Assembly (NCBI GenBank): GCA_964506225.1
Contig: CAZDKH010000010.1
Coordinates: 23,019-87,018 of the forward strand
DNA from: an uncultured Gammaproteobacteria bacterium
Lineage (GTDB): Bacteria > Patescibacteriota > Microgenomatia > UBA8517
Length of the DNA stretch: 64,000 nt
Reading direction: 5' to 3'
The notes beneath the pieces were generated by a model that was not told where the DNA came from, did no database searches, and saw nothing but the letters and a program-made list of their open reading frames with translations. The translations under genes were made by a program, and so were the position numbers. Shown piece by piece: positions 1-64,000 of this stretch (within the stretch, counting starts at the first letter, position 1; each line of letters begins with the position of its first letter).

Positions 1-845
1 ATAAGAAAAATCTCGGAGCCTCCGCCACCAGAAACAGGGCAGCTAAATTTGCGAAAGGTGAAGTCTTGGTTTTTTTGGATAATGACACCCAAGTTCGTCG
101 TGATTGGCTTTTAAAAATTGTTGAGCCTTTTATTGCTAAACCAAACATTGGAGGAGTCCAATCATTGCTTTTGGATATGGATAAAAAAGCTCTGATACAG
201 CATGCTGGTGCTATAATGCTTCCTCAGGTTGCCTGGGCAGTGCCTTTTTACCAATGGAAAAGCTATACCAAGACAAAAAGGTTGCTCAAAGAAAGACAGA
301 TAATTGCAGTTTCAGCAGCCTTGGCAGTTAGAAAAAAAGTTTTTGAAAAAATAGGAGGGTTTGACGAAAAAGAAGCAGTTTATACAGAGGACACTGATTT
401 TTCTTGGAGAGTTTGGATTGCTGGATATGAAGTTGTCTTGGCAAAAGATGCAATTGTTTATCATCTTGCAAAGTCGGTAACCGCCAGAGCGCACATGGGG
501 GGAAGTTACTATAAGATTTATTTTCATCTGGCCAAAAATTCTTTTCGTTCGATTATCAAAAATTATCAACTTAAAAATGTCTTGAAATATTTGCCGCAAA
601 GTGTGCTTGTGAATATCGGGCGGGGATTTCTAGTATTAATAAGAAGGGGGGAGCAATCTGCCCTACTGGCAAGCATCCGAGCAATATTTTGGAATTTTGG
701 TAATTTAAGTGATAATTTAAGACAAAGACACTTGGTTCAGTCCAAAAGACTTTTTTCTGACAAATTTATAATGGAAAAAGTGTTCGATCAGAGAAGTCTG
801 AATGAGATCTATCAAAGCTATTTTGTTCAAACAGGTCTAATATGA
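1..845 (+). CDS. Glycosyltransferase family 2 (GT-A), 5'-truncated by window edge
   Basis: The frame of ORF 66..845 stays open to the window edge; from nt 3 it reads KKNLGASATRNRAAKFAKGEVLVFLDNDTQV. The 'FLDNDT' DxD-type region and 'YTEDTDFSWR' are typical of GT2. The TGA stop overlaps the next start (ATGA). Confidence 0.8.
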   Translation, partial: KKNLGASATRNRAAKFAKGEVLVFLDNDTQVRRDWLLKIVEPFIAKPNIGGVQSLLLDMDKKALIQHAGAIMLPQVAWAVPFYQWKSYTKTKRLLKERQIIAVSAALAVRKKVFEKIGGFDEKEAVYTEDTDFSWRVWIAGYEVVLAKDAIVYHLAKSVTARAHMGGSYYKIYFHLAKNSFRSIIKNYQLKNVLKYLPQSVLVNIGRGFLVLIRRGEQSALLASIRAIFWNFGNLSDNLRQRHLVQSKRLFSDKFIMEKVFDQRSLNEIYQSYFVQTGLI

Positions 846-1714
846 TTTTTTTAAAATCAGTTAAGTACATATTTCTTAGCATTCTAAAATCAGCTAGTAA
901 AATTTTTCTTGGTAGTGGAATAGGTAGATACAAACTTATAGCTTGGTTTTATCATCTAGTTGTTCCCCTGTTACGGCCAGATTATGTAAAAGTTGATGGA
1001 CATATAATGTACCTAGACAAGAAGGACTCTTTATCCTTGTCTGTCTTGGGTTTCTATGAGCCTTCAGTTTCATGGGCTATTCAAAATGAAATTAAAAAGG
1101 GGATGACAGTTATTGATGTAGGCGCAAATATCGGTTACTTTACTTTACTAATGGCAAGATGTGTAGGTGCAAGTGGCAAGGTCTATGCCTTCGAGCCCGA
1201 TCCGGAAAACTTTAACCTTTTAAGAAAAAATGTCAGGATAAACGGATATAAGAATGTCATTTTAGTTAAAGCGGCGGTTGCTCGTAAGAAAGGTAAAATA
1301 GGGCTTTTTGTAAATGAAAATTCAAACGCTGAACATAGCATCTATAGCTTTTCTAAAAATCAAAAGAAAATCTTGGTTAATTCTTGGAGTTTGGATGAGT
1401 ACTTTAGCGACAAGGATAAAAAAGTTGATTTTGTTAAATTAGATATTCAAGGTGCCGAGCCGGAGGCTCTTTTGGGTATGAAAAAACTCATTAGAAAAAA
1501 TCCGAAAATTGAAATTTTAACTGAGGTTTGGCCTCTAGGGCTTGAAAAATCCAAAGTAACACCTGGTGAATTTATAGACAAACTAAGACTTTTAGGATTC
1601 AAAATTTGTTTATTGCGAGATGATAAAAAATATGTGAAAAAAGAATTTTCGAAAAAAAGTGCTCTTCTTAATCTTAGACATTACGGTTATTTGAATATTC
1701 TCTGTTATAGATGA
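842..1714 (+). CDS. FkbM-family SAM-dependent methyltransferase
   Basis: 'VIDVGANIGYFTLLMARCVGASGKVYAFEPDPENFNLLRKNVRINGY' matches the FkbM-type SAM-binding block. The gene is start/stop coupled to both neighbours. Confidence 0.8.
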   Translation: MIFLKSVKYIFLSILKSASKIFLGSGIGRYKLIAWFYHLVVPLLRPDYVKVDGHIMYLDKKDSLSLSVLGFYEPSVSWAIQNEIKKGMTVIDVGANIGYFTLLMARCVGASGKVYAFEPDPENFNLLRKNVRINGYKNVILVKAAVARKKGKIGLFVNENSNAEHSIYSFSKNQKKILVNSWSLDEYFSDKDKKVDFVKLDIQGAEPEALLGMKKLIRKNPKIEILTEVWPLGLEKSKVTPGEFIDKLRLLGFKICLLRDDKKYVKKEFSKKSALLNLRHYGYLNILCYR

Positions 1715-4700
1715 ATATGTTCATGAGAAAATTTTTTTTAAATAAAAACCCCATTGTCCTGCTTTTAGTTGTTTCAACTCTTCTGTCTCTTTTTTGGTTT
1801 AGAAACGGCAATATCATGGGGGTGGGGGAAAGTGGGTTGATTTTTTATGATTTCTCAAGAGTTCTTGATTTAGTGAGATTTAGCTGGGCTGAGTTTTGTC
1901 TAGGGAATGTTGTCGGTATAGTAACTGCGTCTGCGCCAACCTTTTGGTTTCTTTTGCAACTTCAAAATATAAAAATTCCAAATTTTCTTATACAAGCTCT
2001 ATTTATCAATTTTTCCTTTTTTATTTCTGGTTTGGGAGTTTACCTTTTGGTTGGCGAGCTTTTCCCAAACCTCAGTAAAAAATCCAGATTATTGTCTGCC
2101 TTTTTTTATCTTTTTAATCCTATTTCTTTAGTTAATGTTTGGACGAGATTTTTGTATAACTACATGTTTTTTATGGCCCTTTTACCCATCGCACTTTTTT
2201 TATTTTTGAAAGGTATTAGTTCTAAAGACTACCGCTTTGCGATATTAACTTCTTTGGCAACAGTATTTTTTTCATATTCCCTAACTTCCACGGTTTTTAA
2301 TTTTTTGCTTTGGTTTGTTTTGATTTTGGCGTTTTGTTTTTCTTTCTTTTGCGACAAAAAGGATTTCTTTTTTTATATAAAATATTTTTTTCTTACTTTG
2401 TTTAGTTTTCTTTTTTTTAATTCCTGGTGGTTGGGACAACTTTTGAGCTTTTTGTATTCAAGCGGGTATAAAGTGGCAGTGATGGAATTTTTCACTCAGG
2501 CAGGAAATATAGGAACACTAGTTACCTTAAGTGGTATTCTTGGTAAATTAAGCGAAATCTTTAGGTTTTCCCATAAAACTTTTTTCTCCAAGGGACCTTG
2601 GTGGGCAAAAATTTATAACCTTCCACCGATTGTTTTTTTGGAGTTTTTAATTTCCGGAATTGTCTTTTGGACGATTTTTAAATACAAGAGGATAAGAAAT
2701 ATTCTTTTTTGTGGAATTTTATTTCTACTGGCTGCTTTTTTGATGAAAGGTAGTGAGCCTCCATTGGGCTATATATTTCAACTTGCTTTTGAAAAACTTA
2801 GCATCCTTCAGGTTTTTAGAAATCCTTTTGAAAAATTTGGTTTCCTGTTTTCTTTGGCTTCGTCTTTAATTTTTGCTTTTGGAATAGAGAAAATTACACT
2901 TCTTTTAAAGAATCGAATTTACAAAAAGTTTGTTCTTTTCACCGCACTTTTTACAGTCTTGGTGGTCTGGGGTTTTCCATTTTTAACCGGCCTTGTTTTC
3001 ACTAGTAACGAGGGAACAAGTGATGATAAATTGGCTGATTACGAAGTTAAAGTTCCTTCTTATTATAAAGATGCTAATAACTGGCTTACAGAGGAAAACC
3101 CCGAATTTCGTTTTGTTTCCCTTCCAATTGATGGGGAGCCCATAAATTATTCTTGGGAAAAGCCTTATCGGGGGGTGGAGTTATCAACTACTTTATTTAA
3201 AAATCCAAACATATCTTTGAATACTTCTATCCCTTATTACAATAAGGTCGTAAGTGAGTTGGATTGGATTTTTCTAAATAATCATAATTTTGAGGAAGTT
3301 TTGAATGTTTTGGATGCAAGATATGTGATTAATAGGTTTGATATAGATTGGAAGAGACGTGGCATGAGAAATCCTGTTGTTGTTGAGGAACTTCTTAAGT
3401 CACAGGAAAATTTTGTCAAAGTTGCCTCTTTTGGAAAACTTGATTTTTGGAAGAGTAATTTAATAAACCCTTATGGAAAATTTTATGCAACACAAAAATT
3501 GGTAGAAAGCATTCCTTATCCCGCAATTTCAGATTTGGGATTTTATGAATTGAATTCAAAAGTCACCTTATACTCAGGGAGTAATCTAAAAGCGAATGAA
3601 AAAATTATTCACCCCTCGAGAAGATTTTATTTGGAATATCCTCCGGCAACTTTTTTTGAAGAAAGACAGGACATTTTTCCCCACGTGCGTTTTTTGCCTT
3701 CTTCGCCTTTTTACCCTTTTGTGTTGCTCAAAGAAAAAATTGAAAAACTTTTCATCAACGATAGTACTGAGCTTTCTGAGTGGATTTTAACTATTCTGGG
3801 CAAAAGACTCAACGAATTCAGACAGTCAGTTCAAAAAAAGAATTTTAAAGCTGCAGCACTTGCATTAAATCGCTATAGCAAGGAGCTTCAGGAATTTGGA
3901 ATTTTACAAAAGAAAGCTGGTTTAGTAAATGAAAGTTCAGATTATTCAGACAATTGGCTGCAGGAAAAAAATTATGGTCTTTTTGCAAGACACTTGGGTG
4001 TTTTATCCGAGGATTATCAGCTTGTTGGCACTAACGATTTATTGGAAAAAGTAAATACTACGAAAAGTTTACTCAAAGAAACACTCGTAGAATTGGGTAT
4101 TTCGCCAAAATTTGACTATATAGACAATGAGTCAATGCCAGTTGCCGGTAGAAAAACTTTCCAAGTTAGTGTGCCGGAAGACGGGGATTATGAATTGTTA
4201 ATTGATATGAAAAACTGGGATAAGTTTTATGAGATAGAAGGATTTGAAATACAGTTTCAAATTGACAATCAAGTGCTTTCTAAAGCTGGAAATGTTGGCA
4301 AAAATGGTATAGTTTCTTTTGGTAAGTTTAATTTTAGTAAGGGAGTTCATGAGATTGGCTTTAATACCCCCAAGCAGAAAAATTTGATTGATGCCCCAAC
4401 GGAATTTTCGATGGTCTCAAGCCAGGGAATTCAGGAAAAAGCATTTGAACTAAAAAATTTTGACCCTTACTCAGCCTATCAAATTAGTTTTGATTATCTG
4501 ATTAAAAAGGGTTCGGGAATCAAGATTTATTTTGAAGCTGATAATGACCGAGTTGTTGATGGCGAGGTTAAATACAGCTTCAGTAAATTTTTTGGTCCCG
4601 ATGAAAAAAACTACGATTTTGATTATAAGAAATATGTTTTAAACCTTACCCCCAATAGCGGGGCCACGAGTGCTAGAATTGGAGTGAGCGTGACTCCTTG

Positions 4701-5223
4701 GAATGACTGTTTTAGTATCTACAAAGGCTTATTTAGTTATGTTTGCAGAAACGAGTCTTTTAAACACAAGTACGATAAGACAACCGAAGTTGTTGTTAAA
4801 AACCTTAAAGTGCAAAAAGTACCCAATCCCAGATTATTTTTGCATTATTTAACAGACAAAACCAACACCAACATAAACGGAGAGCTTCCGATTATAACTT
4901 ACGACAAAATCAATTCAACCTTATATAAAGTCAAGGTTACCTCTTCCCGGGAGAAATACTATCTAATATTTTCCGAGCTTTTTAATTCTGGTTGGCAGGT
5001 TGAATTTCCTGACGGCCAAATCCTCTCCGAGGATAAACATTTTTTAGCAAACGGCTTTGCCAATGGATGGGAAATTGACCTTAAAGGTGATTATGAACTT
5101 CTGGTAAAATACGCGCCGCAGGATTTTCTGGAAAAAGGGAGTATTATCTCACTAATCTCTATTTTAGGAGGTATAGCTGTTTTGATTTATCAAACCCTTA
5201 TAAGAAGACATGCGAGTAATTAA
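1711..5223 (+). CDS. Giant polytopic membrane protein, GT-C-type glycosyltransferase-like (AftD/YfhO-like architecture)
   Basis: 1170-aa ORF. The N-terminal third is highly hydrophobic with many predicted helices and an early acidic loop, 'GESGLIFYDFSRVL'. A long soluble region follows, then a single C-terminal helix ('IISLISILGGIAVLIY') and a basic tail. The family was assigned from recall of the architecture, not from a search. Confidence 0.6.
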   Translation: MNMFMRKFFLNKNPIVLLLVVSTLLSLFWFRNGNIMGVGESGLIFYDFSRVLDLVRFSWAEFCLGNVVGIVTASAPTFWFLLQLQNIKIPNFLIQALFINFSFFISGLGVYLLVGELFPNLSKKSRLLSAFFYLFNPISLVNVWTRFLYNYMFFMALLPIALFLFLKGISSKDYRFAILTSLATVFFSYSLTSTVFNFLLWFVLILAFCFSFFCDKKDFFFYIKYFFLTLFSFLFFNSWWLGQLLSFLYSSGYKVAVMEFFTQAGNIGTLVTLSGILGKLSEIFRFSHKTFFSKGPWWAKIYNLPPIVFLEFLISGIVFWTIFKYKRIRNILFCGILFLLAAFLMKGSEPPLGYIFQLAFEKLSILQVFRNPFEKFGFLFSLASSLIFAFGIEKITLLLKNRIYKKFVLFTALFTVLVVWGFPFLTGLVFTSNEGTSDDKLADYEVKVPSYYKDANNWLTEENPEFRFVSLPIDGEPINYSWEKPYRGVELSTTLFKNPNISLNTSIPYYNKVVSELDWIFLNNHNFEEVLNVLDARYVINRFDIDWKRRGMRNPVVVEELLKSQENFVKVASFGKLDFWKSNLINPYGKFYATQKLVESIPYPAISDLGFYELNSKVTLYSGSNLKANEKIIHPSRRFYLEYPPATFFEERQDIFPHVRFLPSSPFYPFVLLKEKIEKLFINDSTELSEWILTILGKRLNEFRQSVQKKNFKAAALALNRYSKELQEFGILQKKAGLVNESSDYSDNWLQEKNYGLFARHLGVLSEDYQLVGTNDLLEKVNTTKSLLKETLVELGISPKFDYIDNESMPVAGRKTFQVSVPEDGDYELLIDMKNWDKFYEIEGFEIQFQIDNQVLSKAGNVGKNGIVSFGKFNFSKGVHEIGFNTPKQKNLIDAPTEFSMVSSQGIQEKAFELKNFDPYSAYQISFDYLIKKGSGIKIYFEADNDRVVDGEVKYSFSKFFGPDEKNYDFDYKKYVLNLTPNSGATSARIGVSVTPWNDCFSIYKGLFSYVCRNESFKHKYDKTTEVVVKNLKVQKVPNPRLFLHYLTDKTNTNINGELPIITYDKINSTLYKVKVTSSREKYYLIFSELFNSGWQVEFPDGQILSEDKHFLANGFANGWEIDLKGDYELLVKYAPQDFLEKGSIISLISILGGIAVLIYQTLIRRHASN

Positions 5224-5545
5224 ATTATTGATTTTTGCAGGTTTTGTAATTTTATTTTTGGGTCTTTTTGTTCTTCAGGCTTGGTTTAATATCACTAAGT
5301 CCGATTTTTCTTTGCAACCTCTTGTTTACTGGTTGGTTTTTGTTGTTTGGATTATGGTTTTGCTAAATTTCAGGCTCTCAAGCTCTTGGACTCTGGCAGC
5401 AGCTTTTGTCCTTTTTTTGCTCGCTGCAGCCTTGAGCACTTTGGGACATGCCGGAACTGGTGAGGCAACAATGAAAATAAGCTTTATTGGCTGGATAATA
5501 GGAATTATCCAAGCTTTAATTGAATATAAAAAGGGTCATGTTTAA
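5210..5545 (+). CDS. Small polytopic membrane protein (about 4 hydrophobic segments), unknown function
   Basis: 111-aa ORF made almost entirely of hydrophobic helices. It overlaps the stop of the giant upstream gene by 14 nt, which suggests translational coupling. Confidence 0.5.
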   Translation: MRVIKLLIFAGFVILFLGLFVLQAWFNITKSDFSLQPLVYWLVFVVWIMVLLNFRLSSSWTLAAAFVLFLLAAALSTLGHAGTGEATMKISFIGWIIGIIQALIEYKKGHV

Positions 5546-5723
5546 AAATAATCTCCCGGCGTTTTTTTTTACTCTGGCCATTCTTTTTCTTTTTGGAAGC
5601 TTGATATCTATTTTACTAGGCCACATGGGCTTTGCTTTAAGAGTATTTAAATATATTTATTTTACTTTGGTTGTCGGGGTTTTAATGTATATCTTAAGCA
5701 TCCGAAAATATGAAAAAAAATAG
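5538..5723 (+). CDS. Small 2-helix membrane protein, unknown function
   Basis: The ORF track starts at TTG 5520. The ATG at 5538 is preferred because it overlaps the upstream stop (ATGTTTAA) and is preceded by AAAAGGG. The protein has two hydrophobic segments and overlaps the next gene's start. Confidence 0.4.
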   Translation: MFKNNLPAFFFTLAILFLFGSLISILLGHMGFALRVFKYIYFTLVVGVLMYILSIRKYEKK

Positions 5724-8460
5724 GCTTCTTTTGATATTAGTACTTATTATTGTTTTTGGCCGGCTTTTTTTGCCGGGACCAAGGGCGGCCGGAGATTTCC
5801 CTTTTAGTTCTTCAGAGACGGTTAGGGAAGGATTTAATATACCTCAAGTTTGGTCGTCAAGAGGTAATGGTATGGGCAGATACGTTCTTTCTACTCTTTG
5901 GGCTTGGCCGGTTGATTTTTTATATGGAATGGGAGCTTTTTTGGGTTTAGATTTTTCTGTCCTTGAACGAATAATAGGCATTTTTCCGGTTCTTGTCTTT
6001 GGCATTTTTGGAATTTCAAGATTACTAAGACGCTTGGGGGTTTCTGGTATAGGAAAGATGGCTTCAATATTGGTGTATGTGGCTAATTCATATCTTATTT
6101 TACTTATAGATGGAGGACAACTTTCTGTCGCCATGGCCTATGCTTTTCTGCCATTGACTTTTTTGACTTTTGAGGATTCGCTTGAGGGAAACTTAAGAAA
6201 AAAAATTCTTGCAGGTCTTGCGGTATCTATTCTTGGATTTTTCGATTTAAGATTTGTCTTTGTTTTTTTATTGATTCTTCTTTTGAAATTTGTATATGAA
6301 TTATTATTTTTGCATTCCAGAGAATGGCCACACTTCTTACTAAGTTGGTTTAGAAGTGGTTTGGTTATCCTTCTTGTTATGGTTGGACTACATAGTTTCT
6401 GGATTTTTTCGTCTTTTTTGGCTAAACCTCCTCAATTGCCGGCAGGTTATCTTCGCAAAGAACAAACCCAGTTTTTGAATTTTGCAAACATTGGACATGC
6501 GACACTTTTATTGCAGCCCCACTGGTTTAAAAACGTCTTTGGCAAGGTTACTCATTTAAAAGCCGATTTTTTTCTTATACCTTTATTGGTTTTTTTAGCA
6601 CCCATTCTCAGAAAGAGGGATAAAACACTTGGTTTTTGGTTATTTGTTTTACTGGTTGGTATTTTTTTAGTCAAGGGTTCAAACCCTCCACTGTCAGAAA
6701 TTTATGCTTGGCTTTTTACTAACATAGCTGGATTTTCTTTTTTTCGTGACTCGACTAAATTCTTTGTTTTAATTGCGCTATCATATTCTGTTCTTGTTGG
6801 GATTGCGGTAAACGAGTTGAACAAGAAGATTGCTTGGTTAGCAAGGTTTTTGCCTTTGGGGATTTTTTTGTACTTTGTAATTATTATGCGACCGGTGTGG
6901 TTGGGGAAGATGACCGGGATGTTTTCTTTACCGGTTTATCAAAAAGAATTTTCATTTTTAGAAAACGTTTTAAAATCCGATGAGAATTGGGGCAGAGTAC
7001 TTTGGATTCCTACCAGATTTCCAATGGGATATTCTTCTTTACAACACACTGCTCTCTCGGCAACTGATTTAACAGAAATTCGGCCATTTATTACAGGAAA
7101 CGTTGGCACGTATGAGATATTTAATTTTATTCGCGAATCCAAATTTGTAAGTCAGCTTTTTGATGTTGCCGGGATTTCTTATGTTGTTTATCCTTATCCT
7201 GACGAAAGAAGAGAAGATTTAAACGAGGACGAAAGAGAGTATTATCAAATCTTTTTGAATCAATTGGTAAGTTTGGATTGGCTTAGCGTCATTAAAAATG
7301 AGAGCAAAGTTCCGATATTAAAAACCCTGAAACACCAAAATCATATTTTTGTGGCTCCGAAATTTTGGTGGGTAGTTGGTTCTGACCGAATTTATTCTGA
7401 TTTGGTATCAATAAAAGATTTTGATTTATCCAAAAACGCCATTATCTTTTTGGAAGAAAATACAGATCTTTTTGGTAAATTTATTAAATATCCAAACTCA
7501 AAAGTTATTTTATACGATAAAAATACAATTGATTTGGCAGTAAGCTCTTTGGACTCTGAAGACCTGATTTTCCCAGCTAAAAACTTGACCCTATCTCCTA
7601 ATGATAGTGGCTGGTGGAAAAGAGAAGCTTCGGATTTTCTCAGTTGGCGATTTTTTTTGCAGGAGAAATATGGTGTTGATAATCTTGACTTTGATTTATC
7701 GGGCGGATGGGCAGTCGGAGAAGGAAATTTAAGCCTAAAAATTAAGAATGCGAAGTTGAAAAAAGGAACTTTGTTATTAGCCAGAGTAATGGAAAGTTCA
7801 AAGGGGGGAGTTATTCGATTTTATCAAGATTCAAAACTGATAGGTGAAGTTAATACTTTACTAACTGCTCCTAAGAAAATTGAAATCAAACTTACAGGTT
7901 ATCAGGACGTCCCCGACAAATATTTTATTTATGACGAGGCAAATATCAGATGGTTTGAGATAGGCAAACTGGAAAGTAGCGGTGAAATTACAATTGAAGT
8001 TAGTGGAGGTATAAATGTTCTTAATGCCCTTGTTGGTATTGAAGAGCAAAGATGGGAACTTCTTAAAAGGAATGTTCAAGATCTTGTTACAAACGCTAAG
8101 GCTTTATTTTGGAGCGACCTTTCTGATAACGAGAAAATTAGTCTATTTACAATAAAAGAAATCCCTGAAGTTGAGTACCTAAGGAAAAACCCCACCGAAT
8201 ACTGGGTAAAAGTTAAAGGACTCAAAGAGCCATCATTTCTGATTTTATCTGAACAATATGATAAATTCTGGCAAATGAATGAAGTTTCATCTCTCCCAGC
8301 TTATAGCTTTTTAAATGCTTTCATGGTGGAAAAAGATGGCTTTTATAAAATTTATTATTCTCCCCAAAAGTATGTTCTACCAGGTCTTGTTATCAGTGGT
8401 TTTTCATTGATACTTGCTAGTGCTATATTAGTAAAGCTTCACAATAAAAAACGGGTATAA
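5710..8460 (+). CDS. Giant polytopic membrane protein, GT-C-type glycosyltransferase-like (second copy of the architecture)
   Basis: 916-aa ORF with the same layout as 1711..5223. It has a hydrophobic N-terminal half with an early 'AAGDFPF' loop, a soluble C-terminal half, and a terminal helix ('LVISGFSLILASAILV') with a basic tail. Confidence 0.55.
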   Translation: MKKNRLLLILVLIIVFGRLFLPGPRAAGDFPFSSSETVREGFNIPQVWSSRGNGMGRYVLSTLWAWPVDFLYGMGAFLGLDFSVLERIIGIFPVLVFGIFGISRLLRRLGVSGIGKMASILVYVANSYLILLIDGGQLSVAMAYAFLPLTFLTFEDSLEGNLRKKILAGLAVSILGFFDLRFVFVFLLILLLKFVYELLFLHSREWPHFLLSWFRSGLVILLVMVGLHSFWIFSSFLAKPPQLPAGYLRKEQTQFLNFANIGHATLLLQPHWFKNVFGKVTHLKADFFLIPLLVFLAPILRKRDKTLGFWLFVLLVGIFLVKGSNPPLSEIYAWLFTNIAGFSFFRDSTKFFVLIALSYSVLVGIAVNELNKKIAWLARFLPLGIFLYFVIIMRPVWLGKMTGMFSLPVYQKEFSFLENVLKSDENWGRVLWIPTRFPMGYSSLQHTALSATDLTEIRPFITGNVGTYEIFNFIRESKFVSQLFDVAGISYVVYPYPDERREDLNEDEREYYQIFLNQLVSLDWLSVIKNESKVPILKTLKHQNHIFVAPKFWWVVGSDRIYSDLVSIKDFDLSKNAIIFLEENTDLFGKFIKYPNSKVILYDKNTIDLAVSSLDSEDLIFPAKNLTLSPNDSGWWKREASDFLSWRFFLQEKYGVDNLDFDLSGGWAVGEGNLSLKIKNAKLKKGTLLLARVMESSKGGVIRFYQDSKLIGEVNTLLTAPKKIEIKLTGYQDVPDKYFIYDEANIRWFEIGKLESSGEITIEVSGGINVLNALVGIEEQRWELLKRNVQDLVTNAKALFWSDLSDNEKISLFTIKEIPEVEYLRKNPTEYWVKVKGLKEPSFLILSEQYDKFWQMNEVSSLPAYSFLNAFMVEKDGFYKIYYSPQKYVLPGLVISGFSLILASAILVKLHNKKRV

Positions 8461-8466
8461 TTATAG

Positions 8467-9732
8467 TTGATGTTATTAAAATTATTTGCTTATTTTAAGA
8501 CTGCAACAATCAGGCAAACAACAATAACCTTTTCCTCAACCTTTATTAATGGACTTTTGGGACTTGCTTTCTACATCTTGGTTGCTAGATTTTTGGGTCC
8601 CGAAGCTTTTGGTCTTTTTAATGTAACAATAGTTCTTATCACTATGGTTTCCGATATTGCTGATTTAGGAACAAATACAGGTATTGTTAGTTTTGTAGGC
8701 AGATATTTCATAAAAAGTAAAGCTCTTGCCTATAAATACTTAAAACTTGGATTGATAGTAAAAATAACCTTGGGGGTTTTAGTAATCATTCTAGGAGAAA
8801 TACTTTCTGGATTTATAGCCTTAGACTTGTTTCAGAAAAAAGAAATCCTAATTCTTCTCAGGGTGGGATTTGTTGGGGCGTTGGGATATTTGATTTTTGG
8901 ATTTGCAACCAGTTGCCTCCAAGCTACCCAAAAATTTTTTCGCTGGGCACTTCTTTATATTGGAACAAACCTTATTAGATTATTATTAATTATAACATTT
9001 TTTTTACTTGGGATTTTAACGAAAGAATTAACTACCTTTGTTTATTTTTTAGTCTTGTTTCTGGGATTTTTGTTTTTTTTGCTAATTTTTCCCACAAACT
9101 TTCTTTACTACAAGACTGAACCAAAAATTGTAAAAAATTTTTTGCATTTTAACAAATGGGTGGCGGCATTTATTGTTGTTTCTGCTCTGTCTTCCAGGAT
9201 TGACTCTTTTATCTCAGTCCGCTTATTGGCTCCCTTGGATCTTGGGTTTTATTCTGCCGCAAATCAGCTTGTACAAGTTGTACCCCAGTTTGTTTCAGCT
9301 TTGGGAATTGTTATTGCGCCCAAAATGGCCTCAATGGGCAAAAGAGAGTCTTTTATCTCTTATTTTAAAAAGACCCAGCTTCTGGTTACTGCCTTTTGTA
9401 TAATCGGGGCATTGGCAACTCCGGTTATGGCTTTTCTCATACCCTTGGTTTTGGGAGATGTTTATCTTGGTTCACAGATTATCTTTGTTATTCTTATGAT
9501 TGCAATGCTCATATTTTTATTTTCAGTTCCTATTCATAGCGCGGTTATCTATTACTTTTCTTACCCAAGATTGTTTTTTTGGTTATCCCTGATTCATCTT
9601 TTTACTGTTTTGACTCTTGGGGTTATTCTTATTAGGTTTTTTGGTGCAGTGGGCGCTTCCTTGGCTGTTTTGGTTGGGTCAATGCTGAATTTTGTTGTAC
9701 CATGTGGCTGGCTTGTCAGAAAATTAAGATGA
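8467..9732 (+). CDS. Wzx-type oligosaccharide/polysaccharide flippase (MOP superfamily)
   Basis: 421 aa and fully polytopic. The N-terminal region 'FINGLLGLAFYILVARFLGPEAFGLFNV' is typical of polysaccharide biosynthesis/flippase proteins. The start may be TTG 8467 or ATG 8470. Confidence 0.75.
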   Translation: MMLLKLFAYFKTATIRQTTITFSSTFINGLLGLAFYILVARFLGPEAFGLFNVTIVLITMVSDIADLGTNTGIVSFVGRYFIKSKALAYKYLKLGLIVKITLGVLVIILGEILSGFIALDLFQKKEILILLRVGFVGALGYLIFGFATSCLQATQKFFRWALLYIGTNLIRLLLIITFFLLGILTKELTTFVYFLVLFLGFLFFLLIFPTNFLYYKTEPKIVKNFLHFNKWVAAFIVVSALSSRIDSFISVRLLAPLDLGFYSAANQLVQVVPQFVSALGIVIAPKMASMGKRESFISYFKKTQLLVTAFCIIGALATPVMAFLIPLVLGDVYLGSQIIFVILMIAMLIFLFSVPIHSAVIYYFSYPRLFFWLSLIHLFTVLTLGVILIRFFGAVGASLAVLVGSMLNFVVPCGWLVRKLR

Positions 9733-10448
9733 TAAAAGGCAAACCCAAGATTATCGTTGTGATGCCCGCTTATAATGCAGAGAAAACTTTAGAAAAGACA
9801 GTTAGAGATATTCCCCCGGGTTTGGCAAATGAGATAATTGTAGTGGATGATGACAGTTCAGACAAAACAGTTAAAAAGGCCAAAGAATTAAAATTAAGAA
9901 CTTTTGTTCATCCCCAAAATCGTGGCTATGGCGCCAATCAAAAAACTTGCTACACACTGGCTTTGAATTATGGAGCAGATATAGTTGTTATGATTCACCC
10001 CGACTATCAATATGATAGTAGCCTAACAGAGGAACTTGTAAGACCAATAATTCAAGGACGGTTTGATATTATGTTGGGGTCAAGAATAAGAACACGCAAA
10101 GAGTCCTTAGATGGTGGAATGCCTTTGTATAAATATCTGGCAAATCGCTTTTTGACAATTGTGGAAAACATTGTTCTTGGACAAAACTTATCAGAGTATC
10201 ACACCGGCTTTAGGGCATTCCATAAAAGAGTGTTAAAGGAAGTTGCGTTTCACAAATTCTCGGACGATTTTGTTTTTGATCAAGAAATACTTATCTCATC
10301 TGTTCAAAAGGGTTTTAGGATAGGAGAAATTCCTGTGCCAGTTCGCTATAATCCTGATTCGTCATCCATAAATTTTCCTCGCTCAGTCAAGTATGGATTC
10401 GAGACACTTTTGGCCTTAATTAAATATCTGATACATCCAAAACCATGA
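9729..10448 (+). CDS. GT2 glycosyltransferase, polyprenyl-phosphate sugar synthase-like (DPM1/GtrB/ArnC-type)
   Basis: 'IIVVMPAYNAEKTLEKTV...IIVVDDDSSDKT' and 'YHTGFRAF'. The start was moved to ATG 9729, which forms an ATGA overlap with the flippase stop; the track start at 9702 lies inside the upstream gene. Confidence 0.75.
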   Translation: MIKGKPKIIVVMPAYNAEKTLEKTVRDIPPGLANEIIVVDDDSSDKTVKKAKELKLRTFVHPQNRGYGANQKTCYTLALNYGADIVVMIHPDYQYDSSLTEELVRPIIQGRFDIMLGSRIRTRKESLDGGMPLYKYLANRFLTIVENIVLGQNLSEYHTGFRAFHKRVLKEVAFHKFSDDFVFDQEILISSVQKGFRIGEIPVPVRYNPDSSSINFPRSVKYGFETLLALIKYLIHPKP

Positions 10449-11287
10449 AGATTTGGTCTCATACTCTAGTTAAAAATGAAGATAGATATCTTTGGTATGC
10501 CGTTTCCAGTGTAATTGATTATGTGGATAAAGTTCTTCTTTGGGACACAGGAAGTCAAGATAAGACAATCAAGATTATAAGGGAACTTAGAAAAAGATAT
10601 CAAGACAAAATCAGCTTTAAGGAGGTTGGTGAGATTACAGTTAGTGAATTTCCTAGGGTTCGGGAGGAAATGCTTCGGGCGACAAAGGCTCAATGGTTTT
10701 TGATTGTGGATGGGGATGAGGTCTGGTGGAGGGACTCGATTAAAAATTTAAGTAAGACAGTCCGAGAAAGAGGGGATGAATATGAATCTATCGTCTCTTA
10801 TTTTTATAATGTAGTGGGGGATATTTATCACTACCAGCCGAAAACTGCCTCCGGATACGAGATTGATTCAATCAAAGGCAACTTGACCATAAGGGCTATC
10901 AATAAAAAAATTCCGGGTCTTAGAGCCTTGGGGGAGCATGGTCAACAAGGTTATTTTGACATTGAGGGGATTGCGATACAAAAAAGATCAAAGTCTAAAA
11001 GACTCCACATTCCCCAACCTGCCTTTATGCATTTTACAAACATGCCCAGATCATCTCAAAGGTCTTTAGATTTGATGGTTCCGAAAAGGAAATTTAAATA
11101 TAAGTATGAAATAGGCATTCCCTTTCCGCGGGATTTTTATTATCCTGAGGTTTTTTTCGAGAAAAAGCCGGATTTTGTGGATGATGTTTGGGAAAAAATG
11201 AGAACCTCTTATTATCTAATTTCTTTACCTTTAACACTTTTACGCAGGCTAAGAAGAAAACTTTTACCTCTTGGAAAAGGTTATTAA
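10445..11287 (+). CDS. Probable GT2-like glycosyltransferase
   Basis: 'HTLVKNEDRYLWYAVSSVIDYVDKVLLWDTGSQDKT' and 'FLIVDGDEVWW' (a DxD-like motif). The match is weaker than for the neighbouring genes. Confidence 0.55.
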   Translation: MKIWSHTLVKNEDRYLWYAVSSVIDYVDKVLLWDTGSQDKTIKIIRELRKRYQDKISFKEVGEITVSEFPRVREEMLRATKAQWFLIVDGDEVWWRDSIKNLSKTVRERGDEYESIVSYFYNVVGDIYHYQPKTASGYEIDSIKGNLTIRAINKKIPGLRALGEHGQQGYFDIEGIAIQKRSKSKRLHIPQPAFMHFTNMPRSSQRSLDLMVPKRKFKYKYEIGIPFPRDFYYPEVFFEKKPDFVDDVWEKMRTSYYLISLPLTLLRRLRRKLLPLGKGY

Positions 11288-11386
11288 GATGTAAAAAAAC
11301 TGCTTGAGGAAACGAACTTCCCCATGCTTTTGAAGATTTATCCTTCTTCTTGTGGTAATTAAAGATAAAAATGTACAATAGTTGAA

Positions 11387-12097
11387 GTGAAAATGAAACT
11401 GACCATAATTATTCCAGTTTTCAACGAGGATAAAACCGTATCAGAAATCATCAGAAGAGTCAAGAAGGTTAAATTGGCAAAGGGAGTTACAAAGGAAATA
11501 ATTGTTGTTGATGATGGCTCAACTGATAAAAGCCCCAAAATGATTGCAAAAATTAAAAAAATTAAATTCTATAGACACGCGGTAAATAAAGGCAAGGGTG
11601 CTGCCATTAGAACAGGGCTTTCAAAAGCCACTGGTGACATTATCCTTATTCAGGATGCAGATCTTGAGTATAATCCTAGGTATTATCCGAAATTATTAAA
11701 AACAATCTTAGAGGGGAAAAGCAAGGTGGTTTATGGAACAAGACTAAAAAATTATCCTCTTCGTCTTTTGGGTGCCAAAAAAACTCCCCTAATCACCCAC
11801 TATCTTGGAAACAAATTTTTATCTTTAGTGACAAACGTTTTGTACGGCAATAGATTAAGCGATATGGAGACTTGCTATAAGGTTTTTTTAAGGGAATGTG
11901 TTGAGACTATAAAGTTAAATGCTAACAGGTTTGAATTTGAACCCGAAATAACAGCTAAAATATTAAAAAGAGGCTACAAAATTACAGAAGTTCCAATCAG
12001 AATCCGGCCAAGAGGTTATGATCAAGGGAAAAAAATCACTTGGAAAGACGGGTTTATTGCTCTTTGGACACTTATAAAATACAGATTTGTGGATTGA
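11387..12097 (+). CDS. GT2 glycosyltransferase, polyprenyl-phosphate sugar synthase-like
   Basis: 'LTIIIPVFNEDKTVSEII...IIVVDDGSTDKS...GKGAAIRTGL...IQDADLEY'. The start is GTG 11387 or ATG 11393. It follows one of the few intergenic gaps in the cluster (99 nt). Confidence 0.8.
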   Translation: MKMKLTIIIPVFNEDKTVSEIIRRVKKVKLAKGVTKEIIVVDDGSTDKSPKMIAKIKKIKFYRHAVNKGKGAAIRTGLSKATGDIILIQDADLEYNPRYYPKLLKTILEGKSKVVYGTRLKNYPLRLLGAKKTPLITHYLGNKFLSLVTNVLYGNRLSDMETCYKVFLRECVETIKLNANRFEFEPEITAKILKRGYKITEVPIRIRPRGYDQGKKITWKDGFIALWTLIKYRFVD

Positions 12098-12099
12098 TT

Positions 12100-13176
12100 A
12101 TGAAAATCGCAATTCTTTCCTTTTTCAGCGGACAAAATCAAAGGGGAGTCGAAAACTGGACGCACGAGATTGCTCAGAGGCTGACAAGAAAGGGTAATAA
12201 GTTAACAGTATTCCAGGCCGGTAAAAATATACCCGTTTCGGATTATCAAACCTTTATTGTTAATTTAACTGTCGATTGGAAAAAGCCAGATTTTCGAGGA
12301 AGTTTGGCCAGAAGATTATTTGCAGACTACTGGAGTGTTAGAATTGCTATTTTTACCTTGAAGATTATACCCAAGATTTGGCTGGAAGGGTTTGATATCC
12401 TTATCCCCACAAATGGGGGATGGCAGGTTGCCTTGGTGCGGCTTATTACTTGGCTTAGGGGGCAAAAGATGGTAGTTGTCGGGCATTCTGGAATTGGTTG
12501 GGATGACGCAAATAATCTTTTTAGTTTTCCCGACGTTTTTGTAGCCCTGACCCATGAAGCCCAGAAATGGGCAAAAAAAATAAATCCCTTTGTAAAAAGC
12601 GTAGTTATCCCCAATGGGGTTAATCTTAAAACTTTTTATCCACTTGGAAAGAAAGCTAAAATTGCTCTTCCTGAACCTATCATTTTGGTTGTTGGAGCAT
12701 TGGAGCCAGGAAAAAGAATTGACCTGGCTATCCGTGCAGTTTCCAAATTAAAAAATGCCAGTCTTTTGGTTTTGGGAAAAGGAAAACTGGAGTCTAAAAT
12801 TAAAAAGCTGGGCAGTCAACTATTGGGAAAAAGGTTTTTACTTACCTGCGCCCCTCATACTGAATTACCTGAGTTCTATAGAGCTTGCAAAGTTTTTACA
12901 CTGCCTTCATGGAGACAAGAGGCTTTTGGAATAGTTTATCTGGAGGCATTGGCAAGTGGGTTGCCGGTTGTTGCAACTGACGACTCCAAGAGAAAAGAGA
13001 TTATTGGGAATGCAGGTATTTTAGTGGAGCCGACAGATATTCAAGCTTATGCTCTTGCTTTGGGCAAAGCACTTCGGATTAATTGGAAAGATAAACCCCG
13101 AAAACAAGCTGAAAAATTTGACTGGGAGAGAATTTCTGAAAAATATGCAAGGCTTTTTGAAAATCTACTTAGATGA
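12100..13176 (+). CDS. GT4 (GT-B) glycosyltransferase
   Basis: ATG 12100 ('MKIAILSFFSG') was chosen over the track start at 12040, which lies inside the upstream gene. The C-terminal 'EAFGIVYLEALASGLPVVATD' is the GT4 E-x7-E region. Confidence 0.8.
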   Translation: MKIAILSFFSGQNQRGVENWTHEIAQRLTRKGNKLTVFQAGKNIPVSDYQTFIVNLTVDWKKPDFRGSLARRLFADYWSVRIAIFTLKIIPKIWLEGFDILIPTNGGWQVALVRLITWLRGQKMVVVGHSGIGWDDANNLFSFPDVFVALTHEAQKWAKKINPFVKSVVIPNGVNLKTFYPLGKKAKIALPEPIILVVGALEPGKRIDLAIRAVSKLKNASLLVLGKGKLESKIKKLGSQLLGKRFLLTCAPHTELPEFYRACKVFTLPSWRQEAFGIVYLEALASGLPVVATDDSKRKEIIGNAGILVEPTDIQAYALALGKALRINWKDKPRKQAEKFDWERISEKYARLFENLLR

Positions 13177-13922
13177 AGGGAATTACCACAACCATTATTG
13201 CCAAAGATGAAGAAAAAACGATTGGAAAGGCGATTAAAAGTGTGCTTTCATTTTCCAGTGAAGTTATTGTGATTCTTGATAGTAGGACAAAGGATAAAAC
13301 AGCACAAACGGCCAAAAAACTTGGTGCGAAAGTTTTTAAGCGTGTTTTTGATAATTTTGCAAATCAAAAAAATTACGCAGCCTCAAAAGCCAGTGGTGAG
13401 TGGATTTTCTCCTTGGATGCAGATGAAATTGTAACCCCAAAGCTGGCTGAAGAAATAAAAAGGACAATTTCCGATACGGATTGTGACGCCTTTTTAATAC
13501 CCAGAAGAAACTTCCTTTTGGGAGGAGAGATTAAACATACCCGTTGGAGTCCAGATAAACACATCTGGCTTTGGAGAAAAGAAAAAGGGGGGTGGGTTGG
13601 AGAGGTTCACGAAGAAGTCAAAGTTACTGGAAAGATTGGCGAGCTTTTACATCCAAAAATTCATTATCAGTACAAAAAAATCTATGAATTTTTGGAGATG
13701 GTTAACTTTTACACCCAGCTTGAAGCAGAAGAAAAAATCAAAAGGCGCTTTACTTTTTCTTATTTTAAATTTTTTTATTATCCTTTTCGTTCTTTTGTCG
13801 GCAGGTATTTTTTAAAACTTGGGTTTTTGGATGGATGGCGAGGTTTTGTTTTATCCTATCTTATGGCAATCTACAGGTTAGTGACTTGGGTGAAGGTTTG
13901 GGAAAATGAAAAGGCTTCTTGA
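13173..13922 (+). CDS. GT2 glycosyltransferase
   Basis: 'IIAKDEEKTIGKAIKSV...DNFANQKNYAASKASGEWIFSLDADE' is a GT2 nucleotide-sugar binding/DxD block. The start overlaps the upstream stop (ATGA). Confidence 0.75.
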   Translation: MKGITTTIIAKDEEKTIGKAIKSVLSFSSEVIVILDSRTKDKTAQTAKKLGAKVFKRVFDNFANQKNYAASKASGEWIFSLDADEIVTPKLAEEIKRTISDTDCDAFLIPRRNFLLGGEIKHTRWSPDKHIWLWRKEKGGWVGEVHEEVKVTGKIGELLHPKIHYQYKKIYEFLEMVNFYTQLEAEEKIKRRFTFSYFKFFYYPFRSFVGRYFLKLGFLDGWRGFVLSYLMAIYRLVTWVKVWENEKAS

Positions 13923-15369
13923 AAAAAATTCATTACTTTTTATTGTCTTTCTATCTTTATTGTTAAGATTGGTTTGGATAGATCAGGGCCTATGGCTGGA
14001 TGAGGCTATAGGCGCTCTGGAAGTCAAAAGACACGGGTTTTGGGGAATACTGACTATTTTTATTAGAAATGACAACCACCCGCCATTGTACTATCTTTTA
14101 CTGGAAGCTTGGACAAGAATTTTTGGTTTTAGTGATTTTGCCATAAGGAGTTTATCGGTTATCTTGGGAGTATTAAATGTTTTAGTTCTTGTTAAAGTTG
14201 CCCAGCTTGTTTTTCCGAATAAAAAAGGGCTGCAGAAGGCGGTGGGATTATTTTTAGCAACTTCGCCTTTCCATATCTACTACTCCCAAGAAGCGAGGAT
14301 GTACATAGTGGCTGCTTTTTTAACATGTCTTTCTATTTATTCTTTCCTCAAACTTGTTAAGGGGCAGAGTCTTTTTGACTGGATACTTTTTTCTTTTTCA
14401 ATTACGGCAACAGTTTTTACTGACTATTTGCCTTTTTTTATTCTTCCTGCCCTTTGGTTATTTGCGCTTTTGAGGATTAGAGACAGTGGGTGGTGGAGAA
14501 GTTTTTTGCTTTCTCATCTACCAATTTTTGTTTTAGGTTTACTTTGGCTACCAACTTTTTTTATCCAGCTTTCTTCTGGTGGCTGGCTTGTTTCCATTCT
14601 CCCGGCTTGGGCAGAGCTTGCCGGAGGAGCAACATTAAAAAATCTGCTTTTGGTTTGGATGAAGTTTATCTTAGGCAGAATTTCTCTTTTGCCTAAGTAT
14701 TTTTACTATGCCCTTATTGTTTTAGCTTCGCTTCCTTTTGTTTTTGTTTTTTTGCAATCTCTTAAAAAATTTAAAAAATTTCTGATAATTTTTCTTTGGT
14801 TTTTTATCCCTCTTTTTTTGGGTTTTGTTTTTTCTTTTATTTTCCCAGCCTTTTATTATTTTCGTTTTCTTTTTATTTATCCAGCATTTGTGCTTTTGTT
14901 GTTTGTTGGTCTTCTAGGGTTGACAAGAAATAAGAAAAAAATTCTTTTTTCTATTCTTATTTTTTGCAATTTAGTGGGTTTTTACTTTTATGTAGCCGAT
15001 GAGAATCAAAGAAGGGAACAGTGGCGCGAAGCTACACGGTTTTTGGAAAAAAGCGCTGATGAAGACGCTGTGGTAGTTTTTATCTATCCAGAACCTTTTG
15101 CAGCCTATCGCTGGTATCAAAGAGGCATTATCAAAGCCTATGGGGTAACCGATTCTATTTCTGCCAATAAAGATGAAACCTTAAAAATAACCAAAAAAGC
15201 AATTTCAGACAAAAGCAAAGTCTATCAATTTAGTTATCTTGAAGATTTGACTGACCCCCAAGGCCTTGTCAGGCAGACTTTGAGAGAGAGCGGTTTTAGA
15301 ATTACAAAGACATTTTCTGAATTTAAGGGTGTAGGATTAATAAATTTATGGGAAAAAGAAGAATTTTAA
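13906..15369 (+). CDS. GT-C glycosyltransferase, PMT_2/ArnT-like (GT39/GT83-type)
   Basis: Polytopic protein. 'LWLDEAIG' is the acidic first-loop motif, and 'NDNHPPLYYLLLEAW' is typical of this family. Confidence 0.75.
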   Translation: MKRLLEKNSLLFIVFLSLLLRLVWIDQGLWLDEAIGALEVKRHGFWGILTIFIRNDNHPPLYYLLLEAWTRIFGFSDFAIRSLSVILGVLNVLVLVKVAQLVFPNKKGLQKAVGLFLATSPFHIYYSQEARMYIVAAFLTCLSIYSFLKLVKGQSLFDWILFSFSITATVFTDYLPFFILPALWLFALLRIRDSGWWRSFLLSHLPIFVLGLLWLPTFFIQLSSGGWLVSILPAWAELAGGATLKNLLLVWMKFILGRISLLPKYFYYALIVLASLPFVFVFLQSLKKFKKFLIIFLWFFIPLFLGFVFSFIFPAFYYFRFLFIYPAFVLLLFVGLLGLTRNKKKILFSILIFCNLVGFYFYVADENQRREQWREATRFLEKSADEDAVVVFIYPEPFAAYRWYQRGIIKAYGVTDSISANKDETLKITKKAISDKSKVYQFSYLEDLTDPQGLVRQTLRESGFRITKTFSEFKGVGLINLWEKEEF

Positions 15370-16712
15370 TATTTCTCTTAATAATTTTGTTTCATTTGTT
15401 TTTATTAAAAAGCATAAACTTTTTTCCTTATCCAGAGCTTTTTGTCTATTCGTATTTAACCTCCAAGGGTTTTTTACCCTATGCACAGATATTTGACCAA
15501 CACTTTCCGGGATTGGTTTTTTCTCCAATCAATCTTTATTCGCTTGGAATGATGACCCCGCAAAGGATTGCTCTTTTTCACTTTGCTTTTATTTGCATTT
15601 CACATCTTTTCTTATTCAAAATTTCACAAAAAATGTTTAAAGGTTGGTTAATCTTTTTACCTAACCTCCTTTATCTTATTTGGCAACCTTATTTTGAGGG
15701 GTATGTTTTTTGGATAGATAGCTTTATTACGCCGTTTCTATTAGCCTCTTTTTATTATCTTTTTAGCGACAAAAAGATTAATCTCTTTGTCTCAGGAATT
15801 CTCTTGGGGTTTGCTTTTACTTGTAAACAAGTAGTTTTGCCACTGATTTTTCTTTTGATTTTGTATCTTTTTTTGATAAGAAGAAAAGGAATATTTATTT
15901 TTTTATTAGGATTATCCTTGCCGTTATTGATTATGCTTTTGTATATTTTGAAAATTGGAGTTTGGAAAGAGTTTTATTATTGGACAATCACTTATAATCT
16001 AACAACATTTGCCTATCTGGGAAGAAAATTACCTACCTTATCACTTTTATTAAGGGCTGGTTTGGTTTTTTTTATTGGCTCAATCGCTTGGTTCACTGTA
16101 ATTTATAAAAATGCCAAAAAAGGCGCAACTTTACTAGGGATTTTTGGCTTTGCGTCTTTGTTTTTTACCTTTGCCAGATTTGACTATATTCATCTTCAGC
16201 CATCGCTACCATTTTTTCTTTTAATGATTGTGCTTCTTTTTTCCAGACTGTCAATGAGATTAAAGATTTTATTTGGAGCTTTCTATCTACTGACCAGCTT
16301 ATTGCTCATTAGTAGATTTTATATAATTATGCGTGGTAGTAAGGTATATTTTTTTGGTAATCTCGAGAAGGAGGTAGCTATGGAAGTTAGAAAACTCACC
16401 AAACCTGCTGAGAAAGTTTTTGCACTTGGTACTTTGCCCCATCTTTATTATCTTTCTGAGAGGTTACCGCCGGGAGGAATATTTGCTTTTCAATTTCCAT
16501 GGGTTATGGTTGTTGCAGAAGAAAGGATTTTGCTGGGTTTGATTTCCGACCCGCCGGCATTGGTCGTCAGAGATACAAAAGCTCAAGTTGACGACAACCT
16601 TAACATAATTTCTTTTATTCCCGAGATTCATAAATACGTAGAAGAAAACTACCTATTATATAAGAGGATAGGTGAGAGTACAGAAATACTAATCAAAAGG
16701 GAAAAGCTGTGA
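15348..16712 (+). CDS. Polytopic membrane protein, possible GT-C glycosyltransferase
   Basis: 454 aa with many hydrophobic helices, an early 'IFDQHFPG' loop and a soluble C-terminal tail. It overlaps the upstream gene by 22 nt. The function is assigned from context only. Confidence 0.5.
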   Translation: MGKRRILIFLLIILFHLFLLKSINFFPYPELFVYSYLTSKGFLPYAQIFDQHFPGLVFSPINLYSLGMMTPQRIALFHFAFICISHLFLFKISQKMFKGWLIFLPNLLYLIWQPYFEGYVFWIDSFITPFLLASFYYLFSDKKINLFVSGILLGFAFTCKQVVLPLIFLLILYLFLIRRKGIFIFLLGLSLPLLIMLLYILKIGVWKEFYYWTITYNLTTFAYLGRKLPTLSLLLRAGLVFFIGSIAWFTVIYKNAKKGATLLGIFGFASLFFTFARFDYIHLQPSLPFFLLMIVLLFSRLSMRLKILFGAFYLLTSLLLISRFYIIMRGSKVYFFGNLEKEVAMEVRKLTKPAEKVFALGTLPHLYYLSERLPPGGIFAFQFPWVMVVAEERILLGLISDPPALVVRDTKAQVDDNLNIISFIPEIHKYVEENYLLYKRIGESTEILIKREKL

Positions 16713-17791
16713 AAATTGCAATTGACATATCTCAGGTTGTTTATGGAACAGGGGTATCTGTCTATGTAGAAAATCTTGTCAAAAATCTATTAGAGATAGA
16801 CCGTGAAAATTCATATATTCTTTACGCTGGTATTTTAAGAAGATTCGGGGATTTAAAGAAGTTTTTTGGTTCTTTACCCAAAAGCTCAAACTTTCAAAAA
16901 AGGATATTTCCAATTTCTCCGACATTTGCGCACATTATTTGGAACAAGATGCATGTTTTTCCTATTGATTATCTTGTGGGGAATATGGATATTTTTCATT
17001 CGTCGGATTGGACTCAGCCACCAACACGAGCTTACAAGGTTACCACTATTCATGATTTATATCAGATAAAATTTCCTGATTATTGTGACCCAAAGATAGT
17101 TAGTGTTCATAGGGCCCGTTTGTCATGGGTGAAGAAAGAAATTGACAAAGTTATTGTTCCATCTTTTGCCACTTTTAATGACCTTGTTGATTTGGGATTT
17201 CAAAAAGAAAAAATTAGCATAGTAGCCGAGGCAGTTGATCCTGTTTTTAGGCCCAAGTCTCAAAAGATAATTAACAAAATCTTGAGAAAATACAAAATAA
17301 CTAAAAAATATATTTTATCTATTGGTTACTCAGAGAGAAAAAACAGCGCTCGGATAATAGAGGTCTTTCAAAATTATTTCCAAAAACAAGGGTACTTGTT
17401 GGTTTTCACCGGAAATTATCCGGTGGGCCTTAATTTTGGAAACTCTATCAGATTTTTGGGTCATATCCCCAAAAAAGACTTACCAGCTTTGTACTCAGGA
17501 GCTACCGTTTTGCTATATCCTTCAATTTATGAGGGATTTGGATTGCCGGTTTTGGAAGCCTTTGCTTGCAAGTGTCCTGTTGTGACTTCTAACACCTCTT
17601 CTCTACCAGAGGTGGGGAAGGGGGGAGCAGTTTTGGTTGATCCCTACAGCGTGGATTCTATTGCTGATGGAGTATTAAAGGTTATCAAAAAAAGAAGAAG
17701 TTTAGTAGATAAAGGAATTAAAAAAATCAAAAGTTTTTCATGGAGAAAGACAGCAATGGAAACACTTAAGGTTTATAATAGAATGTTTTAA
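16709..17791 (+). CDS. GT4 glycosyltransferase
   Basis: 'SIYEGFGLPVLEAFACKCPVVTSNTSSLPEV' is the E-x7-E motif. The start is a GTGA overlap. Confidence 0.85.
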   Translation: MKIAIDISQVVYGTGVSVYVENLVKNLLEIDRENSYILYAGILRRFGDLKKFFGSLPKSSNFQKRIFPISPTFAHIIWNKMHVFPIDYLVGNMDIFHSSDWTQPPTRAYKVTTIHDLYQIKFPDYCDPKIVSVHRARLSWVKKEIDKVIVPSFATFNDLVDLGFQKEKISIVAEAVDPVFRPKSQKIINKILRKYKITKKYILSIGYSERKNSARIIEVFQNYFQKQGYLLVFTGNYPVGLNFGNSIRFLGHIPKKDLPALYSGATVLLYPSIYEGFGLPVLEAFACKCPVVTSNTSSLPEVGKGGAVLVDPYSVDSIADGVLKVIKKRRSLVDKGIKKIKSFSWRKTAMETLKVYNRMF

Positions 17792-17802
17792 TTGAATAAT
17801 TC

Positions 17803-18930
17803 ATGATTATTGGTATAGATGGTAATGAAGCAAATTGTCCTGAAAAGGTTGGGGTAAACCAATATGCTTATAATTTGCTTTGGGCGCTTAAAAGACTTGA
17901 GACCAGTTGGTCAAAAAAACATAGGGTTATAGTATATTTGAAAAATTCTCCCAGAAATGATCTTCCTTGCGAGAGCTTTTACTGGCAATATCGGTTGTTG
18001 CCTGGTAAAAGACTTTGGATAATTACCAAATTAATGCCGTTTTTGTATACAACAAAGGAAAAAATTGATGTTTTTTTTACCCCCGGTCATTATTTACCGC
18101 CTTTTTTACCTGTTCCAGCGGTCTGTGCAGTTATGGATCTCGGATATCTCAAATTTTCGGAACAATTTAAAGCTTATGATTTTTGGCAATTAAAGCTTTG
18201 GACTGCTTGGTCCATACTTAAGGCAAAAAAAGTATTTGCAATATCCGAAACTACCAAAAAGGATATTGTACGACATTATCCTTTTGCAGCGAAAAAAGTC
18301 TGTGTTACATTGCTTGGGTATGATAAAAAGATGTTTTATCTAAAAAAAGACATAGATGATGTGCGACGAATAAAGAAAAAATACTCTATAGTAAATGAGT
18401 ATGTCTTGTTTATCGGCACATTAAGGCCTAGTAAAAATGTTGAGGGATTGATTAGGGCATGGTCTGAAGTTTGTAAAAGATATCCTGATATATGTCTTGT
18501 TATAGCCGGTAAAAAAGGTTGGTTGTATGAGTCAATTTTCAAAAAAGTTAACTCTTTAAAACTTCGAAAAAGGGTGATTTTTACCGGTTTTTTAGCAGAG
18601 GAGGATAAACCTTCTTTAATAAAAGGAGCAAAAGCCTTTGTCATGCCATCTTTTTGGGAAGGGTTTGGAATAGATGTAGTTAACGCCATGGCCTGTGGGG
18701 TTCCGGTAGTCATTTCTAATCAAGGAAGTTTACCAGAGATTGGGGGAGAAGCAGCAGTATATGTTAATCCTTATGACGCTCATAGTATTGCAGATGGAAT
18801 AATAAAAGTTCTTTCAATGAGCAGAAACGATTATAATAAGATAGTTAAAGAGAATCTGAAATGGGTTAAAAGGTTTGACTGGGAAAAAACTGCAAGAAAA
18901 TCTCTTGAAGAAATAGAGAAAATTGTATGA
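17803..18930 (+). CDS. GT4 glycosyltransferase
   Basis: '[32 protein letters not shown]'. Confidence 0.85.
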
Positions 18931-19571
18931 TTATTTACTCTGAAAATATAAAAATTACTAAGTCTGGATTAAAATTTACTGATAAACATGGAGAGCCCCT
19001 AAGTTATAGTCAGGCCAGTGAAAAAATACTGGGGCGGGTTCAGAATTGGTTTTTAGATTTTGAACTTTTTCTAATCCACCTTGTTAGTTTTCATATTCCG
19101 TTTCATAGTTTTAGAAAATTTATTTTCAGACTTGCAGGTGTGAAAATAGGCCGTGGAAGTACACTACATATGGGTTGCAAGTTTTTTTATCCCAAAGGAG
19201 TATCAATTGGTGAAGATACCATAATTGGCGACAGAAGTTTTTTGGACGGCAGAGCGCCTTTAACTATTGGAAATCATGTAGACATTGCCTCGGAGGTGAT
19301 GATTTATAATTCAGAGCATAATATAAACGATGAGTATTTTCGAGCCACTACTTCTCCTGTTACAATAAAAGATTATGTCTTTATTGGACCAAGGGCGATA
19401 ATCTTACCCGGTGTAAATATAGGAAAAGGAGCGATTGTTGCTGCTGGAGCAGTGGTTACTAAGGATGTTGGTGATTTTGCAATTGTTGCTGGTGTTCCGG
19501 CAAAAGTTATAGGAGAAAGAAAAAACAAAAAACCACGCTACAGGCTTGGTAGAGCTCGTCTTTTCCAGTAA
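18927..19571 (+). CDS. Hexapeptide-repeat (LbH) O-acetyltransferase
   Basis: Repeated [LIV]-G-x4 units ('[25 protein letters not shown]...[25 protein letters not shown]') and the end motif '[12 protein letters not shown]'. Confidence 0.8.
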
Positions 19572-20083
19572 TGAAGATTCTAGTCGCTATTTTTATATTT
19601 TTTATAACTGCTATCTACCTTATAGTGCCTAGTCCCGATTTTCCACCTCCTCCTCCGGACTCAGTTCGTTCTTCAGAACCTGCGGACACAGAGTCGCCAC
19701 TTAGGAGAGCGTATTTTACAAATATGTCTCGGGAAGAAGTTATAAATTTTTATAGAAAAAGCTTTGACGGGAATACCCGTTTTTTTTCCATAAGGCTTAA
19801 TTACCCACCGGAGGAAGCCCAGACAATAATCAGAGACCAAACAAGAAGTACTTATTTAGAAGAAATTGTTCACCCTTTGCGTGAAACAATTTACATAAAT
19901 GGCTTTGAGCCAAAAGAAAAAAAGGATGAGATTTGGTATGAGGGTAAGCACTTTAGGCAAAAAGTTATAGTTAGGTATGTACCCAGTAGCTCAATTACCA
20001 GGTTGTCTATATGGTTTTGTACATTTGTAATTGGATATTTTATTTTTAAAGAATTAACTAATTTTTGTAATTTGAAAAAATGA
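19571..20083 (+). CDS. Hypothetical protein with N- and C-terminal hydrophobic helices
   Basis: 170-aa ORF with an N-terminal helix followed by 'PDFPPPPPDS'. No family was recognised. Confidence 0.4.
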   Translation: MKILVAIFIFFITAIYLIVPSPDFPPPPPDSVRSSEPADTESPLRRAYFTNMSREEVINFYRKSFDGNTRFFSIRLNYPPEEAQTIIRDQTRSTYLEEIVHPLRETIYINGFEPKEKKDEIWYEGKHFRQKVIVRYVPSSSITRLSIWFCTFVIGYFIFKELTNFCNLKK

Positions 20084-20133
20084 TAACTCAATTGTTGGAG
20101 CTAAGAATGAGAGAAGATGGTAAGCCTAAAAGG

Positions 20134-20161
20134 TTGGTAATAAAAATAAAGATAATATAAG
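20134..20161 (+). promoter_or_regulatory. Candidate sigma70-type promoter (TTGGTA-16-TATAAG)
   Basis: TTGGTA at 20134-20139, a 16-nt spacer, then TATAAG at 20156-20161, with ATG 8 nt downstream. Based on a motif match only. Confidence 0.3.
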
Positions 20162-20169
20162 GCCTAAGA

Positions 20170-21564
20170 ATGAAGGAATTTTTAAAATATTTGGTTGCTG
20201 GAGTAATCTTGGTAATTCCTTTATATCCAAAGTTCCCATTAGTGAGTGTTCCCGGCACTTTTGTGTCTATCAGGGCTGAGGATTTATATATGCTTTTTGT
20301 GGTTCTGATTTGGTTTTTTTGTTCTTTGAACGATTTTAGAAGAACACTTTCTCAAAAGATAACCAAAGCGGTCATTCTTTTTTTTGCAATTTCTCTGGTT
20401 TCAGTTGCCTCTGGGATATTTATTACCAAGACGGTTCAACCGCACATAGCACTTTTACATTGGCTAAGAAGAGTTGAATATATCCTGCCGCTTTTTATCG
20501 GGATTAGCATTGTTAAATCACAAAAAGACTTAAGCTTTTTTATTAAATGTTTAGTAATTGTTATTTTTTATGCATTTTTATATGGAGTGGGACAGAAATA
20601 CTTTGACCTTCCAATCATTACCACTCAAAACTATGAGTATTCAAAAGGGATAGCCTTGCGCTATACACCCGGGGGCCACCTAACCTCAACTTTTGCCGGT
20701 CATTATGATCTTGCCACCTTCCTTGTATTTGTGCTTCCGATTTTTGTTGTTCTTTTAGTCTGTGTGAAAGCAAGTAAATCTTTTTCTTCCTCAAAAATAA
20801 ATTTATTTTTGACAAGAAGCATTCTTCTAGCGGCTGTCTTATCTGGTTTTTGGCTACTTGTGAATTCTGTATCCCGTATCTCTATACTTTCTTATCTTTT
20901 AGGTACAACAATCTCGCTTATTATAGTAAAAAGGTATAAATTCATACCTCTTATTTTAATTTTTTCAATCCTTTTTGTCAGTTTTTCCTCAAACTTAATC
21001 TCCCGTTATACCCAAATTATTGAAGTAACACTTAAAAAGTTTTTTTCAGATACAATACAAAGTTTTGTTTTACCTGAAAAGTTAATTCCTCTAGCTTTAG
21101 CACAAACATCTTCTTTTCCTCAAAGAAGAACTTCAGAGGCAACACCAACGCCAACCCCCGTCGTTATTTTTGAAGATAGATCCACTTCAATACGTCTGAA
21201 TGTTGAATGGCCGCGGGCAATAAGGGCTTTTCAAAAAAATGTATTTTTGGGCACAGGTTTTTCTTCTATAACACTTGCTACAGACAATGATTATTTAAGA
21301 CTGCTGGGCGAGACTGGTGCACTTGGATTTATGGCTTTTATCTTAATTTTGTTGTGTTTATTTAAGACCCTTTTTTCAAAACTACCCTTAAAGGGTGATT
21401 TAAATTTAAACGATGTTTACCTTGCTGGAGTATTGGGAGGAGTAACTGGAGTAATGCTAAATGCCTTATTTATTGATGTTTTTGAAGCCTCAAAATTTGC
21501 AATCATCTTTTGGTTATTGATGGGATTTGCTTTCAAGTCTGCACAAAAAATTGGTAATGAGTAA
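20170..21564 (+). CDS. O-antigen ligase/polymerase-like (Wzy_C-type) membrane protein
   Basis: Polytopic protein. 'GTGFSSITLATDNDYLRLLGETGALGF' resembles the conserved periplasmic-loop/helix motif of O-antigen ligase family proteins. Confidence 0.75.
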   Translation: MKEFLKYLVAGVILVIPLYPKFPLVSVPGTFVSIRAEDLYMLFVVLIWFFCSLNDFRRTLSQKITKAVILFFAISLVSVASGIFITKTVQPHIALLHWLRRVEYILPLFIGISIVKSQKDLSFFIKCLVIVIFYAFLYGVGQKYFDLPIITTQNYEYSKGIALRYTPGGHLTSTFAGHYDLATFLVFVLPIFVVLLVCVKASKSFSSSKINLFLTRSILLAAVLSGFWLLVNSVSRISILSYLLGTTISLIIVKRYKFIPLILIFSILFVSFSSNLISRYTQIIEVTLKKFFSDTIQSFVLPEKLIPLALAQTSSFPQRRTSEATPTPTPVVIFEDRSTSIRLNVEWPRAIRAFQKNVFLGTGFSSITLATDNDYLRLLGETGALGFMAFILILLCLFKTLFSKLPLKGDLNLNDVYLAGVLGGVTGVMLNALFIDVFEASKFAIIFWLLMGFAFKSAQKIGNE

Positions 21565-23023
21565 AATATTCCTACAAATATTCGGGAAGAAAAACCGTGA
21601 GTATTTAATTTTATCAATGATTGTTTTCACGGGCTTTTTATTGAGAGTTTATAAATTAGACTCTCCTCTTGCCGATTGGCACTCGTTTCGTCAAGCTGAT
21701 ACTTCCTCTGTTACTCGGGTATATTTAGAAGACGGTATAAATCTACTTTATCCGCGCTATCACGATCTTTCCAGCACACAAAGCGGGAAGGATAACTTGT
21801 TGGGGTTAAGGTTTGTGGAGTTCCCGCTTTACAATCTAGCACACTATCTGATTGCAGTTATTTTTCCTTTTTTTAATCTTGAGGAAGCCGGAAGATTGAC
21901 CTCAATTTTGGCGTCCTTGTGGTCGCTTTTTTTTATCTATCTGATATGCAAAAAAATATATAACAAGAAAGTGGCCATTTTAGCATCTTTGTTTTTTGCA
22001 ATACTTCCTTTTAACATTTATTTTTCCCGAACAATATTACCAGAACCACTGGCGATTTTGCTCGCCTTGATGGCTATTTTTAGCTTTATACTTTTTTTAG
22101 AGCAAGAAAAACTTTTATACCTTTTTTTAGGTAGCCTTGCTTTTGCATCTTCTTTATTGGTTAAACCATTTACCATTTTTTACGCCGCTCCCATTATTTA
22201 TCTTGCCATAAGGAAATATCTTCTCATAAGAAAATATACAATTGGGTTATTATTAAGGCAAAAAACCTTTTGGTTGTCTCTTTTTTTAACTCTGGCGCCC
22301 CTTTTTTTATGGAGAATTTGGATTTTGCAGCATCCCGAGGCGATACCGCGGATTAGTTGGATGTTTAATGAAGGCTCAATACGTTTCCGGCCAGCCTTTT
22401 TTAGGTGGATTTTTGGGGAAAGAATCGGTCTTTTGATTCTTGGGATGTGGGGTCTTGTCCCTTTTTCTTTGGCTTTAACTAAAATTAATAAAAAAACTCT
22501 CTTTGTGATTTTCTGGTTTTTGGCTGAGGTTTTATATTTAACTATCTTTGCTGCGGTTAACGTCAGACATGATTATTATCAGATTTATCTTCTTTCTCCA
22601 ATTTCGATACTTCTTTCTTTGGGTGTAGTTTATCTTTGGGAAGATAATTTTTTTAATAAATTTGCCTCTAGAATTTTAGTCGTTTTTTCTGTTTTTATGA
22701 TGCTTGGGATGAGTGCCTATCAGGTCAAAGAATTTTACAAAATAAACCACCCTGAAATTATCGAGGCTGGAAGGGCACTTGATATGCTTGTTCCCAAAGA
22801 TGCCTTGGTTATCGCTGCCTACAACGGCGACACAGCCTTTTTGTATCAGACAAAAAGAAAGGGCTGGCCGGTTGTAGATGATTCGTTTGAGAATCTTATT
22901 AAAAAAGGAGCAAGTTTTTATATCTCTGTTAATCTTAATGACCCAGATACCTTGTATCTTTCTCAAAATTTTCCTGTTCTGAAAAAAACCGAGAAGTTTA
23001 TAATAATTCAATTAACCAGATAA
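21557..23023 (+). CDS. GT-C glycosyltransferase, ArnT/PMT_2-like
   Basis: ATG 21557 ('MSKIFLQIF') was preferred over the track start at 21527. 'DWHSFRQADTSSVTRVY' and 'FVEFPLYN' are typical of GT39/GT83-like enzymes. Confidence 0.75.
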   Translation: MSKIFLQIFGKKNREYLILSMIVFTGFLLRVYKLDSPLADWHSFRQADTSSVTRVYLEDGINLLYPRYHDLSSTQSGKDNLLGLRFVEFPLYNLAHYLIAVIFPFFNLEEAGRLTSILASLWSLFFIYLICKKIYNKKVAILASLFFAILPFNIYFSRTILPEPLAILLALMAIFSFILFLEQEKLLYLFLGSLAFASSLLVKPFTIFYAAPIIYLAIRKYLLIRKYTIGLLLRQKTFWLSLFLTLAPLFLWRIWILQHPEAIPRISWMFNEGSIRFRPAFFRWIFGERIGLLILGMWGLVPFSLALTKINKKTLFVIFWFLAEVLYLTIFAAVNVRHDYYQIYLLSPISILLSLGVVYLWEDNFFNKFASRILVVFSVFMMLGMSAYQVKEFYKINHPEIIEAGRALDMLVPKDALVIAAYNGDTAFLYQTKRKGWPVVDDSFENLIKKGASFYISVNLNDPDTLYLSQNFPVLKKTEKFIIIQLTR

Positions 23024-23026
23024 AAA

Positions 23027-24220
23027 ATGAGAATTTTAATGCTAGTTCCATTTTTGCCTAATACCTCAATGTCTGGAGGTCAGACGCGTTGGTACAACAT
23101 TATTAAGTATATGTCCAAAAGCCACAGAATAACTCTTTTTTCTCTTATTAAAGATGAATCTGAAAGAAAGTTTATTCCCGAGCTTAATAAATACTGTGAA
23201 AAGGTTGAAGTTTTTAAACGTCCACGCTCCCCTTGGACAGTTAGAAACTTACTGCTCACAGCTTTTAGTCCCTATCCTCTTTTGGTTATTCGTAATTGGT
23301 CTCCCCGAGTGCGAAGTGCCATTAAAAAAGAGCTTTCTAACTCAACCTACGACCTAATTCATGCCGAAACGTTTTATGTGATGCCCCATATACCAAGAAC
23401 TAATATTCCCAATATCTTGGTAGAGCAAACAATTGAGTATCAGGTTTACAAACATTACGTTGATAATGAGGTCGCCCCTTTTTTTAGGCCAATTTTTATG
23501 ATTGATGTTTTAAAGTTGATGTTTTGGGAAAAGTACTTTTGGAAAAAAACCACGAGGGCCGTTGCAGTTAGTCCTGAAGACAAAAAAATAATGGAAAAGC
23601 TTGTCCCTGGACTTAAGGTTGATGTTATTCCAAATGGGGTTGATTCGGATTATTACGCCAAAAAGTTTCCCAAGAAAACCCCACCGCGGGTTTTATATGG
23701 AGTTTCTAATTTTGAGTGGTTGCAAAACCAGGAAGCTGTTGAAATTTTAGTGAAAAAAGTTTGGCCGCTTATTGTCAAGGATTATCCTTTTGTAAAGCTT
23801 TGGATTGTTGGAAGAAAAATGCCAAAATGGATAATTGAGCTTGGTAGAAAAAGAGATGACATGGAAGTTAGCGAAAATATTTCTGACCCAAGAGAAGCTT
23901 ATGGTGGTTCAACGGTTATGGTGACACCAATAAAAGGGTCGGGTGGGACACGATTAAAGATTCTTGAGGCTATGGCCGCCGGACTTCCAATTGTGTCAAC
24001 AAGTGTTGGCGTGGCAGGGCTTGGAGTTCAGAAAGGAAAGCACGTTTTAATAAACGATACCTTCGCCGGTTTAGCAAGGGAAACCATTAGGATTCTTAAA
24101 GATAAAACTTTAGCACGAAGGATTGGAGAAAATGGCAGGCAGTTTGCTAGAAAAAATTATGATTGGAGGGAAATTGTCAAACTTCATGACAAGATTTATG
24201 AAGAAATTTTGAAAAAATGA
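23027..24220 (+). CDS. GT4 glycosyltransferase
   Basis: 'GSGGTRLKILEAMAAGLPIVSTSVG'. The N-terminus 'MRILMLVPFLP' is typical of GT-B enzymes. Confidence 0.85.
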   Translation: MRILMLVPFLPNTSMSGGQTRWYNIIKYMSKSHRITLFSLIKDESERKFIPELNKYCEKVEVFKRPRSPWTVRNLLLTAFSPYPLLVIRNWSPRVRSAIKKELSNSTYDLIHAETFYVMPHIPRTNIPNILVEQTIEYQVYKHYVDNEVAPFFRPIFMIDVLKLMFWEKYFWKKTTRAVAVSPEDKKIMEKLVPGLKVDVIPNGVDSDYYAKKFPKKTPPRVLYGVSNFEWLQNQEAVEILVKKVWPLIVKDYPFVKLWIVGRKMPKWIIELGRKRDDMEVSENISDPREAYGGSTVMVTPIKGSGGTRLKILEAMAAGLPIVSTSVGVAGLGVQKGKHVLINDTFAGLARETIRILKDKTLARRIGENGRQFARKNYDWREIVKLHDKIYEEILKK

Positions 24221-25347
24221 AAATAGCTATAGATGGTCGTTTTTATGGTTTGGAAAACGCGGGATTGGGTAGATATACCATTGGCCTTGTTGAAAATTTA
24301 AAGACTCTTGACCAAAAAAACAGTTATACGATTCTCTTGACCGAGAAGTATTTCCAGAAATTAAGCTTTCCCAAAAACTGGAAAAAGATAGCTGTTAGCT
24401 TTAGACACTACAGTCTCAAAGAACAGTTGGAGCTTCCCAAAATAATTAACCAAGAAAATCCAGATTTGGTGCATTTTTTGCATTTTAACATCCCAATAAC
24501 CTACAAAGGAAAATTTGTGGTTACGATACACGATCTTTTGATGCACAGACAAAAAGGGAAAGAGGCTACAACTCTTCCTTTTTTGGCCTATAAAATCAAA
24601 AGATTGGCTTATCATCTTGTTTTCAAAAAAGCAGTTTTTGGTTCAAGAAAAATAATCGTCCCCAGCAATTTTGTGAAAGAAGATCTTGTAAATTATTATC
24701 GCATTCCCCAAAAAAAGATTGAAGTCGTCTATGAAGGTGTTGATCATTTTTTGCGATCTGTGGACGCAGGGAAAAAGGTTCTTAATAAATATCAAATTAA
24801 TCTTCCTTACTTTATTTATTCAGGCAACGCCTATCCCCATAAAAACCTCAAAAGGGCAGTCGAGGCGATTTACTTTCTGAATAAGGCAAGTTCAAAAAGA
24901 TTTTTGTTTGTCATTGTTTCCTCAAGAAATGTTTTCGTCAAGAGGTTGGAGAGGATGATTAAATCAATTGGAGGAGAAAAGTATGTAAGGCTTATCGGAT
25001 TTGTTCCTGATAATGACTTGGTGTATTTATATAAAAATTCGCTTGGCTTTTTGTATCCTTCTTTATCAGAAGGATTTGGTCTTCCAGGATTGGAAGCTAT
25101 GGCCGCCGGCACACTAGTTTTGGTGTCGGATATCCCAGTTTTTCATGAGATTTATGAGAATCAGGCAATATATTTTAATCCTTATGACTTTTCAGCAATC
25201 GAAAGAGAAATGAGGAATGTAGTTGAGATGGACCCAAAAAAAAGGCAAAAACTTATTTCTTCTGGACAAAAATTTGTTAAAAGATACTCTTGGATAAAAA
25301 TGGCAAAAAAGACTTTAAAGATCTACAAGGATGTTTTAGAGAACTGA
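24217..25347 (+). CDS. GT4 glycosyltransferase
   Basis: 'PSLSEGFGLPGLEAMAAGTLVLVSDIPVFHEI'. The start is an ATGA overlap. Confidence 0.85.
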   Translation: MKIAIDGRFYGLENAGLGRYTIGLVENLKTLDQKNSYTILLTEKYFQKLSFPKNWKKIAVSFRHYSLKEQLELPKIINQENPDLVHFLHFNIPITYKGKFVVTIHDLLMHRQKGKEATTLPFLAYKIKRLAYHLVFKKAVFGSRKIIVPSNFVKEDLVNYYRIPQKKIEVVYEGVDHFLRSVDAGKKVLNKYQINLPYFIYSGNAYPHKNLKRAVEAIYFLNKASSKRFLFVIVSSRNVFVKRLERMIKSIGGEKYVRLIGFVPDNDLVYLYKNSLGFLYPSLSEGFGLPGLEAMAAGTLVLVSDIPVFHEIYENQAIYFNPYDFSAIEREMRNVVEMDPKKRQKLISSGQKFVKRYSWIKMAKKTLKIYKDVLEN

Positions 25348-25363
25348 GAGAGTCTAAAGAAAT

Positions 25364-26443
25364 ATGAAAGTTGCGCTTGTTTATGATAGGGTAAATAAGT
25401 GGGGAGGGGCTGAGAGGGTTCTTTTAACTCTTCACGAGATTTTTCCACTTGCCCCTCTTTTTACTTCTGTCTGTAACATCCAAAAGGCCAAGTGGGCGAG
25501 CACTTTTCCTCAGATTTTTTGCAGCTTTTTACAAAAAATTCCCTTTGCCAAAGATAACCATGAATATCTTCCCTTTTTGATGCCTTTGGCTTTTGAATCG
25601 TTTAATTTTGATGATTATGATTTGGTGATTTCGGTTACCAGTGAAGCTGCGAAGGGAATAATTACAAAGCCTTCTACTAAACATATTTGTTATTGTTTGA
25701 CACCGACAAGGTATCTTTGGAGTGGTTATAAACTTTACTTTAAGAGTAAGCTTTTGAAATTTTTAGCAAGGCCGGTTGTTAACTATCTTAAAAAATGGGA
25801 TAGAATTGCCGCTCAGAGGCCCGATGTAATGATTGGCATATCAAACGCTGTTTGTAAAAGAATAGAAAAGTATTATAAAAGAAAAGCAAATCTCATTTTC
25901 CCGCCAGTTAATTTAGATATTAAATCTAAAGAAATTAAAAAGAAAGAGGATTATTTTTTGGTTGTTGGTAGATTGGTGAAATACAAAAGAGTTGATTTGG
26001 TGGTGCGTGTTTTTAATAAACTTGGTTTTCCTTTGGTAATTGTTGGTGAGGGAAAAGAGGAGAAGAAATTAAAGGCCATGGCCTCGACCAACATTAGTTT
26101 TATAAAAAAATTGACAGATGACGAGCTTATAAATTACTATAAGAAATGCCGTGCGGTTATTTTTGCTCAGGAGGAAGATTTTGGACTTGTTGCTGCAGAG
26201 GCACAGGCTTGTGGAACACCTGTAATTGCTTATAAAAAAGGAGGAATAAAAGACATTGTAATTGATGGGAAAACGGGTATTTTTTTTGACAAACAGACAG
26301 AAGACTCGCTGGAGAGTGCTTTATTAAAGTTTGAAAAAGTAAATTTTAACCAGAGTTTTATAATGGGCCAAGGGGGTAAGTTTACAAAAGAGAGATTTAA
26401 AGCGGAGTTGTCACGAATCATAAAAAGGTATGTTGGAAAGTGA
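25364..26443 (+). CDS. GT4 glycosyltransferase
   Basis: 'EEDFGLVAAEAQACGTPVIAYKKGGIKDIV'. Confidence 0.8.
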   Translation: MKVALVYDRVNKWGGAERVLLTLHEIFPLAPLFTSVCNIQKAKWASTFPQIFCSFLQKIPFAKDNHEYLPFLMPLAFESFNFDDYDLVISVTSEAAKGIITKPSTKHICYCLTPTRYLWSGYKLYFKSKLLKFLARPVVNYLKKWDRIAAQRPDVMIGISNAVCKRIEKYYKRKANLIFPPVNLDIKSKEIKKKEDYFLVVGRLVKYKRVDLVVRVFNKLGFPLVIVGEGKEEKKLKAMASTNISFIKKLTDDELINYYKKCRAVIFAQEEDFGLVAAEAQACGTPVIAYKKGGIKDIVIDGKTGIFFDKQTEDSLESALLKFEKVNFNQSFIMGQGGKFTKERFKAELSRIIKRYVGK

Positions 26444-27548
26444 ACTTAAAAAACATCTTTATGCCCTTATTATTGTTGGGGGTGGTGGAACACGGCTTTG
26501 GCCAAAATCCAGAAATTCTACCCCAAAACAGTTTTTAAAACTATTCAAAGGTAAAACATTGGCGCAAATTACTTCTGAAAGATTACAAAAATTTATTGCT
26601 CCCGAGAGGATTTTTGTGGTAACTACAACTGAAGAATACAAAAAAGAATTTATAAGAGAGGTACCCTTTATAAAGCCTGAGAATGTTATTGATGAACCGC
26701 TGAGAAGAAATACTGCTCCCGCCCATGGACTTGGCGCAATATATATCCATAAAAAAGACCCTGAAGCAGTAATTATTAATGCCTATTCTGATCAACTTGT
26801 TGATCCCGAACATGAGTATATTAAAAACATAGAAACCGCCGCGTTTGCCGCCTTTAGCGGGGATTGGCTTGTTGCAGTAGGAGTAAAACCAACCTACCCA
26901 AATCCCGGCTATGGACACATCAAAAAGGGTGGTAAATGGAGAGTGTTTCAACGAAAGACGCTTTACAAAGTCAATCGCTTTACCGAAAAACCGGCTTTGG
27001 AACTTGCGAAGCGTTACACAGCCTCGGGTGAGTATTTTTGGAATGCTGGTCAGTATGTTTGGAGAGCAGATAGTTTTTTGCGCGCCCTAGAGCGTTTTGA
27101 ACCCTCGATTTTTAAGGGATTGCAAAGAATTGGTCAGGCAATCAATACCCCAGAAGAAAGAAAAGTTATGCTTTATGAGTATAAAAAAATGCCGGAAATT
27201 TCAGTTGACTACGCAGTTTCCGAGCGGGCGAAAAATTTTGTGATGTTGGTGGCTGATTTTCACTGGATAGATGTTGGAGATTGGAAAGAGGTTTGGGAGA
27301 ATTTACCCAAAGACGATCAAGGAAATGTCATAATCGATGGTGCTCAGAAAGGTGGGGAAGTGATAAATATTGATACCTCAGATGCTCTTATTCACACCGA
27401 TGGACGTGTAATAGCTGTGATAGATGTGGATAATGTGGTTATTGTTGATACCAAAGAGGCACTTTTGGTTTGTGCAAAAAGTAAAGCGCAAAATGTCAAA
27501 AAGATTGTTGAAGAACTAAAAAGAAAGGGAAGAAAGGAACTGCTTTGA
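26430..27548 (+). CDS. manC: Mannose-1-phosphate guanylyltransferase (no C-terminal PMI domain)
   Basis: 'ALIIVGGGGTRLWPKSRNSTPKQF' is the nucleotidyltransferase G-rich loop. 'FWNAGQYVW' and 'SVDYAVSE' are typical of ManC/CpsB. Confidence 0.85.
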   Translation: MLESELKKHLYALIIVGGGGTRLWPKSRNSTPKQFLKLFKGKTLAQITSERLQKFIAPERIFVVTTTEEYKKEFIREVPFIKPENVIDEPLRRNTAPAHGLGAIYIHKKDPEAVIINAYSDQLVDPEHEYIKNIETAAFAAFSGDWLVAVGVKPTYPNPGYGHIKKGGKWRVFQRKTLYKVNRFTEKPALELAKRYTASGEYFWNAGQYVWRADSFLRALERFEPSIFKGLQRIGQAINTPEERKVMLYEYKKMPEISVDYAVSERAKNFVMLVADFHWIDVGDWKEVWENLPKDDQGNVIIDGAQKGGEVINIDTSDALIHTDGRVIAVIDVDNVVIVDTKEALLVCAKSKAQNVKKIVEELKRKGRKELL

Positions 27549-27571
27549 AATTTTTAGTAAAATGAAGTAGT

Positions 27572-27577
27572 ATAATT
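27572..27577 (+). promoter_or_regulatory. Candidate -10 box (exact TATAAT) upstream of the phosphoglycosyl transferase gene
   Basis: TATAAT lies in the 45-nt gap, 16 nt before ATG 27594. No convincing -35 element was found. Confidence 0.3.
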
Positions 27578-27593
27578 ACCCACCTGCCCGAAT

Positions 27594-28232
27594 ATGTTGT
27601 ATGACATTACTAAAAGAACGATAGACATAGTGGGGTCACTGTTTCTTTTAGTTTTCTTTTTTCCCGTACTTGTCGTAACAGCAATTCTTATCAAAGCCAC
27701 TTCAAAAGGCCCTGTTTTTGCAGATACACCTGCAAGAGTTGGGAAAGATGGAAAGCTTTTTTACCCCTTAAAGTTTAGGTCAATGATTGTAAATGCACAC
27801 ACACTTCTTAAAACAGACCCAAAATTCAAAAAGTTATACAAGGAATATAAAAAATCAAGTTATAAGCTTTTTGATGATCCGAGGGTGACCCCTGTCGGCA
27901 AATATATCCGGCGCCATTCTATTGATGAGATACCCCAGCTTATCAATGTTCTCAAGGGAGAAATGAGTATTGTTGGACCAAGGCCCTATTACCCGGATGA
28001 ATTGGAAGAGCAACAAAAACGTTACCCCAAAACAAGAAAACTTGTTAAGGAGGTTCTGTCAATAAGGCCAGGTATCACGGGTTTTTGGCAGGTTTCCGGT
28101 AGAAGTAACATCAATTTTGATAAAAGAATCGAAATGGATGCTTATTATGCGCGTAAAAGGTCAATACTTTTGGATATTTTAATTCTTCTTAAGACTCCAT
28201 GGGTTATGATTTCAGGGGTTGGTGCTGTATAG
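27594..28232 (+). CDS. Small monotopic phosphoglycosyl transferase (bacterial sugar transferase family, WbaP C-terminal-domain type)
   Basis: 'KRTIDIVGSLFLLVFFFPVL', 'LKFRSM', 'DEIPQLINVLKGEMSIVGPRP' and 'RPGITGFWQVSGR' are hallmark motifs of this family. Confidence 0.85.
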   Translation: MLYDITKRTIDIVGSLFLLVFFFPVLVVTAILIKATSKGPVFADTPARVGKDGKLFYPLKFRSMIVNAHTLLKTDPKFKKLYKEYKKSSYKLFDDPRVTPVGKYIRRHSIDEIPQLINVLKGEMSIVGPRPYYPDELEEQQKRYPKTRKLVKEVLSIRPGITGFWQVSGRSNINFDKRIEMDAYYARKRSILLDILILLKTPWVMISGVGAV

Positions 28233-28255
28233 TATATTAAAAAATTTTAACTATT

Positions 28256-30280
28256 ATGAGTGATGACTTTGAAATTATTAGAAAAATCAACCTTGAATCT
28301 AAAAAGAAGTCTGAGGCTTCAAATTTTGCTCCCAATTTGAAGGAGTTAGACACGAATGAAAAGCCTCAGTCCTTACCGGGTAAAAAAAATAAATCCAAAA
28401 AGCTCTTGAAATTTTTTTTGGGAGCCTTTTTTATCTTGGTTTTGGTCTTGATAATTTGTGTTTTGTTTATCGTCAGACCGCTTTTGAAGGTTTATGAAGA
28501 TGTAGAAAAATTGGCCAAAAACGCTAATGAGGTACAGGCAATTATGGATTCTCCGGATATTCAAAAAATCAAACAACAAGCCAAAATTATTCGGGAAAAC
28601 CTAGCCTCTCTTGAAAATTCTGTAAACTATTTTTCCTGGACCAAAAACTTACCAATTCTAGGTAGGTATTATTCTGACTTCCAGTCAGCTATTAGAGCCG
28701 GTTTTTACGGTCTTGATGCAGCAGATATTGCCATTTCCACAGTTGAGCCTTACGCCGACATAATTGGGCTTACGCCAAATAAGGACGGGGCAAAAAGTGG
28801 CGAAGAAACAGCCAATGACAGAATTGAATTTGTTATTCAGACACTTGAAGAGGTAATTCCTAAAATAGAGGAAATCTCATCAAAGGTGGTTAAAGTCCAA
28901 GAGGAAATTGACAAGATAGACCCCTCTTTTTATCCGGAAAAAATTAGAGACTTTAAAGTAAGGGAAAAGATAATCAAAATAGTCAGTCTTGTTGATGAGG
29001 GCGCAAAAATACTTTCAGACGCAAAGCCGCTTTTGCAAAAAGCTCCTTATCTTATTGGCTTGGACGCGCCACGCACATATCTTGTTCTTTTTCAAAATGA
29101 TAAGGAACTGCGCCCCACCGGAGGCTTTATTACAGCCTACTCAATTATGACAGTTGATAAGGGTAGGATGCGTCCCGTATCCTCAAACGACATTTATAAT
29201 TTGGACTCTCGCTATACGCCAGTTGTTCCAGCGCCTGAAGTTTTGCGCAAATACCTTAAGGGGCCGTATATCCTTTCAAAAAATTATCGTTTGAGAGATA
29301 TGAATTTTGCTGCCGACTTTAAAGAAAGTATGGCTCTTTTCACGAAAGAAGCAGAAAAGGTTGGTATTAGAGATATTGATGGAGTGATTGCTGTTGATAC
29401 AGAAGTGGTGGTGAGAATCTTGGAGGTTGTTGGCAAAATCGGTGTTCCGGGATTTGGAAATTTCAGCACAGAGATAATTCCTGAGTGTGATTGCCCTCAG
29501 GTTGTATATGAACTTGAGAGTTTTGCCGACATTGAAGGTCCGGTTGTTTGGAGTCAGGATGAGCCAGATAAGATTATCTACGCTCCTCCAAATTATGACA
29601 ATCGCAAAAAGATTGTGGGGCCACTCATGAACTCGGTTATTGCTAATGCTTTGGGACAGCCTAAGGAGAAAGTTCCGTCTCTAACCCGGGTCGCATGGGA
29701 CCTTCTTACCCAAAAACATGTTCTTTTGTATCTAAAAGATGAAGAAGCACAAAAAGCAGCTGAGGCTTTTAATATTGCCGGTAGAATTTCAGATTTTGAT
29801 GGAGACTATCTTCATATTAATGATGCCAATCTTGGAGGGAGGAAATCAAATCTTTATGTAACCCAAGAGGTCCATCAGGAAATTTTAGTTTCCCAAGACG
29901 GATCTATCGAAAAGACTCTTGAAATTACTTATAAGAACCCCAAAAGCTATGATGGCTGGTTAAACTCCGTTCTACCAAACTGGACTAGAATATACGTACC
30001 CAGGGGCTCTCAATTAATTTCAGTTACAGGTTTTGACCAGCAGGGTGAAGCCTATGAAGAATATGGTAAAACGGTGTTTTCGGGAGGATTTCAACTTCGT
30101 CCGGAAGGAGTAGTTAAAATTACCATAAGGTATAAACTTCCCTTTAAGGCCAATAAAAACTATAATCTGTTAATTCAAAAGCAGCCAGGTACCGCTTCCC
30201 CTCTTTACACCTTAAAAGCTGGCAAATTTGAAGACGAGTTTTTTCTTTGGACAGACAGAAAGATAAAGCTTTCTTTATAG
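28256..30280 (+). CDS. DUF4012-like membrane-anchored extracytoplasmic protein
   Basis: 674 aa with an N-terminal Lys-rich segment, one TM helix and a large ectodomain. 'FQNDKELRPTGGFITAYS' matches what I recall as the DUF4012 core. The assignment is from recall only. Confidence 0.6.
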   Translation: MSDDFEIIRKINLESKKKSEASNFAPNLKELDTNEKPQSLPGKKNKSKKLLKFFLGAFFILVLVLIICVLFIVRPLLKVYEDVEKLAKNANEVQAIMDSPDIQKIKQQAKIIRENLASLENSVNYFSWTKNLPILGRYYSDFQSAIRAGFYGLDAADIAISTVEPYADIIGLTPNKDGAKSGEETANDRIEFVIQTLEEVIPKIEEISSKVVKVQEEIDKIDPSFYPEKIRDFKVREKIIKIVSLVDEGAKILSDAKPLLQKAPYLIGLDAPRTYLVLFQNDKELRPTGGFITAYSIMTVDKGRMRPVSSNDIYNLDSRYTPVVPAPEVLRKYLKGPYILSKNYRLRDMNFAADFKESMALFTKEAEKVGIRDIDGVIAVDTEVVVRILEVVGKIGVPGFGNFSTEIIPECDCPQVVYELESFADIEGPVVWSQDEPDKIIYAPPNYDNRKKIVGPLMNSVIANALGQPKEKVPSLTRVAWDLLTQKHVLLYLKDEEAQKAAEAFNIAGRISDFDGDYLHINDANLGGRKSNLYVTQEVHQEILVSQDGSIEKTLEITYKNPKSYDGWLNSVLPNWTRIYVPRGSQLISVTGFDQQGEAYEEYGKTVFSGGFQLRPEGVVKITIRYKLPFKANKNYNLLIQKQPGTASPLYTLKAGKFEDEFFLWTDRKIKLSL

Positions 30281-30831
30281 TGCGCGCGAGAAATTATACG
30301 ACAGAGGCTATTGTTCTTGGTAGACGCGACTTTTCTGAAGCAGATAAAATCATAGTTGTTTTCAGTAAAAGTATTGGTAAACTTTTTTTAATTGCCAAGG
30401 GTGTAAAAAAACTAACCAGCAGGAAACGCGGTCATTTGGAAGTTTTTTCACACATTCGTTTCTCGGCAGCAAAGGGCAAAAATCTGGATATAATAACTGA
30501 AGTTGAAACAATTGAGAATTATTCTGATATCCGCCAAGACCTCAGAAAAGTTGCTGTTGCCTACTTCTTTGTTGAGACGGTGGCTAGATTGACACAAGAA
30601 GAAGAGCCTCATCCAAAGGTTTTTCAACTTCTTATTTCTTATTTAGATTTACTAAAAGAAGCTAAAAACCTGAAGAAATTAAGGGATGAATTTACTTTGG
30701 ACATTTTAGTTAATTTGGGTTTTTGGAGCCGCAGCAAACCTCTTTTAAATCCGGATTTATTTTTGGAAAGTGTTACAGAACGACAGATAAACTCAGTTAG
30801 AATTGGTAAAAAGCTACTCTCCAAAGTATAA
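30280..30831 (+). CDS. recO: DNA repair protein RecO
   Basis: 'TEAIVLGRRDFSEADKIIVVFSKSIGKLFLIAKGVKK' is the RecO OB-fold N-terminus. GTG 30280 overlaps the upstream TAG by 1 nt and is preferred over TTG 30247, which lies inside the upstream gene. Confidence 0.75.
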   Translation: MRARNYTTEAIVLGRRDFSEADKIIVVFSKSIGKLFLIAKGVKKLTSRKRGHLEVFSHIRFSAAKGKNLDIITEVETIENYSDIRQDLRKVAVAYFFVETVARLTQEEEPHPKVFQLLISYLDLLKEAKNLKKLRDEFTLDILVNLGFWSRSKPLLNPDLFLESVTERQINSVRIGKKLLSKV

Positions 30832-30832
30832 T
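30803..30832 (+). promoter_or_regulatory. Candidate promoter TTGGTA-18-TATAAT, 7 nt upstream of the glyQS ATG
   Basis: TTGGTA at 30803-30808 and an exact TATAAT at 30827-30832, which contains the recO TAA stop. ATG is at 30840. Confidence 0.4.
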
Positions 30833-30839
30833 AGGATTT

Positions 30840-32156
30840 ATGAGTTTAATGGATGAAATTGTCTCCTTGGCAAAGCGCAGGGGATTTATCTTTCAGGGGA
30901 GCGAGATTTATGGGGGGTTGGCTGGATTTTGGGATTATGGCCCCCTTGGGGTTGAGCTTAAAAAGAATATCAAAAATGAGTGGTGGAAATCTATGGTCTA
31001 TGAAAGAGAGGATGTGGTTGGAATAGATGCCGCGATTATCATGAATCCCAGAGTTTGGGAGGTTTCAGGGCATACAGAGTCTTTTTCCGACCCCCTGATA
31101 GAGTGTAAGCTTTGCCATAAACGCTTCAGACCCGATAAACCAGAAAGTGTCAAAGAGCACGAAGATCAACACTTAAAAAACAAGGAAAAGGTTTCTTGGA
31201 CTAAGCCCAAGAAATTTAATCTTTTAACAGAGGTTTTTCTGGGAACAACCGAGCCCAAACAAAAAGCTTATCTGCGGGGTGAGATTACCCAAGGAGTATT
31301 TGTGAATTTTAAAAATATTCTTGATTCAACACATATGCGTATTCCTTTTGGGGTTGCCCAGATAGGAAAGGCTTTCCGCAACGAAATCACCCCGGGAAAT
31401 TTTACCTTTAGAAGCAGAGAATTCGAGCAGATGGAGCTTGAATATTTTGTCAGGCCTGAAGAGAAGGAAGGCAAGAAAACTTTTGAATACTGGAAGAATG
31501 AGCGTATAAACTGGTATGTTAATCTGGGTATACGCCGAGAAAAGTTAAGACTCAGAGAACATACTCCAGAGGAAAGGGCTCATTACGCAAGAAGCGCTGA
31601 AGATATTCAGTATGAATCTCCTTTTGGTTGGGATGAGTTTGAAGGAATTCACCACAGAGGAGACTGGGATTTGGGACGTCATCAACTAAAATACAAGGAT
31701 CCTGACTCCGGTAAAGAATATACACCCTGGGTGATTGAGACATCCGGGGGGGTGGATAGAGCGGCTTTATTTTTCCTAATTGACGCCTATTGTAAGGATA
31801 ACGGCCGGGTTGTATTAAAACTAAATCCCCGTCTTGCTCCCTATAAACTGGCTGTTTTCCCACTTTTGGCAAACAAACCCAGTCTGGTTAACAAAGCAAG
31901 AAGCATATTTGAAAAATTGCGGGGGAAGTACCCTATCTCGTGGGATGACAGGGGAAATATTGGAAAAAGGTATTTTGCTCAGGATGAGATTGGTACCCCA
32001 TGGTGTTTGACTGTTGATTTTCAGACACTTAAGGATAATACTGTTACTTTAAGGGATAGAGACACGACCAAACAAGAAAGAGTTGACATCTCTAAATTGG
32101 AAGGCTGGCTTGAGAGTAAATACAAATGCCAGAAAAAGAAAGCAGACAAAGTTTAG
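30840..32156 (+). CDS. glyQS: Glycine--tRNA ligase (dimeric class II, GlyQS type)
   Basis: 'RRGFIFQGSEIYGGLAGFWDYGPLGVELKKNIKNEWW', 'FRNEITPGNFTFRSREFEQMELEYF' (motif 2) and 'GGVDRAALF' (motif 3 region). Confidence 0.95.
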   Translation: MSLMDEIVSLAKRRGFIFQGSEIYGGLAGFWDYGPLGVELKKNIKNEWWKSMVYEREDVVGIDAAIIMNPRVWEVSGHTESFSDPLIECKLCHKRFRPDKPESVKEHEDQHLKNKEKVSWTKPKKFNLLTEVFLGTTEPKQKAYLRGEITQGVFVNFKNILDSTHMRIPFGVAQIGKAFRNEITPGNFTFRSREFEQMELEYFVRPEEKEGKKTFEYWKNERINWYVNLGIRREKLRLREHTPEERAHYARSAEDIQYESPFGWDEFEGIHHRGDWDLGRHQLKYKDPDSGKEYTPWVIETSGGVDRAALFFLIDAYCKDNGRVVLKLNPRLAPYKLAVFPLLANKPSLVNKARSIFEKLRGKYPISWDDRGNIGKRYFAQDEIGTPWCLTVDFQTLKDNTVTLRDRDTTKQERVDISKLEGWLESKYKCQKKKADKV

Positions 32157-32389
32157 AAGAGAAAGACTGTGATGAGTTTAAGAAATGGGGGTTTTACGTT
32201 TACATTCAAGGTCATGAAACAGGAGGAGGACACATCACAATGAAATTCCATGCAATCGAAATAGATCCTAATACTTCTTTCCCATTTGATGGTATGGATT
32301 CGGGAACGCTTCATCTTGTTGCAGATAGTCTTGATGAATTAATAGAAAAGATAGATGATTTTCGTCGACGAAAACCCAAGAAAGGTTGA
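32126..32389 (+). CDS. Hypothetical small protein (start uncertain: 32126 or 32240)
   Basis: The ORF overlaps the end of glyQS by 31 nt. The internal ATG 32240 is preceded by GGAGGAGGA (32222-32230), the strongest SD-like element I saw in the window, and would give a 49-aa product. Confidence 0.35.
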   Translation: MPEKESRQSLEEKDCDEFKKWGFYVYIQGHETGGGHITMKFHAIEIDPNTSFPFDGMDSGTLHLVADSLDELIEKIDDFRRRKPKKG

Positions 32390-32414
32390 CAAAAGCCCCC
32401 GGAAATTTAAGAAT
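32386..32414 (+). promoter_or_regulatory. Candidate promoter TTGACA-17-AAGAAT
   Basis: TTGACA at 32386-32391 (overlapping the upstream stop), a 17-nt spacer, then AAGAAT at 32409-32414. ATG is at 32442. Confidence 0.3.
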
Positions 32415-32441
32415 AAATATAAATAAGCAATAGATTTTTCT

Positions 32442-33194
32442 ATGAAGAAATTATTTCCCATTTTTCTTCTCGGCGCAGGGGTAGTTTTTTTGATTGTTAC
32501 TTTTGTCGTCATCAGTGGAAAAGACAAAAATGGGCAGGGGGTTGAGATAGAAGAAAAGATAGCCGATATACCCCTTGAGCAAAGGCCATTTACAAGTCTA
32601 ACCCCAAGCGAAGATGGTCACTGGTTGAAATTAAGGATTGAGGAGCCACAAAAAGTAACTGGGGCCAAAAGCCTTGATTATGAAATTTTGTACAAAGTAG
32701 CAGACGGCAGGGTTCAGGGGGTTCCGGGTACAGTTTCTTTCAAGGGTGAAAAGATAATTGAGCGGGATATCCTATTGGGGTCTGAGTCCTCAGGTAAATT
32801 TCGCTACGACGAAGGAGTTAGAGAGGGAACTTTGACACTTCGCTTTAGAAACGAGAAAGGTAAGTTGGTTGGGAAGCTTTCAACTGATTTTCATTTGCAG
32901 GTTGAGGATGAAATCTTAACAAGTTTGGATAAGGAGTTTTCTTATAAACTTGATAAGGCAGTCAAGAAAGTGTTTTTTGTAACAATGAAAACTTTTGGCG
33001 TGCCGGGAAAATTTGAAGGCATTTTTTCAAAAGGTCCTTATGGGGTTTTTTCTTCCAGCAAGGGCAAAGTTGCCGGAAAAGTTGAAAAGATTGACAGCGT
33101 TTATTGGTGGAGTGGAAGTGAATGGAGGATGTTAGAAGAAGGTAATGCTTCTGATGTGGGGGTATTCGTAGGGACTTCTGATATAACAGAGTAA
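32442..33194 (+). CDS. Hypothetical membrane-anchored/secreted protein
   Basis: 250 aa with an N-terminal hydrophobic helix ('LFPIFLLGAGVVFLIVTFVVI') and a beta-rich-looking body. The C-terminal 14 aa are duplicated at 34067-34111. Confidence 0.55.
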   Translation: MKKLFPIFLLGAGVVFLIVTFVVISGKDKNGQGVEIEEKIADIPLEQRPFTSLTPSEDGHWLKLRIEEPQKVTGAKSLDYEILYKVADGRVQGVPGTVSFKGEKIIERDILLGSESSGKFRYDEGVREGTLTLRFRNEKGKLVGKLSTDFHLQVEDEILTSLDKEFSYKLDKAVKKVFFVTMKTFGVPGKFEGIFSKGPYGVFSSSKGKVAGKVEKIDSVYWWSGSEWRMLEEGNASDVGVFVGTSDITE

Positions 33195-33457
33195 TGGACC
33201 GAAAGAGTCTGGTGCGAAATTTGGTCAAGGAAAAGCCCTACCTTTCTTGGTATACAAAGGCAGATGACTTAAGTTACGAAAGTGTTTTGGAGAGTGTGCT
33301 AAACTACGGTAGCTGGGAAGATTATATTCATCTAGAGAAAATTTTAGGAATAGAAGAAGTAAGGGCGCTTTTTGAAAAGATAACTAGTAAAAAGAGAGTC
33401 AATCTAAGGCCGCAGACAGTGGAGTATTACAGAAAGTATTTCCAAAAATATACATGA
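33194..33457 (+). CDS. Small hypothetical protein, probable partner of the downstream AbiEii-like gene
   Basis: 87-aa ORF. Its ATG overlaps the upstream TAA (TAATG), and its stop sits beside the start region of the nucleotidyltransferase remnant. It resembles small proteins I recall finding upstream of AbiEii-type genes, but this is unverified. Confidence 0.45.
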   Translation: MDRKSLVRNLVKEKPYLSWYTKADDLSYESVLESVLNYGSWEDYIHLEKILGIEEVRALFEKITSKKRVNLRPQTVEYYRKYFQKYT

Positions 33458-34059
33458 GGAGATACTTACAAGGCAACAGAAAACACTTCTTCCTTTATTA
33501 AAGGAGTTCTCAAATGACTTTGGTTTGGTTGGTGGCACGGCCCTTGCTCTCCAGATTGGTCACAGAAGGTCTGTTGATTTTGGCCTTTTTACTCTTAGAA
33601 GTTTTGATATCGAGAGGATTAGAAATACTGTTAGACAAAAATTTGCTATTCAGGAAACGTTGGTTGAAAATCCCAATGAGCTTACGCTTGCTATTAACAA
33701 CGTCAAGCTTACATTTTACAAATATCCTTATACTATGGGTTTTCAAAAAGCTTAAACAAGGTTATTAAAATGCCTGATATTTTGACGCTTGCTGCGATGA
33801 AAGCTTTTGCTCTAGGAAGAAGGGTAAGTGGAAGGACTATGTAGATCTTTACTACGTTTTTAAAATCTATAGCCTAAAGGACATAGTGACGAAAGCAATA
33901 GGAATTTTCAAAGAAGAGTTTAATGAGAAGCTTTTGAGGGAACAACTTTCCTGTTTTACCGATATTGATTATTCAGAAAAGATTGACTATCTAAAGGGCT
34001 TTGAGGTAAGGGATGAAGAAATAAAAAGAAAATTGACCGAAATTAGCCTTTCAAGATAG
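33456..34059 (+). pseudogene. Decayed nucleotidyltransferase AbiEii/AbiGii toxin-family gene
   Basis: Three reading-frame pieces join into one family-like protein. Piece 1 is '..LTRQQKTLLPLLKEFSNDFGLVGGTALALQIGHRRSVDFGLFT...YKYPYTMGFQKA' followed by a stop. After a frame change, piece 2 is 'MPDILTLAAMKAFALGRR'. After another frame change, piece 3 is 'KWKDYVDLYYVFKIYSLKDIV...ISLSR' followed by a stop. There is no in-frame ATG at the 5' end. Confidence 0.65.
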
Positions 34060-34060
34060 C

Positions 34061-34111
34061 AGGTCTTCAGATGTGGGAGTGTTTGTTGGTATTTATAAGG
34101 GAAGTGAGTAA
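34061..34111 (+). pseudogene. Orphan duplicated 3' end of the 32442..33194 gene
   Basis: Reads RSSDVGVFVGIYKGSE followed by a stop, against ..NASDVGVFVGTSDITE and a stop at 33144-33194. The length to the stop is the same, and the SDVGVFVG core is 18/24 nt identical. Confidence 0.55.
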
Positions 34112-34132
34112 AGAAAAAATTAACCTTAAGTT

Positions 34133-35614
34133 TTATTGGAATTTTTTGCCTAGGTTAGATAATAGCGAGGCCGCAATGTCAACATCAGTGACCAGAGTTG
34201 TTCCGCTTTCGATTGCGGCTTGACGGATAAGTTTCCCATCGCTTATTTCTTTATCATCGCGTTTAGGATTTGTGGGAATATTTATAATAAGATCAAACAT
34301 ATTTTTTTGTAGAAGATCCCTTAGGTTTGGTTGTCCATTTTCGCTTATTTTATAAACTCTGGTTGAGGGTATTCCGTGCTTTTGTAAAAAGAGATTTGTG
34401 TTTTGGGTCGCGTAAAGAATATGGCTGTTACTTCTTAATTTTTTAAGGCTGGGTAAAAGTTTGGCCTTGTTTTCGTCTTTACCTATTGAAAGTAATATTG
34501 TTTTCTTGTGGTCAAGGATTGGTTGCATGCCGCGTTTGGCTACATCCCAATCTTTGGTTTGTCTATTCATTAAACAAAAAAGAGAGCATTGTCTAATATC
34601 ATCCATACCCAAGATAAACTGCATAACCCTTTCATTACCTATCCCATATCCTGCGTGAGGTAAGGTTTTTTGAGCCACTATAATATCTTCGGTATACCAC
34701 TGAAAATCTTCATATTTTCCACCACGTTGCTCGTGCATTTTATACATCTTAGATGTCAAAAACCTCACAATTAGTTTTACCCCATCGTGCTCGCGGACAG
34801 CAGAGCCGACTCCCTCTCCACTGAAAGGAAATATACAATCAGCCGAAAGAACCACCCTGGGGTCTTTCGTTGAGACTTTCATATTGAAGAATTTGATTTC
34901 TTTTGGATATTTCATAATAAAAACTGGAGAGAATTCTGCAGTGTTTTTTCCGTAACCTCTTGTTTTTTTGTTGAGAAGCTCAACTATCTTGGCTTCATGC
35001 TCGGATATTAAATCATCTCCAAATTGTAGTTCAGGCCAACCATTCTTTTGTAAAAGCAAGACAGCTTCTTCGTAGGAAATCCGCAAATATGGCCTTGCCA
35101 TAATCTCCTTAAGAAGAGCAGGATCTCTTTTGTAATCTGATTTGAGAATTTTACTATTGTTTTCTAGAACTGAATTTATCATCGCTTTTGTGGCTAGTTC
35201 AATATGGGCAAGAAGTGTTTCGAACATCTTTTCTTCGTCGTATGTATCTTTAGTCATCTTTGCCATTGTACAGTCAAACTCTTCCTCTGTTAATCTAAAT
35301 TGTCGAAGATGTCTTTTGTCCTCTGTCTCCTCATCGCGACCACTAAAAATTATCGTGTAGACACCGTGAGCGTATTGCAAAACTTGTTCGAGGGCAAGCT
35401 GACCTGTTTGAGTGAAGAAAAGAGGTAAATTAAGTCGGTTGCCTATTTTGAAAAGAGTGTCCACATTTTCGCAAGCTCCAGTTATACCAACAATTGCTGG
35501 TACTTCTGCGTATTGTAAACCAAGTGAACGATAATGGGCAATAGAGCCATAAAACATCGCAGAGCTGAAATTCACCAAGTTCTGAAAATGTTTATTATTA
35601 TCTTTGAGTGACAT
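34133..35614 (-). CDS. Class II aaRS-like catalytic core (AsnRS/AspRS/AsnA-type, no anticodon-binding domain) fused to a C-terminal MGS-like domain
   Basis: The motif-1-like sequence is 'YAEVPAIVGITGACENVDTLF'. The motif-2-like sequence is 'FSGRDEETEDKRHLRQFRLTEEEF', which aligns residue for residue with AsnRS '[21 protein letters not shown]'. The motif-3-like sequence is 'GYGIGNERVMQFILGMDDIRQCSLF'. The last ~120 aa ('KKTILLSIGKDENK..YATQNTNLFLQKHGIP..FDLIINIP..IRQAAIESGTTLVTDVDIA') resemble the MGS-like fold of the CPSase allosteric domain. Confidence 0.7.
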   Translation of the reverse strand: MSLKDNNKHFQNLVNFSSAMFYGSIAHYRSLGLQYAEVPAIVGITGACENVDTLFKIGNRLNLPLFFTQTGQLALEQVLQYAHGVYTIIFSGRDEETEDKRHLRQFRLTEEEFDCTMAKMTKDTYDEEKMFETLLAHIELATKAMINSVLENNSKILKSDYKRDPALLKEIMARPYLRISYEEAVLLLQKNGWPELQFGDDLISEHEAKIVELLNKKTRGYGKNTAEFSPVFIMKYPKEIKFFNMKVSTKDPRVVLSADCIFPFSGEGVGSAVREHDGVKLIVRFLTSKMYKMHEQRGGKYEDFQWYTEDIIVAQKTLPHAGYGIGNERVMQFILGMDDIRQCSLFCLMNRQTKDWDVAKRGMQPILDHKKTILLSIGKDENKAKLLPSLKKLRSNSHILYATQNTNLFLQKHGIPSTRVYKISENGQPNLRDLLQKNMFDLIINIPTNPKRDDKEISDGKLIRQAAIESGTTLVTDVDIAASLLSNLGKKFQ

Positions 35615-35616
35615 AT

Positions 35617-35640
35617 AAAAAAAAGACCCTTGCGGGTCTT
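35617..35640 (-). terminator. Rho-independent terminator-like hairpin 2 nt upstream of the start codon of the 34133..35614 gene
   Basis: The minus strand reads AAGACCC-GCAA-GGGTCTT followed by a T-tract of 8 T's in total. That is a 7-bp stem with a GNRA tetraloop. The sequence then continues AT-ATG (start at 35614). Confidence 0.75.
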
Positions 35641-35713
35641 CTTTGATAAATAATTTTTGATTTATAGTTTTTCCAGAGTTCCCCTAATGCCATAAAATAA
35701 TCTCTAAAATTTT

Positions 35714-35742
35714 AATCTAGAGATTTTCTAAAAAAGTGTCAA
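35714..35742 (-). promoter_or_regulatory. Candidate promoter TTGACA-17-TAGATT (minus strand) for the leader/aaRS-like gene
   Basis: On the minus strand, TTGACA is at 35742-35737 and TAGATT at 35719-35714, with a 17-nt spacer. An 8-bp inverted repeat, AATCTCTA/TAGAGATT, overlaps the -10 box and the predicted TSS. Confidence 0.45.
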
Positions 35743-35775
35743 GTGGAAAAATTGAGTTTTTGGGTTTTATTAGTC

Positions 35776-35804
35776 TTGACAATTCGTGAAAACGGTATCA
35801 GAAT
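35776..35804 (+). promoter_or_regulatory. Candidate dcw (mraZ) promoter TTGACA-17-CAGAAT
   Basis: TTGACA at 35776-35781, a 17-nt spacer, then CAGAAT at 35799-35804. It is divergent from the minus-strand promoter. Confidence 0.45.
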
Positions 35805-35834
35805 GGTGATAAGTGGTGCAAAGTGGTGAAAAGT
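35801..35834 (+). promoter_or_regulatory. 10-bp-phased GTGGTG direct repeats, candidate MraZ operator
   Basis: The sequence reads gaatGGTGat / aaGTGGTGca / aaGTGGTGaa / aaGTaattta, in units of exactly 10 bp. The array lies between the -10 box and the mraZ ATG (35840). Confidence 0.6.
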
Positions 35835-35839
35835 AATTT

Positions 35840-36283
35840 ATGTTTATTGGACAGTATGAAGCGGTTCTGGGAGAGAAAAATAGAATCGCTATACCCAAAA
35901 AGTTTAGAAACGAGCTTGGTGAAAAATTTATCATAGCAAAGTGGTATGAGGGTTGTTTGGTCCTAGTTTCGGGGAAATATTGGAGTGCACTTTTAGAAAA
36001 GCTAAGGGGTAGATCAAAAATTATAACCTTGCCGGTTAGAGACACAGACAGGTTTATCCTGGGTTCAGCCTATGAAGTTGAGCCAGATTCTCAGGGAAGG
36101 GTGGTTCTTCCCGAGAAGTTGGTAAAATACGCGTCTCTTAAAAATGAGGTGAGCTTTTTGGGGCTTGGAGACAGAATTGAGATCTGGGATAAAGTTCTTT
36201 GGGAAAAGCGAGAAAAATTTATCTCAGAAAATGCCGAAAAGTTGGTCGAGAAATTAGCACAGATAAGTGATGGCCAAAAGTAA
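35840..36283 (+). CDS. mraZ: Transcriptional regulator MraZ
   Basis: 'MFIGQYEAVLGEKNRIAIPKKFR' and a second SpoVT/AbrB-like half, 'DSQGRVVLPEKL'. It is the first gene of the dcw cluster. Confidence 0.95.
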   Translation: MFIGQYEAVLGEKNRIAIPKKFRNELGEKFIIAKWYEGCLVLVSGKYWSALLEKLRGRSKIITLPVRDTDRFILGSAYEVEPDSQGRVVLPEKLVKYASLKNEVSFLGLGDRIEIWDKVLWEKREKFISENAEKLVEKLAQISDGQK

Positions 36284-37178
36284 TCTGGTACACAAAAGTG
36301 TTCTTTTAAAGGAAAGTATTAATTTTTTGCACATTGAAAGTAAAGCTCGGTATATAGATGCAACCCTAGGAGTTGGTGGTCATAGTATAGAAATTTTAAG
36401 ACGAGGGGGGAAATTATTGGGAATTGAGCAAGATCCTGAAATTTTGAAAATTGCCCAAAAAAATATTAGGTTAGCCTGCCCTGCCACTGAGAAAAATTCT
36501 CGGTGGTTTTACAAACTAGTTCAGGGTAATTTTAAAAACGTAAGATCAATTGCTCAGGAAAATGGTTTTGACCCCTGTCAGGGAATCTTGGCCGATTTGG
36601 GGATATCAAGTTTGCATTATGAGCAAAGTGGGCGCGGTTTTTCCTTTAATAAACCTGATGAGCCTTTGGATATGAGGCTTGACCCCAAAGTTCAGGCAGT
36701 AAAAGCCTCGGATTTACTTAATAGTCTTGGGAAAAAAGATTTGGTTGACACATTTGAGTTTGTAATGGGAAAGGCTCTTGCCAAGTGGCTAGCTTACGAG
36801 GTTATCAAGGCTAGAGAAAAAAAGAAAATTGAAAAAGTCGGGGACCTTCTAAGAATTGTTCAAAGGTTACACTTAAGGCCAAAAGATATTCACCCAGCCA
36901 CCAAACCCTTTATGGCTCTTCGGATACGTGTTAACTCCGAGCTTGAAAATTTAAGCATTTTTCTCCCTAATGCCTTCGAATTATTGGTAAAAGGGGGAAG
37001 AATGGCCATAATCAGTTTTCACTCCGCTGAAGATAGGATTGTCAAGCGGTTTAGTAAAGCGTATGCAGAAAGTTTAAAGGTTTTAACCAGAAAACCGGTT
37101 TTTCCCAGTTCACGGGAGATAAAAGAAAACCCTCGTTCGCGAAGTGCGAGATTAAGGGTTTTTGAAAAAATAATTTGA
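36270..37178 (+). CDS. rsmH: 16S rRNA (cytosine1402-N4)-methyltransferase RsmH
   Basis: 'HKSVLLKESINFL...YIDATLGVGGHS', 'DLGISSLHYEQSGRGFSF', 'SFHSAEDRIVK' and 'ENPRSRSARLR'. Confidence 0.95.
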   Translation: MAKSNLVHKSVLLKESINFLHIESKARYIDATLGVGGHSIEILRRGGKLLGIEQDPEILKIAQKNIRLACPATEKNSRWFYKLVQGNFKNVRSIAQENGFDPCQGILADLGISSLHYEQSGRGFSFNKPDEPLDMRLDPKVQAVKASDLLNSLGKKDLVDTFEFVMGKALAKWLAYEVIKAREKKKIEKVGDLLRIVQRLHLRPKDIHPATKPFMALRIRVNSELENLSIFLPNAFELLVKGGRMAIISFHSAEDRIVKRFSKAYAESLKVLTRKPVFPSSREIKENPRSRSARLRVFEKII

Positions 37179-37182
37179 AGAT

Positions 37183-37461
37183 ATGAATAAAAAATATATC
37201 AAAATATTTATAGCTTTTCTTGGATTTTTATTGGTGGTTACCGTTTTTCTTGCTATTGAGTCTGCAGGGAATGGTTCAAAGCTTTACTATCTTGAGAAAG
37301 AAAGGACAAGGCTTGAAGAAGAAAACAGGCAATTAAAAACTGAGTTGATTGCAAAAACCTCTCTTACAAAGATAGAGGAAATTGCATTATCTTTGGGCAT
37401 GAAAAAATCAGAAGATATAATTTACATAGATTCTGAAGTCCCTATTGCTAAACTGCCTTAG
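37183..37461 (+). CDS. ftsL: FtsL-like cell division protein
   Basis: 92 aa with one TM helix followed by a coiled-coil ('LEKERTRLEEENRQLKTEL'). It sits in the canonical position between rsmH and ftsI. Confidence 0.6.
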   Translation: MNKKYIKIFIAFLGFLLVVTVFLAIESAGNGSKLYYLEKERTRLEEENRQLKTELIAKTSLTKIEEIALSLGMKKSEDIIYIDSEVPIAKLP

Positions 37462-37473
37462 AAGATTTAATGA

Positions 37474-39192
37474 ATGAAGAAAGACGCAAGGCTTCAACTT
37501 CTTGGAATATTTTTGGCAATCTCTTCTGTGGTCCTTTTGGGCAGGCTTTTTTTCTGGCAGGTTTTAAAGGGAAGTGAACTTTCTACCCAAGCTCGTTTTC
37601 AGTATCAGACGCGCGATATCCTCTTTGCACCACGGGGCAGCATCTTAGCTAAAGATAGTACATGGTTAGCAGCAAGTGAGGAGGCTTATCTGGTGTTTGC
37701 CTTTAAGCCGGATATTAAGAGGACTCCTCGGGAAATAGCCAATCTCTTGGCGCATTTTTTTGTTGAGGATTCGCAAAACCAGCAACAATTATTGAACGAG
37801 GCGATGAGAATTGAGGGTTTGCTTTCTCGAGAGGATGTTGTTTGGATACCCCTGAAACGTAAAGTTTCAAAAACCGTAAAAGAAAGTATTGCCAGCCTTA
37901 ATATTGACGGAATTGGCTTTGAAAAAGAAGAAAAAAGATTTTATCCAGAGGGTTCTTCTGCGGCTAACCTCTTGGGATTTGTCGGAAAAGATAAAGACGG
38001 TAATGATAAAGGTTACTTTGGCCTTGAGGGTTATTGGGATCTTTCACTTTCGGGTAAACATGGTTTTGTTGAGCGTGAATCTGATGCCAGGGGAAATCCA
38101 ATTCTTTTTGGAGAAACAAAAGAGACTCCAGCCGTAGGAGGTATTGACCTTGTTACACATATTGATAAAGCTGTCCAACGAGTAGCTGAGGAAAAATTAC
38201 AAAAGGGTATTCAAAAATATGGTGCAAAAGGAGGACTGGTTGTAGTTATGAACCCGACAGATGGGGGAGTCATGGCAATAGCGGTTTCGCCCTCTTATGA
38301 CCCAAAGACTTATCAGAAATTTTCAGACGAGCTTTTTAGAAATCCGGCTATTTCTGATTCCTTTGAACCCGGTTCTATTATCAAGCCGCTGGTTATGGCA
38401 GCTGCACTTGACAAGAAAGTGGTGGACATGGACACAAAGTGTGATATTTGCTCAGGGCCAGTCAAGATTGATAGATACATGATTGAAACTTGGGACAAGA
38501 AATATTATCCGGACTCTACAATGGTTGATATCATAGTTCATTCAGATAACGTTGGAATGACTTTTGTTGCTCAAAAACTTGGTGCCGATGCCCTATATGA
38601 TTATTTTAAAGCTTTTGGTTTTACGGAAATTACTGGCATTGATCTTCAGGGTGAAGCAAATATACCCCTGCGTGCAAAAGGAAAGTGGAGCAGTATAGAT
38701 TTAGCAACTGCTTCTTTTGGCCAAGGAATTGCTTTAACTCCTATTCAGATAGTTAGAGCTTTTGCAGCTATTGCTAATGGAGGTTTTTTGGTTAAGCCGC
38801 AGGTTGTTGACAAAATTCAAAAGGGTAGTTGGAGCCAGGATTTGAAAGTTGAAGCACAACATCGTGTTTTATCTGAGGAGACAACCCTTAAGGTTAAAGA
38901 AATGATGGTTGCTGCTGTTAAAAATGGCGAAGCTAAATGGACTGCTACCCGAGGATTCAGAATTGCTGGAAAAACTGGTACCGCCCAAATACCCATATCT
39001 GGTCATTATGACGAGGAGAAAACGATAGCCTCTTTTGTGGGATTTGCGCCGGCTGATAAGCCAAAATTCGTGATGCTGGTTACTCTACGGGAGCCAAGCA
39101 GTTCTCCTTGGGGTTCAGAGACTGCTGCTCCTTTGTGGTTCGATATTGCCAAGGAGCTTTTCTTTTATTTTGGAATTAGACCAGAATCTTAA
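37474..39192 (+). CDS. ftsI: Class B penicillin-binding protein (FtsI/PBP3-type transpeptidase)
   Basis: N-terminal TM helix, SxxK ('GSIIKP'), SxN ('HSDNVG') and KTG ('GKTGTAQ'). Confidence 0.9.
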   Translation: MKKDARLQLLGIFLAISSVVLLGRLFFWQVLKGSELSTQARFQYQTRDILFAPRGSILAKDSTWLAASEEAYLVFAFKPDIKRTPREIANLLAHFFVEDSQNQQQLLNEAMRIEGLLSREDVVWIPLKRKVSKTVKESIASLNIDGIGFEKEEKRFYPEGSSAANLLGFVGKDKDGNDKGYFGLEGYWDLSLSGKHGFVERESDARGNPILFGETKETPAVGGIDLVTHIDKAVQRVAEEKLQKGIQKYGAKGGLVVVMNPTDGGVMAIAVSPSYDPKTYQKFSDELFRNPAISDSFEPGSIIKPLVMAAALDKKVVDMDTKCDICSGPVKIDRYMIETWDKKYYPDSTMVDIIVHSDNVGMTFVAQKLGADALYDYFKAFGFTEITGIDLQGEANIPLRAKGKWSSIDLATASFGQGIALTPIQIVRAFAAIANGGFLVKPQVVDKIQKGSWSQDLKVEAQHRVLSEETTLKVKEMMVAAVKNGEAKWTATRGFRIAGKTGTAQIPISGHYDEEKTIASFVGFAPADKPKFVMLVTLREPSSSPWGSETAAPLWFDIAKELFFYFGIRPES

Positions 39193-39235
39193 AAATTGCC
39201 GAAAAATTGATTGGCTGTGTTAAAATAAATAATCT

Positions 39236-40504
39236 ATGTCTAAACTTATAGTTTCAGGAGAAAGGACGCTGTCAGGAAAAGTAAGACTATCGGGTAATAA
39301 AAATTCTGCACTTAAATTGATAGCTGCCAGCCTTCTTTCAGATACTCCGACTACTCTAGTCAATATGCCCAGAATCACAGACGTTTCGGTTATGTGTGAG
39401 ATTGTCAAAGATCTTGGCGCCAAAGTAGAGGGGGTTGGTACAAATAAAATTAGAATAGACCCATCCGGTGTAAATAAATATATTATCAAAAAGGGTCTGT
39501 CAGGAAGAATAAGAACAGCCCCGCTTTTGATAGCTCCCCTCCTTTTAAGATTTGGTTGTGCCCAAATTTCCACCCCTGGGGGTTGTTCGATAGGTAAAAG
39601 ACTTTTATCAACGCATTTTTCTTTACTTAAGTCAATGGGGGCCAAAATCACAAAAAAAGGGGACGGATACTTTATAAAATTTAACCCCAAACCCAGATTT
39701 CGTGAAGTTTTTTTAGAGGAGGCTTCGGTTACGGCGACTGAACTTGGTCTATTGTTGGCATCTGGTATAAAATCAGAAACGATAATTCTAGATGCCGCCT
39801 GTGAACCACACGTTGAAGATTTAGCTTTGATGTTGACCAAAATGGGTGCCAGAATAGAAGGGGCTGGAACAAATAGTATCAAGATAGTTGGAGCCGGAAA
39901 TTTAAAAGGAACAACACACGAGGTTATTCCTGACTATATTGAAGCTGGCACATGGGCTATTGCATCCGCTATTACCCACGGAAACGTAAAGATTGAGGGG
40001 GTTAGGAAAGAAGATTTAAGAATGATTTGTTGTTACTTTGATCATCTTAATATAAAGTATTCCTTTCCTGGGGAGAATATTTGGGAGATTAAACCATCGA
40101 ATCTTAGATTTGATGGTCAAATCAAGGAATTTCAGACAAGACCATGGCCAGGTTTTCCTACAGATTTAATGAGTCCGCTTATAGTTGCAGCCACACAAGC
40201 AGAGGGGCAGGTGGTTTGTCATGACTGGATGTTTGAATGGAGGATATTTTTTGTTGATGATCTTATCTCCATGGGGGCAAAAATTATTATCGCGGATCCC
40301 CACAGAGTATTTATTGTCGGTCCTGTTAAATTGAGGGGGGCTGAGATGATTTCTAAGGATATCAGGGCGGGCATGGCAATTGTCTTGGCGGCACTGGCAG
40401 CTAGGGGTAAAAGTGTTATTGACAATTTTGATGTTATTGAAAGAGGCTACGAGGATCTTGAATTGAAACTCACTAGCCTTGGAGCTGAAGTAGAGAAAAG
40501 ATGA
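39236..40504 (+). CDS. murA: UDP-N-acetylglucosamine 1-carboxyvinyltransferase
   Basis: 'LSGKVRLSGNKNSALKLIAASLL', 'GGCSIGKRLLSTH' (catalytic Cys loop) and 'IERGYEDLELKLTSLGA'. Confidence 0.95.
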   Translation: MSKLIVSGERTLSGKVRLSGNKNSALKLIAASLLSDTPTTLVNMPRITDVSVMCEIVKDLGAKVEGVGTNKIRIDPSGVNKYIIKKGLSGRIRTAPLLIAPLLLRFGCAQISTPGGCSIGKRLLSTHFSLLKSMGAKITKKGDGYFIKFNPKPRFREVFLEEASVTATELGLLLASGIKSETIILDAACEPHVEDLALMLTKMGARIEGAGTNSIKIVGAGNLKGTTHEVIPDYIEAGTWAIASAITHGNVKIEGVRKEDLRMICCYFDHLNIKYSFPGENIWEIKPSNLRFDGQIKEFQTRPWPGFPTDLMSPLIVAATQAEGQVVCHDWMFEWRIFFVDDLISMGAKIIIADPHRVFIVGPVKLRGAEMISKDIRAGMAIVLAALAARGKSVIDNFDVIERGYEDLELKLTSLGAEVEKR

Positions 40505-41844
40505 AGATTATTCACTTCATGGGAATTGGTGGAAGTGGAATTTCTGCAGCAGCAGTTTTGGCGAAATCTCAAAACTTTCAAGTCACCGGTTGTGACGAGT
40601 TAAAATCAACTCCTTATTTAGATAAGGTCAGACACTCGGGAATTAAAGTTTATTTTGAGCATAGTGAGAAACATCTTGAGAACATAGACCTTTTGGTTAT
40701 TACCCCAGCAGTCTTGAAAAGAAATATTCCAGAGATTAAAAAAGCAAAGAAAGTTATCACCTGGCAAAGATTTGTTGGTGAGTATCTTCAAAAAGGCAAA
40801 AAGGTTATTTGCATTTCAGGCACTCACGGAAAGTCAACTACCACAGCTATGGCTGCTTGTCTTTTGGAAGATGCAAAATTTAATCCTTGGGCATTGGTTG
40901 GAGCGACAGTTAAAAAATGGAAAACCAATTATAGAGTCGGTAAAAGCAAATATTTTATTACAGAGGCAGATGAGTACAACAATAATTTTTTAAACTACAA
41001 CCCGAGTGTGATTATCCTAAATAACATTGAGATGGATCATCCTGATTTTTTCAAAGATAAGGGCGAACTTCTTAATAGTTTCAAAAAACACATAAAAAAT
41101 TTAATTGGAGAAAAACTTTTGATTGTCAATTGGGATGATAAAGGAGTGAGAAAGCTTCTTGAAAAAAATCCCCCAGGAGTCAATCTTCTAAAGTACGGCA
41201 TTAACGGAAACTGCGAATATATTGCCAAGAATATCATTCTAGGTAAAAATTTTTCTTTTTTTGAGGTTGATGGACTAAGTTATAAACTGCAGTTACCGGG
41301 AGCTTATAATATTTCCAATGCATTGGGAGTTATCGCACTTGGTAAATTTTTGAAAATTAAGGACGAGATAATACAAAAATCCTTGGCAAAATTTGAAGGG
41401 GTTGAAAGAAGAATGGATTTAATCGGCCACTGGAGGGGAATTAAAATTTATGATGATTATGCTCATCACCCGACAGCGATAAGGGTTACCCTTGATGCTT
41501 TGAAACAAAAACACCCCCATGCAAGAATTTGGGCAATAGTTGAGCCGCATTCCTACTCCAGAACCAAAACCTTGTTGCCTTATTATAAGAATTGTTTTTT
41601 CAGTGCTTCTCTAGTAATAATCACAAAAATTTTCAAAGCCAGAGATACTCAGGATTTTGGTGTTAGCGGGCAAGATATAGTTCGTGTTTCCAGACACAAA
41701 AACATTCGCTATATTGCGGATTTTAAGAGTGTTGCCGAATATTTTTGGCAAAATGCAAAAAAGAAAGATGTGGCCATAGTTATGGGAGCTGGAGAAAGTT
41801 ATAAATTGGCGAGGATGTTATTAAAAAAAAATTATGCGAATTGA
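40501..41844 (+). CDS. murC: UDP-N-acetylmuramate--L-alanine ligase
   Basis: 'HFMGIGGSGISAAA', 'ISGTHGKSTTTAM' and 'DDYAHHPTAI'. Confidence 0.95.
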   Translation: MKIIHFMGIGGSGISAAAVLAKSQNFQVTGCDELKSTPYLDKVRHSGIKVYFEHSEKHLENIDLLVITPAVLKRNIPEIKKAKKVITWQRFVGEYLQKGKKVICISGTHGKSTTTAMAACLLEDAKFNPWALVGATVKKWKTNYRVGKSKYFITEADEYNNNFLNYNPSVIILNNIEMDHPDFFKDKGELLNSFKKHIKNLIGEKLLIVNWDDKGVRKLLEKNPPGVNLLKYGINGNCEYIAKNIILGKNFSFFEVDGLSYKLQLPGAYNISNALGVIALGKFLKIKDEIIQKSLAKFEGVERRMDLIGHWRGIKIYDDYAHHPTAIRVTLDALKQKHPHARIWAIVEPHSYSRTKTLLPYYKNCFFSASLVIITKIFKARDTQDFGVSGQDIVRVSRHKNIRYIADFKSVAEYFWQNAKKKDVAIVMGAGESYKLARMLLKKNYAN

Positions 41845-42856
41845 AGAAAATGTCAAATTAGCGCCTTTAACTACTTTTAGAATTGGGGGTAGGGCACGCT
41901 TTTTTATTAAAATAAAAAAAGAAGATGAACTCAGAAATGCTTTTGAATTTACCAAGTCCAAGAAGCTACCAATTTTTGTATTGGGTGGTGGAAGCAATGT
42001 TTTAATAAGCGACAAGGGTTTTCCCGGAGTGGTTATTCAACTTCAAAATAAGAAAATTGTTTTTTCCTCTCTTAAAAAAAGCTGTTTAGTGAAGGCTGAT
42101 GCCGGTGTAATTTGGGATGATCTTGTGGAAAAGACGGTTAAAAGAAATTTACAAGGGATAGAGTGTTTATCTGGTATTCCCGGTACAGTTGGTGCGGCGC
42201 CAGTCCAAAACATAGGGGCCTATGGTCAAGAGTTGAAAGACGTGTTTGTAAGTTTAAAAGCATTCGATACAAAAAAAGAAAAGTTTGTAATTATGAATAA
42301 AAAAGATTGCAAATTTTCTTACCGCCAAAGCGTTTTCAAAAAAGAAAATGCTAGATTTGTAATCATTAATATTACTTTAAAACTTTTTAAAAACAAAAAA
42401 CCAACTCTAACTTATGAATCGCTTGTTAATTTTTTGAAAGAGAAGGGAATTAAAAAGCCCTCTTTACAAGATGCCAGAAAAGCAGTTCTAATGTTGAGAT
42501 CTCAAAGACTGGAAGATTATCAGGGCCACGGAAATGCTGGTTCTTTTTTCAAAAATCCAGTTGTTAGTAAGAAATTTTTTCTTAGCCTTAAGGAAAAATA
42601 CCCCGATATCCCTTTTTTCTTTACCGAAGACAAAAAGGTTAAACTTTTTGCCGGTTGGCTTATTGAACAGGCAGGCTGGAAAGGGAAAGTTTACGGCAAT
42701 GTTGGAGTATCGGACAAAAATGCCTTGGTTTTACTTAACCGGAATGGAAAGGGAAAAGCAAGAGAAGTAAAAAGACTTGCAAATCTTATACAAAAGGATG
42801 TCAAGAAAAAATTTGGAGTAATTCTTGAACCTGAAGTTTGCTACATAAGTTTTTAA
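41834..42856 (+). CDS. murB: UDP-N-acetylenolpyruvoylglucosamine reductase
   Basis: 'LAPLTTFRIGGRARFF', 'VLGGGSNVLISD', 'GIPGTVGAAPVQNIGAYG' and 'AGSFFKNP'. Confidence 0.9.
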   Translation: MRIEENVKLAPLTTFRIGGRARFFIKIKKEDELRNAFEFTKSKKLPIFVLGGGSNVLISDKGFPGVVIQLQNKKIVFSSLKKSCLVKADAGVIWDDLVEKTVKRNLQGIECLSGIPGTVGAAPVQNIGAYGQELKDVFVSLKAFDTKKEKFVIMNKKDCKFSYRQSVFKKENARFVIINITLKLFKNKKPTLTYESLVNFLKEKGIKKPSLQDARKAVLMLRSQRLEDYQGHGNAGSFFKNPVVSKKFFLSLKEKYPDIPFFFTEDKKVKLFAGWLIEQAGWKGKVYGNVGVSDKNALVLLNRNGKGKAREVKRLANLIQKDVKKKFGVILEPEVCYISF

Positions 42857-42858
42857 AA

Positions 42859-44406
42859 ATGGCCAAAGTCAAAAAGAAGCTTTTTAGGTTTATCGAAATT
42901 TTACCACAAAAAAAGGTGTTTGGTTCAGAGGATATTTTTATTACAGGCGTTTCAGATGATTCTCGAAAAGTGCAAAAAGGTAATCTTTTTGTTGCAATTT
43001 CAGGTTTTACGCTTGACGCACACAAATTTATCCCAGAGGCTATAAGAAAAGGTGCGTCTGTTGTTGTTGGAGAAAAAGAACCTCAAAAAAGTTGGCTTAA
43101 GGCAATAACCTATATAAAAGTTTCAAATTCCCGAGAAGCCTTGTCTTATCTTGCATCTTTTTGGTATGGACAACCAGCAAAGAAATTAAAGGTTATCGGA
43201 GTAACCGGCACTGACGGTAAAACAACGACTGCCAATATGATTAAGGCAATTTTGGAAGGATCGGGGAGAAAGGTTGGTCTTATCTCAACTATTGGTGCTG
43301 AAATTAGTAAAAAAGTTTATGAAACAGGCGCCCACGTAACCAATCCCGAGCCGCTTGAACTGCAGAAAATTTTGAATTTAATGGTTATGGCAAGATGTAC
43401 TTATTGCGTGATGGAAGTAACTTCCCAAGGTATTGACCAGCAAAGAATTGCTGGAGTGGATTTTGACACAGCCGTACTGACCAATATTACCCCCGAGCAT
43501 CTTTTTTATCACAAAACTTTTGAAACTTACAGAGATACAAAGCTTAAGCTTTTTCAAAAAGCAAAAAACGCTGTTTTGAATAAGGACGATTCCAGTTTTC
43601 CTATTTTTACAAAAAGAATTTCCCCAATAACAAATATATATACTTATTCTCTAAAACAGAAAGCTGACTTTTGGGCTGATAAAATTCAGGAAAATGCCAA
43701 AGTTTCCTTTCAACTAAATTATAAAAATAAAAAGATTGATATTAATCTTAATTTCCCGGGCCAGTTTAATGTGGCAAATGCTCTGGCCGCAATAGCGGCC
43801 TCCAGAATTTATAAAATACCTTTTAGAATAATAAAGAAAGCTTTGCAGGATTTTCGTCTTCCCGAGGGAAGGCTAGAAGAAATCAAGAACCAAAAAGGTA
43901 TAAAAATCTTCATAGATTTTGCTCACACACCGAATGCTTTGCAGAATGTATTAACAACCCTACGCCCCAAAACTAATGCTAAGTTAATTGTAGTTTTCGG
44001 ATGTGCCAGTGAGCGAGACGATAGCAAACGTCCGGTAATGGGAGAGATTGCTGGTAGGATAGCTGATTTTACTGTCTTGACAAGTGAAGACCCCAGAAAT
44101 GAAAGTATCGCAAGAATTATCGAAGAAATTGCAGCCGGAGCTAAAAGAGGGGGTGCAATGGAAGTTGATGAGGGGAAGTTTAATAGTTCGAACCATCAAA
44201 CCAGAGGGAATTACTTTCTGAAAATTCCAGATAGAGGTGAAGCAATATATTTTGCAATTAATAAAATTGCTCAAAAAGGTGACCTTGTGGTGATTTGTGG
44301 AAAAGGGCATGAAAAAAGTATGAATATCAAAGGAATAGAGTACCCATGGAGTGATAGAAAGGCAGTTACGATGGCTCTTGGTGGGAAAGTTAAAAAAATA
44401 TCATGA
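42859..44406 (+). CDS. murE: UDP-MurNAc-L-Ala-D-Glu--2,6-diaminopimelate (or L-Lys) ligase MurE
   Basis: 'VTGTDGKTTTANM', 'GCASERDDSKRPVMG' and 'TSEDPRNE'. The Arg retained in the DNPR-like motif suggests the meso-DAP type, but this is inference. ATG 42859 was preferred over the track start at 42838. Confidence 0.9.
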   Translation: MAKVKKKLFRFIEILPQKKVFGSEDIFITGVSDDSRKVQKGNLFVAISGFTLDAHKFIPEAIRKGASVVVGEKEPQKSWLKAITYIKVSNSREALSYLASFWYGQPAKKLKVIGVTGTDGKTTTANMIKAILEGSGRKVGLISTIGAEISKKVYETGAHVTNPEPLELQKILNLMVMARCTYCVMEVTSQGIDQQRIAGVDFDTAVLTNITPEHLFYHKTFETYRDTKLKLFQKAKNAVLNKDDSSFPIFTKRISPITNIYTYSLKQKADFWADKIQENAKVSFQLNYKNKKIDINLNFPGQFNVANALAAIAASRIYKIPFRIIKKALQDFRLPEGRLEEIKNQKGIKIFIDFAHTPNALQNVLTTLRPKTNAKLIVVFGCASERDDSKRPVMGEIAGRIADFTVLTSEDPRNESIARIIEEIAAGAKRGGAMEVDEGKFNSSNHQTRGNYFLKIPDRGEAIYFAINKIAQKGDLVVICGKGHEKSMNIKGIEYPWSDRKAVTMALGGKVKKIS

Positions 44407-45716
44407 GGTTCAAAAATAAAAATGTAGCTTTAATAGGATTGGGAATTGAAGGCAAAGATGCACTGAAGTTTTTACTTGGGGAAGGTGCTTTTATTACAGT
44501 TTTTGATCAAAAAGAAAAAAGTGAGCTAGATCTGACAGGTTTAATGATAAAAAAAATAAAATTTATCTGTGGCAAGAACTATTTAGACGGCGATTTTTCG
44601 AATTTTGATTATATTGTCCGATCTCCGGGAGTTTATCCATATAAGCCCGCCCTCCTCAAAGCCAAAAAGGAGGGAGTACTCATAACCAGCCCGATAAAGA
44701 TTTTTTTCGAAAGATGTGCCGGAAAGATAATTGGAGTTACCGGTACCAAAGGAAAGGGAACAACAAGTAGCCTGATCTATGAAATTTTAAGAAAAGTTCA
44801 AAAAGAAGTTTTTTTGGCCGGCAATATTGGAATTCCCTACTTATCTTTATTAAAAAAGATTACTAAGAATTCTTGGGTGGTGATGGAACTTTCTTCATTT
44901 CAGCTTATTGACTTAAGAAAAAGTCCTCATATCGCGGTTGTCTTGAATATTACAAAGGACCATCTTGATTGGCACAAGGATATTAAAGAATATGTGAATG
45001 CCAAAAAAAATATTGTTCGATATCAGAATGAGAAGGATTTTGCCGTTATCAATTCCGATTACAAGGTTTCGAAAGGTTTTGGGAAAGTAGCAAAAGGAAA
45101 AGTAATCTATTTTTCCGGCAAAGATGTTTTAAAGTTTTATAACACTAAAAAGTTTTTACTTCTTGGAAAACACAACTGGGAAAATATAGCTGCTGCAACT
45201 GCGGTTTCCCGGGTCTTGGGAATAGGAAGAAAAATAGTCCAAAAGGTTGTTTATAACTTTAAGGGATTGGAACACAGATTGGAGTTTGTTGGAAAAGGTA
45301 GGGGTGTCTCTTTTTATAATGATTCGTTTTCAACTAATCCACAACCTTCAATTGCTGCTGTTAATTCCTTTAACGCACCTATCACAATCATCTTGGGGGG
45401 CTATGACAAGGGATTAGATTATACAGAATTAGGAGAAGTGATTAGTAAAAAGAAAAATGTTGGTTGTGTTGTTTTGATTGGGGACACAGCTCGAAAAATA
45501 AAAGAGGCTCTTTTTTATGCAAAGTACAATGGTAAAATTATTGAGCTTGGAAAACCCCCTACGAGAGAAATTGTGAAAGTGGCTTTTAAAAATACTCCCA
45601 AAGATGGAGTAGTTGTTTTTTCTCCTGCCTCAGCTTCTTTTGATATGTTTGATGATTATAAACAAAGAGGAAAAATCTTCAAAAAGGAAGTTTTGAATTT
45701 CCTAAAAAATCACTAA
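44403..45716 (+). CDS. murD: UDP-N-acetylmuramoylalanine--D-glutamate ligase
   Basis: 'GVTGTKGKGTTSSL' and 'GLEHRLEFV'. The start is an ATGA overlap. Confidence 0.9.
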   Translation: MRFKNKNVALIGLGIEGKDALKFLLGEGAFITVFDQKEKSELDLTGLMIKKIKFICGKNYLDGDFSNFDYIVRSPGVYPYKPALLKAKKEGVLITSPIKIFFERCAGKIIGVTGTKGKGTTSSLIYEILRKVQKEVFLAGNIGIPYLSLLKKITKNSWVVMELSSFQLIDLRKSPHIAVVLNITKDHLDWHKDIKEYVNAKKNIVRYQNEKDFAVINSDYKVSKGFGKVAKGKVIYFSGKDVLKFYNTKKFLLLGKHNWENIAAATAVSRVLGIGRKIVQKVVYNFKGLEHRLEFVGKGRGVSFYNDSFSTNPQPSIAAVNSFNAPITIILGGYDKGLDYTELGEVISKKKNVGCVVLIGDTARKIKEALFYAKYNGKIIELGKPPTREIVKVAFKNTPKDGVVVFSPASASFDMFDDYKQRGKIFKKEVLNFLKNH

Positions 45717-45747
45717 AAATGGGCTTTAGAATAAGATATTTTTAAGT

Positions 45748-47001
45748 ATGTGGTTGATAAAAAAGATAATTCGCTGGTGGCTAGGAGGAAGTAATTTTCC
45801 TATGGTTCATGTTGAAAAATTTTTGGCCTATAAACCAGAAAACATTTTTGTCTTCCTTGGTAGTTTAATTAAAAATTTGGTTTATCACCCGCTTCGACGC
45901 AGATTAGCTAAATATTATTTACTTTTTCTAAAAAAAGTCTTTGGTCTTAAAATAGTGGCAATAACCGGAAGTGCCGGAAAAACTTCAACCAAAGAGATGA
46001 TTTATAGTATTCTTTCTTTGTCTGGGAAAACACAAAAAACCTACAAAAATATTGATCCCATTTACAACATTCCCTCTACAATACTTTCCACAAGTCCCTA
46101 TACAAAATATCTGATTTTGGAAATGAGTGTGGAGTATCCTGGAGAAATGGATTTTTATCTCTGGCTAGCTAAACCTGACATTGCTGTTATAACCAATATT
46201 TATCCTACTCATTTGGAGTTTCTTAAATCAGTTGAAGGAGTCAGTAAGGAAAAATCCAAGCTAATTAAGTGTTTGACCCCTACTGACTGGGCAGTTTTGA
46301 ATTCAGAGAACTCTTTCACTAGAAGCTTTAAAAATTATACACGGGCCAAGGTGGTTTATTATGGGGATAAGGGGTTCATTAAGGCTAAAAAAATATCCTA
46401 CACCAAAGATATGAAGACAAAATTTACCCTTTATGTGGGAAAGGATAAAAAAGTTGTTCGATTACCAATGCTGGGTAGACAATATGTTTCAAATGCTCTT
46501 GCTGCTGCAGGTGTTTGTCATCTTCTTGGTTCTTCGCTTGAGGATATTAAAAGAGGTTTAGAAAATCTTATTCCACCTGAACACAGAATGACTCCAGTTT
46601 TACTCAAAAGCGGTACAGTCGTATTTGATGATAGCTACAATAACAATCCAGAGGCGGCTAAAATTGCCTTAAATCTTTTTTCAGCTCTTTCAAAAGGAAA
46701 AAAGAAGATAGTGGTTATGGGGGAGATGAGAGAACTGGGTGGTTTTGAAGAGAAATATCATAGGGAAATCGGAAAGACTATCGGAAATTTGAAGTTAGAT
46801 TTATTTATTGGAATTGGATTAGCTATGAAATATTCTGTCCAAGAAGCCTCAAAAAGAATTTCTCCAGAAAAAATAATTTGGTTAAAAACCTGGGAAGGTG
46901 CCTATAGATACCTCAAGAAATATCTCAAAAAAGATACTTACATCTTAATTAAAGGATCACGCTCATTGAACCTAGACTGTCTTGTTTCAAAGTTGTCATG
47001 A
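45748..47001 (+). CDS. murF: UDP-MurNAc-tripeptide--D-Ala-D-Ala ligase MurF (short/atypical N-terminal domain)
   Basis: 'AITGSAGKTSTKEM' and 'DDSYNNNPEAAKIAL'. Confidence 0.85.
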   Translation: MWLIKKIIRWWLGGSNFPMVHVEKFLAYKPENIFVFLGSLIKNLVYHPLRRRLAKYYLLFLKKVFGLKIVAITGSAGKTSTKEMIYSILSLSGKTQKTYKNIDPIYNIPSTILSTSPYTKYLILEMSVEYPGEMDFYLWLAKPDIAVITNIYPTHLEFLKSVEGVSKEKSKLIKCLTPTDWAVLNSENSFTRSFKNYTRAKVVYYGDKGFIKAKKISYTKDMKTKFTLYVGKDKKVVRLPMLGRQYVSNALAAAGVCHLLGSSLEDIKRGLENLIPPEHRMTPVLLKSGTVVFDDSYNNNPEAAKIALNLFSALSKGKKKIVVMGEMRELGGFEEKYHREIGKTIGNLKLDLFIGIGLAMKYSVQEASKRISPEKIIWLKTWEGAYRYLKKYLKKDTYILIKGSRSLNLDCLVSKLS

Positions 47002-47022
47002 GCCTCTTTTCTGGGCTATAAT
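46993..47022 (+). promoter_or_regulatory. Candidate internal promoter TTGTCA-18-TATAAT upstream of mraY
   Basis: TTGTCA at 46993-46998 (inside the end of murF) and an exact TATAAT at 47017-47022. ATG is at 47038. Confidence 0.4.
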
Positions 47023-47037
47023 AACTTTGTTTAGTAT

Positions 47038-48090
47038 ATGAATTCGCCAAACATCCTGCCCTTGGCTTTAGGACTTGTGATTTTTTCATTTCTAATAAAC
47101 AGCGTTCTTATTGTGCCTTTTATAGATTTACTTTATCGATTTAAAATGCTTCGCAGAAAAGAAGGTGCAGGAAAGGGTAAAGTTTCTTTATTTGATAAAC
47201 TTCACGATAAAAAAGCTGGAACACCTACTGGTGGTGGTATTTTAATCATTGCTTCTGTTGTGATTTTGTTTCTTTTTGTTTTTCCGCTTGTCTCGAGGCT
47301 TGGAGTTTATATAAAAAGTGCCCATGATCTTAGAAATGAATTGCTTATAATTTTTTTTACGTTTATATCATTTGGAATTTTGGGTTTATTCGACGACCTA
47401 ATTAAGATATTTGGTAAACCCCGTCAAGGGAGGATGGGTTTTTGGTATGGTCTTGGAAGGTGGCAAAAATTTGCTCTCCAGTTTTTTTTGGCAATAATTA
47501 TAGCTACGTGGTTATACCGTGGTCTTGGAATTCATATTCTTCATATACCCTTTTTTGTTGATGTTTTGGACCTTGGGGTTTTTTATATACCCTTTGCAGC
47601 CTTTATAATAGTTTTTTTCACAAATGCTTTTAATTTCACAGATGGCCTGGATGGCCTTTCATCGGGACTTTTATTAATTTACCTTTTTGCATTTATTATT
47701 ACTGTAGGAGCCATAGATACCCCCCTGGCTATATTTATTACCCTGTGGATTGGAGCGCTTATTGCGTTTTTATACTTCAATATTTGGCCGGCGAGAATCT
47801 TTCTAGGCGATGCCGGAGCATTGTCTTTTGGATCAATGATTGCAGTTATCGGTCTTTTAACGGGTAATGTTGCAGCGCTTTTTGTAATAGGAGGTATTTT
47901 CGTTATAGAAGCAGCTTCTTCCCTAATTCAGATAATTGGTTGGAGGTTATTTAACAGGCCAATTTTTCCCCTTGCCCCAATTCACCACGCTTTTTTGGCA
48001 ATAGGTTGGGAGGAACCAAAAATTGTGATGAGAGCTTGGCTTGCTGGAATAATGTTTGCGATTGTTGGTCTTTGGTTGGCAACCATGTAA
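47038..48090 (+). CDS. mraY: Phospho-N-acetylmuramoyl-pentapeptide transferase
   Basis: 'GTPTGGGIL', 'FDDLIKI', 'TNAFNFTDGLDGL' and 'PIHHAF'. Confidence 0.95.
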   Translation: MNSPNILPLALGLVIFSFLINSVLIVPFIDLLYRFKMLRRKEGAGKGKVSLFDKLHDKKAGTPTGGGILIIASVVILFLFVFPLVSRLGVYIKSAHDLRNELLIIFFTFISFGILGLFDDLIKIFGKPRQGRMGFWYGLGRWQKFALQFFLAIIIATWLYRGLGIHILHIPFFVDVLDLGVFYIPFAAFIIVFFTNAFNFTDGLDGLSSGLLLIYLFAFIITVGAIDTPLAIFITLWIGALIAFLYFNIWPARIFLGDAGALSFGSMIAVIGLLTGNVAALFVIGGIFVIEAASSLIQIIGWRLFNRPIFPLAPIHHAFLAIGWEEPKIVMRAWLAGIMFAIVGLWLATM

Positions 48091-48117
48091 TAGCAAAAAG
48101 CTCTAGAAAATATTGGA

Positions 48118-49266
48118 GTGTTTTTATTCAAATTCAAAAAGCCAAGAAGAAAAATTTATACCCCAATATCAAGGCGTGGACTACGTTTGAGTACTAAGAA
48201 AAAAGGTTTGGTAGATAAGGGATTATTATTTACAAGTTTAATGCTAACCATCTTGGGGTTTGTTGCCATTGCAGACGCTTCGGCACCGTTGGCGCTTTCT
48301 GTTTTTTCCGACAGTCTCTATTTTGTTAAACAACAGATTCTTTGGGGTATCTTGGGTTTTATTTTATTGATTGTTTCAAGCATGCTCCCTTACAATTTTT
48401 GGAAAAAAATAGCTCTCCCCCTTTTTGTACTAAGCGTGATACTTTTAATCCTTGTGCTTTTTCCTGCATTTGGCTCCAAGGTCTTGGGTGCGCGCCGTTG
48501 GTTAAACTTGGGATTGGTATCCTTCCAGCCCTCTGAATTTGTCAAATTAACTCTGGCTATTTATTTGGCTTATCTTTTGGAGAAGAAAAAGGCTTTTTGG
48601 ATAAATCTTATTCCGATAATTTTAGTCTCAGGACTTATTATGCTTCAACCCGATTTGGGCACAACGATTATTATTATTTTGATAGGTTTTTCACAGCTAT
48701 TTGTATCAGGAATAAATATTTTATGGCTAGCTGGTCTTGGGCTATTGACGACTCTATCTGGTTTTTTACTTATACACTTTTCAGAATACCGAAGAGAAAG
48801 AGTGCTTAGTTTTATTAAATCTATAAGTGACCCCCTAGGTTCTTCTTATCATATTCGCCAGATTCTTTTAGCTTTAGGCTCTGGAGGAATTACGGGAGTT
48901 GGCTTAGGTCAGTCTAGACAAAAATTTTTATTTCTTCCAGAGGTGGCAACAGACAGTGTTTTTGCAATTATTAGCGAAGAGATAGGTTTTATAGGTGCTT
49001 CGGTTATAATAATAGGATTTTTCTTTCTTACTTATAAAATGTATAAAATTGCCTTAAAGACTACTGACCCATTTTCTAGATATTTAGCTACAGCCATAAC
49101 TGCCTGGATTGGGGGACAAGTTTTTTTGAATATCGGATCAATGGTTGCTTTAGTGCCTTTAACTGGTATCCCGCTTCCTTTTTTTTCATACGGAGGTTCA
49201 AGTTTGGTTATGATTTTAGTGGCTATTGGAATTCTAATCAATATCTCAAAACATGCAAAAGAGTGA
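48118..49266 (+). CDS. ftsW: SEDS-family peptidoglycan glycosyltransferase FtsW
   Basis: 'RRWLNLGLVSFQPSEFVK', 'LPEVATDSVFAIISEEIGF' and 'GIPLPFFSYGGSS'. Called FtsW from its position in the dcw cluster. Confidence 0.9.
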   Translation: MFLFKFKKPRRKIYTPISRRGLRLSTKKKGLVDKGLLFTSLMLTILGFVAIADASAPLALSVFSDSLYFVKQQILWGILGFILLIVSSMLPYNFWKKIALPLFVLSVILLILVLFPAFGSKVLGARRWLNLGLVSFQPSEFVKLTLAIYLAYLLEKKKAFWINLIPIILVSGLIMLQPDLGTTIIIILIGFSQLFVSGINILWLAGLGLLTTLSGFLLIHFSEYRRERVLSFIKSISDPLGSSYHIRQILLALGSGGITGVGLGQSRQKFLFLPEVATDSVFAIISEEIGFIGASVIIIGFFFLTYKMYKIALKTTDPFSRYLATAITAWIGGQVFLNIGSMVALVPLTGIPLPFFSYGGSSLVMILVAIGILINISKHAKE

Positions 49267-50377
49267 TAAAAGACATATCAAAATCGTTTTAACTGGGGGA
49301 CATGCAGCCACCTCTGCCTTGTCTGTGGTTGAAGAGTTTCTTAGACAAAGTGATAATTATTTTTGGGAAATTTTTTGGATAGGAGCAGCTAGCGCTTTTG
49401 AAGGCCATAAGGTTTTACCTCTAGAACAGCGCGTCTTGCCGCGTCTGGGTATAACCAGTTATAAAATAGTATCTGGAAGAGTTCAAAGAAAGTGGAGTAG
49501 GTACACCATACCCTCGGTTTTGAAAATTCCTCTAGGTTTTTTTCACGCACTTTTTTTACTGATTAAAATTCGTCCTCGGATTATTCTTTCCTTTGGAGGA
49601 TTTGCAGCTTTTCCTGTTGTGTTGGGAGGATATCTATTAAGAATTCCGGTAGTTATTCACGAACAGACTGTAGCAATAGGCCTGGCCAATAGAGTTTCTT
49701 CTTTCTTCGCCACCAAAATAGCCATCTCGCGAAGGGAAAGTGAGAAATTTTTTCCTTCCTCAAAGGTTAAGCTTATTGGTTTGCCGCTTATGTCATCAAT
49801 TTTCGAAATATTTCCAAAAAAAAACCACGGAGTGCCACCGACTATTTACATAACAGGAGGCTCGCGTGGTGCTGCCAAGATTAACAAGGTTGTTGATGAG
49901 ATTCTTGAGCAACTCTTAAAAAAATATATCATAATCCATCAATGTGGTAATCTTGAGTATGCCTATTTTTTGAGAAGGAAGAGGAATCTTTCTCCGGAAC
50001 TTTCTCGAAGATACGAAGTTTATGATTTCATAGACCCAGCTGATGTGGCTTCTGTTTATCGTAGAGCGGATATTCTAATTTCGCGTGCAGGAGCCCATAC
50101 TGTTGCAGAAATCATGGCAACAGCCCGACCTTCAGTTTTGATACCCATCTCTTGGTCAAGATACGATGAGCAATTACAAAATGCCCGCTTAGCCCAAAAA
50201 AGCGGCTTGGCGGTAGTAATAACGGAGGATAAGCTTTCCCCAGGTATACTTTTGCAAAAGATTGAAGAGATTTTAAAAAATTGGACTTTTATGGTCTCAG
50301 GCTCCAAAAACACTTACTCTAAACTTGATCGTCTAGCTTCCGGCAAGCTGGTGGAATTAATAAAATCTTGCTTGTGA
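49253..50377 (+). CDS. murG: UDP-GlcNAc:lipid I N-acetylglucosaminyltransferase MurG
   Basis: 'ISRAGAHTVAEIMATARPSVLIP' and 'DEQLQNARLAQKSGLAVVI'. Confidence 0.9.
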   Translation: MQKSDKRHIKIVLTGGHAATSALSVVEEFLRQSDNYFWEIFWIGAASAFEGHKVLPLEQRVLPRLGITSYKIVSGRVQRKWSRYTIPSVLKIPLGFFHALFLLIKIRPRIILSFGGFAAFPVVLGGYLLRIPVVIHEQTVAIGLANRVSSFFATKIAISRRESEKFFPSSKVKLIGLPLMSSIFEIFPKKNHGVPPTIYITGGSRGAAKINKVVDEILEQLLKKYIIIHQCGNLEYAYFLRRKRNLSPELSRRYEVYDFIDPADVASVYRRADILISRAGAHTVAEIMATARPSVLIPISWSRYDEQLQNARLAQKSGLAVVITEDKLSPGILLQKIEEILKNWTFMVSGSKNTYSKLDRLASGKLVELIKSCL

Positions 50378-50387
50378 TTTTAGAGTC

Positions 50388-51089
50388 ATGAAGAGGTTTT
50401 TATTATTTATGGGGATTTTGAGTTCTTTTTTATTAATCTTAGTTGTTGAGCGAATAATTCCAATTAGAACAATTGTTTGCAAGAGTCAATTTGGACCTTG
50501 TTCAGATTTTTTAAATTCTGCTCTGGCTTCTATCCAGACGACAACTCTTAAGGAAACAAAAAGGGCGGTCAGGAATTTTTTAGATAGGCAGATAGGTGTT
50601 TTCGATTACCAGATTAAATTTTCATTACCTGATAAACTGGAAATTGATGTTATTGAAAGAAAAGGAATTGCTGCAATTAGGCAAAAAGATGGTAAATATC
50701 TGATTTTTGACTCCAAAGGGAAAATATATGCGCTTGTAGACAAAACTGCACTGCCTGTAATCGAAACTGCCGAGGGTTTACAATATGAGGAGAATCTCAA
50801 TCTGGGAGAGGAGGTATCTTTTGCTTTAGTATTTTCCGCAAGCCTTTTAGAAAAATTATATGAGCTTTACGCGGTGAAAAAGGGTTATTTTGAGAACGAT
50901 ACCTTGAAGGTTAGTCTTCCCAATGGAATAGAGGTTTATTTTCCCTCAAGTGGAGATATTTCTTATCTATTGGGGTCTCTAAGACTTATTCTTTCAGGGT
51001 TGAATCATTTTCAAGAAGATTCTAAAATTGAAAATGGAGGCAGGATAAGGTCGATTGATTTACGTTATCAAAATCCTGTAGTCAGATAG
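50388..51089 (+). CDS. ftsQ: FtsQ-like (POTRA-containing) division protein
   Basis: N-terminal TM helix followed by a POTRA-like region. It sits in the canonical slot before ftsA. Sequence similarity is weak. Confidence 0.6.
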   Translation: MKRFLLFMGILSSFLLILVVERIIPIRTIVCKSQFGPCSDFLNSALASIQTTTLKETKRAVRNFLDRQIGVFDYQIKFSLPDKLEIDVIERKGIAAIRQKDGKYLIFDSKGKIYALVDKTALPVIETAEGLQYEENLNLGEEVSFALVFSASLLEKLYELYAVKKGYFENDTLKVSLPNGIEVYFPSSGDISYLLGSLRLILSGLNHFQEDSKIENGGRIRSIDLRYQNPVVR

Positions 51090-51096
51090 TAAAAAA

Positions 51097-52362
51097 ATGG
51101 CCAAAGGAAAAATTACGGCAGCAATTGATATTGGTTCTTCGAAGATAACTGCAATTATCGCCCAAGGTGAAATAAACCCGGTGACATATGATTCTAGTAT
51201 TAATATTCTTGGTGCAGCCACTTCCGTGTCCAAAGGTGTGAAAAGAAGCCAGATAGTTGATATTGAAGAAGCTGTAGACGCTATTATTGAAGCGGTAGAG
51301 GCAGCGGAGCGAATGGCGGGATACAATTTAGATAGAGCATTTTTATCTGTAGGAGGCGCTCATATTGCTTCGCAAAATTCCACGGGGGTGGTGGCAATAT
51401 CAGATCCAGAAGGAGAAGTTTCCAGCGAGGATGTAGATCGAGTCATAGAAGCTGCCAAAGCAATATCCCTTCCCACTTCTCGGGAGGTTATTCATGTAAT
51501 TCCAAGAAGCTTTACGGTTGATGGCGAAGGCGGTATTAAAGACCCTGTAGGTATGTTTGGTGTGAGGCTTGAAGTGGATACCCATATTATTACCTCCTCA
51601 TCCGCAGCTTTAAAAAATCTTACAAAAGCTGTCAATGAAGTAGGAGTGGATATAGAAGATATAGTTTTTTCTGGTTATGCTTCAGCCCAGGCAGTTCTGA
51701 GTGAAACCGAAAAAGAATTGGGGTGTTTGCTTGTGGATATTGGTGGAGGAACTACTTCTTATTGTGCCTGGATAGATGGATCACTGGCTTATTCAGGCAC
51801 TATTCCAATAGGTGGTAAAAATGTGACCAATGATTTAGCCATTGGTCTTCGTATTTCTCTGGATACGGCCGAAAAAATTAAACTCACTCTCTCTACTGAC
51901 AAGAAATCTAAAGAAACCAAAACTGATCAAATAGATATATCAGAAACTGGCGCACTTGGAATTAAGAAAGTTTCAAAAAGAACTGTTATTGAAGGAATTA
52001 TTAGACCTCGATTAAATGAAATTTTTACCATGATAAGGCTTGATCTTGAGAAGGCTGGTCTTATTAATAAAATTCCCTCAGGCGCAATAATCACAGGCGG
52101 AGGAGCCTTAACCGTTGCCATAGAAGATGCAGCAAAAAGGATGCTTGTTTTGCCGGTTAGAATTGGAGTACCACATGGAGTTGGAGGTCTTGTGGATGAC
52201 ATTCTCACACCAGCATTTTCTACGGCTATAGGTCTTATTCTGTATGGAAACACTCCCTCTGGGCGACATAGCAGCTTGCCGGCTTTTAGAGAAAGGTTTA
52301 AACTAGCATCAAAGGACTTGTTTGCTAATATTTTTAATAAAATTAGAGATCTTCTACCCTGA
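51097..52362 (+). CDS. ftsA: Cell division protein FtsA
   Basis: 'AAIDIGSSKITAII', 'VDIGGGTTSY', 'GAIITGGGA' and a C-terminal amphipathic tail. Confidence 0.95.
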   Translation: MAKGKITAAIDIGSSKITAIIAQGEINPVTYDSSINILGAATSVSKGVKRSQIVDIEEAVDAIIEAVEAAERMAGYNLDRAFLSVGGAHIASQNSTGVVAISDPEGEVSSEDVDRVIEAAKAISLPTSREVIHVIPRSFTVDGEGGIKDPVGMFGVRLEVDTHIITSSSAALKNLTKAVNEVGVDIEDIVFSGYASAQAVLSETEKELGCLLVDIGGGTTSYCAWIDGSLAYSGTIPIGGKNVTNDLAIGLRISLDTAEKIKLTLSTDKKSKETKTDQIDISETGALGIKKVSKRTVIEGIIRPRLNEIFTMIRLDLEKAGLINKIPSGAIITGGGALTVAIEDAAKRMLVLPVRIGVPHGVGGLVDDILTPAFSTAIGLILYGNTPSGRHSSLPAFRERFKLASKDLFANIFNKIRDLLP

Positions 52363-52375
52363 GTAAAAATCAGAT

Positions 52376-52404
52376 TTGCTTTTTTAGATTTTTAAAGATA
52401 GAAT
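52376..52404 (+). promoter_or_regulatory. Candidate promoter TTGCTT-17-TAGAAT upstream of ftsZ
   Basis: TTGCTT at 52376-52381 and TAGAAT at 52399-52404. ATG 52417 is 12 nt after the -10 box. Confidence 0.35.
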
Positions 52405-52416
52405 CTGCTCACATAT

Positions 52417-53577
52417 ATGGCTCTTGTTAAGCCGGATGAGGCAAGAATTGCAAAAATTAAAGTAATTGGTGTTGGGGGTGGTGGAGGAAATGCGGTTTCC
52501 TCTATGGTTGAATCTGGGCAAGTTTCTGGGGTAGAGTTTATTGCCATTAATACAGACGCCCAAGTGCTTCTCGCTAATCAAGCTCCCACGAAACTCCAGA
52601 TTGGAGAAAAATTGACAAAGGGACTGGGTGTTGGGGGAAATCCTGAAATTGGTCTGCAGGCGGCTGAGGAATCTGTAGAAAAGATAAAAGAACTTTTAGT
52701 TGACTCCGATATGGTTTTTATTACTGCGGGAATGGGAGGGGGGACAGGTACCGGAGCTTCACCTATAATTGCCAAGATAGCCAAAGAAAGCGGTGCCTTG
52801 ACAGTTGGTATTGTGACTAAACCTTTTAGTTTTGAAGGAGCAAGAAGGGCGGTGGTTGCTGAGGAGGGAATAGAAAAATTACGCGAAGAAGTTGATACAA
52901 TGATTGTTATACCAAATCAACGTCTTATGGACGTAATAGATAGAAAAATGACCCTTCTTGAGGCATTTAAAATAGCCGACAGCGTTTTGTCTCAAGCTGT
53001 TGGTGGAATAGCAGATATAATTACTACCCCTGGGCTTGTCAATGTTGATTTTGCTGATGTAAAAACGATTATGAAAGACGCCGGTACGGCGCTTTTGGGA
53101 ATAGGTACGGGAGTTGGGGAAAATCGTGCCCAAATGGCCGCCCGTGCGGCTGTTTCTTCTCCGCTTTTGGACCTTTCTATAGATGGAGCAAAGGGGATTT
53201 TATTTAATATCTCAGGGGGGCCAGATCTTACTATGTATGAAGTGGATGAGGCGGCTAGAATTATTTCCAATCAAGCAGATCCGGATGCCAATATAATCTT
53301 TGGAGCTGTTGTTAAGAATGAGTATAGTGACCAAATAAGAATAACCGTTGTGGCAACTGGATTTGACGAGACACAGGCCCGTATTTCACAGATGATGCAG
53401 GGAACTGTTAGCCAACTCCCGCAGTTGCCTGTCCAGGAGGAAAAAGAAGGGGTTGAGGAAAAGGATGAGTCTTCTGAGAAAGAGAAAGAAGAAGAGACAG
53501 AAGAACTTCCGCCCTCTCCAGATGAAGATTATGGAAAAGAGTATGACATACCCGCTTTTCTTCGTAAAATACACTAA
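52417..53577 (+). CDS. ftsZ: Cell division GTPase FtsZ
   Basis: '[14 protein letters not shown]', '[12 protein letters not shown]' (tubulin signature), an acidic linker and the C-terminal 'DIPAFLRK' peptide. Confidence 0.98.
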
Positions 53578-53595
53578 AAATGTTAAACTAGAGTC

Positions 53596-56535
53596 ATGGT
53601 AGCAAAACCCTATTTTTCACCTGTCGATTTGAAGATAAACTTTCCCGAAATGGAAAAAAAACTTCTTGATTATTGGTACAAAAAAGGAATAGTCAAAAAG
53701 TATTTATCTAAAAATAGAAATTCCAAGAAGAGATTTTCTTTTCTAGATGGTCCAATCACTGCCAATAATCCTATGGGAGTTCATCATGCATGGGGCAGAA
53801 CCTACAAAGATCTTTGGCAAAGATACAAAAACATGAGAGGTTTTAAGGAGCGTTTCCAAAACGGTTTTGATTGCCAGGGTCTTTGGGTTGAAGTGGAGGT
53901 GGAAAAGGAACTTGGCTTAAAAAGCAAAAAAGATATTGAGAATTTAGTTCCGGGCAATAAAGAAAAAAGTATTGCAAAGTTTGTTGAGCTTTGTAAGGCC
54001 AGGGTTAAGAAATATTCCAAGATTCAGACCGAGCAGTCAAAGCGCTTGGGGTATTTTATGGATTGGGAAAATTCCTACTATACCCTTAGTGACGAGAATA
54101 ACTATATGATTTGGTATTTTTTGAAAAAATGTTGGGAAAAAGGGCTTATTTACAAGGGAACCGATTCGGTTCCATGGTGTCCCCGCTGTGGTACGGCAAT
54201 TTCCCAGCATGAAATTTTGACAGAGGATTATAAAGAACTTACTCACGAGACTGTTTTTTTTAAAGTCCCTGTTAAAGAAAAGGATTTTAGTCTTTTGGTT
54301 TGGACTACCACACCTTGGACTATTCCTGCCAACGTCGCACTTGCTGTCAACTCCGATTTTATTTACAGAGAATGGATAAACAAGAGAACTGGCGAGAAGA
54401 TAGTTTTTATTAGAGAGGATCAAGTACCTAAAGAAGAAGGTTATGATTTGTTTGTTAAAAACATTCTTGAAGAATCTCAGTGGAGGGCGGGTAAAAGTTT
54501 TCAGGGTAAAGAGTTAGTCGGCCTAACGTATAAAGGTCCCTTTGATGATTTGCCCCGGGTAGTGGATGCCATGAACTCAGCTCCCCAGACATTCCATAAG
54601 GTAGTTGAAGCTTCTGACTTGGTTGTTGCCACCAAAGGAACCGGAATACTACATGTTGCCCCAGGGGCTGGAGAGGAGGATTTTAAACTGGGTAAAGAGA
54701 AAAATTTAGCTGTAATAGAAGTTATTAATGAGGAAGCAAATTACTATAGTGGTATGAATGAATTTTCGGGTCGAAATGCCAAAAATGAACCAAATATCAT
54801 TATTGATTATCTTCGGAAAAAGGATGGGGGTAAATTTTTCTTTAAGATTTCTTCAATTACCCACCGTTATCCTGCTTGTTGGAGATGTAAAACAGAGCTT
54901 GTTTGGAGAGTGGTTGATGAGTGGTATATAGCCATTGATCCAGTAAGAGATGATATGAAAGCTGTAGCCCGGAGGATTAATTGGATTCCAAAGTTTGGTT
55001 TGAAAAGAGAGCTTGATTGGCTGGATAACATGCACGATTGGCTTATTTCCAAAAAAAGGTACTGGGGGCTGGCTTTGCCTATTTGGGAATGTGCCAGTTG
55101 TGGCAATTTTGAATTAATTGGCGGTAAACAAGAATTAAAGGAAAAATCTATCAGGGGCTGGAAAAAGTTTGAAGGACATTCTCCCCACAGACCATGGATA
55201 GATGCTGTTGAGATTGCCTGTAGTAAATGCCTGGGGGTCTGCAAAAGAGTACCGGACGTGGGTAACCCGTGGTTGGATGCGGGAATAGTTTCATTTTCAA
55301 CTATTTGTAAAGACAACAAAGGAGCCCCGCTTTATATAATTGATAAATCTCAGTGGGCAGAGTGGTTTCCTGCTGATTTTATCACTGAAAGTTTTCCAGG
55401 GCAATTCAAAAACTGGTTTTATTCGCTTATTGCCATGAGTACGGTTCTGGAGAAAAGGGAACCGTTTAAGACCGTTTTGGGTTTTGCAACTCTTCTTGCA
55501 GAGGATGGAAGGCCAATGCACAAAAGTTGGGGTAATGCCATTGAGTTTAACGAGGCGGCTGAGAAAATTGGCGTTGATGTTATGCGTTGGATGTATCTTA
55601 GGCAAAATCCATCTGAAAATCTTCTTTTTGGTTATAAATTGGCCGATGAAGTGCGCAGAAAATTCTATTTGAAGATTTGGAATATCTATAATTTTTTTGT
55701 TACTTACGCAAATTTGGAGGACTGGAAACCAACGTCAAAAAATAACCAGGACAAACTTATTAGAATTGAGAAAGTTTTAGATAGCTGGATACTTTCTAGA
55801 TTTTCAGAAGTAAAAAAAGAAGTAACCAACCTCCTTGATAGTTACAATGCTTATGGAGCCTGCATGATACTAGAGGCTTTTGTGGATGATTTTTCCAACT
55901 GGTATATCAGACGTTCCCGAAAAAGGGAAGATAAGAATAATTTGTTTGGGATTTTGTATTATCTTTTAGTCAATCTTTCGAGGGTACTTGCACCATTTAC
56001 TCCCTTTATTAGTGATGCAATATATCGCAATCTGACAAAGGAAGATTCTGTACATCTTTCCGATTGGCCAGTTGAGGATTTGAAAGTGGACGAGGCATTA
56101 ATTACCAGAATGACTAGACTGAGAAAAATAGTTGAGATTATTCACTCTCAGCGTAAAAGAAAAAATATTCCCGTTAGGCAACCTCTTTTGGGAGTTGAGG
56201 TAGTTGCTTCTTTCCCCAAGCCCGAAAGTGAGCTTGTTGAGCTTCTTAAGGATGAGGTAAATGTTCATAATTTGAAGTGGTCAATAGGGAAAACCTTGAA
56301 GGTGAAACTGAATACGAAAATTACTCCGAGACTAAAAGAAGAAGCAAGAGTCAGAGAACTTATCCGCAAAATTCAGTTAGAAAGAAAGAAAATAGGAATA
56401 GGGTTGACTGACAAGATTTATGTTTTCTCTCCTTGGGTCCCCGCTGACCCGTTGTTTATAAAGAAAATTCTTAGGAGTACCCTTGCAAAGTCAATTAAAA
56501 AGGGAACGTTTAAAATCACAAGGGCATCTTCATGA
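53596..56535 (+). CDS. ileS: Isoleucine--tRNA ligase (type 2-like) with non-canonical signature motifs
   Basis: 'VPWCPRCGTAISQHE', 'WTTTPWTIPANVA' and 'CWRCKTELVWRVVDEWY' are IleRS-like. The HIGH position reads 'GVHH' and the KMSKS position reads 'PMHKS'. Confidence 0.85.
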   Translation: MVAKPYFSPVDLKINFPEMEKKLLDYWYKKGIVKKYLSKNRNSKKRFSFLDGPITANNPMGVHHAWGRTYKDLWQRYKNMRGFKERFQNGFDCQGLWVEVEVEKELGLKSKKDIENLVPGNKEKSIAKFVELCKARVKKYSKIQTEQSKRLGYFMDWENSYYTLSDENNYMIWYFLKKCWEKGLIYKGTDSVPWCPRCGTAISQHEILTEDYKELTHETVFFKVPVKEKDFSLLVWTTTPWTIPANVALAVNSDFIYREWINKRTGEKIVFIREDQVPKEEGYDLFVKNILEESQWRAGKSFQGKELVGLTYKGPFDDLPRVVDAMNSAPQTFHKVVEASDLVVATKGTGILHVAPGAGEEDFKLGKEKNLAVIEVINEEANYYSGMNEFSGRNAKNEPNIIIDYLRKKDGGKFFFKISSITHRYPACWRCKTELVWRVVDEWYIAIDPVRDDMKAVARRINWIPKFGLKRELDWLDNMHDWLISKKRYWGLALPIWECASCGNFELIGGKQELKEKSIRGWKKFEGHSPHRPWIDAVEIACSKCLGVCKRVPDVGNPWLDAGIVSFSTICKDNKGAPLYIIDKSQWAEWFPADFITESFPGQFKNWFYSLIAMSTVLEKREPFKTVLGFATLLAEDGRPMHKSWGNAIEFNEAAEKIGVDVMRWMYLRQNPSENLLFGYKLADEVRRKFYLKIWNIYNFFVTYANLEDWKPTSKNNQDKLIRIEKVLDSWILSRFSEVKKEVTNLLDSYNAYGACMILEAFVDDFSNWYIRRSRKREDKNNLFGILYYLLVNLSRVLAPFTPFISDAIYRNLTKEDSVHLSDWPVEDLKVDEALITRMTRLRKIVEIIHSQRKRKNIPVRQPLLGVEVVASFPKPESELVELLKDEVNVHNLKWSIGKTLKVKLNTKITPRLKEEARVRELIRKIQLERKKIGIGLTDKIYVFSPWVPADPLFIKKILRSTLAKSIKKGTFKITRASS

Positions 56536-57593
56536 GAAGGATAGTTGGGGGTATTGTCAATGAGAAAGGTTTGACAATAGGCGTTACTTTAACTTTGATT
56601 TTCAGCCTTTTGGTCTTAAATTCCATTGCAGAGTACTCATTAAGGCAACATATTTTGTATATACTTTTGGGAAGCTTACTGTTTATAATCTTTTCGGCTA
56701 TTGATTTTGAGGTGTTATCAATTTTTGCAAATCACTTTTATATTGGTAGTCTGTTTCTTCTTATCTTACCCTTAATAATTGGTCAAATAAAAAGAGGCGC
56801 AGTTAGGTGGATAGACATTATGGGATTTACAGTTCAACCCGCGGAGATAGTCAGACCATTTCTTCTGATTTTTTTTGCGACTTATCTAACTCAAAAGGAA
56901 TTGTCATTTAGAAGAATTCTTAGAGCTTGTTTCCTTGTCTTGATACCCGTCTTTTTGGTTGCAATTCAGCCTTCGTTGGGGGTGGCGATACTTACGTTTA
57001 TGGGTTTTTTGGGAACCCTTCTTGCGTCGGGCATAAACAAGAAAAACTTTCTAATTATGGGTGTTTTGATAATTTTGTTTTTACCGCTTTTGTGGTTTGT
57101 TCTTGCTCCATATCAAAGGCAAAGGTTGGAAAGCTTTATTAATCCCCACATAGACCCAACCGGAGCAGGTTATAATAGTATTCAGTCAATGATTTCTGTT
57201 GGTTCTGGTGGACTTTGGGGAAGGGGATTGGGTCAGGGTGCTCAGACCCAGCTATTTTTTCTTCCAGAAAGACACACCGACTTTGTTTTTGCCTCAATTT
57301 GTGAAGAGTTAGGTTTTGTGGGAGCGATGCTTGTAATCGGGATTTTTGTTTTTATTCTTTATAGGATATCTAAAATTTTAGGAGAGGCGAGAAATTTTGC
57401 TTCTCGTTCTTTTATTTTTGGTATTTTTTTAATTTTACTTTCGCAAACTACTATTCACATAGGTATGAACTTGGGGTTGCTTCCTATCACAGGAGTTCCT
57501 TTGCCCTTGGTCTCGCTGGGTGGATCATCCTTAGTTGGAACCATGATTGGCCTGGGGATGGTTATTGGGGCGAAAAAGAAAATATTCTCATAA
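56532..57593 (+). CDS. rodA: SEDS-family protein RodA
   Basis: 'FTVQPAEIVR', 'LPERHTDFVFASICEELGF' and 'GVPLPLVSLGGSS'. This is the second SEDS paralog, lying outside the dcw cluster. Confidence 0.85.
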   Translation: MRRIVGGIVNEKGLTIGVTLTLIFSLLVLNSIAEYSLRQHILYILLGSLLFIIFSAIDFEVLSIFANHFYIGSLFLLILPLIIGQIKRGAVRWIDIMGFTVQPAEIVRPFLLIFFATYLTQKELSFRRILRACFLVLIPVFLVAIQPSLGVAILTFMGFLGTLLASGINKKNFLIMGVLIILFLPLLWFVLAPYQRQRLESFINPHIDPTGAGYNSIQSMISVGSGGLWGRGLGQGAQTQLFFLPERHTDFVFASICEELGFVGAMLVIGIFVFILYRISKILGEARNFASRSFIFGIFLILLSQTTIHIGMNLGLLPITGVPLPLVSLGGSSLVGTMIGLGMVIGAKKKIFS

Positions 57594-57628
57594 ACTGTTT
57601 GATTATATTTCAAGGTTTTCTTATCTAA

Positions 57629-57637
57629 TGCTATAAT
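57629..57637 (+). promoter_or_regulatory. Candidate extended -10 promoter (TGcTATAAT) upstream of rplU
   Basis: TG at 57629-57630 and TATAAT at 57632-57637. ATG 57649 is 11 nt after the -10 box, and there is no SD-like sequence between them. Confidence 0.45.
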
Positions 57638-57648
57638 ATACTCTAAAT

Positions 57649-57945
57649 ATGAAATACGCTGTGATAAAATTTGCTGGTCATCAGTATAAAGTTAGTGATG
57701 GCGATGTTCTGACTGTTGACAAAACCCTTGAAAAGACGTTAGTTCCTCCTGTCCTTCTTTATGTAGATGATGGGGAGGTTAAGATTGGTAGCCCGTATGT
57801 GGACAAAATAAATATAAAGCTTAATAAAATCGAAGATAAAAAAGGGCAGAAACTTTATATCAGAAAATATAAAGCAAAGTCCCGCTATAGAAGAAAGATT
57901 GGTTTTCGACCTGAGCTGTCGACATACTTAGTAAAGTTAAGATAA
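57649..57945 (+). CDS. rplU: 50S ribosomal protein L21
   Basis: 'MKYAVIKFAGHQYKVSDGDVL...KGQKLYIRKYKAKSRYRRKIGFRPELS'. Confidence 0.95.
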   Translation: MKYAVIKFAGHQYKVSDGDVLTVDKTLEKTLVPPVLLYVDDGEVKIGSPYVDKINIKLNKIEDKKGQKLYIRKYKAKSRYRRKIGFRPELSTYLVKLR

Positions 57946-57984
57946 AACTCCACTTAATATATCAATCTATAACTTTCTAATCTA

Positions 57985-58013
57985 TTGACATCTGTGAAAA
58001 ATTGTTTTAGACT
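57985..58013 (+). promoter_or_regulatory. Candidate promoter TTGACA-17-TAGACT upstream of rpmA
   Basis: TTGACA at 57985-57990 and TAGACT at 58008-58013. ATG 58023 is 9 nt after the -10 box. Confidence 0.45.
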
Positions 58014-58022
58014 TTTTTGGCT

Positions 58023-58274
58023 ATGTCAAAGAAAAAGGCTGGCGGCAAAACAGCACAACACAAAAGACCAGCGGGAAAAAGACTTGGAGTAAAAGTAACT
58101 CACGGCCAACTAGTAACAAGTGGATCTGTCCTCTTGCGCCAAAGAGGAACAAAGTTTAAAGCTGGCAAAAACGTGAGATTGGGAAGGGATCATACTTTGT
58201 TTTCTGTCTGTAAAGGATTAGTGAGATTTGGCAAAAAAGCTGGAAAAAATATAGTCTCGGTTGTTTCAGGCTAG
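58023..58274 (+). CDS. rpmA: 50S ribosomal protein L27
   Basis: 'KKKAGGKT...[43 protein letters not shown]'. ATG 58023 was preferred over TTG 58017. There is no N-terminal propeptide. Confidence 0.95.
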
Positions 58275-58280
58275 ATTAAT

Positions 58281-59117
58281 ATGGCAGAGGAGATTATTCA
58301 AGTTCATGTAGATGAACTGCAGGCCAACCCCTTACAACCACGAGGTTCAATTACTCCGGAGAGCTTGGTTGATCTAGTGGACTCGATTAAAGAACATGGA
58401 GTTTTGGAACCTTTAGTTGTTGCCAAAACTCCAGCTGGTTATCAGATAATAGCTGGTGAGCGAAGGTGGCGAGCCGCAAAATTAGCAGGGCTTACTCACG
58501 TCCCTTGTATAATCCGCGAAACCACTCCCAAAGGAATGCTTGAAATGGCACTTGTGGAAAATGTTCAGAGGGTTGATCTTAATCCCCTTGACCGGGCAAA
58601 GGGTTTTGAAAGATTGATGAATGAGTTTGGTTTGACCAATTCTGAAATTGCCGCCAGAATTGGCAAATCGGTTGCCTATGTTTCAAATTCCATAAGACTT
58701 CTCTCTCTTCCTGATGCGCTTAAAGACGGTCTTTTATCGGGACTTATTACAGAAGGCCATGCGAGGGCTCTGGCTGGCATAGATGACCCCGCCCTTATGG
58801 TAGAAGCTTATAAAATTATTTTGAGGGAGTCTGGCTCAGTAAGAAGAGCCGAGGAGATTGCCAGGAGAATGAAGGCTAAGTCAAATCAACCTCTCAAGCC
58901 CCAAACTAGAAAAGACCAACTTAGAATTGTTTCTGAAGAACTTGATAGAATGCAGGAGGATCTAGAGAATGCCCTGAAGACCAGTAAAGATGACAAAACG
59001 ACCCATGTTAAACTCATACGTTCGAGAAGAGAAACAAGGATTAGTTTTGTTTTTAAGGGAACTTTGGAAGAAACAGAAGAGAGGCTTCACAGACTTTATA
59101 AAGCAATTACCTCTTGA
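58281..59117 (+). CDS. parB: ParB/Spo0J-family partition protein
   Basis: 'LQANPLQPR', 'GVLEPLVV', 'YQIIAGERRWRAAKLAGL' and an HTH region, 'LTNSEIAARIGKSVAYVSNSIRLL'. Confidence 0.9.
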   Translation: MAEEIIQVHVDELQANPLQPRGSITPESLVDLVDSIKEHGVLEPLVVAKTPAGYQIIAGERRWRAAKLAGLTHVPCIIRETTPKGMLEMALVENVQRVDLNPLDRAKGFERLMNEFGLTNSEIAARIGKSVAYVSNSIRLLSLPDALKDGLLSGLITEGHARALAGIDDPALMVEAYKIILRESGSVRRAEEIARRMKAKSNQPLKPQTRKDQLRIVSEELDRMQEDLENALKTSKDDKTTHVKLIRSRRETRISFVFKGTLEETEERLHRLYKAITS

Positions 59118-59119
59118 GC

Positions 59120-59668
59120 TTAGTAGATAGCCGCTTGAATAATGCCGGATTTTTGTGGGGGCCAATAGACAAGCCAAGCCTTGCCGATAATTTTTGTTCT
59201 TTCAATAAAACCAAAAGCTCGAGAATCTAAAGAATGATCCCGATTATCACCCATCACAAAAAATGAGTTCTCGGGAACTAAAAGTTCTTTACCATTTTTT
59301 GCGAAATTGCCCTCATTTGTGATTTGCTCTGGGCTCAGGTATGGCTCGTTTAAAATTTTTCCGTTTATGAATACCTTTCCATTTTCAATCATAATCTTTT
59401 CTCCTGGAAGAGCAATTATTCTTTTGATATATTCGTCTTTACCATCTGGAGCCTTAAAAACAATGACATCCCCGCGTTTTGGATTATCAAAGCGATAGGA
59501 GATTTTATCTGTTAGAAGAAACTCACCGTCGTCGAAACTTGGGTACATTGATTTACCGTGAATTTTGTGGGGTTGAAGGATAAGAAGATAAACAAAAAGA
59601 AAAATTGCGATTGCAAAAACCACAATTTGCATGATATCTAGGATGAATGCTCCAAGAGTTCTTAACAT
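59120..59668 (-). CDS. lepB: Signal peptidase I
   Basis: N-terminal TM helix, 'GKSMYPSF' (catalytic Ser box), 'YIKRIIALPGE' (Lys box) and 'GDNRDHSLDSR'. Confidence 0.9.
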   Translation of the reverse strand: MLRTLGAFILDIMQIVVFAIAIFLFVYLLILQPHKIHGKSMYPSFDDGEFLLTDKISYRFDNPKRGDVIVFKAPDGKDEYIKRIIALPGEKIMIENGKVFINGKILNEPYLSPEQITNEGNFAKNGKELLVPENSFFVMGDNRDHSLDSRAFGFIERTKIIGKAWLVYWPPQKSGIIQAAIY

Positions 59669-59688
59669 AAGATTGATTATAACACTCT

Positions 59689-61278
59689 CTAATGGGTGTT
59701 GCGCTGAAAAACGTCAAAGGTGGTATTCCACCTGATGGGTGAAGGATTCAAACAGTGTAGTTCGCTAATTGTTTTGGCGTTCCTGAATACCATTGCCAAA
59801 ATTGCATCCTCGATAAGATAGTGAATATTATAAGTAAGAGTTGGGTAAAGATGTTTAACATAACTCATTTCCGCCTTTCTGGTTTCTCCTTCCACGAAAG
59901 AGGGAATATTAAAGGGTAGAATTTTGGATTCAAGGTATTTTACTCTGGCCGAAGCTTCTCCTCCATAGGGCTTAAAAAGTTTTCCGTTTCCATCTGCGCA
60001 GTAAAGAGCTCCGCCGGGGGATTCGATAGTGCCTCCTGCCACAACTCTTGAGACTCCAATTCCGGAAGCCCCCAAAAGAAGAGTGATAGAGACATGATCC
60101 GAGGCTCCGCCTTCAACTATCACGGGTATTTTGATTTTACCTCGAAGCTGCCATAAAAGTTCAGGCCAATTAATTACCAAACCGCTTCTTAATCCTGTTG
60201 TACACCTTCCTCCTCCTCCGATGCCGATAAACAGTCCGTCTGCGCCTTCAGCTTCTGCCCTCTGGGCTTGTCCGACATCCACTATTTGACCGCTAAAGAT
60301 TTCTATTTTATTCTTATATTCTTTTCTTAATACTTTTGTGGTTTCGACGGGTCCATTGCCCGGTTCAGGGGAATAGATTCGAAATGTGCGCACTCCAGCA
60401 TTAAAAAGTGCTTCGGCCCTGCTCAGAGCTTTTTCAGGATTTGCCTCAATTACTCCTGAGACATTCCTTCTCCATAATTTTGAGATATAGTCTCGGACAG
60501 GATGGTCTTTTAAGATTTGTTGCTCCATTAAATTGAGCCATTGAAAAACTTCTTTAGCAAGGTCACTTTGACGCTTGATATCTTTTGTCAATCCATTTCG
60601 GGGAATCGCAGCCAGACAGTGAGACGCTGCCATTGTTGCCACAGCTGCGGCAGAATTCCAGATATCCGGACTTGCACTACCCACGAATATGTGACGTGCT
60701 TGTTTTCCCAATTTGACAAATGGTCCTTGGGCGTATCTTTCGCTTCTTTGGATTCTGGGTTTTTCTGAACCAACAATGGTTGCTCCAAGGTCGCCTATAG
60801 ATAAAGATAAACCCATTTTACTGGCAGATTCGAAGGCTTTAGAAGAAATCTTTGGTGGTGCTTTAAATTTTTTTTTGTCTGTAAGGCGTAAAAAATATAT
60901 CCTATAAGGATGATTAAAAAGTTCTAAGAAAAAACGCCTGAGACGAAGGGTTTTAATAATCATCTCTTGTGGTAAAAGATATAAAAATTTGTATGAAAGA
61001 TAGTCATAGGGAGTAAAAACCAACCCCTGGCTTGGATAAACAAGTTTTCCTTCTTTGGAAAATTCAAGCCATGGTGCTAGATAGTTTTTAATATCCTTTT
61101 CTTCTTGGAAAAGAAGTTTTTTAATCCTTTCCTTGCCGGCGACAGGATCCCGTAGCTTTTCAAAATCAGTTTTCCAGTTAAGAAGTTGTTGTTTCACCAA
61201 ATTACTATACAATAATTTTAATGTCAAAGAAAATACTTTATTTTGCAACAAGCAATGAGGGAAAATTAAAAGAGGCAA
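59689..61278 (-). CDS. IMPDH/GMP-reductase family TIM-barrel protein with a long N-terminal extension (start uncertain)
   Basis: 'ADGLFIGIGGGGRCTTGLRSG' compares with IMPDH 'GIGPGSICTT' and retains the Cys. 'VIVEGGASDHVSITLLLGASGIGVSRVVAGGTIESPG' is also IMPDH-like. The ATG at 61278 overlaps rdgB head-to-head by 58 nt. The alternative starts TTG 61200 and GTG 61197 avoid the overlap. Confidence 0.65.
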   Translation of the reverse strand: MPLLIFPHCLLQNKVFSLTLKLLYSNLVKQQLLNWKTDFEKLRDPVAGKERIKKLLFQEEKDIKNYLAPWLEFSKEGKLVYPSQGLVFTPYDYLSYKFLYLLPQEMIIKTLRLRRFFLELFNHPYRIYFLRLTDKKKFKAPPKISSKAFESASKMGLSLSIGDLGATIVGSEKPRIQRSERYAQGPFVKLGKQARHIFVGSASPDIWNSAAAVATMAASHCLAAIPRNGLTKDIKRQSDLAKEVFQWLNLMEQQILKDHPVRDYISKLWRRNVSGVIEANPEKALSRAEALFNAGVRTFRIYSPEPGNGPVETTKVLRKEYKNKIEIFSGQIVDVGQAQRAEAEGADGLFIGIGGGGRCTTGLRSGLVINWPELLWQLRGKIKIPVIVEGGASDHVSITLLLGASGIGVSRVVAGGTIESPGGALYCADGNGKLFKPYGGEASARVKYLESKILPFNIPSFVEGETRKAEMSYVKHLYPTLTYNIHYLIEDAILAMVFRNAKTISELHCLNPSPIRWNTTFDVFQRNTH

Positions 61279-61787
61279 GAGAAATCTTGGTTGATTTTGA
61301 GGTTCGTGGTGTGGAAGCTCAGATTAATGAGATACAATCCCTAAATGAGGTGGAGGTGGCAAAGCAAAAGGCAGCGGAGTATTTTTTTACTTTTGGTAAA
61401 CCGATATTTGTTGAAGATTTGAGTTTATCTTTCAATTATCTTCGCGGTTTACCGGGAACTTATATTAACGATTTTCTGAAGGTTTTGGGTAATGAGGGTT
61501 TGACACGTTTGATTCCAAAAGGTCAAGACAGGGGAGCAAAAGCGACAACTGCAGTTGTTTTTTGTTGGTCTAAGGACAAATATAGGGTTTTTAAAGGAGT
61601 GGTAAAAGGGAATATCGCAGAATTTCCAAGAGGAAGGGGAGGGTTTGGTTGGGACTCAATTTTTATTCCAGAGGGAGAGGTAAAAACTTTTGCAGAAATG
61701 AATTTAGTTCAAAAAAACAGGTATTCAATGCGAGCAATTGCTCTAAAGAAATTTGCGAGTTGGCTTCGAAACAACCAAAAGTGCTAA
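61221..61787 (+). CDS. rdgB: Non-canonical purine NTP pyrophosphatase (RdgB/HAM1, ITPase)
   Basis: 'ILYFATSNEGKLKEAREIL', 'FVEDLSL...LRGLPGTYI' and 'GGFGWDSIFIPEG'. Confidence 0.9.
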   Translation: MSKKILYFATSNEGKLKEAREILVDFEVRGVEAQINEIQSLNEVEVAKQKAAEYFFTFGKPIFVEDLSLSFNYLRGLPGTYINDFLKVLGNEGLTRLIPKGQDRGAKATTAVVFCWSKDKYRVFKGVVKGNIAEFPRGRGGFGWDSIFIPEGEVKTFAEMNLVQKNRYSMRAIALKKFASWLRNNQKC

Positions 61788-61800
61788 AATAGTAAATTAG

Positions 61801-61872
61801 GAACGGTTAGCTCAGTGGTAGAGCACTGCACTCACATTGCAGGGGTCATAGGTTCGAATCCTATACCGTTCA
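61801..61872 (+). tRNA. tRNA-Val (anticodon CAC), CCA not encoded
   Basis: A manual cloverleaf fold fits. The acceptor stem is GAACGGT/ACCGTTC, followed by U8 A9. The D arm is GCTC-AGTGGTA-GAGC and the anticodon arm is CTGCA-CTCACAT-TGCAG. The variable loop is GGGTC, the T arm is ATAGG-TTCGAAT-CCTAT, and the discriminator is A. Confidence 0.95.
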
Positions 61873-61895
61873 CAAACGGGTAAAACTTAAGTTTT

Positions 61896-62849
61896 ATGAA
61901 AGTTTCGGTTGTGGTAGCTGTTTACAATGAAGAGGAATCGATAAAATTACTCTTGGAGTCGCTCCTTCGCCAAAGTAGAAAACCTGATGAGATAGTGGTT
62001 GTGGATAACGGTTCTCAAGACAAGACAGTTGAAATTCTCAAATCTTTTTCCTGTAAATATCCAAAAATTCGCATCTTTGTTCACAAAGGGACTTTGGCTC
62101 AGGGTAGAAATCTTGCCGTGAGAAAAGCTAGTTATAAAATTATTGCCCAAATTGACGCCGGTTGTGTAGCGAAAAAAGATTGGCTGGAAAAAATAATTAC
62201 CCCCTTTACGCAAAAAACAACAGGTGTTGTAGCAGGTTACTACAAAATATTGGCCGACTCTTGTCTTCAAAAAGCAGCTGCCCCTTTCTTGGGTGTTTTA
62301 CCCAAAAGGTATGATATTCGGAGTTTTTTGCCTTGTGGTAGATCTATTGCCTTTAGAAAATCTGTTTGGGAAAAAATTGGTGGCTATTCGGAAAAATTGG
62401 ATAGGTATGGAGAAGACACTCTTTTTAATTACCAGGTGATACAAAAGGGGTTTAAGATGATTAGGGTTCCTGAAGCGCTTGTTTATTGGCAGGTGCCGGG
62501 AAATTTAAAAGACCTTGCGATAAAGTTTTTTAGATATGCCTATGGGGATTTTCAAACAGCTATTTGGTGGCACCCCCAACATAAGTTAGCCACCCACAAC
62601 ATTAAGGTTCTGGGAATATTTGTTAGATATTTTTTAGGCATTTTTCTTTTGATTTTAGCTTTTAGGAATCCACTTTATTTTTACTTATTAATAATTTGCT
62701 TTTTGGGTTACCTTTTTTGGTCTATCCTCAAACTTAGGGACTTGGTCACAGGAACACTTCCCCGATTGATTATACCTTTAATCCAGCTGACATCAGACCT
62801 TTGTATCATGGCAGGTTTTGCTTTTGGGCTGATAAAGCTTTTGGTCTAA
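61896..62849 (+). CDS. GT2 glycosyltransferase with C-terminal membrane helices
   Basis: 'VSVVVAVYNEEESIKLLLESL...IVVVDNGSQDKT', 'QIDAGC' and 'YGEDTLFNYQ'. The tail is hydrophobic. Confidence 0.8.
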   Translation: MKVSVVVAVYNEEESIKLLLESLLRQSRKPDEIVVVDNGSQDKTVEILKSFSCKYPKIRIFVHKGTLAQGRNLAVRKASYKIIAQIDAGCVAKKDWLEKIITPFTQKTTGVVAGYYKILADSCLQKAAAPFLGVLPKRYDIRSFLPCGRSIAFRKSVWEKIGGYSEKLDRYGEDTLFNYQVIQKGFKMIRVPEALVYWQVPGNLKDLAIKFFRYAYGDFQTAIWWHPQHKLATHNIKVLGIFVRYFLGIFLLILAFRNPLYFYLLIICFLGYLFWSILKLRDLVTGTLPRLIIPLIQLTSDLCIMAGFAFGLIKLLV

Positions 62850-62854
62850 GTCAA

Positions 62855-64000
62855 ATGAACTACTTTTCATCTACTGTTCGTGGTATTTCTTGGATGGGAC
62901 TTCTCAAAATCTTTATGCGCGGGATTGGTTTTATTAGACTCGCAATACTTGCCAGAATTCTAACTGCCAAAGAATTTGGGATTTTTGGTATAGCCGGGAT
63001 GGTTCTTTTGTTTTTGGAGAAAATTACCGAAACGGGAATTAATGTTTTTTTGATTCAGGAAAAAAAAGATATGGAAAATTATTTGGACACGGCGTTTTTT
63101 GTTTCTGTCGTTAGAGGACTTGCCTTAACCCTTTTGATTCTTATATTGACTCCTTTTATTGCACTTTTTTTTAATACCCCCGAGGCAATACCCTCACTTC
63201 TACTAATAAGTTTAGTACCTCTTATTCGAGGATTTATTAATCCCGTTATCGTGAAATTTAAAAAAAGGTTGGAATTTGGCAAAGATTTTGCTCTCCGTTC
63301 TACACTTTTTTTTATTGACGCTTTGGTTGCCATATTGGCTACATTGATATTGCGTTCGGCAGTTGGTTTGGTTTTGGGAATTCTAGTTTCTGCCTTGGCA
63401 GAGGTTATTATTTCTCAAATTTTAGTTCTTCCTCGACCGCGATTAAGATTTGAAAAAGTAAAATTTAAAAAGGTAATTGCCCGTGGAAAGTGGGTAACTG
63501 CGGCTGAATTTTTGGAGTTTTTATCAACCAATATTGATGATGTTGTTGTTGGCAGGATTTTGGGATCAACGTTTTTGGGTTATTACCAGATGGCCTATAA
63601 GGTTTCCGAACTTCCGCTAACCGAAATATCCCAAGTTGCTGGTCAGGTTACTTTTCCTGTGTACTCCAAAATTTCAAAAGACAAAAGACTGCTTAAAAAA
63701 ACATTTTATAGGACTAGTTTTGGCGTTGTCACTTTGTCCTCTTTTTTGGGTTTGGTGATTTTTTTCTTTGCTCCAATTATTGTGGAAATACTTCTGGGAA
63801 ATTCTTGGAGTGTTACAGTCCCTATCATTAGACTGTTGTCTATTTTTGGAATTGTAAAGGCAGCCTCATACCCATCTTTCTCTTTGTTTCTGGCTGTTAA
63901 AAGACAAGATTTTGTTATGAAAGTCGTACTTGTGACTTTTATTACCCTTGCGATTTTAATTTTGCCTTTTGTTGCTTTTTATGGTCTTGCCGGTGCTGCT
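62855..64000 (+). CDS. Wzx-like polysaccharide flippase (MOP superfamily), 3'-truncated by window edge
   Basis: This ORF is absent from the ORF track because no stop is reached. My own translation from ATG 62855 gives MNYFSSTVRGISWMGLLKIFMRGIGFIRLAILARILTAKEFGIFGIAG... The frame is polytopic and stays open through nt 64000. Confidence 0.75.
   Translation, partial: MNYFSSTVRGISWMGLLKIFMRGIGFIRLAILARILTAKEFGIFGIAGMVLLFLEKITETGINVFLIQEKKDMENYLDTAFFVSVVRGLALTLLILILTPFIALFFNTPEAIPSLLLISLVPLIRGFINPVIVKFKKRLEFGKDFALRSTLFFIDALVAILATLILRSAVGLVLGILVSALAEVIISQILVLPRPRLRFEKVKFKKVIARGKWVTAAEFLEFLSTNIDDVVVGRILGSTFLGYYQMAYKVSELPLTEISQVAGQVTFPVYSKISKDKRLLKKTFYRTSFGVVTLSSFLGLVIFFFAPIIVEILLGNSWSVTVPIIRLLSIFGIVKAASYPSFSLFLAVKRQDFVMKVVLVTFITLAILILPFVAFYGLAGAA

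Follow-up and report, generated by a model that had tools for sequence, protein, structure and literature searches.

A probable translation-coupled transcription attenuator upstream of an AsnRS-like/CarB-domain enzyme gene in CPR (Microgenomates) bacteria

Introduction

Some transcription attenuators of Escherichia coli depend on the position of a ribosome relative to an intrinsic terminator, and do not involve an alternative RNA fold. In the UTP-sensitive pyrBI leader, an open reading frame is translated up to and through a terminator that lies just before the structural gene. At rph-pyrE and ampC, a ribosome at a stop codon near the terminator hairpin prevents termination, and read-through reports transcription-translation coupling in the case of pyrE, or ribosome availability in the case of ampC.

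Members of the CPR/Patescibacteria cannot be grown alone, encode few regulators, and are often described as unable to make nucleotides. To our knowledge, almost nothing is known about gene regulation in these organisms.

Here, we have analysed a leader found in a 64-kb stretch of DNA (the window) from a CPR bacterium, and compared it with about 70 related CPR (Microgenomates) loci. A preliminary description of the window had noted an intrinsic terminator 2 nt before the start codon of an aminoacyl-tRNA synthetase-like gene, and had offered three readings, namely a ligand- or tRNA-responsive element, opening of the terminator hairpin by translation of an upstream open reading frame (uORF), or an independent sRNA of ~90 nt. 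We find that the leader resembles the E. coli systems outlined above in its anatomy, and that the second of these readings is favoured.

Results

Anatomy of the leader in the window

Re-examination of the sequence confirmed the coordinates of the promoter, the terminator, the uORF and an inverted repeat as first described, and also showed that no minus-strand gene lies upstream of the hairpin, the neighbour being the divergent mraZ gene (Table 1). The leader is about 90-95 nt long and leads from the promoter through the terminator to the enzyme gene, with transcription predicted to start at about 35708-35705. In the 5'-proximal hairpin, called P1 here, UUUUAGAG (35709-35702) pairs with CUCUGGAA (35678-35671), and the 23-nt loop holds the AUG of the uORF. 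The uORF encodes the peptide MALGELWKNYKSKIIYQRRPARVFFLYVTQR in a frame that crosses the terminator, and its stop lies 14 nt past the A of the main ATG. The terminator stem (AAGACCC-GCAA-GGGTCTT) can be extended to 11 bp (35644-35619), has a hairpin energy of -14.1 kcal/mol, and is followed by a T8 run (35624-35617), the dinucleotide AT and the main ATG (35614-35612). All these elements except P1 had been listed earlier; the conserved 5' hairpin around the uORF start, and the link to pyrimidine operons described below, had been missed.

Table 1. Coordinates of the leader and of the genes on either side of it in the window
Feature	Position	Strand	Support
Regulated gene, 493 aa	34133..35614	(-)	Pfam PF00152, PF02142; NCBIfam and PDB matches
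Sigma-70-type promoter: -35 TTGACA (35742-35737), 17-nt spacer, -10 TAGATT (35719-35714)	35714..35742	(-)	10/12 in consensus scan
P1, 5'-proximal hairpin	35671..35709	(-)	Centroid and MFE folds; ~-6.9 kcal/mol
uORF (leader peptide), 31 codons + stop	35598..35693	(-)	Start in P1 loop, TAA 35600-35598
Intrinsic terminator (putative attenuator): AAAGAAGACCC / GGGUCUUUUUU stem, GCAA loop, U8 tract ending 35617	35617..35644	(-)	Sequence scans, hairpin energy
Divergent mraZ, upstream	35840-36283		Pfam MraZ E = 6e-26

The copy in the window is atypical. Its P1 is weak (-6.9 kcal/mol; 17.4 bits with R1, a covariance model of P1) and is not trailed by a U tract, nor is there a U tract before the terminator.

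We then asked which of these elements stand out from chance in the 64 kb. The terminator was the top-scoring terminator-like site of the scan and, in a stricter scan of the whole window, the only strong intergenic site; the 7 other sites found in the stricter scan were all intragenic and weaker. The promoter match alone was not significant in the window scan (33 sites found vs 27 ± 5.7 expected), and a TTGACA/-10 pair is present at the equivalent place in most related leaders. The 8-bp inverted repeat AATCTCTA/TAGAGATT (35699-35725) does overlap the -10 box, as had been pointed out, but it is within chance, since 35 such repeats occur in the window and one turned up in 8% of the shuffled versions of the 225-nt spacer. 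The repeat is also missing from the closest syntenic relative (L081), and a role for this palindrome as an operator was therefore rejected. A Shine-Dalgarno (SD)-like element buried in the terminator stem had been given weight as well. SD use is rare in this genome (1/51 genes), which leaves that argument weak, and we therefore dropped the idea that the main ORF is controlled chiefly by SD sequestration.

The enzyme gene and its link to pyrimidine synthesis

The regulated gene encodes an enzyme with an AsnRS-like class II catalytic core that lacks an anticodon-binding domain, joined to a C-terminal CarB-type allosteric (MGS-like) domain. Its NCBIfam and PDB matches are to AsnRS cores and to the CarB C-terminus, and homologues align from residues 1-9, supporting the ATG at 35614 as the start. 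The CarB allosteric-type domain was also counted toward the pyrimidine link.

The gene is monocistronic in the window, and in relatives it often heads a pyrimidine-synthesis operon. PyrD/E/F-like genes were found in the few-kb flanks of the target at 27/67 CPR loci, lying directly downstream in the operons examined; in L016, for example, the target is followed by PyrD, PyrF and PyrE. Pfam-annotated gene calls in L084-L086 agree with this link. The 64-kb window contains no pyr genes, and no trace of pseudogenised pyr genes was seen downstream, so that here the pyrimidine link is by homology only.

Similar leaders precede other first genes of pyr clusters, in L016 (7050-7225), L032 and L033. The partial gene behind this second L016 leader matched no Pfam family, and neither did a 275-aa protein in L026.

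Conservation of the leader among relatives

The preliminary description had proposed that the terminator belongs to the 5' leader and is regulatory, and the ~70 related loci support this. In the 160 nt before the orthologue, a terminator-like hairpin is present at 35/54 CPR loci, compared to 8/249 other genes in the same loci. When only genes with a divergent upstream neighbour were considered, the hairpin was present at 18/25 orthologues and at 4/69 control genes. The upstream neighbours of the orthologues are not syntenic, and the terminator is kept in position, not in sequence. The leader terminator is missing from about a third of the orthologues. Some of them occupy internal positions in operons, and in two others (L084 and L011) a promoter lies directly before the ORF.

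The leaders share a common order of elements, consisting of a promoter, P1 located 4-5 nt after the -10 box and enclosing an AUG, a short uORF, the terminator and the main start. Five further loci that had been used for building nothing (L081, L082 with its near-duplicate L083, L084, L085 and L086) were inspected for this architecture, which was complete in L081, L082/L083, L085 and L086, and was not found in L084.

To score the uORF, we took an ATG after the -10 box that opens at least 8 codons and whose stop falls no more than 9 nt ahead of the stem and no more than 25 nt past the U tract. Such a uORF, ending at, in or just past the terminator, was present in 28 of the 34 leaders, as against 8.7 ± 2.4 in dinucleotide shuffles, where the maximum in 1000 shuffles was 17. 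Favoured places for the stop are -1 and -7 relative to the stem base, the loop, and an overlap with the main ATG, and terminator loops of the type GUAA or GUGA supply the stop themselves. The sequence of the uORF peptide is not conserved among the related leaders.

P1 appears in both the centroid and the MFE folds, and its homologues in 23 aligned leaders showed changes on both sides in 8 of the 9 pairs, with G-U pairs also seen in the alignment. In all, 85% of cells were paired, a figure that is inflated because the alignment was hand-picked from leaders visibly having the hairpin. The 5' arm is conserved beyond pairing, with an invariant or near-invariant A-G within YCYCAGRG, and the loop can be as short as 4 nt or as long as 23 nt. 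In 12/23 of these leaders, P1 is trailed by a U6-U8 tract, and several leaders carry an extra hairpin with a U tract. The stability of P1 rests on 3-4 pyrimidines at +6 to +9 after the -10 box, where initiation is expected. The energies range from -5 to -13 kcal/mol, and would be reduced to 0 to -6 kcal/mol for transcripts beginning at the conserved A. The R1 model holds 0.66 bit per position, which is too little for a good genome-wide detector, and it revealed two untrained instances of P1 (L044 and L016 7084-7121). A match of R1 at 14665-14705 in the window is intragenic and was taken as chance.

A ribosome-dependent model for the leader

The conserved position of the uORF stop favours the reading in which translation of the uORF opens the terminator hairpin. 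We propose that the leader is a ribosome-dependent transcription attenuator without an alternative RNA fold, of the E. coli pyrBI/pyrE/ampC type, and assign this reading a probability of roughly 0.6. Two hallmarks of the pyrBI/pyrE type are present, namely an ORF whose stop lies at, in or past the terminator, and the absence of a competing RNA structure. The anatomy of the leader, its conservation, its specificity for one gene family, and the absence of an antiterminator and of regulatory codons described below are observations; translation of the uORF and termination at the hairpin (35617) are predictions from sequence.

According to this model, transcription from the promoter (35742-35714) would yield a leader in which P1 comes first and encloses the uORF AUG. 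A ribosome on the uORF would trail the polymerase, and would be translating through the GC-rich hairpin as the polymerase reaches the U8 tract; in many relatives, the ribosome would instead sit on a stop codon at the base or in the loop of the hairpin. A ribosome covering the 5' arm would block the hairpin and allow the polymerase to continue into the enzyme gene. If the uORF is untranslated, or if the ribosome lags, the hairpin would form and transcription would stop 2 nt before the ATG, giving an RNA of ~90 nt. Because the uORF in the window ends 14 nt inside the main ORF, passage of the ribosome would unfold the hairpin beside the main AUG, and the same ribosome could hand over to the main AUG by translational coupling. 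There is experimental precedent for such an effect of translation. When a stop codon was shifted from 28 bp to 5 bp upstream of the terminator tR2, termination fell from ~90% to <10%, in a manner dependent on translation (PMC4824070).

As for the physiological signal, a tentative candidate, for which we put the chances well below even, is the supply of pyrimidine nucleotides. By analogy with pyrBI/pyrE and pyrC of E. coli, this could be sensed by RNA polymerase through UTP-sensitive pausing at U tracts and/or through the choice of start site. We prefer this signal to others because the gene belongs to pyrimidine operons in relatives. Counting against the model, low UTP normally raises intrinsic termination when no ribosome is involved. 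Also, a hairpin with a U tract from about +5 would act before a ribosome is loaded, and its role is therefore not explained by simple coupling.

A more speculative extension, which we regard as doubtful, holds that the leader senses nucleotides in two stages and with no protein, serving a non-canonical pyrimidine pathway in CPR bacteria. At high CTP/UTP, transcripts would begin with the pyrimidines found 6-9 nt past the -10 box, giving a full P1, which would also hide the uORF start; in most relatives, P1 with its U tract would form a first terminator, and transcripts that escape it would be caught by the second. At low levels of pyrimidine NTPs, initiation would shift to the invariant A-G, P1 would lose most of its stability and the uORF would be translated, while the polymerase would be slowed at U tracts, so that the ribosome could catch up and both terminators would be overridden. 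If true, a pyrC start-site switch and pyrBI-type coupling would be fused in one leader of ~95 nt, and the AsnRS-like/MGS and ArgG/MGS enzymes would be members of a pyrimidine regulon.

Alternative explanations

The strongest competitor, which we nevertheless hold to be unlikely, retains the ribosome and the uORF as the effector and makes a protein, rather than RNA polymerase, the sensor. A PyrR-like protein, or the enzyme itself in an autoregulatory loop, would bind P1, hide the uORF start and thereby allow termination. Conservation of the P1 5' arm beyond pairing, with its A-G, agrees with protein binding, as does the link of the gene to pyr operons. The YCYCAGRG motif also resembles what we take to be the PyrR box, UCCAGAGAGG, of Gram-positive pyr leaders, and PyrR acts by translational repression in mycobacteria. 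However, Rfam searches gave no match to the PyrR element (RF00515), either at E <= 10 (131-nt and 701-nt searches) or at E <= 1 (9 loci). A tblastn search with a B. subtilis PyrR query, a weak test, found no homologue either in the window or among related loci totalling ~0.5 Mb, which cover a fraction of each genome. Phosphoribosyltransferases encoded close to the gene were typed as OPRT or APRT, not PyrR, and the variable length of the P1 loop also speaks against a protein-binding site.

Slightly less probable is an independent unit, in which the ~90-nt RNA is an sRNA and/or encodes a small protein, and the enzyme gene has expression signals of its own. A promoter, a short ORF and a strong terminator do make a complete unit, and a terminated product must exist if the terminator works. 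Trans-acting sRNAs and leader peptides derived from attenuators, such as rnTrpL and peTrpL, are documented. An sRNA could accompany attenuation as a by-product, but the conserved position of the uORF stop is not explained by the sRNA reading, and the peptide sequence is not conserved. In addition, the leader stays with a single gene family in contexts that are not syntenic, and with genes that come first in pyr operons. In the window, only 2 nt separate the U tract from the ATG, which leaves no room for a second promoter, and none would fit in L002, L003, L009, L036 or L082 either.

A constitutive element is improbable. Here, a stabilising 5' hairpin and a leaky terminator would set low expression, or would shield the enzyme gene from the divergent promoter region of mraZ. 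Stabilisation of mRNAs by 5'-terminal hairpins is established, the window has few other intrinsic terminators, and the analysis turned up no sensor, all of which would fit. Such an element does not account for the uORF ending at the hairpin in 28/34 leaders, nor for the way in which the leader tracks the gene family and the other first genes of pyr clusters mentioned above.

A riboswitch-like attenuator that binds a metabolite or a tRNA, the first of the earlier readings, is very improbable. It would be in keeping with a terminator-bearing leader before an enzyme gene of amino-acid or nucleotide type, and with the fold energy of the window leader, which is below that of shuffles (z = -2.35); the terminator hairpin alone accounts for this value. 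Searches against Rfam 15 with the window leader (E <= 10), 9 related loci (E <= 1) and the canonical L013 leader (E <= 10) gave no family match, and a scan of the whole window at gathering thresholds found only tRNA-Val. Sub-threshold matches to Atu_C8, Yfr10, STnc370, Phe_leader and PyrC_leader were set aside as terminator-driven noise; membership of the PyrC leader family (RF02372) was rejected for the L013 leader at 16 bits (E = 2.4), compared to a gathering score of 50. When the upstream leader was paired with the terminator 5' arm, the best duplex was on a par with shuffles (mean z = -0.02, n=34), with only 1/34 leaders at z < -2, and was far weaker than the terminator itself. Outside the P1 stem, neither the length nor the sequence of loops and spacers is fixed. 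The lack of an antiterminator, of a conserved loop and of an Rfam family argues that this is not a riboswitch or T-box, and a T-box would not fit into ~90 nt and two simple hairpins.

Least probable of all is a leader-peptide attenuator of the trp/his/phe type that senses asparagine or aspartate via hungry codons: a uORF and a terminator do precede an AsnRS/AsnA-like gene, and there is a weak Phe_leader match (16.7 bits), but this match lies far under the gathering score of 55 bits, the 2:3 antiterminator and the regulatory codons of the classic type are absent, and the 661 uORF codons showed no runs and no in-frame enrichment of any amino acid (Asn made up 6.1% of in-frame vs 5.9% of out-of-frame codons), the Phe-Phe pairs in the peptides being unavoidable when U tracts are read.

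Discussion

Most likely, the leader is a translation-coupled on/off switch of a known general type that has not yet been described for this group. It would provide a first concrete and testable cis-regulatory mechanism for CPR/Patescibacteria, and one for which no dedicated regulator protein is needed. The combination of a promoter, a 5' hairpin, a uORF and a terminator makes a conserved and easily recognised leader, and the rule that a stop codon lies at the hairpin could be used to search genomes for further attenuators. The leader may also serve as a functional tag, since it marks the AsnRS-like/CarB-domain enzyme, an ArgG-MGS fusion and two unknown genes as candidates for co-regulation with pyrD, pyrE and pyrF, and in this way points to an unconventional early pyrimidine pathway in these organisms.

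Several described systems share parts of this design. As in the PyrR-binding leader (RF00515), pyr operons in relatives would be controlled by attenuation at an intrinsic terminator, and a CCAGAG-like motif in the P1 stem recalls what is presumably the PyrR box. Unlike that leader, there is no RF00515 match, no antiterminator/anti-antiterminator pair and, by a weak test, no pyrR gene in the window and loci searched; a uORF is involved here, and the PyrR system has none. The antibiotic-responsive bmrCD/BmrB, vmlR and msrD attenuators likewise combine a short uORF with a terminator in the leader, and the position of the ribosome sets read-through. In those systems, stalling favours an antiterminator fold and the products are resistance factors, whereas the leaders described here have no alternative fold and carry metabolic cargo.

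The pyrC and pyrD leaders of E. coli and Salmonella, in which the choice of start site responds to nucleotides, resemble P1 in that a hairpin is formed from the very first transcribed nucleotides, and the stability of P1 similarly hinges on pyrimidines at the positions where initiation is expected, the start sites being predicted ones. The hairpins differ in what they hide, which is the SD of the structural gene in pyrC and pyrD, and would be the start of the uORF here.

The likeness to pyrBI is one of architecture. In both, a leader ORF reaches up to or through an intrinsic terminator that immediately precedes the structural gene, and neither has an antiterminator helix or regulatory codons. 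Some of the relatives also carry U-rich tracts upstream of the attenuator, and in some the controlled genes would belong to pyrimidine synthesis; the window leader has no such tract. The two show no sequence homology and belong to different phyla, and the leader ORF has 10-33 codons here vs 44 in pyrBI. The leaders of CPR/Microgenomates carry an additional 5' hairpin around the leader AUG, often with a U tract of its own, and they precede an AsnRS-like/MGS protein, where pyrBI controls ATCase.

Stop codons gathered at -1 and -7 relative to the stem base, as seen in these leaders, fit the logic of pyrE and ampC. The three differ in the ORF that would bring the ribosome to the terminator. This is a real gene, rph, in pyrE, and a minimal AUG-stop in ampC; in the CPR leaders it is a dedicated short uORF that would start only ~5-17 nt from the predicted 5' end.

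The leader of the AsnRS-like gene

The AsnRS-like gene (the target gene) encodes a class II aminoacyl-tRNA synthetase catalytic core, nearest to AsnRS and scoring far under the equivalog cut-offs, without an anticodon-binding domain and with a CarB-type, MGS-like domain at the C-terminus, which matches the allosteric C-terminal part of carbamoyl-phosphate synthetase. Many homologues occur in CPR bacteria, among them Amesbacteria, Gottesmanbacteria, Roizmanbacteria and Woesebacteria. An HGTP anticodon-binding domain joined to a class II synthetase is encoded 2 kb away, at 30840-32156 (+), and this product is probably HisRS-like. The ~900 nt 3' of the target stop (33195-34132) contained no long ORF, Rfam match or tRNA, no terminator-like site for the target gene and no trace of pyr genes.

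Reading of the minus strand bore out the preliminary description, in that the promoter, the hairpin with its T8 tract, the start codon and the 31-codon upstream ORF (uORF) are present as described (Table), and the upstream neighbour is the divergent mraZ gene. An 8-bp inverted repeat does overlap the -10 box as described, but it is neither significant nor conserved. In consensus scans of the window (37% GC) the promoter matched at 10/12 positions and the hairpin ranked first among terminator-like sites. Under stricter criteria eight sites passed in the whole 64 kb, with the leader hairpin the strongest and the sole intergenic one.

The argument that a Shine-Dalgarno (SD) element is buried in the stem carries little weight, because a strong SD match was found for only 1 of 51 ORFs in the window, and a TAnAAT box ends 6-9 nt upstream of many start codons (starts taken from a naive caller). 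This suggests widespread leaderless or near-leaderless mRNAs in this genome. On the mraZ side, three direct repeats with 10-nt spacing (ATGGTGAT AAGTGGTGCA AAGTGGTGAA; 35803-35830, plus strand) sit between the mraZ promoter and its ATG and resemble MraZ operator boxes. The related locus L081 has a comparable series, CCACCA/TCACCA/ATACCA, next to its mraZ.

Table. Positions of leader elements and gene clusters in the window and in related loci (L numbers)
Feature	Location	Strand	Details
Leader promoter	35742-35737; 35719-35714	minus	TTGACA, 17 nt, TAGATT
P1 hairpin	35709-35702 with 35678-35671	minus	UUUUAGAG pairs with CUCUGGAA
uORF	35693-35598	minus	31 codons
Terminator	35644-35619, T8 to 35617	minus	AAGACCC-GCAA-GGGTCTT, up to 11 bp
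Target gene	34133-35614	minus	ATG 35614, preceded by AT after T8; 493 codons
mraZ promoter and start	35776; to 35804; 35840	plus	TTGACA; CAGAAT; ATG
ORF starts behind TAnAAT boxes (examples)	8467, 11387, 30840, 59668 (-), 61221
AsnRS-like/MGS gene or cluster	window 34133-35614 (-); L016 2926-7057; L022 302-6864; L033 1111-2730; L084-L086
Second complete leader	L016 7050-7225		Promoter, P1 TCTCAGAG...CTCTGA, U8; before unknown gene after pyrE
Promoter, short ORF, terminator	L032 ~190-290; L033 2731-2860 (-)		Before ArgG-MGS
Promoter, short ORF, terminator	L026 1790-1906		Before unknown 275-aa gene adjoining target

Conservation of the leader

We fetched 80 related loci, of which 75 were testable; in 50 of these the 250 nt upstream of the homologue contained a hairpin with a T-run. 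Among CPR loci, terminator-like hairpins preceded the target gene in 35/54 cases versus 8/249 for other ORF starts in the same DNA, and in the subset with a divergent upstream neighbour, where there is no upstream gene to be terminated, the counts were 18/25 and 4/69. Upstream neighbours of the target vary between loci. The terminators are not conserved in sequence among related loci; many are AAGAGCC-GNRA-GGCTCTT and the rest are unrelated GC-rich stems. The conserved trait is the presence of a terminator before the target gene, not its sequence.

Most leaders share one order of elements: TTGACA, 16-18 nt, TAnnnT, 4-5 nt, a 5'-proximal hairpin (P1) with the 5' arm YCYCAGRG and a loop of 4-23 nt usually holding an ATG, often a U6-U8 tract, an A-rich spacer, and a GC-rich hairpin with U7-U9, the main start codon following 0-40 nt further. 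An alignment of 23 P1 elements, its members chosen because a hairpin was visible, had 85% of cells paired; column shuffles gave 73%, and sliding the partners gave 30-56%. Both sides vary in eight of its nine pairs, and the presence of G-U pairs indicates that pairing acts at the RNA level. A covariance model of P1, low in information content, found two untrained instances, one upstream of the L044 homologue and one at L016 7084-7121. P1 owes its stability to 3-4 pyrimidines at the expected initiation site, ahead of a nearly invariant A-G; without these pyrimidines the fold weakened from between -5 and -13 kcal/mol to between 0 and -6 kcal/mol. In the window copy P1 is weak and not followed by a U tract, and its loop holds the uORF AUG at 35693.

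Seven further loci, obtained by exact protein look-ups, were kept outside all models and statistics. The full layout was found in L081, which has the mraZ synteny of the window, in L082 and its near-duplicate L083, and in L085 and L086; in L087 an upstream ORF ends 8 nt ahead of a terminator. L084 (2950-3003) and L011 (~1290-1342) keep the promoter and a YCCMAG motif, their main ORF starts at the uORF position and there is no terminator; the L084 promoter stands directly before the main ATG. The attenuator seems readily gained or lost. Taken together, the leader is a real, conserved cis-regulatory element; the type is absent from Rfam, and the literature searched held no description of it for CPR bacteria.

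The uORF and alternative folds

The conserved feature that points to the mechanism is a uORF with its stop near the terminator, present in 28 of the 34 leaders with a good promoter and terminator, versus 8.7 ± 2.4 in dinucleotide shuffles of the promoter-to-terminator interval (maximum 17 in 1000). The count took in ATG ORFs of at least 8 codons that started after the -10 box and stopped within a zone from 9 nt ahead of the stem base to 25 nt past the U tract. The stops occupy positions -1 or -7 relative to the first base of the stem, or lie within the hairpin loop (supplied by GUAA or GUGA loops), past the U tract, or over the main ATG, as in the ATGA overlap of L082 and in the window, where the uORF runs past the hairpin and stops 14 nt inside the main ORF. 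The short ORFs of the L033 and L006 leaders would need a TTG start. In L048 and L059 the uORF shares the frame of the main ORF and lacks a stop codon, which would give an enzyme extended N-terminally through the terminator; L044 differs from L059 by a 1-nt indel that brings back a stop codon at the base of the hairpin.

The uORF peptides showed no conservation beyond the constraints from the P1 arm and U tracts, and no amino acid was enriched in frame versus out of frame. Upstream segments paired with the terminator 5' arm no better than shuffles (mean z = -0.02 over 34 leaders). Even the best duplexes, at -2 to -6 kcal/mol, were much less stable than the terminators, at -10 to -15 kcal/mol. 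The Rfam scan that had been suggested for the leader matched no family at permissive thresholds. A ligand- or tRNA-responsive, riboswitch-like attenuator, the first reading proposed, is therefore disfavoured, as are a T-box and a trp-type attenuator. The ribosome is the only candidate antiterminator left. The excess of uORFs over shuffles and the lack of an antiterminator favour the earlier suggestion that the hairpin is opened by uORF translation.

Pyrimidine gene context

In tblastn searches PyrD/E/F-like genes lay beside the target in 27/67 CPR loci, and the genes called and Pfam-annotated in L084, L085 and L086 agreed with this; in L016 the target is followed by PyrD-, PyrF- and PyrE-like genes. 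Genes for an amidohydrolase and for an argininosuccinate synthase (ArgG) in fusion with that MGS domain often lie upstream of the target. No pyr genes were found in the window. The same type of leader is also found ahead of other genes that come first in these clusters (Table). In the second L016 leader the uORF crosses two hairpin-U tracts, and its stop falls on the main ATG of a partial gene without a Pfam family.

Because of this gene context and the same-type leaders on these clusters, a pyrimidine nucleotide read by RNA polymerase is a plausible, if rather doubtful, candidate for the signal. It could act through UTP-sensitive pausing, as in pyrBI and pyrE, or start-site choice, as in pyrC. 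No PyrR site was detected, and no PyrR gene in the window or in about 0.5 Mb of related loci. The AsnRS-like/MGS gene often shares an operon with PyrD, PyrE and PyrF; together with the nearby ArgG-MGS and amidohydrolase genes, this may represent an unusual way of making early pyrimidine intermediates in CPR bacteria, on which we found no paper.

Proposed mechanism

A uORF-dependent attenuator, in which a ribosome occludes the terminator, is the best explanation for the leader as a class of mechanism, with a probability of roughly 60%. In Escherichia coli, a ribosome close behind RNA polymerase blocks formation of an intrinsic terminator hairpin, and the pyrBI, pyrE and ampC attenuators work on this principle. 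With the stop codon 5 bp rather than 28 bp upstream of the terminator tR2, termination dropped from ~90% to <10%, an effect lost without translation (PMC4824070). Since the CPR uORFs stop in the effective zone or cross the hairpin, we propose that uORF translation would permit read-through into the target gene, and that an untranslated uORF would lead to termination, in the window 2 nt before the ATG. P1, folding around the uORF start, would set the frequency of uORF translation. In the window, translation of the uORF would also unfold the RNA at the main AUG and permit coupling, because this uORF crosses the hairpin and stops within the main ORF. With a uORF stop in the zone effective at tR2, or a uORF running through the hairpin, the CPR leaders resemble the pyrBI, pyrE and ampC attenuators in principle.
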